From positions 1 through 11,121 of the forward strand of contig CAYXAY010000024.1 of NCBI GenBank assembly GCA_964463155.1: a stretch of DNA of 11,121 bases. The letters run 5' to 3'. Under the pieces are notes generated by a model. It made no database searches. It saw only the letters and a list, made by a program, of their open reading frames with translations, and was not told where the DNA came from. Below, one piece after another: positions 1 to 11,121 of this stretch. The translations under genes and the position numbers were made by a program. The stretch comes from an uncultured archaeon (GTDB taxonomy: Archaea; Iainarchaeota; Iainarchaeia; Iainarchaeales; CSSED10-239). Numbering within the stretch: the stretch's first letter is position 1; each line of letters starts with the position of its first letter.

Positions 1-3000
1 TTTAGTATTCTTTTATCAACAGTTACTTTTTGGCCAGGACGTATTGTATATGTGCCATCTACATTTTGACTGCTACTTGTATTTAATGTACCGTTTGCAG
101 AAACCTTTATCACACCTGATACCGTCCCGTTAATAGTTAATGTAACAACCTCGTCAAAAATTATTACTTTACCATTTGTAATGGTTATATCTGCAGTTTT
201 ATCACCACTATTTAATATTATTGTTCCACTTAATTTTTTTGTCTCTAAATCCATATCTAGATCACCGCTAATAACATTTACTGCTAAATTATTAACTGTA
301 AAAGTTCCGTTAGTAATTATTAATTTCGCAGTGGTTGCTGTAGGTGTAGGTGCGGGGGTTTGTGTAGTAGTTTGCGTGGGATTTCCAGATGATCGTTTTG
401 TATTTGTTGTGCTCGTCATTGTATTTTGAGGATTGTACCATAGCAAAAAGCGTCCTGCGTTAAAATCAAAGCACATTGTTTCGGTGGTTATTCCTGTTAT
501 CATATTTTGAACAGTGCTGGTTTCTTCTGGCTTGTATTTGCTTATACCAACTAGGCTATATGGTATTCCATAAATATACTGGTAACTTCCTACTGCAGCT
601 AATTGTTGTGGATCAACATTGAAACTGAAATCAGATGACGAGGATACCTTTAATTGATAATTTATTCCTCTAGCCGTTTGTTTTAGATTATTGAATACAA
701 ACAATGTGTCCTTTCGTTGTGTGCTGTCTACTGATTTGTATTTTCCCAGCAGAACATATTCTATTAAATAATCTGAATTTGCAAGAACTTGTATTGGTCT
801 TATGTCTTTAAAGGTTATGTTCTTGTGGTTAGATGGGACAGATAGTATGTATCCATCTTGAACCTCATTATACTGGTCGTAATTGCTTAGTACAGTAGTA
901 GTTTTTTTCTGTATACCCAAACTGTCTGTTATATCGCTGAAAGGTACTCCGTCATATCGGTAATAATAAGCGTTTGTTGGGTTTGTAAAGAATATATTTT
1001 TCTGGAAATCTGAATTGTTGTTATAGTAATCCAAATGCTTATTTAAGTCATCTGACACTCTCTGAACAGTATATTCCATTTTTTTGTCGCGGGCCGAGTT
1101 TTGGGAGGAAGGTGGAAGTATAATATTTACACGATATGTCCCTGGAGCGGAAATTGCTTTTATTGGAGAGGAATTATTTAAATCTATTCTCCAACCATCG
1201 TTCATGAACCCCTCTGCTGTAAAGATTTTAGGTGTTAGTCCGGTAGCATTTAAATCTCCATAGGTCTTTGCATTAATAATGAATGGAGAGATTGTGTCTC
1301 CGTAATAGATTTGCATAGTGTTTAGGAATTGGGTTAAAAATTCTAATATTGTTGCTTGATTACCTTCTGATGTTGTTGAATCGTTTATCATTTGTTCTAA
1401 CCCGCGACTTCTTAAGAAAGAATCAACAGTGAATTGATAATTATTTTTATCTTTATTAAAGTTGTTATCGCTTGTATGCGTGATTAATGTTGTGATGTTG
1501 TTGTCGTTAAGATTTTCTTTTGGCAAGATTTTGACTTCAATTATTGTAAATTTTTTTAATTCTGAAGGAACTGTTCCTAATATTTTCTCTAATGATGATA
1601 ATTGTTCTACAGAATTTTTATCTGTAAATTCTTCGTTAGAAACAGCGGTTTCAATTATTGCTTTGTATACAGGGTTTGTTGTCATTGGACTTTTTGCAAC
1701 CTTGTTTCCGTCAGCTAAGAAATTTATTCCATCAAGTTTTATTATTGTATTTTGTTTAAAAAATACTGCTTTCTTTGACATTGCTATTCTTAATTGGTCT
1801 TGGTCACAATATACTACACCATAATCGCAGGTATTGTGATTGATTTCACTGGCATTATATATAAATAGTAATCTGTTAAATCCGTATTTATTATAATTTG
1901 CTTTCCCTGTAACACCTTTTTTTGCTTGGCCTTTTGGATCATAACATTCACCAGAATCAATTTGTGGACTTGTTGAAAGATAGGCAGAGAACGCTTGTTC
2001 TGTCTCTTCTTTTTTGTCTAGTCGGTCATCTTTTATTTTTGGTTGAGTTTGGTCAGGGTCTGGTTTCGGTGGAATTTGGTCAGGGCCTGGTTTCGGTGGA
2101 ATTTGTCCAGACAATGTTGGACTTGTGTCTTTCATCTCACCTAAATTACCTAACCATTGTAGGTTGTCCGTAAATGTTATTTCTTCTTCTATTTCACTAT
2201 AGTTTAATCTTGGTGATGAATACCCAACAGCAAGCATTGCTTTCAAGTTGATTGTATTTCCTAAATCAAAATAACCCTTTCTTATATTTGTTGCAATCTT
2301 TGCTACACTTTCGTTAGTGTCTATCTGGAATGCTTTTTCATTAATCTCTGGGTTTCTTCTTACAGAAATTGTCATTATCTCTGTTGTCTTTCCATCAATT
2401 ACCCTGTATGTTTTCTTTGGCTTTAATTCTTTGTTTACATCTCCTATTGAGAAATATTGTATTCCGCCAACCTCTGACATCTCTGGGTTTAGTACTTTTA
2501 AGTCTATTAAAGCGTAACCTGCATCATAACAGGTGTTAATTACCATTAATTTCTGTGGAGTTGTGTCTATTCCAGAGAAATCAAATGTTGTTGGTGATAC
2601 TTTTATACAACTGCTTGGAAGGATGTCAAGTGGTCTGTTTACTGTAACTGGTATGTCTTTAACATAAGTGTATTCTTCTATTGTGTCGTCGTTTGGTTTT
2701 GCGTTTACTGCGATCTTATATTGTCCAAGAATTTGTGCACCTTGAACTTCTAGCATTTGTGTTTGTCCTCTCTTTAATGTCATCTCCGCATTATTAACAA
2801 CAGTAACTCCTGCAACAGAAGTAAACTCCAATGCAAGTTCTTCATGACAATTATTTCTTACTTGTATCTGTGCTGTGTGACAACCGAATTGTCCTTGACT
2901 TCCAAAGCCCACTCCATGATAACCTGGTGGCGGGTTTTCTGTAAAGTTATTAAATGGATAACTTTGTTGATAATTTCCAAAGGTGTTTGGATAAGCAAAC

Positions 3001-4580
3001 AATCCGCTTTGGTAGTATGCTTGTGGAGCCCTTCCACCATATTGATAAGGATTTTGCCCAAATATTAATGGGTTAAATGCCATGGTGTTTGAACCATACA
3101 TTCCATAACCGTATGCTGCACAGTATGGTACAACAATTGGTGTTGTTGGTGTTTCTATACAGCTTACATAATTATTAAATATTAGTCTTGGCTTATGCTG
3201 TGACCTTATCTCATCAATGCCGTTTGTGTTTGGTCTGTTACTTGTAAATGTTAATATTGGTGTTGATACTCCCCCCTTTACTGTGTTACTTGTTTTGAAA
3301 ACAAGCCTTATGTCTGCAGACTTTCCTGCAACAATCTTGTTTGTGACATCAACCTTTTCATCAAGTGTTAGTTTCTTTTCTTGTCCTGAAACAACAACAT
3401 AGAAATTTCCAAGTTTCTTTGTGTTCTTGTAGTCTGCTTCAACATATATTCTCCCAAGATCTACAGGGATATTGTCAACAGCACATGTGTTTTTTAGTTT
3501 TACTATATATTCAACATCATTTGTTGATTCTAATCTTATAGTGGTTTCTTCTGGATCAACAACTAGACAATCTGTGCTGTCAATAGCGTTACCAAATGTT
3601 ATTCTTATTGTTAATGGAATCTCAATTACCCAAGTCTTTGCAAGAGTTGCCTCATTTACTGTCACAAGAAGATTTGTCTTTAGCATCTTTTGTGTCATCA
3701 AATCTATGCCATTTTCTGTTAGCTTTGTTGTTAACTCTATTCCTATTTGAGAATTTGGGTCTATTATTATTCCAGAAGAATTACTTGTCAATCTTACATA
3801 TTCAGAGCTTGTGGCTAGTTTTATGCCTGTTATTGTTAATGGTAGCATTGTGTTGTTCATCAAGACCATGTTTGTTTTGTCAGAATAACCTTTTGAAATA
3901 TCCAATTGGATTTCTAGTTTTTCCGGAATTGCTGAAATTAGAGTCTCTGAAACAACAATCTTTGTTGTGTGTGTTCCAAATCCTTGCTTTCTCACAGTTA
4001 TTTCAACCGCACTGCTTGCGTTTGTTGCTGGAAGTATAAATGCAAATATTCCTTCTCTGTTTGTTTTGCCATCAACCACTGCTTTTCCATTTATTCTTAC
4101 AAACACCCCTGCATCAACTATTGAAAGGTTACTATCATCTGTAACTCCAACAGCAACCGTGTTAGGAACAAATGGAACTATTGTTTTTGGTACAATGTCA
4201 ACAACAAGTTTTTTGGATGGTTTTAAATTAAATAATATTTTCTTTGAAAAGATTACTTCTCCGTCTGACATTAATGTCATTGTCAGTTCATCACTAACAT
4301 CATTAGTCACACTTAAGTCTATGTCTCCTATTATTGTTCCGTTTGCTGAAACGCTTCCCAGATTTATGTTTGAAAAATCATTGTCTGTGATTGGGAAGTC
4401 TCCGCCAGGAGTTATTGTGTAATTATTAAGTTTTATTGTTCTTCCTGCAGTTGAGATAATCATTACTGCATCGTTTGCTGGTCTTTGTAGGTTTAATCTG
4501 AAATTAAATTTATAGTCTGTTCCGTCTTTTGCTGTGAACTTGTCAATCACTCTCTTTTCCTGACCGGTTGCCTTGTCCTT
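1..4580 (-). CDS. Giant surface protein, segment B: same reading frame continuing directly after the TGA (1,526 further codons, 3'-partial, runs off the window start)
   Basis: The same frame stays open from 4580 down to position 3, with no stop found on row-by-row hand translation. It reads RTRQPVREKRVIDKFTAKDGTDYKFNFRLNLQ.. and ends ..NVDGTYTIRPGQKVTVDKRIL at the window edge. It contains further beta-sandwich modules, paired cysteines, the low-complexity loop, the Pro-rich repeat and the Thr/Pro linker. It has no export signal of its own after the TGA; the first candidate starts are GTG 4548-4550 and ATG 4461-4463. It therefore makes sense only as a continuation of segment A. Confidence 0.8.
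327..422 (-). other. Thr/Pro-rich linker in the giant protein
   Basis: The translation is TMTSTTNTKRSSGNPTQTTTQTPAPTPTATTA. It separates a globular region (..CFDFNAGRFLLWYNPQN) from the terminal ..ITNG.. repeat region. This composition is typical of extended, often glycosylated, extracellular linkers. Confidence 0.7.
2044..2110 (-). repeat. 27-nt tandem repeat (about 2.5 copies) encoding a proline-rich 9-aa repeat hinge
   Basis: On the + strand, tgagtttggtcagggtctggtttcggt (2044-2070) and ggaatttggtcagggcctggtttcggt (2071-2097) share 24 of 27 positions. A partial third copy, ggaatttgtccag, follows at 2098-2110. On the minus strand this encodes Q-IPPKPGPD-Q-IPPKPDPD-Q-TQPKIKDD. The antisense track ORF 1922..2173 shows the same period (VEFGQGLVS repeated twice, then a partial third copy VEFVQ). 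Confidence 0.9.
2883..3119 (-). other. 79-residue Tyr/Gly/Gln/Asn/Phe/Pro low-complexity loop bracketed by two Cys codons (3120-3122 and 2880-2882)
   Basis: Hand translation gives C-AAYGYGMYGSNTMAFNPLIFGQNPYQYGGRAPQAYYQSGLFAYPNTFGNYQQSYPFNNFTENPPPGYHGVGFGSQGQFG-C. My counts are G 14, Y 11, F 8, Q 8, N 8 and P 8, together 57 of 79. The only ionisable residues are one R, one E and one H. Confidence 0.85.
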
Positions 4581-4583
4581 CAA
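4581..4583 (-). other. Single in-frame TGA (codon 797) inside the giant reading frame
   Basis: The + strand TCA at 4581-4583 is in frame. The mRNA context is GGT TCA TAT TGA AGG ACA AGG (..G S Y * R T R..). It is the only stop triplet among 2,323 in-frame codons in the window. Confidence 0.9.
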
Positions 4584-6971
4584 TATGAACCTATAACAAA
4601 TTCCGCTATCACAAGCAGTTGACTCGCCAACATAAATTGCAAGCATGTTTGCATAAGCATATAGCGATTGCTTTGTTGTTGAACCCATTCCTGTGCCTAA
4701 GACATTGTCTTGTGGGTTTCTTAGAACTGTTGTTCCGTGATAATACTCTGCTCTGTAAAAGATTGCCTGGTTTGCCATTGCTGTGTCTTTTACAACAATG
4801 TCTACATCAACGATATATGAACCTTCTATTGGGTTGTCAAGAATGACATTAAACCATTTTGCGTCTTTTTTTACAACTGACGCTAAGTCCTTTGACTCTC
4901 CTTGGCAAGGCGTGTAGTTGATTGAACCAACAACTTTGTTTCTTGCATAACTTATTTGTTTAATGTAAATTGAGTCTTCTGAAACTGTGTGCGTTTTGTT
5001 GTCACAACTGTCTCCTTCTCCTGTTCTTATATGAGCCACTACTTTTGAATATCTCTTGTCAACATTTAAAACAAATCTTGCTGTTGCTGATTGGCCGGCG
5101 ACAACGCTTGTAAGTATGTCTCCATTACTTGCAAAGTAACCGATGAATCTAATGTTTGCTGAGCGTGATGTTCCTGTTGGAATTATTATTCTGTCTTTAA
5201 GCATACTGCCTGCTTGAACAGAATATTGCTTTGTAATTACTTTTGTCCCTTCTTTTTCTATTAAGAAATATATTTTTTTATCAGCCCTTACTGGAATTAT
5301 AACAAGACCAGTTTCGTTTGTTGTTGTTTGCTTTTCAACCATTTCTATGTTGGTTGCTGAATCATATACTTTTATTGTTGCTTGAGAATATGGTACTCTA
5401 TCAGAATCAAGTATTGTTAGGTTATATGTTCCTTGGCCTATTGTTATTATTATTGGAACATCTGTTGCTTCTCTTTCCTTAACTACGAAATTATTTGTTC
5501 TACCAGAGAACTGACCAGTTATTGCTTCTGCAAAGTAGGTTGTACTTGGATCAAGGTTAGGGATTATTACTCTTCCACTAACATCTGTTGTTACAATCTT
5601 AACAACGCTGTTGTCTATAGCATCCCAAATCTTTACAGTGGCATACTCTATTGGTATCATCTCTCTGTCTGTTACGCTAATGTTTGCAAGACTGGTTGAT
5701 GTTGCATCTATGCTTATTAATTGTATATCTATTATGCTTGTTGAAATGCTTACTTGTCTGTTTGATAACAAGTATCCTGCTTTGTCTAATGATAATGAAT
5801 ATGAAACATTTTCTCGGACTCCAAACTTTACAGAACCTGTTGAGTCTGTTGTTTTTGTGTCAATTATTGCTCCGCCTTTTGAAAGCTTTGCGCTTACTCC
5901 TTCAAGGTGTCTTCCTGTTATCTTGTCTTTGACTTTTATTTCAATATAACCTATTATGTCTTTTTTTATTTTTAACTCTGTGCTGTTTAATCCTGTTTTT
6001 ATTAATACTGGTGTTACAAGGTTGTTTGCATAATCTAAATCAGTTATTCCAGAATAAACTGTTCGGGGATCAGAAACCAATATCTTGTATTGCTTTGATA
6101 CAATGACTAATTCTGAAATGAATATTCCGTTTGAGTTTGTTTGCCCGCTATCAACAATCTTTCCTGTGCTGTCATAGATTGTCACAGACAGGTTTGGGAT
6201 TGTTAGTAATGTGTCTTTGTCTTTTACTATTACTGACAATGTTGCAAAGTTGTTGCTTGCACTAAATATTATTTGTCCGATTGTGTCTGCTTGTGGGATG
6301 TTAACCTCAAAATCTGATCTTCCTTCAATGTTTGCTTGTAGACTTCCACAGTTTACTGGAATGTCGTTTAATGTGTATTCTCCGCCTGTTACTTTTACTG
6401 TCTTTCTGTAATCTGCAGTCATACAATAGAAATCAACTGTTAGTTCTGAGGTTACTGATTCTCCTGATCTTGTTTTAAATTGTATTGTTTTTGTTATTTT
6501 GTTTATTCCTTTCGCTAAATATATTAAGTAGTTTTTCTTAGAGCTTGGGTTAAGATTATATTGTTGTTTGTTTTGTGAAAATATATAGCTTTCATCAACT
6601 AACTTAAAAGTGTATAGTTGTGATTTGTCTAAATCTAAATACACATAACCCTCTTCATCTGTCATTAATGTTCTTGGTGTGTCGTTTAGTGTTACCCTAA
6701 GAACTATGTCTGATAATGGGTTGTTTGTTTCATCCATAAATCTTAGTTCTGTTCCTGATGGCTTTCCTGTAACTCCAAAGCCTGGAAGCATTAAGAAAAT
6801 TATTAATCCTATTATTGCAAACATTAATAGAATAAAAATTGGGAATGTAGGTATTCCGTTTTTCTCAAAAGGGTCAACTATCTTGTAGAAGTTAATTCCT
6901 TTTTCTTCAAGATTATCAAGCATTTCAAAATACTTGTCTTCTAGATTGTAGTAGAACTCTTTTAAACCCAT
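4581..6971 (-). CDS. Giant surface protein, segment A: complete standard-code ORF (796 aa, ATG 6971 to TGA 4581-4583); N-terminal signal anchor plus tandem beta-sandwich repeats. Not in the supplied ORF track
   Basis: I hand-translated the minus frame whose codons start at + coordinates divisible by 3. ATG lies at 6969-6971 and an in-frame TAA lies upstream at 7005-7007. No in-frame TTA, CTA or TCA triplet occurs on the + strand until TCA at 4581-4583. The product begins MGLKEFYYNLEDKYFEMLDNLEEKGINFYKIVDPFEKNG-IPTFPIFILLMFAIIGLIIFLMLPGF-GVTGKPSGTELRFMDETNNPLSDIVLRVTLNDTPRTLMTDEEGYVYLDL.. and ends ..STTKQSLYAYANMLAIYVGESLLVIAEFVIGSY*. Only short antisense ORFs cover this span in the track. Confidence 0.85.
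5170..6750 (-). other. Array of at least five tandem carboxypeptidase-regulatory-like (prealbumin/PEGA-like) beta-sandwich modules
   Basis: A recurring pattern runs [IV]x[IV]xD..(P)[IL]..[AV].[IV].[IL]...(4-10)..T[DNT]..G.[IVF].[IF]..[IL]......Y.[IL].[IVL]. Examples: LRVTLNDTPRTLMTDEEGYVYLDLDKSQLYTFKL; LSVTIYDSTGKIVDSGQTNSNGIFISELVIVSKQYKILV; IEIKVKDKITGRHLEGVSAKLSKGGAIIDTKTTDSTGSVKFGVRENVSYSLSLDKAGY; ATVKIWDAIDNSVVKIVTTDVSGRVIIPNLDPSTTYFAEA; ATIKVYDSATNIEMVEKQTTTNETGLVIIPVRADKKIYFLIEKEG. A sixth copy lies near 3975-4125 (VFVRINGKAVVDGKTNREGIFAFILPATNASSAVEITVRKQGF). The modules are divergent at nucleotide level. Confidence 0.6.
6777..6854 (-). other. Single transmembrane signal-anchor helix of the giant protein (residues 40-65)
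   Basis: The helix is IPTFPIFILLMFAIIGLIIFLMLPGF. It follows a 39-residue acidic, aromatic N-terminus (MGLKEFYYNLEDKYFEMLDNLEEKGINFYKIVDPFEKNG) and precedes polar beta-rich sequence. No signal-peptidase-like A-x-A site is evident. Confidence 0.7.
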
Positions 6972-7001
6972 TTTTGAAAACCTTTTTTTATTCTTTCTTT
7001 T

Positions 7002-7017
7002 TATTTAAATATTTAAA
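7002..7017 (-). promoter_or_regulatory. Candidate TATA-like promoter element for the giant gene (tandem TTTAAATA on the minus strand)
   Basis: The + strand carries tatttaaa twice in tandem (7002-7009 and 7010-7017), which reads TTTAAATA TTTAAATA on the minus strand, 31-46 nt upstream of ATG 6971. That would fit an archaeal TATA box with a very short leader. The spacer is so AT-rich that chance matches are likely. Only a weak AGGT lies at about -13..-10, and there is no GGAGG. Confidence 0.3.
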
Positions 7018-7132
7018 ATTTAAATATTATATATATTATTAATTTAAACATTTGTTTATAAATATTGCTTTTTTTATAAATATATAGTTAGTTAAAAAGG
7101 TTTATAAAATAATACTAATTAACCGGCATAAG

Positions 7133-8851
7133 TTAGTTACTCTCCGGGCTACAACCTGGACTATCGTCTGGAGAAACTTGACTATAGCATATCCATTCTG
7201 GGGAATCAGGGTTTGCTGATGTCAAATTTTCAGCTGTTAAGTAACCTGTCGTTGTATTTACGGTCAATTGACTCCAATTGTTGTTTGGAGGGAAATAGAA
7301 AGGGGTGTATGTGTCATATATAAAGACGTGTATTCTAGTTTTTGTGTTTCCGTGATAAGTGTCTTTTATTTTGTATCTTGGGTCTGTTTCTTTAAACTCT
7401 AATTTTATTTCTGTGGAATGTAATTCTACGCAGCCAAGTGTGGCTGATTCTTGTGTATTATCGATTGTCACTTGTAGGTTGTAGTTTTCGTTGTAAAAGT
7501 CGTGGTTTTTAAACCAGATAAGCTCTGAAATATTTAGGGTGTCGTTCCAGAAAAGACCTAGGCCTCCAGCCACTGTTGGCATATTTTCTATTCTTGAAAA
7601 AATTTTTTGTTGATAAGTCGGAAGTGTATCCGTCATTGCTGTAACAAATCTTTTTGTTCTTTTCCGCTCAGTGATTGCTTTTATTTCTTTTATTTTTAGT
7701 TGTTGACTGCCATAGATTTTATTAGATTCTAAATCTAAACCGTTTCCGTAGGTTATTCTTTCGTTCTGTCTTTCATTCAAGGTGTAATTGAAATCAGAAA
7801 CATAAAGTGTCGTGAATTGTTCATTTAATGTTGGGGCATAAACATTATATGTTTGAGCTGGTGGTGTTTGAATGTTAGATAGAGTATCTGATTCTATTTG
7901 TTGGTCCGGGATTTCATGACATTGCTCGTCTAGAACTCCTGATACATTTGGAGTCTTAAAGAAGCTTGTTCTTGGAGCGCAGGTTCCTGGGTCGCAAAAG
8001 CCAAGCCTTGCTTGCTCAAAGATGTTGTGTTTTATAGGATTGAATAGTCCTTTGTCTTGTGGATGTTGGCCTGGAGAAGATGAACGTTCAGCGTTATTAT
8101 CACGAACGATGTTTCTTGCAACACGCAGGGCTTGAAAGCCACGCCATGGCATGTATATCTTGTAGATTTGCCTGCTTAGAACAGGTCTTTGAATCACTTG
8201 TTTTGTCTTATATTTAACAACCGTAACAACTGGCAACAACTCATAGTTTGCATCATCTAATTTTGTGGTATCAAGAGTCAAATAGAAAGAACCTATGCAG
8301 TTGTCTACAGTATTACAATCAACAACATCAACTTTTTCTCCGCCGTCCTTAAATATTCTTTCAACAAGAATGTCAAATTTGTTTTCATCATCGACGTCGA
8401 TCGGCCGGCCATAATTATCAATTCTGTAACCGGTATGCTCTTCTATTTTTATGTTATAACCTGGGGGGTACTGAGAATATTTTAAATTGAATAATAGGGC
8501 TTGTGCAAAATATGCAGCAAATTTTCTTTCAAAGAACTTTTCCTTTACAAAAGAATCCACAAACGCGCTCCAATTTTTGTCTATGTCTTGCCTGTTCAAA
8601 CGAAGTTCGTTGTTTGGTTTTGACTTATGTTCTTCCCAGGATGATCTTAAGTTTATTATGAAAGTGTTAAATGCATCTGCTCTTGCAATATCTGCAACAG
8701 TCATCAAATCAGACATTGAAGACTGGTCTTGAATCAATGACAAATAAGTTTCCTCTGTGTTAATCATGTTAAAGATTAGGGCCAGAGATATAGATACTAA
8801 TAACAAAGATATTAATGCTGTAAATAATGTAAAACCTTTTTGTGTTTTCAT
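7133..8851 (-). CDS. Large (572 aa) type IV pilin-like / minor-pseudopilin-like extracellular protein with a non-canonical prepilin signal
   Basis: The track ORF runs from ATG 8849-8851 to a TAA stop at 7133-7135. An in-frame TAG lies 7 codons upstream of the ATG, so this is the first possible start. The N-terminus is MKTQKG-FTLFTALISLLLVSISLALIFNMI. The remainder is polar with 8 cysteines, six of them in close pairs (VDCNTVDNC, FCDPGTC, WIC..SPGC), which fits an exported, disulfide-bonded protein. All 7 Trp codons are TGG. Confidence 0.85.
   Translation of the reverse strand: MKTQKGFTLFTALISLLLVSISLALIFNMINTEETYLSLIQDQSSMSDLMTVADIARADAFNTFIINLRSSWEEHKSKPNNELRLNRQDIDKNWSAFVDSFVKEKFFERKFAAYFAQALLFNLKYSQYPPGYNIKIEEHTGYRIDNYGRPIDVDDENKFDILVERIFKDGGEKVDVVDCNTVDNCIGSFYLTLDTTKLDDANYELLPVVTVVKYKTKQVIQRPVLSRQIYKIYMPWRGFQALRVARNIVRDNNAERSSSPGQHPQDKGLFNPIKHNIFEQARLGFCDPGTCAPRTSFFKTPNVSGVLDEQCHEIPDQQIESDTLSNIQTPPAQTYNVYAPTLNEQFTTLYVSDFNYTLNERQNERITYGNGLDLESNKIYGSQQLKIKEIKAITERKRTKRFVTAMTDTLPTYQQKIFSRIENMPTVAGGLGLFWNDTLNISELIWFKNHDFYNENYNLQVTIDNTQESATLGCVELHSTEIKLEFKETDPRYKIKDTYHGNTKTRIHVFIYDTYTPFYFPPNNNWSQLTVNTTTGYLTAENLTSANPDSPEWICYSQVSPDDSPGCSPESN
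8762..8851 (-). other. Class III (prepilin-type) signal peptide plus hydrophobic N-terminal helix; predicted cleavage after Gly6
   Basis: A short basic leader (MKTQK) is followed by Gly6 (codon 8834-8836), then F-T-L-F-T and about 22 hydrophobic residues. This matches the bacterial prepilin peptidase / N-methylation motif ([KR]-G-F-T-L-x-E) except that position +5 is Thr rather than Glu. Confidence 0.55.
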
Positions 8852-8883
8852 AAATATATCTAAATAAAAATACTAAGAAAAAG

Positions 8884-8891
8884 ATTTAAAA
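8884..8891 (-). promoter_or_regulatory. Candidate TATA-like element upstream of the 572-aa gene
   Basis: The minus strand reads TTTTAAAT at -40..-33 relative to ATG 8851, inside the 51-nt spacer 8852-8902. No Shine-Dalgarno-like purine run is present. Co-transcription with the upstream gene is equally possible. Confidence 0.2.
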
Positions 8892-8902
8892 GGAAATGTT
8901 AT

Positions 8903-11121
8903 TTATGCAACCCTTGGACCATGCTGTTCATAAAGTGCATAACCGTGTTTTGGAATTACAACTTGGCAAATTCTGTTTATGGAGATCTCGTGCGTAAATC
9001 TAGTATCTAATGGTTCTAAAAAAACATCGCTAGTAAATTGATGAATTATCATGTCTTGTCCATAGTTTTTCCCAACATACAATACTGCATGTGATGGCGT
9101 TACACAATCCGTTCCTTTGGTTATTCCTATAGTGATTATTGAACCAGGAATCAAATAGTTATCAAAATCATAAATTGAATCTGTTTGTGCATCCCAAACA
9201 ACTGTGTTGTTTTTACCTATCTCCCAGGCATCTCCATTAACATATTCAGTATGTACATAATGTTTTTCAGCCACCCTTTGTGCAAACGCTGAACAATAAT
9301 CTGGGTATAGTGAACCAATGTCTAAACATTGTGTTTGGGTGTTTTTTGGAAATCTACATCTGGTGTAGGCTTGTAATTTACTTTGCATTTCAGAAAACAT
9401 TTCTGTCTGAAGTGCATATAGTGAGTTTGTTTCGTATTCAGTTTTTTGTTTTATTTTTTCGTTGTTTGTTTGAGGTGTTGAAGATTGTAGAAGTTCTGTT
9501 TGGTGTTCAGCGGTTAGTATTTCTTTTATTTCCTTGTCTTCCTTGTAGTATATTTTGTTGTCTTCAGAGATTGATGGAATTTCTTTAATCATTTGCACAT
9601 TAATTTTATTATTATTATTATTAACAATAACTACTCTATACCAATTGCCTTTATCAAACTCAGAGGTTGGCAGGTTTTCAATATATGCTTGGTTATTGAA
9701 TTGACCTTCTTCAGCTAGTACATCTAGTGCTGATTTTCCCATTTTGTTTGCAAAATAAACGATTGCCATATCTAATAAAAAATTAGTACCTATCCTTGCT
9801 CTCTTGCCCCACTTAGTTGCGCCAATCTTTGAGAAATTAGTGCTTTTTACTTGCAAGTCATCCAGCTTTTTAGAAAGATCACCAGGTAAGTCATATGCTC
9901 CACTACTGTTAACGGGGGTGGATTTTAAGTTCTTAAGACCATCTAAAGAATCATCAACTAATTGTTTCTGATTAGTCAATTCATCTATTTGGGTTTGAAG
10001 TTTAGTTGATCTTGTGCTTTGTCTTACAGTTAACTTTCCATCAACTGATTTCTTTTGCGCAGTTAAGTTATCTATCTGTTTTTTATATTCTTTAGATAAT
10101 TTATCATAGCTATCAATTCTTCTAGTTAGATCTGCGTTTGTTATTGTTCTTGAAACAACTTGCGTGGATGAACCAAGATTCTGTGTTTTAAATACATTAT
10201 CAATCTCATCAATTGATAAATTTACTGTTGAATTCGCTTTAGCTATGTCATCTATCTGTGTTTTTAAGGCATCGTCTATTTGATATCCCGTAGCAGTTCT
10301 AGACTGTGCAAATTTTGTTTTTACTGTTTCAATCTCTGTTTTTGCAATTGCAATTTTTGTTTTTGCGTTTAATAAACCGCCATCTGTGGGTTTTAGTTTT
10401 AATGCTTCATCAATTGTATCTGCATGTGAGTTTAATGTTTTTAATGTTTCATCTGAGTTATTTATGAATGCTTGGGCAGCGTCATCAGAAACCTGATGGA
10501 TATTTGTTACTCCCTGATTATATTGCGTAAATCTGTTCAAAAATGTTGTACGATATGTTGAAGAATAATTTTTGTATGTTCCTCCATTTAATATATCTGC
10601 TAATTTTTGTTTTTCTGAACCGGTTAATTTTTCAAATGCGTGGTAATTTAGAGTATATGTAGCTGTTTGTCCATAAGCTCCTGTTGGAGGAGGTTTTGTT
10701 GTAGTTATTTTTCCAAATATAGCTCCTAAATCTGTAGCATCTGCTGGAGTTGGAGTAAATATCGCTCCATTTTTAGGAATAGCGGGATAAAGTCCTCTTG
10801 CAATTGCCTGATGATTAGTTACTAATTGACGTTTAAATCCAGCTAATTCTGCACCAGTTAATCCACCTGTGGATGTTGTGGTTACGCCAGTTAGTCCACT
10901 TACATGTTTTGTTGCGGTGTATGTGATTTCGTCCGTGTATGTCGGATTTGTTACGACGTCTGGAATTGTAATTTGTGTTGCACTTTTTGTTCTGGTCAAT
11001 TCTGTTGCTGCTGGTCCAATTATGCCCAGATTTGTAGGATCAAATATTTTTCCAACTAACTCTACTATAGGCCCTAACGCCGCACCCATTACTTCCCCTA
11101 TCCATTTTAGGAAAGGAATCT
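8903..11121 (-). CDS. Coiled-coil protein with C-terminal NlpC/P60-like (papain-fold Cys-His-His) cell-wall hydrolase domain; probably 5'-partial
   Basis: The ORF track gives 8903..11089 (728 aa), with a TAA stop at 8903-8905. The frame stays open from the first ATG (11087-11089) to the window edge (..IPFLKWIGEV-MGAALGPIVELVGKIF..). Those 32 nt are not extremely AT-rich like the two real intergenic spacers, so the true start probably lies beyond 11121. Residues ~205-415 (about 9845..10477) are helical and heptad-like, rich in Q/K/D/T, with a recurring QID[DEN] motif (KTQIDDIAK, KKQIDNLTAQ, QTQIDELTNQ). The C-terminal catalytic motifs are listed in the next feature. Confidence 0.85.
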   Translation of the reverse strand, partial: IPFLKWIGEVMGAALGPIVELVGKIFDPTNLGIIGPAATELTRTKSATQITIPDVVTNPTYTDEITYTATKHVSGLTGVTTTSTGGLTGAELAGFKRQLVTNHQAIARGLYPAIPKNGAIFTPTPADATDLGAIFGKITTTKPPPTGAYGQTATYTLNYHAFEKLTGSEKQKLADILNGGTYKNYSSTYRTTFLNRFTQYNQGVTNIHQVSDDAAQAFINNSDETLKTLNSHADTIDEALKLKPTDGGLLNAKTKIAIAKTEIETVKTKFAQSRTATGYQIDDALKTQIDDIAKANSTVNLSIDEIDNVFKTQNLGSSTQVVSRTITNADLTRRIDSYDKLSKEYKKQIDNLTAQKKSVDGKLTVRQSTRSTKLQTQIDELTNQKQLVDDSLDGLKNLKSTPVNSSGAYDLPGDLSKKLDDLQVKSTNFSKIGATKWGKRARIGTNFLLDMAIVYFANKMGKSALDVLAEEGQFNNQAYIENLPTSEFDKGNWYRVVIVNNNNNKINVQMIKEIPSISEDNKIYYKEDKEIKEILTAEHQTELLQSSTPQTNNEKIKQKTEYETNSLYALQTEMFSEMQSKLQAYTRCRFPKNTQTQCLDIGSLYPDYCSAFAQRVAEKHYVHTEYVNGDAWEIGKNNTVVWDAQTDSIYDFDNYLIPGSIITIGITKGTDCVTPSHAVLYVGKNYGQDMIIHQFTSDVFLEPLDTRFTHEISINRICQVVIPKHGYALYEQHGPRVA
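8906..9367 (-). other. NlpC/P60-like papain-fold hydrolase domain (candidate triad Cys599, His667, His683)
   Basis: The translated motifs are LYPDYC(599)SAFAQRV (Cys codon 9293-9295), LIPGSIITIG, then PSH(667)AVLYVGKNYGQDMIIH(683)QF (His codons 9089-9091 and 9041-9043). Their order and spacing (Cys, 68 aa, His, 16 aa, His) and the hydrophobic strand before the first His match canonical, non-permuted NlpC/P60 or CHAP-type peptidoglycan amidases and endopeptidases. This is motif recognition only. Confidence 0.6.

Follow-up and report, generated by a model that had tools for sequence, protein, structure and literature searches.

The window, i.e., the whole 11,121-nucleotide stretch of DNA analyzed here, carries on its minus strand a giant ORF (hereafter, G2), a pilin-like gene and part of a second giant (G1; Table 1). 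The source is an archaeon of the Iainarchaeota (Diapherotrites, DPANN), and G2 probably encodes a giant cell-surface protein.

Table 1 Features of the window and of the G2 protein.
Feature	Residues	Window positions	Strand	Remarks
G2, giant ORF	1-2323	3..6971	-	2,323 codons, ATG 6971; open at left window edge
Conserved N-terminal leader (MGLKEFYYNLEDKYFEMLDNLEEKGINFYKIVDPFEKNG)	1-39	6855..6971	-	net acidic; probably cytoplasmic
Hydrophobic signal-anchor helix	40-63	6783..6854	-	Kyte-Doolittle
Stalk part 1	66-603	5163..6776	-	about six beta-sandwich modules, in part predicted from models
Four CarboxypepD_reg-like modules	244-603	5163-6242	-	Pfam PF13620
Stalk part 2	604-1270	3162..5162	-	about six predicted beta-sandwich modules
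Cys-flanked disordered insert	1271-1375 (core 1285-1363)	2847..3161	-	aromatic/Gly/Gln/Asn-rich
Stalk part 3	1376-1611	2139..2846	-	two or three predicted beta-sandwich modules
Pro-rich, charged hinge (IPPKPGPDQIPPKPDPDQ...)	1612-1667	1971..2138	-	pLDDT <50 in both AF2 tiles
C-terminal head, roughly 515 aa	1668-2181	429..1970	-	alpha/beta globular region
Thr/Pro-rich linker	2182-2214	330..428	-	AF2 pLDDT 28-31
Beta-rich tail ("ITNG-repeat" region)	2215-2323	3..329	-	cut by window edge
Pilin-like protein, class-III-type N-terminus (MKTQKG / FTLFTALISLLLVSISLALIF)	572 aa	7133..8851	-	directly upstream of G2
G1, C-terminal part	738 codons	8903..11121	-	open to right window edge

A giant open frame on the minus strand

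Translation of window positions 3-6971 on the minus strand gave no stop in 2,323 codons, and the frame stays open for 11 codons further upstream, until an in-frame TAA at about 7005-7007. Stops number 157-306 in each of the remaining five frames (about 0.064 per codon). From these counts, the probability of a stop-free run of 2,334 codons works out at about e^-154, which excludes chance as the source of the frame. The preliminary description, made from the letters alone, had placed a giant gene between the ATG at 6971 and position 3, and that gene is indeed there. It had also reported one stop triplet in the frame and a complete ATG-to-TGA piece of 796 aa (4581..6971). Codon 797 (4583-4581) is TTG (Leu; minus strand ...ATA TTG AAG...) and the TGA occupies 4582-4580, one base out of frame, so there is no 796-aa piece, and the frame can be read without invoking another genetic code.

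Homologues open with the same MGLKEFYY..., confirming ATG 6971 as the start. Full-length homologues (2,317-2,355 aa) can be aligned with the query over its whole length (100% coverage); the last residues visible in the window align 3-11 residues ahead of their stops. Thus about 3-11 codons are missing, and little of the gene lies beyond the window, contrary to what had been supposed. We conclude that G2 is a functional, nearly full-length gene for a protein of about 2,330 aa. All that speaks for a chance open frame, a pseudogene or an assembly artefact is the absence of G2 from the ORF track, which is explained by the track leaving out ORFs that run off the source end. Given the stop densities, the conserved start, the collinear protein homologues in 71 species-level loci and the independent recovery of the neighboring pilin-like gene in another assembly (an identical protein on Logan contig SRR11582140_334288), the probability of such an origin is negligible, and the stop-free 2,323 codons together with the collinear homologues rule it out.

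Architecture of the G2 protein

Many residues of the leader are invariant or nearly so in an alignment of sequences just 19-62% identical overall. The leader matched no Pfam family; its HMM matched 102 ORF N-termini in related loci (2-4 per locus), mostly those of ORFs of 1,500-3,000 aa, and it is common to all giants of the cluster and one 131-aa protein. Across the full protein, the windowed Kyte-Doolittle score exceeds 1.8 only at residues 40-63, in line with the acidic stub and single hydrophobic anchor described earlier. An N-in topology is suggested because the rest of the protein is extracellular in character, without support from the positive-inside rule, the N-terminal flank having a net acidic charge. 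G2 shows no excess of N-glycosylation sequons (30 found vs about 30 expected).

The stalk consists of about 15 tandem beta-sandwich modules (Pfam, AF2, Foldseek), four of them CarboxypepD_reg-like. PF13620 matched the whole protein in four stretches (E 2e-17; 63.7 bits, cut-off 32.3 bits), and scans of the four single modules gave E values of 1.5e-5 to 4e-3. At least six carboxypeptidase-regulatory-like sandwiches had been proposed; the type was right, but Pfam backs four. The A1 profile searched against PDB sequences matched a collagen adhesion protein (6fwv) and NOMO (9c7v). Modules outside residues 244-603 are predicted to be beta-sandwiches from structural models: the AF2 tile of residues 560-1640 is all-beta (mean pLDDT 74.8), and Foldseek matched it to hydin/central-apparatus (ASH-type) chains, MG domains of alpha-2-macroglobulin and Ig domains of PrgB (E 5e-22 to 5e-12). 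Stalk part 3 (pLDDT 70-89) ends in a helix-plus-hairpin element. Self-BLAST of G2 detected no internal repeats, the modules being divergent rather than near-identical. Cys183/Cys208 in part 1 are invariant in the family alignment, and the pairs 656/689, 787/792 and 1135/1163 in part 2 and 1455/1481 in part 3 are conserved. The protein has 18 cysteines, not the 16 counted previously, and they do fall in consecutive pairs (n = 9).

The insert has an AF2 pLDDT of 24-31 and is almost devoid of charged residues. Its composition, not its sequence, is kept in 21 of 22 family members, with about 20% aromatic residues, about 20% Gln+Asn and ≤7% charged residues across the family, over lengths of 56-144 aa. 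Hinge length varies greatly in the family alignment.

The head was modeled by AF2 with pLDDT up to 95 (mean 74). Searched as a profile, the head recovered 666 cluster representatives at E ≤ 1e-3, of which 560 passed E ≤ 1e-10; in those listed, it mostly occupies the C-terminus of proteins about 2,300-2,700 aa long. In related loci a paralogous head occurs in a 964-978-aa protein two genes downstream. Foldseek gave no match for the head in PDB or BFVD at E ≤ 1e-3, and no Pfam family was matched. The invariant residues of the head (T, G, three Cys, D, Q, K, G) do not amount to any known catalytic or binding site, and its role is therefore assigned solely from its position. The motif [YF]-C-D-x-x-Q (1721-1726) is invariant, with Cys1722, Asp1723 and Gln1726 at the start of a helix. 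Together with the weak bMG3/MG4 Pfam matches and Foldseek matches to alpha-2-macroglobulin, C5, CD109 and TEP1, these residues could be read as a reactive thioester in an alpha-2-macroglobulin-like protease trap that binds its targets covalently. We consider this very improbable, as the likeness is confined to generic beta-sandwich repeats (TM-scores 0.1-0.2), no thioester, CUB or receptor-binding domain was matched, and the C-x3-Q spacing is unlike CGEQ. Moreover, the head has four conserved cysteines (Cys1676, Cys1715, Cys1722 and Cys2167), an even number for which two disulfides are the simplest reading, and it is probably stapled by these.

The tail was predicted to form long beta-hairpins (AF2 pLDDT 76-88). 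It was detected in the closest homologues only (P0001-P0007 and P0009), most other aligned family members stopping 2-31 aa past the head; by this alignment, the linker and tail appear confined to this subclade. Overall, the preliminary description is partly supported. Its long beta-sandwich series (Pfam CarboxypepD_reg/bMG3, all-beta AF2 model, Foldseek), conserved Cys pairs and disordered aromatic/Gly/Gln loop (alignment, AF2, composition), and its Pro-rich hinge, globular Cys-containing region, Thr/Pro linker and beta-rich tail (AF2) were all recovered, and structure prediction with Foldseek found the fold-level similarity it pointed to in the tile of residues 560-1640 but not in the head.

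The conserved gene cluster and its distribution

The G2 family was found at no fewer than 71 loci in species-representative genomes, nearly all labeled Iainarchaeum/Diapherotrites or simply "archaeon". Homologues P0001-P0008 are 53-61% identical to G2, six of them covering 100% of the query, and the locus of Ca. Forterrea multitransposorum (L016; phylum Iainarchaeota) matches residues 1-2182 at 34% identity. The conserved cluster is co-directional, in the order G1, pilin-like, G2, G3, a roughly 970-aa protein with the paralogous head, and further giants.

G1 relatives are about 2,650-3,080 aa, and the part in the window aligns with the C-terminal ends of syntenic giants in L002 and L004. Its terminal module has an invariant Cys...His...Gln in a motif alignment. 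At other loci, the counterparts of G1 terminate in peptidoglycan hydrolase domains, either SLT (E 3e-12) or Glucosaminidase (E 2e-11), suggesting a wall-hydrolase-type tip in some lineages. The tip in the window lineage has the motif and a sub-threshold NLPC_P60 match (E 0.11), and no PDB sequence match.

An orthologue of the pilin-like gene precedes the giant gene on the same strand in 40 loci; of 45 eligible loci, 30 have it at a distance of 94-513 bp upstream. In four loci (L077, L078, L065 and L073) a T2SSE-family ATPase adjoins the first leader-bearing giant; these are more distant relatives only, as the fetched flanks of close relatives end inside G1. This tight linkage, the ATPase and the shared leader, extending to the 131-aa protein, would fit a type-IV-filament-like organelle, in which the giants are extracted from the membrane via the leader and hydrophobic segment and mounted on or alongside a pilin-like filament built by the T2SSE ATPase, as giant modular pilins or tip adhesins. 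A class III signal is expected to have a Gly before the hydrophobic stretch. This Gly is not conserved in the paralogues (KFMPSF, VVPSFP, NIPTFP), and an acidic leader of about 39 aa misfits the pattern. The fetched flanks showed neither a PilC/TadC platform nor a prepilin peptidase, and the pilin assignment itself is below family thresholds (Pfam N_methyl, E 0.088; NCBIfam ComGF, E 0.0023), making such an organelle rather improbable.

Proposed role and comparison with known systems

We consider it likely that G2 is a membrane-anchored stalk-and-head surface protein and one unit of a cell-contact cluster. The leader would stay cytoplasmic and the single N-terminal helix, itself observed, would anchor the protein in the membrane. 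The modules may form an extended stalk, tens of nanometers long, that holds the distal end at a distance from the cell and is broken by the uncharged flexible insert and the hinge. The head would be the conserved distal "business end", most likely binding a ligand on another cell or surface, and would be followed in this subclade by the linker and small tail. The cluster most likely builds an apparatus by which these small-genome archaea contact other cells, with G2, we infer, in an adhesin-like role.

N-terminal anchoring and rigid beta-sandwich repeats would suit a structural part of the envelope, a spacer or scaffold layer (S-layer- or tetrabrachion-like) that fixes the wall-membrane distance and whose head contacts a paralogue laterally. 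The head is duplicated in another protein of the cluster, one with a signal peptide, which could be the lattice partner, and a large proportion of the Iainarchaeota genomes found carry the family, as would be expected for a housekeeping envelope part. We regard this as unlikely, given that Pfam and NCBIfam detected no known S-layer domain, that strong divergence (19-62% identity) and terminal modules swapped among lineages are more typical of interaction proteins, and that the neighboring giant bears wall-hydrolase tips in some lineages.

Several known systems resemble the proposed cell-contact protein in part. The extended signal peptide region (ESPR) is a conserved N-terminal extension of very large autotransporters and two-partner-secretion proteins; like the G2 leader, it precedes a hydrophobic segment on unusually large exported proteins. 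The two have no sequence relationship (no Pfam match), the G2 leader being archaeal, acidic and about 39 aa long, and the G2 segment, unlike that in the ESPR case, appears to be an uncleaved anchor. Alpha-2-macroglobulin/complement MG proteins and NOMO of the BOS complex share the module type (MG or prealbumin-like beta-sandwich), but no thioester domain, bait region, CUB or receptor-binding domain of the former was found in G2, and the resemblance to both is at the repeat fold level only.

Bacterial giant Ig-like-repeat adhesins (SdrD/SpaA-type, PrgB, the Mobiluncus adhesin and Apilactobacillus Giant1-5) likewise have a tandem beta-sandwich stalk and a distal non-repeat module, and G2 has weak Pfam SpaA and SdrD_B matches and Foldseek matches to PrgB Ig domains. 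Giant1-5 (PMC12863079) are also consecutive giants that make up several percent of a small genome. G2 differs in being archaeal and anchored by an N-terminal TM helix, whereas the bacterial adhesins have a C-terminal LPXTG/sortase signal or an outer-membrane barrel; the C-termini of G2 homologues carry no sorting signal. The bacterial repeats are near-identical, those of G2 divergent, and the G2 head fold has no known match.

The closest system is that of Ca. Forterrea multitransposorum, in which five large membrane-anchored proteins (>1,800 aa), encoded within 42 kb, were suggested to mediate contact with other cells, in one sentence and a cartoon without domain analysis (Probst & Banfield 2018, PMC5905446). 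These giants belong to the orthologous family, share the leader and TM anchor, and follow the identical order of G1, pilin-like, G2, G3 and head paralogue (2671-559-2323-1867-964 aa). They represent a separate lineage, the nearest relative of G2 being 61% identical, and the Forterrea protein lacks the linker and tail that G2 has. G2 belongs to a conserved giant-gene cluster for which a role in cell contact had been proposed in the 2018 paper, and is not new in kind.

Reading frame, extent and family of G2

The giant minus-strand gene G2 (window 3-6971) starts with an ATG at position 6971 and translates into 2,323 codons with zero stops. A further 11 open codons lie upstream of the ATG, followed by an in-frame TAA. 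Stops number 157-306 in each of the other five frames (~0.064 per codon), and from this density the chance probability of a 2,334-codon stop-free run was computed as ~e^-154; that G2 is a chance ORF or an artefact can be given practically no credence. The preliminary description had reported one in-frame stop and a TGA-terminated ORF of 796 aa, neither of which is present: codon 797 (4583-4581) is TTG (minus strand ...ATA TTG AAG...), and the TGA spans 4582-4580, out of frame by one base. An alternative genetic code or stop read-through was rejected, as a frame without any stop needs no special code. The absence of G2 from the ORF track had been noted correctly, and it arises because ORFs running past the source end are left unlisted. 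The cysteines of the protein number 18, not 16 as first counted, and fall into nine consecutive pairs.

A protein database search returned 27 relatives of G2, those named being 'Candidatus Diapherotrites archaeon' and the like. The best eight are 2,174-2,433 aa long with 53-61% identity, and the query is covered in full (100%) by six. The N-terminus MGLKEFYY... is common to the best homologues, which confirms the start codon. The last residues in the window (...VTVDKRIL) align 3-11 residues ahead of the homologues' stops, so the complete protein, with its end placed by the homologues, would be ~2,326-2,334 aa, and the earlier suggestion that much of the gene lies beyond the window was not borne out. 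Contig extension was attempted with two exact-DNA scans of JGI metagenomes using the left end of the window (no match) and an exact look-up of the 572-aa neighbour protein, which gave only one 2.5-kb Logan contig, from SRR11582140. Scanning the 6972-7132 spacer for bacterial-type promoters and terminators is uninformative in archaeal DNA. We regard it as nearly certain that G2 is a real, nearly complete gene of its family.

Scanning one genome per GTDB species revealed 71 distinct loci of the family, labeled nearly all as Ca. Iainarchaeum/Diapherotrites or plain 'archaeon', with a few Micrarchaeota and one Chloroflexi MAG. The last is a family member whose contig (L057, JAFCCG010000009.1) was assigned to a MAG of a Chloroflexi bacterium, a placement that probably reflects a binning error and not gene transfer. 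The complete 0.84-Mb genome of Ca. Forterrea multitransposorum (phylum Iainarchaeota) contains one of these loci (L016, CP045477.1:233298-260257), in which a gene for 2,323 aa with the same leader as G2 matched residues 1-2182 with 34% identity (E = 0). Public genomes already include the family, annotated as 'hypothetical' or 'carboxypeptidase regulatory-like domain-containing' proteins.

Leader, stalk and head of the G2 protein

Features of G2 and of related genes. Residues are in G2 protein numbering; positions are those of the window unless a fetched locus (L number) is named.
Feature	G2 residues	Positions	Strand	Description
Leader	1-39	6855-6971	-	Net acidic; strongly conserved among sequences 19-62% identical
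Hydrophobic helix	40-63		-	Sole hydrophobic peak of the protein
Stalk part 1	66-603		-	~Six predicted sandwiches
Stalk part 2	604-1270		-	~Six predicted beta-sandwich modules (AF2, Foldseek)
Cys-flanked disordered insert	1271-1375	2847-3161	-	pLDDT <50 over ~1286-1363
Stalk part 3	1376-1611		-	Two or three more predicted sandwiches within 1376-1600 (AF2)
Pro-rich hinge	1612-1667		-	pLDDT <50 in both AF2 tiles
Head	1668-2181		-	Predicted alpha/beta (AF2)
Thr/Pro linker	2182-2214		-	AF2
Beta-hairpin tail	2215-2323		-	AF2; homologue alignment
Pilin-like gene		7133-8851	-	572 aa; type-IV-pilin-like N-terminus
G1 fragment		8903-11121	-	Last 738 codons; frame open to right window edge
G1 tip module		about 8903-9370	-	Invariant Cys...His...Gln; LVPGxxIxI...PSHxVLYVGK pattern
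T2SSE ATPase		L077 6745-9060; L078 2075-4390; L065 6414-8693; L073 13029-15332	-	PF00437
Head-paralogue protein (964-978 aa)		L016 22641-25535; L002 22700-25633; L004 22203-25139		Head profile match

The leader is shared well beyond G2. When an HMM built from the first 70 residues was iterated over the ORFs of the fetched loci (L002-L080), it matched 102 ORF N-termini, two to four per locus and mostly on ORFs of 1,500-3,000 aa. In Forterrea it is found on G1 (the giant upstream of the pilin-like gene), G2, G3 (the giant downstream of G2) and the giant after the 964-aa protein; one 131-aa protein carries it as well (L079 21511-21906). The rough consensus is FYxxLEDKYYxFLDxLExKGIPVYKxxDPIExxxIPSFP, followed by the TM helix, and it matched no Pfam family. 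A word-index search with the 70 aa returned one fragment only (P0028), and the leader's spread is taken from the HMM on the fetched loci. Class III signals consist of a basic residue, Gly/Ala at position -1 and then ~20 hydrophobic residues. Such a signal was rejected for the giants' own leader, as the Gly ahead of the hydrophobic stretch varies among paralogues and the leader is thus unlike a prepilin signal. By analogy only, it may be similar in function to the extended signal-peptide regions that very large exported proteins of bacteria carry. Sortase and archaeosortase sorting signals comprise a motif, a hydrophobic helix and basic residues at the C-terminus; none (LPXTG, PGF-CTERM) was found in G2 and its full-length homologues, which end polar (e.g., ...TLIINNINYQ, ...LNNLSFNKTA), and G2 has no second hydrophobic peak in the window, outside which its last ~3-11 codons lie.

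The stalk is predicted to be a series of about 15 beta-sandwiches, counted from the strand pattern. Four stretches at residues 244-603 together matched CarboxypepD_reg (PF13620; 63.7 bits vs cut-off 32.3, E = 2e-17), and single modules scanned alone reached 18-26 bits, under the Pfam gathering threshold. AF2 modeled residues 560-1640 as all-beta except the disordered stretch, with a mean pLDDT of 74.8. The Foldseek matches of this model were tandem-sandwich chains (E = 5e-22 to 5e-12, with TM-scores only 0.1-0.2) of hydin and other ciliary central-apparatus proteins, alpha-2-macroglobulin/C5/CD109/TEP1, the PrgB Ig domains and DSCAM, which we read, on the model, as repeat-fold likeness and not as homology to those proteins. 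The structure prediction and Foldseek of tiles proposed in the preliminary description brought out a beta-sandwich resemblance for the stalk. Against PDB sequences, a family profile matched a collagen adhesion protein and NOMO, and all matches, whether the query was the protein alone or a profile, were limited to the N-terminal sandwiches. Self-BLAST detected no internal repeats at E ≤ 1. The stalk cysteines are largely invariant (183, 208, 787, 792, 1135, 1163 and 1271) or nearly so (1375, 1455 and 1481), a conservation that fits extracellular disulfides.

Located mid-stalk is an insert that is Tyr/Phe/Gly/Gln/Asn-rich and nearly charge-free. Over a length of 56-144 aa, its composition is kept in 21 of 22 relatives (aromatic and Gln+Asn residues ~20% each, Gly 8-22%, charged residues ≤7%), though its sequence is not, and our guess is that it acts as a flexible or self-associating hinge. 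A PHROGs scan for viral origin matched nothing.

For residues 1640-2323 the AF2 model reaches a mean pLDDT of 74.2, with some stretches >90. The tail is limited to the nearest relatives; most other aligned members end 2-31 residues past the head. No Pfam or NCBIfam family and no PDB sequence matched the head, and a Foldseek comparison of its model with PDB and the viral BFVD library gave nothing at E ≤ 1e-3; GFP-like and fibre matches (TM-scores ~0.1-0.2) were taken as noise. The head family is large. When 1.84 billion cluster representatives were searched exhaustively with the HMMER profile, 666 matched at E ≤ 1e-3, of which 560 reached E ≤ 1e-10 and 182 reached E ≤ 1e-30; the family size rests on this search, a word-index search with the profile having found 4 proteins only. 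Among the 150 matches listed, the head is mostly C-terminal in proteins of ~2,300-2,700 aa, with a second class of ~500-1,400 aa. In one head-bearing relative (P0096, 1,243 aa), a Peptidase_M64-like segment follows the head (residues 1112-1159; 28.5 bits vs cut-off 26), so that the head may in some lineages be extended by further enzyme modules.

The signal-peptide protein encoded two genes downstream of G2 (964-978 aa) matched the head over the whole profile (E = 1e-32 to 1e-35), so the head is duplicated inside the cluster. G2 could then be a structural spacer of the envelope with the head paralogue as its lattice partner, which we consider unlikely. S-layer proteins are a diverse group, and no S-layer family in Pfam or NCBIfam was found for G2.

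Invariant positions in the head are Thr1688, Gly1689, Cys1715, Cys1722, Asp1723, Gln1726, Lys1734, Gly2040 and Cys2167, and the position of Cys1676 is also kept. The simplest reading of the four conserved cysteines would be two disulfides. As the family alignment has no invariant His, Ser or Glu in the head, binding seems the preferable role over catalysis. The invariant motif [YF]-C-D-x-x-Q, at a helix start, recalls thioester motifs. Alpha-2-macroglobulin and thioester proteins have a CGEQ thioester domain, a bait region, CUB and receptor-binding domains. In place of CGEQ, G2 has C-D-x-x-Q with a different spacing, and nothing else supports a thioester; its Pfam matches include no TED, CUB or A2M family, only sub-threshold bMG3/MG4. 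The PDB profile matches are limited to the N-terminal sandwiches. Membership in the alpha-2-macroglobulin family was rejected, and we consider it highly improbable that G2 is an alpha-2-macroglobulin-like or thioester protein. That C-D-x-x-Q forms a reactive thioester binding the host covalently is a long shot.

Pilin-like neighbor, T2SSE ATPase and the tips of G1

The gene upstream of G2 encodes a protein with 55% identity to the 575-aa protein of a related locus (L002). Its N-terminus, MKTQKG/FTLFTALISLLLV, is in the style of a bacterial-looking type IV pilin. The pattern K-G/F-T-L-F-T-A-L-I-S-L-L-L-V is visible, with Thr and not Glu at residue +5, and the matches to N_methyl (E = 0.088, 12.9 bits vs cut-off 21.2) and ComGF (E = 0.0023, 18 bits vs cut-off 80) are sub-threshold. 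In 40 loci a pilin-like orthologue is located upstream of the G2-family gene in the same orientation, and of the 45 loci whose flank is long enough, 30 have it 94-513 bp upstream. A T2SSE-family ATPase of 760-771 aa divergently adjoins the first leader-bearing giant in four Iainarchaeum loci that are more distant; the flanks of close relatives stop inside G1. A 218-aa membrane protein is located between the ATPase and the giant in L077 and L078. These neighbors bear on the possibility that G2 is a giant subunit or the tip of a type-IV-filament-like organelle, a reading that we hold to be rather improbable, the giants' own leader being unlike a prepilin signal.

G1 enters the window from the right. 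The '728-aa ORF' at 8903-11089 is the C-terminal part of a larger gene, as its frame is open to the window edge; full G1 in relatives is about 2,650-3,080 aa. The fragment has 35% identity to the C-terminal end of the L002 giant (~2,950 aa) and also aligns with the C-terminus of the L004 giant. Two counterparts end in wall hydrolases above the Pfam threshold, each in the C-terminal 175 aa: L030 (ORF 2-8128) has an SLT lytic transglycosylase (PF01464, E = 3e-12), whereas the domain in L043 (ORF 2-5548) is a Glucosaminidase (PF01832, E = 2e-11). Their presence at the same position indicates that the tip module is swapped between lineages. NlpC/P60 enzymes have a Cys...His...polar catalytic triad in a papain-like fold. 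The tip in the window has an NlpC/P60 look by eye, its match to Pfam NLPC_P60 is sub-threshold (E = 0.11), and it had no match in PDB sequences; the Cys, His and Gln are invariant and in the right order in eight orthologues (the window and seven relatives, L002, L004, L007 and L010-L013).

To our knowledge, archaea make no peptidoglycan. Hydrolase tips on proteins of such organisms would thus point to action on other cells, though not directly about G2, and peptidoglycan-cleaving tips on G1 counterparts hint that the target cells may have peptidoglycan. We take the tips as the best indirect support for a role of the whole cluster in cell-cell interaction.

Proposed role and relation to a known cluster

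Our best reading of G2, taking its three parts together, is a likely one. The leader and helix would keep the N-terminus at the membrane, the sandwiches would form a stalk with two flexible joints, and the head (plus the tail in the subclade of the window) would engage a ligand. That G2 is a surface stalk-and-head protein is very likely, and that it mediates contact with other cells is somewhat favored. Bolder, and improbable in our judgment, is the proposal that the cluster encodes an archaeal apparatus, hitherto undescribed, that is related to type IV filaments and serves attachment or penetration. Several giants sharing a dedicated leader would be handled by the cluster-linked T2SSE ATPase and the pilin-like protein, the G2 head would be a new receptor-binding fold, and the swappable G1 tip (SLT, glucosaminidase or NlpC/P60-like) would cut peptidoglycan. 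If true, these Iainarchaeota would attach to bacteria, not archaea, and breach bacterial walls.

Iainarchaeota/Diapherotrites are uncultured and have small genomes, and whether they are free-living or symbiotic is debated. A giant surface-protein cluster making up ~5% of such a small genome is the most obvious candidate for contacting other cells. Handles for host identification could come from the common leader, the head family with its hundreds of clusters at 50% identity, the obligate pilin-like partner and the hydrolase tips of some lineages.

The Forterrea locus has consecutive ORFs of 2671, 559, 2323, 1867 and 964 aa and then another giant. Its gene order is repeated in L002-L005 with at least five genes in the same sequence, and synteny in related genomes, suggested earlier as a check, is thereby established. 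The three leftmost elements of this cluster are present in the window as the C-terminal end of G1, the pilin-like gene and G2, which all run on the minus strand, and the window therefore supplies one more orthologue of a cluster known from the literature. Given a limited literature search, what appears new is its anatomy, i.e., the leader, the head family, the aromatic-rich insert, the pilin-like partner and the swappable G1 tips. The Iainarchaeota cluster of giant membrane-anchored surface proteins was pointed out in 2018 (Probst & Banfield, PMC5905446). G2 is like its proteins (>1,800 aa with a membrane anchor) in having at least 2,323 aa and one helix at 40-63, in being orthologous to a protein from the 42-kb region of Forterrea, and in sitting among co-directional giant genes.

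Follow-up and report, generated by a model that had tools for sequence, protein, structure and literature searches.

The window, by which we mean the whole stretch of 11,121 nt analysed here, makes up its entire contig. It contains three reading frames, all on the minus strand, at 8903..11089 (starting with ATG), 7133..8851 and 6971..1; these are referred to below as giant1 (g1), g2 and giant2 (g3). The arrangement reported in the first-pass annotation, three co-oriented genes separated by spacers of 51 and 161 nt, was confirmed by the ORF coordinates. The features identified are listed in Table 1. Rfam and tRNA scans of the window gave no matches. An exact-sequence look-up of the window proteins found g2 in a 2.5-kb Logan contig and left g1 unmatched. 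Within the 161-nt spacer, the unit TATTTAAA is repeated 4.5 times at 7002-7037; the repeat is TATA-box-like and probably represents a separate promoter in front of giant2.

Table 1. Features of the 11,121-nt window, with the basis of each assignment.
Feature	Position	Strand	Basis or remark
giant1 3' end, C-terminal 738 codons	8903..11121	-	stop codon 8903-8905
giant1 helical region, Pro/Gly-poor, charged, heptad-like	9914..10579	-	heptad score; suggestive only
giant1 C-terminus, predicted divergent NlpC/P60-superfamily (papain-like) Cys-His-His domain	8906..9412	-	alignments A2, A9; hhalign; hmmsearch
giant1 catalytic candidates	Cys 9293-9295, His 9089-9091, His 9041-9043	-	family alignments A2, A9
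Spacer giant1/g2, 51 nt, AT-rich	8852..8902	-	median 58 nt over the 23 orthologous loci where a giant immediately precedes g2
g2, 572-aa Cys-rich protein with prepilin-like N-terminus	7133..8851	-	alignment, AF2 model
g2 N-terminus, MKTQKG/FTLFTALISLLLVSISLALIF	8771..8851	-	short basic leader, Gly, then 21-residue hydrophobic helix
Spacer g2/giant2, 161 nt, very AT-rich	6972..7132	-	median 179 nt in orthologous loci
giant2 (g3), 2323 codons	1..6971	-	61% identity, full length, to 2317-aa orthologue
Anchor module common to all giants, MGLK.FYY.LEDKYY...KGI.LYK..D..EK.GIPSF + TM	6786..6971	-	alignment A4, hydropathy
giant2 TM	6786-6842	-	hydropathy scan
giant2 Ig-like beta-sandwich repeats	5454..6242	-	bMG3-like residues 244-284; best CarboxypepD_reg stretch 432-506
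giant2 27-nt tandem repeat, Pro/Lys-rich linker QIPPKPGPD x2.6	2037..2105	-	repeat scan, translation

Since the window is a whole contig, giant1 is cut by the contig end. Its frame runs off that end, remaining open from the ATG at 11089 up to base 11119 and adding the upstream residues IPFLKWIGEV. The resulting 738-aa translation aligned from its residue 1 to residues 2163-2953 of giant1 from locus L002, the closest relative, which is 2953 aa long (BLASTP, E 3e-128), and the giant1 orthologues range from 2855 to 3116 aa. Judged from these alignments, the hydrolase gene previously described as encoding 728 aa is the last quarter, truncated by the contig end, of the gene for a giant of about 2,900-3,100 aa. 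At the other end of the window giant2 is cut at base 1, with only about 8 codons missing before its stop.

By its gene content and order, the window is a piece of a giant-surface-protein island of the Iainarchaeota (Diapherotrites, DPANN). The full array spans about 30-42 kb in the order (LemA) - giant1 - g2 - giant2 - giant3 - a Sec-secreted protein of ~970 aa - giant4. This order, read from the ORF maps of 56 loci and from BLASTP of g1, g2 and g3 against their ORFs, is kept in about 40 Iainarchaeota loci, including the complete genome of Ca. Forterrea (CP045477.1). The island is also carried by two long contigs, Ga0116249_10000002 (813 kb) and Ga0074198_1000002 (977 kb), and close relatives occur in samples of anaerobic digesters or activated sludge (JGI 3300010357, 3300009688, 3300014204 and 3300035208). 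Among 39 distinct g2 orthologues, a giant was located directly upstream of g2 in 23 of the 27 loci with a readable upstream flank (median gap 58 nt), and a g3 homologue directly downstream in 28 of the 31 with a readable downstream flank (median gap 179 nt). Conserved synteny of the three families, a check put forward in the first-pass annotation, is strongly borne out; the proposed three-gene unit is not, since the array comprises at least six genes and both giant1 and giant2 are cut in the window, which makes the trio a fragment. The short and conserved gaps on both sides suggest co-expression of g2 with the adjacent giants. The island occupies about 5% of a genome of ~0.84 Mb. Within the array no transporter gene was found. 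Searches that included PHROGs and viral structures gave no link of the island to phages, plasmids or conjugation, and such an origin was rejected; homology to a phage or conjugation module, a possibility raised in the first-pass annotation, was not detected.

The giants are paralogues which share an N-terminal module of ~45 aa, predicted to be cytoplasmic, followed by a single TM. In a hydropathy scan every giant displayed one strong TM within residues ~44-113. The shared anchor module was delineated in alignment A4, which combines the N-termini of 17 giants (giant1, giant2 and giant3 proteins belonging to several clades), and had no Pfam match. Beyond the TM the giants carry 1,600-3,000 aa, mostly Ig-like beta-sandwich sequence in which Pfam finds Ig-like domains, and their sizes across the loci are 1,600-3,100 aa. 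The predicted layout of giant2 is an N-terminal cytoplasmic module, one TM (residues 44-62) and a large extracellular array, in which Pfam identified CarboxypepD_reg (E 2e-17) in four stretches, and bMG3 and SdrD_B weakly. Envelope features had been assigned to these products before, and they were recovered here in both g2, as a hydrophobic segment at residues 9-27, and giant2, as its TM and CarboxypepD_reg-type Ig-like domains.

The end of giant1 in the clade of the window consists of a helical heptad-like region, a small conserved module and a Cys-His-His domain, in that order. A crude heptad score exceeded the 99th percentile of shuffled sequences over residues ~181-402 of the 738-aa translation, which is suggestive only, and a 21-nt tandem repeat lies within this helical region at 10307-10366. 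In alignment A9 of the domain family H81 was invariant, C13 nearly invariant and the third position H, Q or E; this Cys-His-polar triad has the canonical, non-permuted order. In the 728-aa frame counted from the ATG at 11089, the domain takes up residues 560-728 and the catalytic candidates are Cys599, His667 and His683. When compared with PDB NlpC/P60 sequences by hhalign, the domain gave a probability of 90.3% (E 1.5e-6, a single pairwise comparison), with the triad in register with the catalytic C, H and H of Spr, 7cfl and 8v3w, whereas the control gave 0.5%. In hmmsearch against the PDB the best match was Tae2 (6win_A, E 0.0062), followed by the C40 peptidase 6biq_A (E 0.032) and a further C40 match (E 0.2); proteins of the NlpC/P60 superfamily were the sole matches. 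These PDB matches appeared only once stand-alone DPANN homologues had joined the alignment of the domain, and the profile search of the PDB with the 9-sequence alignment A2 returned nothing. The Pfam family NLPC_P60 was weakly detected in two independent members (E 0.1 and E 0.024; 13-17 bits, below the 23-bit cut-off). g1 had no match in Pfam, NCBIfam or PHROGs, and a word-indexed homology search with the whole of g1 or its last 306 aa found nothing. The single-sequence AF2 prediction of the enzyme domain was too poor to use (pLDDT 30.8). Two further cysteines, invariant as a pair and located ahead of the catalytic Cys, are consistent with a domain that lies outside the cell. Taken together, these comparisons support placing the domain, as a divergent representative, in the NlpC/P60 superfamily. 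The Cys-His-His hydrolase of the first-pass annotation was therefore supported as to its superfamily, but the picture of a 728-aa protein with a coiled-coil stalk was not, for the domain forms the distal end of a predicted N-terminally anchored giant of ~3000 aa. NlpC/P60 domains are also active on other amide or ester bonds.

Homologues of the domain also occur as stand-alone proteins of ~200 aa in several DPANN lineages, and not all giant1 proteins carry it. Three C-terminal states of giant1 were found behind a conserved pre-terminal module: the NlpC/P60-like domain, its absence, as in the Forterrea clade, and in a third clade a domain of ~150 aa unrelated to it. These states track deep clades, and no variation was seen among close relatives. 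The alternative domain had no match in the PDB or Pfam; by eye it looked lysozyme- or SLT-like (EELIMAVLIEQPE), a candidate that was rejected after hhalign against SLT70 gave a probability of 0.15%. As the enzyme domain is not universal, the core role conserved among the island loci must be something other than wall cutting.

The second gene, g2, encodes a protein whose only hydrophobic segment, at residues 9-27, follows the leader MKTQKG. In alignment A1 of 34 orthologues, which are just 25-55% identical overall, G6, F7, L9, F10, T11, A12, L13, S15 and L18 were conserved at 90% or more (motif KGF(T/N)LFTAL), and no other part of the protein was as well conserved as the N-terminus. The pilus-type N-terminus attributed to this protein earlier is accordingly retained here as prepilin-like. 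Position +5 is a conserved Thr, not Glu; archaeal pilins and tip pseudopilins can do without Glu5. Pfam N_methyl scored E 0.088 on g2 (12.9 bits against a cut-off of 21.2) and reached E 0.1 or better in 2 of the 34 orthologues, while NCBIfam ComGF matched the N-terminus only (E 0.0023). The orthologue P0002 was named by NCBI a 'prepilin-type N-terminal cleavage/methylation domain-containing protein'. Eight Cys are invariant in the family, and all 79 homologues of g2 came from DPANN or unclassified 'archaeon' MAGs. In the AF2 model (pLDDT 83.9, pTM 0.80) a helix spans residues 9-76, and the body behind it is mixed and beta-rich. A Foldseek search with this model against the PDB and viral structures (BFVD) gave nothing with E below 0.26, so that a GspK-, CofB- or ComZ-like minor-pilin fold was unsupported; the globular part of g2, disulfide-rich and confidently modelled, is without a structural match among PDB or viral structures.

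We infer from the sequences that the island is best read as serving to attach to the wall of another cell and to break through it. The giants would be fibres anchored by their N-termini and projecting outward from the cell, and giant1 would place its amidase or peptidase at the far end, tens of nanometres off the membrane, where it may cut the peptide stems in the wall of another cell, be it bacterial peptidoglycan or pseudomurein. g2 would be cleaved after Gly6 by an archaeal prepilin peptidase and might stay embedded in the membrane, or form a short pilus-like structure, as a partner which organises or docks the fibres. Together, the giants and g2 would make a contact apparatus suited to an organism that needs cell components from a partner. 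To the view that this fragment, with its anchored giants, distal wall amidase and g2 partner, belongs to a contact apparatus with which the cell attaches to others and opens their walls we give somewhat better than even credence.

A housekeeping role is the first alternative to be weighed. The island could be the main surface layer or fibrillar coat of the cell, a substitute for an S-layer, with the enzyme domain processing or cross-linking the cell's own envelope proteins. A single locus of about 5% of the genome, held in a fixed order throughout the phylum, would be expected of core structural genes more than of host-specificity genes with fast turnover; moreover, whole clades do without the enzyme domain, which has stand-alone homologues in several DPANN lineages. 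Known archaeal S-layer proteins are, however, much smaller and usually anchored C-terminally, and among proteins of solved structure the enzyme domain comes nearest to peptidoglycan amidases, including one toxin used between bacteria. Ca. Forterrea is, in addition, predicted to be host-dependent (PMC5905446). We consider this explanation unlikely.

The second alternative regards the genes as an attack module of a type IV filament, with g2 as a tip or cap minor pilin, the machinery encoded elsewhere, and the adhesin and hydrolase as accessories. The N-terminus of g2 is conserved beyond what an ordinary TM anchor would need and opens a long helix, and having Thr where pilins usually have Glu, at +5, is characteristic of those bacterial minor pseudopilins that sit at the tip, GspK among them. 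Archaeal class III signal peptides are, on the other hand, also found on non-pilin surface proteins, for example the sugar-binding proteins of Sulfolobus. Large Ig-rich adhesin-like proteins are, according to a 2026 preprint, often encoded in archaeal type IV filament (TFF) loci (10.64898/2026.04.22.720090). Ordinary archaeal pilin genes of the Q..LEYL type were present on two related contigs, L022 and L036, and the phylum therefore probably has TFF machinery. Against a filament at this locus stands the absence of secretion-ATPase Walker and A24 motifs from the ORFs of at least 150 aa in 835 kb of flanks, and of prepilin peptidase, secretion ATPase and platform genes from the readable flanks of the island loci, where no small pilin with a g2-type N-terminus was detected either. 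None of the 34 g2 orthologues passed the N_methyl cut-off, and in Foldseek the g2 body resembled no solved pilin or minor pilin. With neither filament machinery nor a g2-type pilin in the flanks, the tip or cap subunit suggested in the first-pass annotation is left without contextual support, and a filament module of this kind appears quite unlikely.

An analogue of polymorphic toxins or contact-dependent inhibition, in which giant1 would be a fibre that delivers a swappable toxin domain at its C-terminus in competition and a neighbouring gene would confer immunity, agrees with the clade-specific C-termini behind a conserved pre-terminal module and with the type VI secretion toxin Tae2 as the best solved relative, but is highly improbable given that giant1 is followed by g2 whatever its C-terminal type, and not by a small variable gene for immunity, that the C-terminal types track deep clades instead of varying among close relatives, and that no two-partner or other dedicated secretion gene was found.

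Returning to the contact apparatus, its phylum-wide conservation and its share of about 5% of a minimal genome make the island a strong candidate for how Iainarchaeota cells touch their surroundings. To our knowledge these archaea are uncultured, and their hosts, and even the existence of hosts, are debated. As far as we know archaea make no peptidoglycan, so that a peptidoglycan-type amidase in a distal position predicts partners with peptide-cross-linked walls. A bolder claim, which we hold to be doubtful, is that Iainarchaeota of the window's clade attack or feed on cells with such walls by means of a new type of archaeal contact weapon, a ~3000-aa fibre anchored in the archaeal membrane and bearing a Tae2-like tip amidase, together with a g2 of novel fold. 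Should it be true, this would be an analogue of type VI or contact-dependent-inhibition delivery that is independent of a secretion system, and evidence of an association between DPANN archaea and bacteria across domains, with bacteria or pseudomurein-walled methanogens as the targets. The enzyme domain of giant1 offers a defined target for expression and assay, and the g2 family, with its confident model and no structural relatives, and the uncharacterised anchor module are tractable for structural and localisation work.

Compared with known systems, the giant1 domain has the same triad order and spacing as Tae2 (6win) and the C40 peptidases (6biq), and its motifs PG..I, (S/T)H..LYVGK and (H/Q/E)Q align with PGD, HVGIY and xH of NlpC/P60. 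The similarity is marginal and below the Pfam cut-off, and the activity is a predicted one; unlike these enzymes, the domain is fused to a membrane-anchored archaeal protein of ~3000 aa, in a producer without peptidoglycan. With type IV pilins, large minor pilins (GspK, CofB, TcpB, ComZ) and proteins with class III signal peptides g2 shares a basic leader and Gly, and as in pilins ~21 hydrophobic residues form the start of an unusually long alpha-helix that leads into a globular domain. Its size is one we take to be comparable to that of large minor pilins. It differs from pilins in having no Glu5, an N_methyl score below threshold, an unmatched body fold and no assembly genes nearby. The archaeal TFF loci (system 2, subsystem 4G; 10.64898/2026.04.22.720090) resemble the island in combining a pilin-like protein with very large Ig-fold proteins, but are defined by ATPase, platform, pilins and signal peptidase, none of which was present in the island flanks examined.

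Giants which are huge, rich in adhesion domains and encoded in reduced genomes are also found in the Nanohaloarchaeota (SPEARE), in Vampirococcus (PMC8080830) and in the Omnitrophota (10.1101/2023.11.21.568195). For such proteins of ultrasmall episymbionts and predators a role in host recognition has been proposed, and some are associated with wall-degrading domains (PMC8080830; 10.1101/2023.11.21.568195). No sequence relationship to the Iainarchaeota giants was found, and the latter, in contrast, are paralogues with a specific anchor module, whose genes keep a constant order alongside a prepilin-like one and which are confined to one archaeal phylum.

The closest counterpart is the region of Ca. 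Forterrea in which Probst and Banfield (2018; PMC5905446) noted "five large membrane-anchored proteins in 42 kb", each >1,800 aa, so that the earlier remark that no described system of this kind was known needs qualifying. This 42-kb region of Ca. Forterrea multitransposorum is orthologous to the window, with the same gene order (locus L018, CP045477.1 231491-253155): giant1 is 2671 aa long, the g2 homologue 559 aa (32% identity) and giant2 2323 aa (34% identity over 1701 aa), and giant3 is present. The Forterrea giant1 lacks the NlpC/P60-like end that the window giant1 has. The published account treats the region in one sentence and a cartoon, leaving the prepilin-like gene, the anchor module and the enzyme domain undescribed (PMC5905446); the prepilin-like gene embedded among the giants, the anchor module common to them and the enzyme domain thus go beyond that description.

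Every long reading frame of the window lies on the minus strand, where three genes, g1, g2 and g3, are separated by spacers of 51 nt and 161 nt, as the first-pass annotation had recorded. The G+C content is about 34% throughout, and tRNA and Rfam scans of the window returned no matches. That annotation had also read g1 as a complete gene for a hydrolase on a coiled-coil stalk, which does not hold. Upstream of the g1 ATG the frame continues without a stop to the contig end (last 32 bases; …IPFLKWIGEV-MGAAL…), the gene upstream of the g2 orthologue in the closest relatives encodes 2,953 aa (locus L002) and 3,116 aa (locus L004), and the 738-aa window translation matches, from its first residue, residues 2163-2953 of the L002 protein (E 3e-128). 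Judged by this alignment, g1 is a fragment, the distal quarter of a giant protein (giant1). The longest contig on record for the exact g2 protein measures 11,121 nt, which makes the window the entire contig. The g3 product (giant2) is 61% identical to its 2,317-aa L002 orthologue over the full length and by that comparison is missing only about 8 codons. The spacer ahead of giant2 contains 4.5 copies of the octamer TATTTAAA (window 7002-7037), resembling repeated archaeal TATA boxes.

Coordinates of features in the window and in related loci (L numbers)
Feature	Location	Strand	Size	Source or further loci
g1 ORF	8903..11089	-	728 aa counted from ATG	
g2	7133..8851	-	572 aa	
g3 (giant2)	start 6971, open at base 1	-	2323 codons	
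Anchor module and TM helix	window 6786-6971	-		Alignment A4 of giant N-termini; also L002, L004, L012, L014, L018, L023, L025, L029, L037
Moderately hydrophobic stretch of giant1	window ~10990-11121, at fragment start			L009, L016, L018, L024, L035 residues ~2100-2250
Conserved Sec-type signal-peptide protein, giant3-giant4 gap	L039 15648-18581; L053 15579-18476; L045 15332-18355; L046 14892-17783		~965-1,090 aa	

Homologues of g2 (n = 79) are 345-674 aa long, mostly 545-607; the few that are named are 'archaeon' or 'Ca. ainarchaeum' MAG proteins and the majority are without a name. A scan with one genome per species gave 33 loci, titled mostly as Iainarchaeum/Diapherotrites or unclassified archaeon, one of them being the complete genome of Ca. 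Forterrea multitransposorum (CP045477.1). Public MAGs place four island contigs (L022, L029, L031, L034) in Falkowbacteria, Thaumarchaeota or Chloroflexota bins; these are probably mis-binned Iainarchaeota contigs, and L022 additionally has an archaeal-type pilin gene.

The gene order, read from ORF maps and BLASTP labels, was constant: giant1 (2,500-3,100 aa), g2, giant2 (2,200-2,700 aa) and giant3. Among 39 distinct g2 orthologues, a giant was immediately upstream of g2 in 23 of the 27 with a readable upstream flank (median gap 58 nt), and a g3 homologue immediately downstream in 28 of the 31 with a readable downstream flank (median gap 179 nt). A metagenome scan seeded on giant3 (1,600-1,870 aa) extended the array by a protein with a Sec-type signal peptide and no Pfam match, followed by a further anchored giant (giant4) in most loci reaching that far downstream. 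At L039, the locus nearest to the window, and at L055 the next gene bears a Sec-type signal peptide and is not an anchored giant; the giant3-giant4 gap of L055 is occupied instead by genes of 279 and 1,325 aa. LemA was located upstream in two relatives. Single loci depart from the order: in L023 an additional 574-aa signal-peptide protein (8235-9959) separates giant1 from g2, in L025 g2 and giant2 have a gene of 403 aa (11743-12954) between them, and in L014 the place upstream of g2 is taken not by a giant but by a protein of 780 aa (183-2525). In some relatives a giant is split in two ORFs (L007 590-9945, 2541 and 433 aa; L044 2-5409; L052 2348-8128), which could reflect frameshift, pseudogene or assembly error.

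All giants share an N-terminal module of about 45 aa, MGLK.FYY.LEDKYY…KGI.LYK..D..EK.GIPSF, behind which hydropathy plots show a single strong TM helix; giant4 has the variant MSFKE.W..L..I..R.PIKKITGPLDKK.PLTSFF. Nothing in Pfam matches the module, which lies on the cytoplasmic side directly before the single TM and might be a targeting or docking signal. The TM is followed by beta-sandwich domains of Ig-like type (in Pfam CarboxypepD_reg and, more weakly, bMG3, SdrD_B, SpaA, MG4 and Big_1) and by Thr/Pro- or Pro/Lys-rich linkers. From these domain types and conserved cysteines we infer that the bulk of the giants is extracellular. Giant2 and giant3 are paralogous (22-26% identity over 550-1,400 aa). 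A low-complexity Gln/Tyr/Gly/Asn/Pro-rich segment of giant2 (window 2922-3119; …YGYGMYGSNTMAFNPLIFGQNPYQYGGRAPQAYYQSGLFAYPNTFGNYQQSYPFNNF…) occupies the same position in the L002 orthologue. About 750 aa before its C-terminal end, giant1 has a Gly/Ala/Cys-rich stretch with Kyte-Doolittle values of 1.5-1.8, below those of a clear TM; could it be a membrane-interacting loop?

In the clade of the window giant1 ends in a domain of about 170 aa, in which alignment A2 revealed an invariant Cys (YCSAF), an invariant His (PSHxVLYVGK), a third polar residue that is H (Q in two members) and then an invariant Gln. Nothing matched it in Pfam, NCBIfam or a first PDB profile search, and single-sequence AF2 gave no usable model. 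Run exhaustively against 1.84 billion representatives, phmmer identified 21 relatives, part of them other giants with the domain C-terminal and the others stand-alone proteins of 116-211 aa. Most of the stand-alone proteins (P0087-P0100) have an N-terminal hydrophobic segment. Three of the stand-alone proteins have NCBI records, from MAGs named Diapherotrites, Nanoarchaeota and 'archaeon', and on this basis they may form a family of small NlpC/P60-like proteins associated with DPANN; the majority of the matches have no taxon label.

With these relatives added (alignments A7 and A9), the profile gave only three PDB matches, each a member of the NlpC/P60 superfamily. The best was type VI secretion amidase effector 2 (Tae2, 6win_A) at E 0.0062; the other two were C40 peptidases, at E 0.032 and E 0.2. 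Aligned by hhalign to three PDB NlpC/P60 domains (90.3% probability, E 1.5e-6; control with an unrelated alignment 0.5%), the Cys, His and His fell on the catalytic residues. Two members also had weak Pfam NLPC_P60 scores. Because of these matches the hydrolase assignment of the first-pass annotation is accepted, as a divergent NlpC/P60-superfamily domain below curated thresholds and a predicted enzyme. As for the proposed stalk, the 738-aa translation contains little Pro or Gly over residues ~181-402, and a crude score rates this part heptad-like. An extended helical region would fit, as part of a giant and not of a 728-aa protein.

The giant1 C-termini were compared in L016-L026 and in L022, L025 and L028-L038. 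Forterrea-type giant1 ends right after a conserved pre-terminal module, without an enzyme domain. A third clade has an unrelated, helical-looking, Cys-containing domain of about 150 aa (EELIMAVL..QPE..GC...W); it has no Pfam or PDB match, and an SLT-like identity was ruled out. With the enzyme end missing or swapped in other clades, the conserved core of the island is, by sequence comparison, the putative fibres plus g2, and the predicted amidase a clade-specific addition.

The N-terminus of g2, K-K-G-F-T/N-L-F-T-A-L-I/V-S-L-L-L, is the best-conserved stretch of a family otherwise 25-55% identical to the window protein, with eight invariant cysteines. This stretch is similar to the prepilin leaders of bacteria, except that position +5 is Thr, and it stays under the Pfam N_methyl cut-off; NCBIfam gave only a weak N-terminal ComGF match, and one orthologue is annotated by NCBI as a prepilin-type domain protein. 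In the confident AF2 model (34 sequences; pLDDT 83.9, pTM 0.80) residues 9-76 form a helix and the body is mixed and beta-rich; Foldseek found nothing like the model in PDB or BFVD. The flanks examined contained no other gene with a g2-type N-terminus, and motifs of secretion ATPases or A24 peptidases were likewise not found there; ordinary archaeal pilin genes (Q..LEYL type) were on two related contigs. We therefore take g2 for a prepilin-like surface protein, probably peptidase-processed and a candidate filament subunit.

Building on the genes observed in the island, on their order and conservation, and on the anchoring signals and domain relationships of their products, we propose that the giants would be N-terminally anchored fibres, with giant1 in the clade of the window holding the predicted amidase far from the membrane. 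After cleavage behind Gly6, g2 would partner the fibres, either embedded in the membrane or as a short filament. The ensemble would attach to another cell, with local wall cleavage in this clade. A bolder and less probable reading is a cross-domain wall-attacking apparatus. A main rival is a housekeeping envelope scaffold. Another is a true type IV pilus tip module, favoured by the g2 leader and opposed by the missed N_methyl cut-off and the flanks. An analogue of polymorphic toxins is weakened, since g2 follows giant1 whatever its C-terminal type and an immunity gene is therefore absent.

The island itself was noticed before (PMC5905446), and no fuller account was found in the literature. Neither did we find a published description of the g2 family, of giant1, g2 and giant2 in their fixed arrangement, of the anchor module common to the giants, or of the Tae2-like giant1 end and the different ends that take its place in other clades. 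That ultrasmall symbionts have giant surface proteins is well known, and archaeal TFF loci with Ig-rich adhesins have been described (10.64898/2026.04.22.720090).
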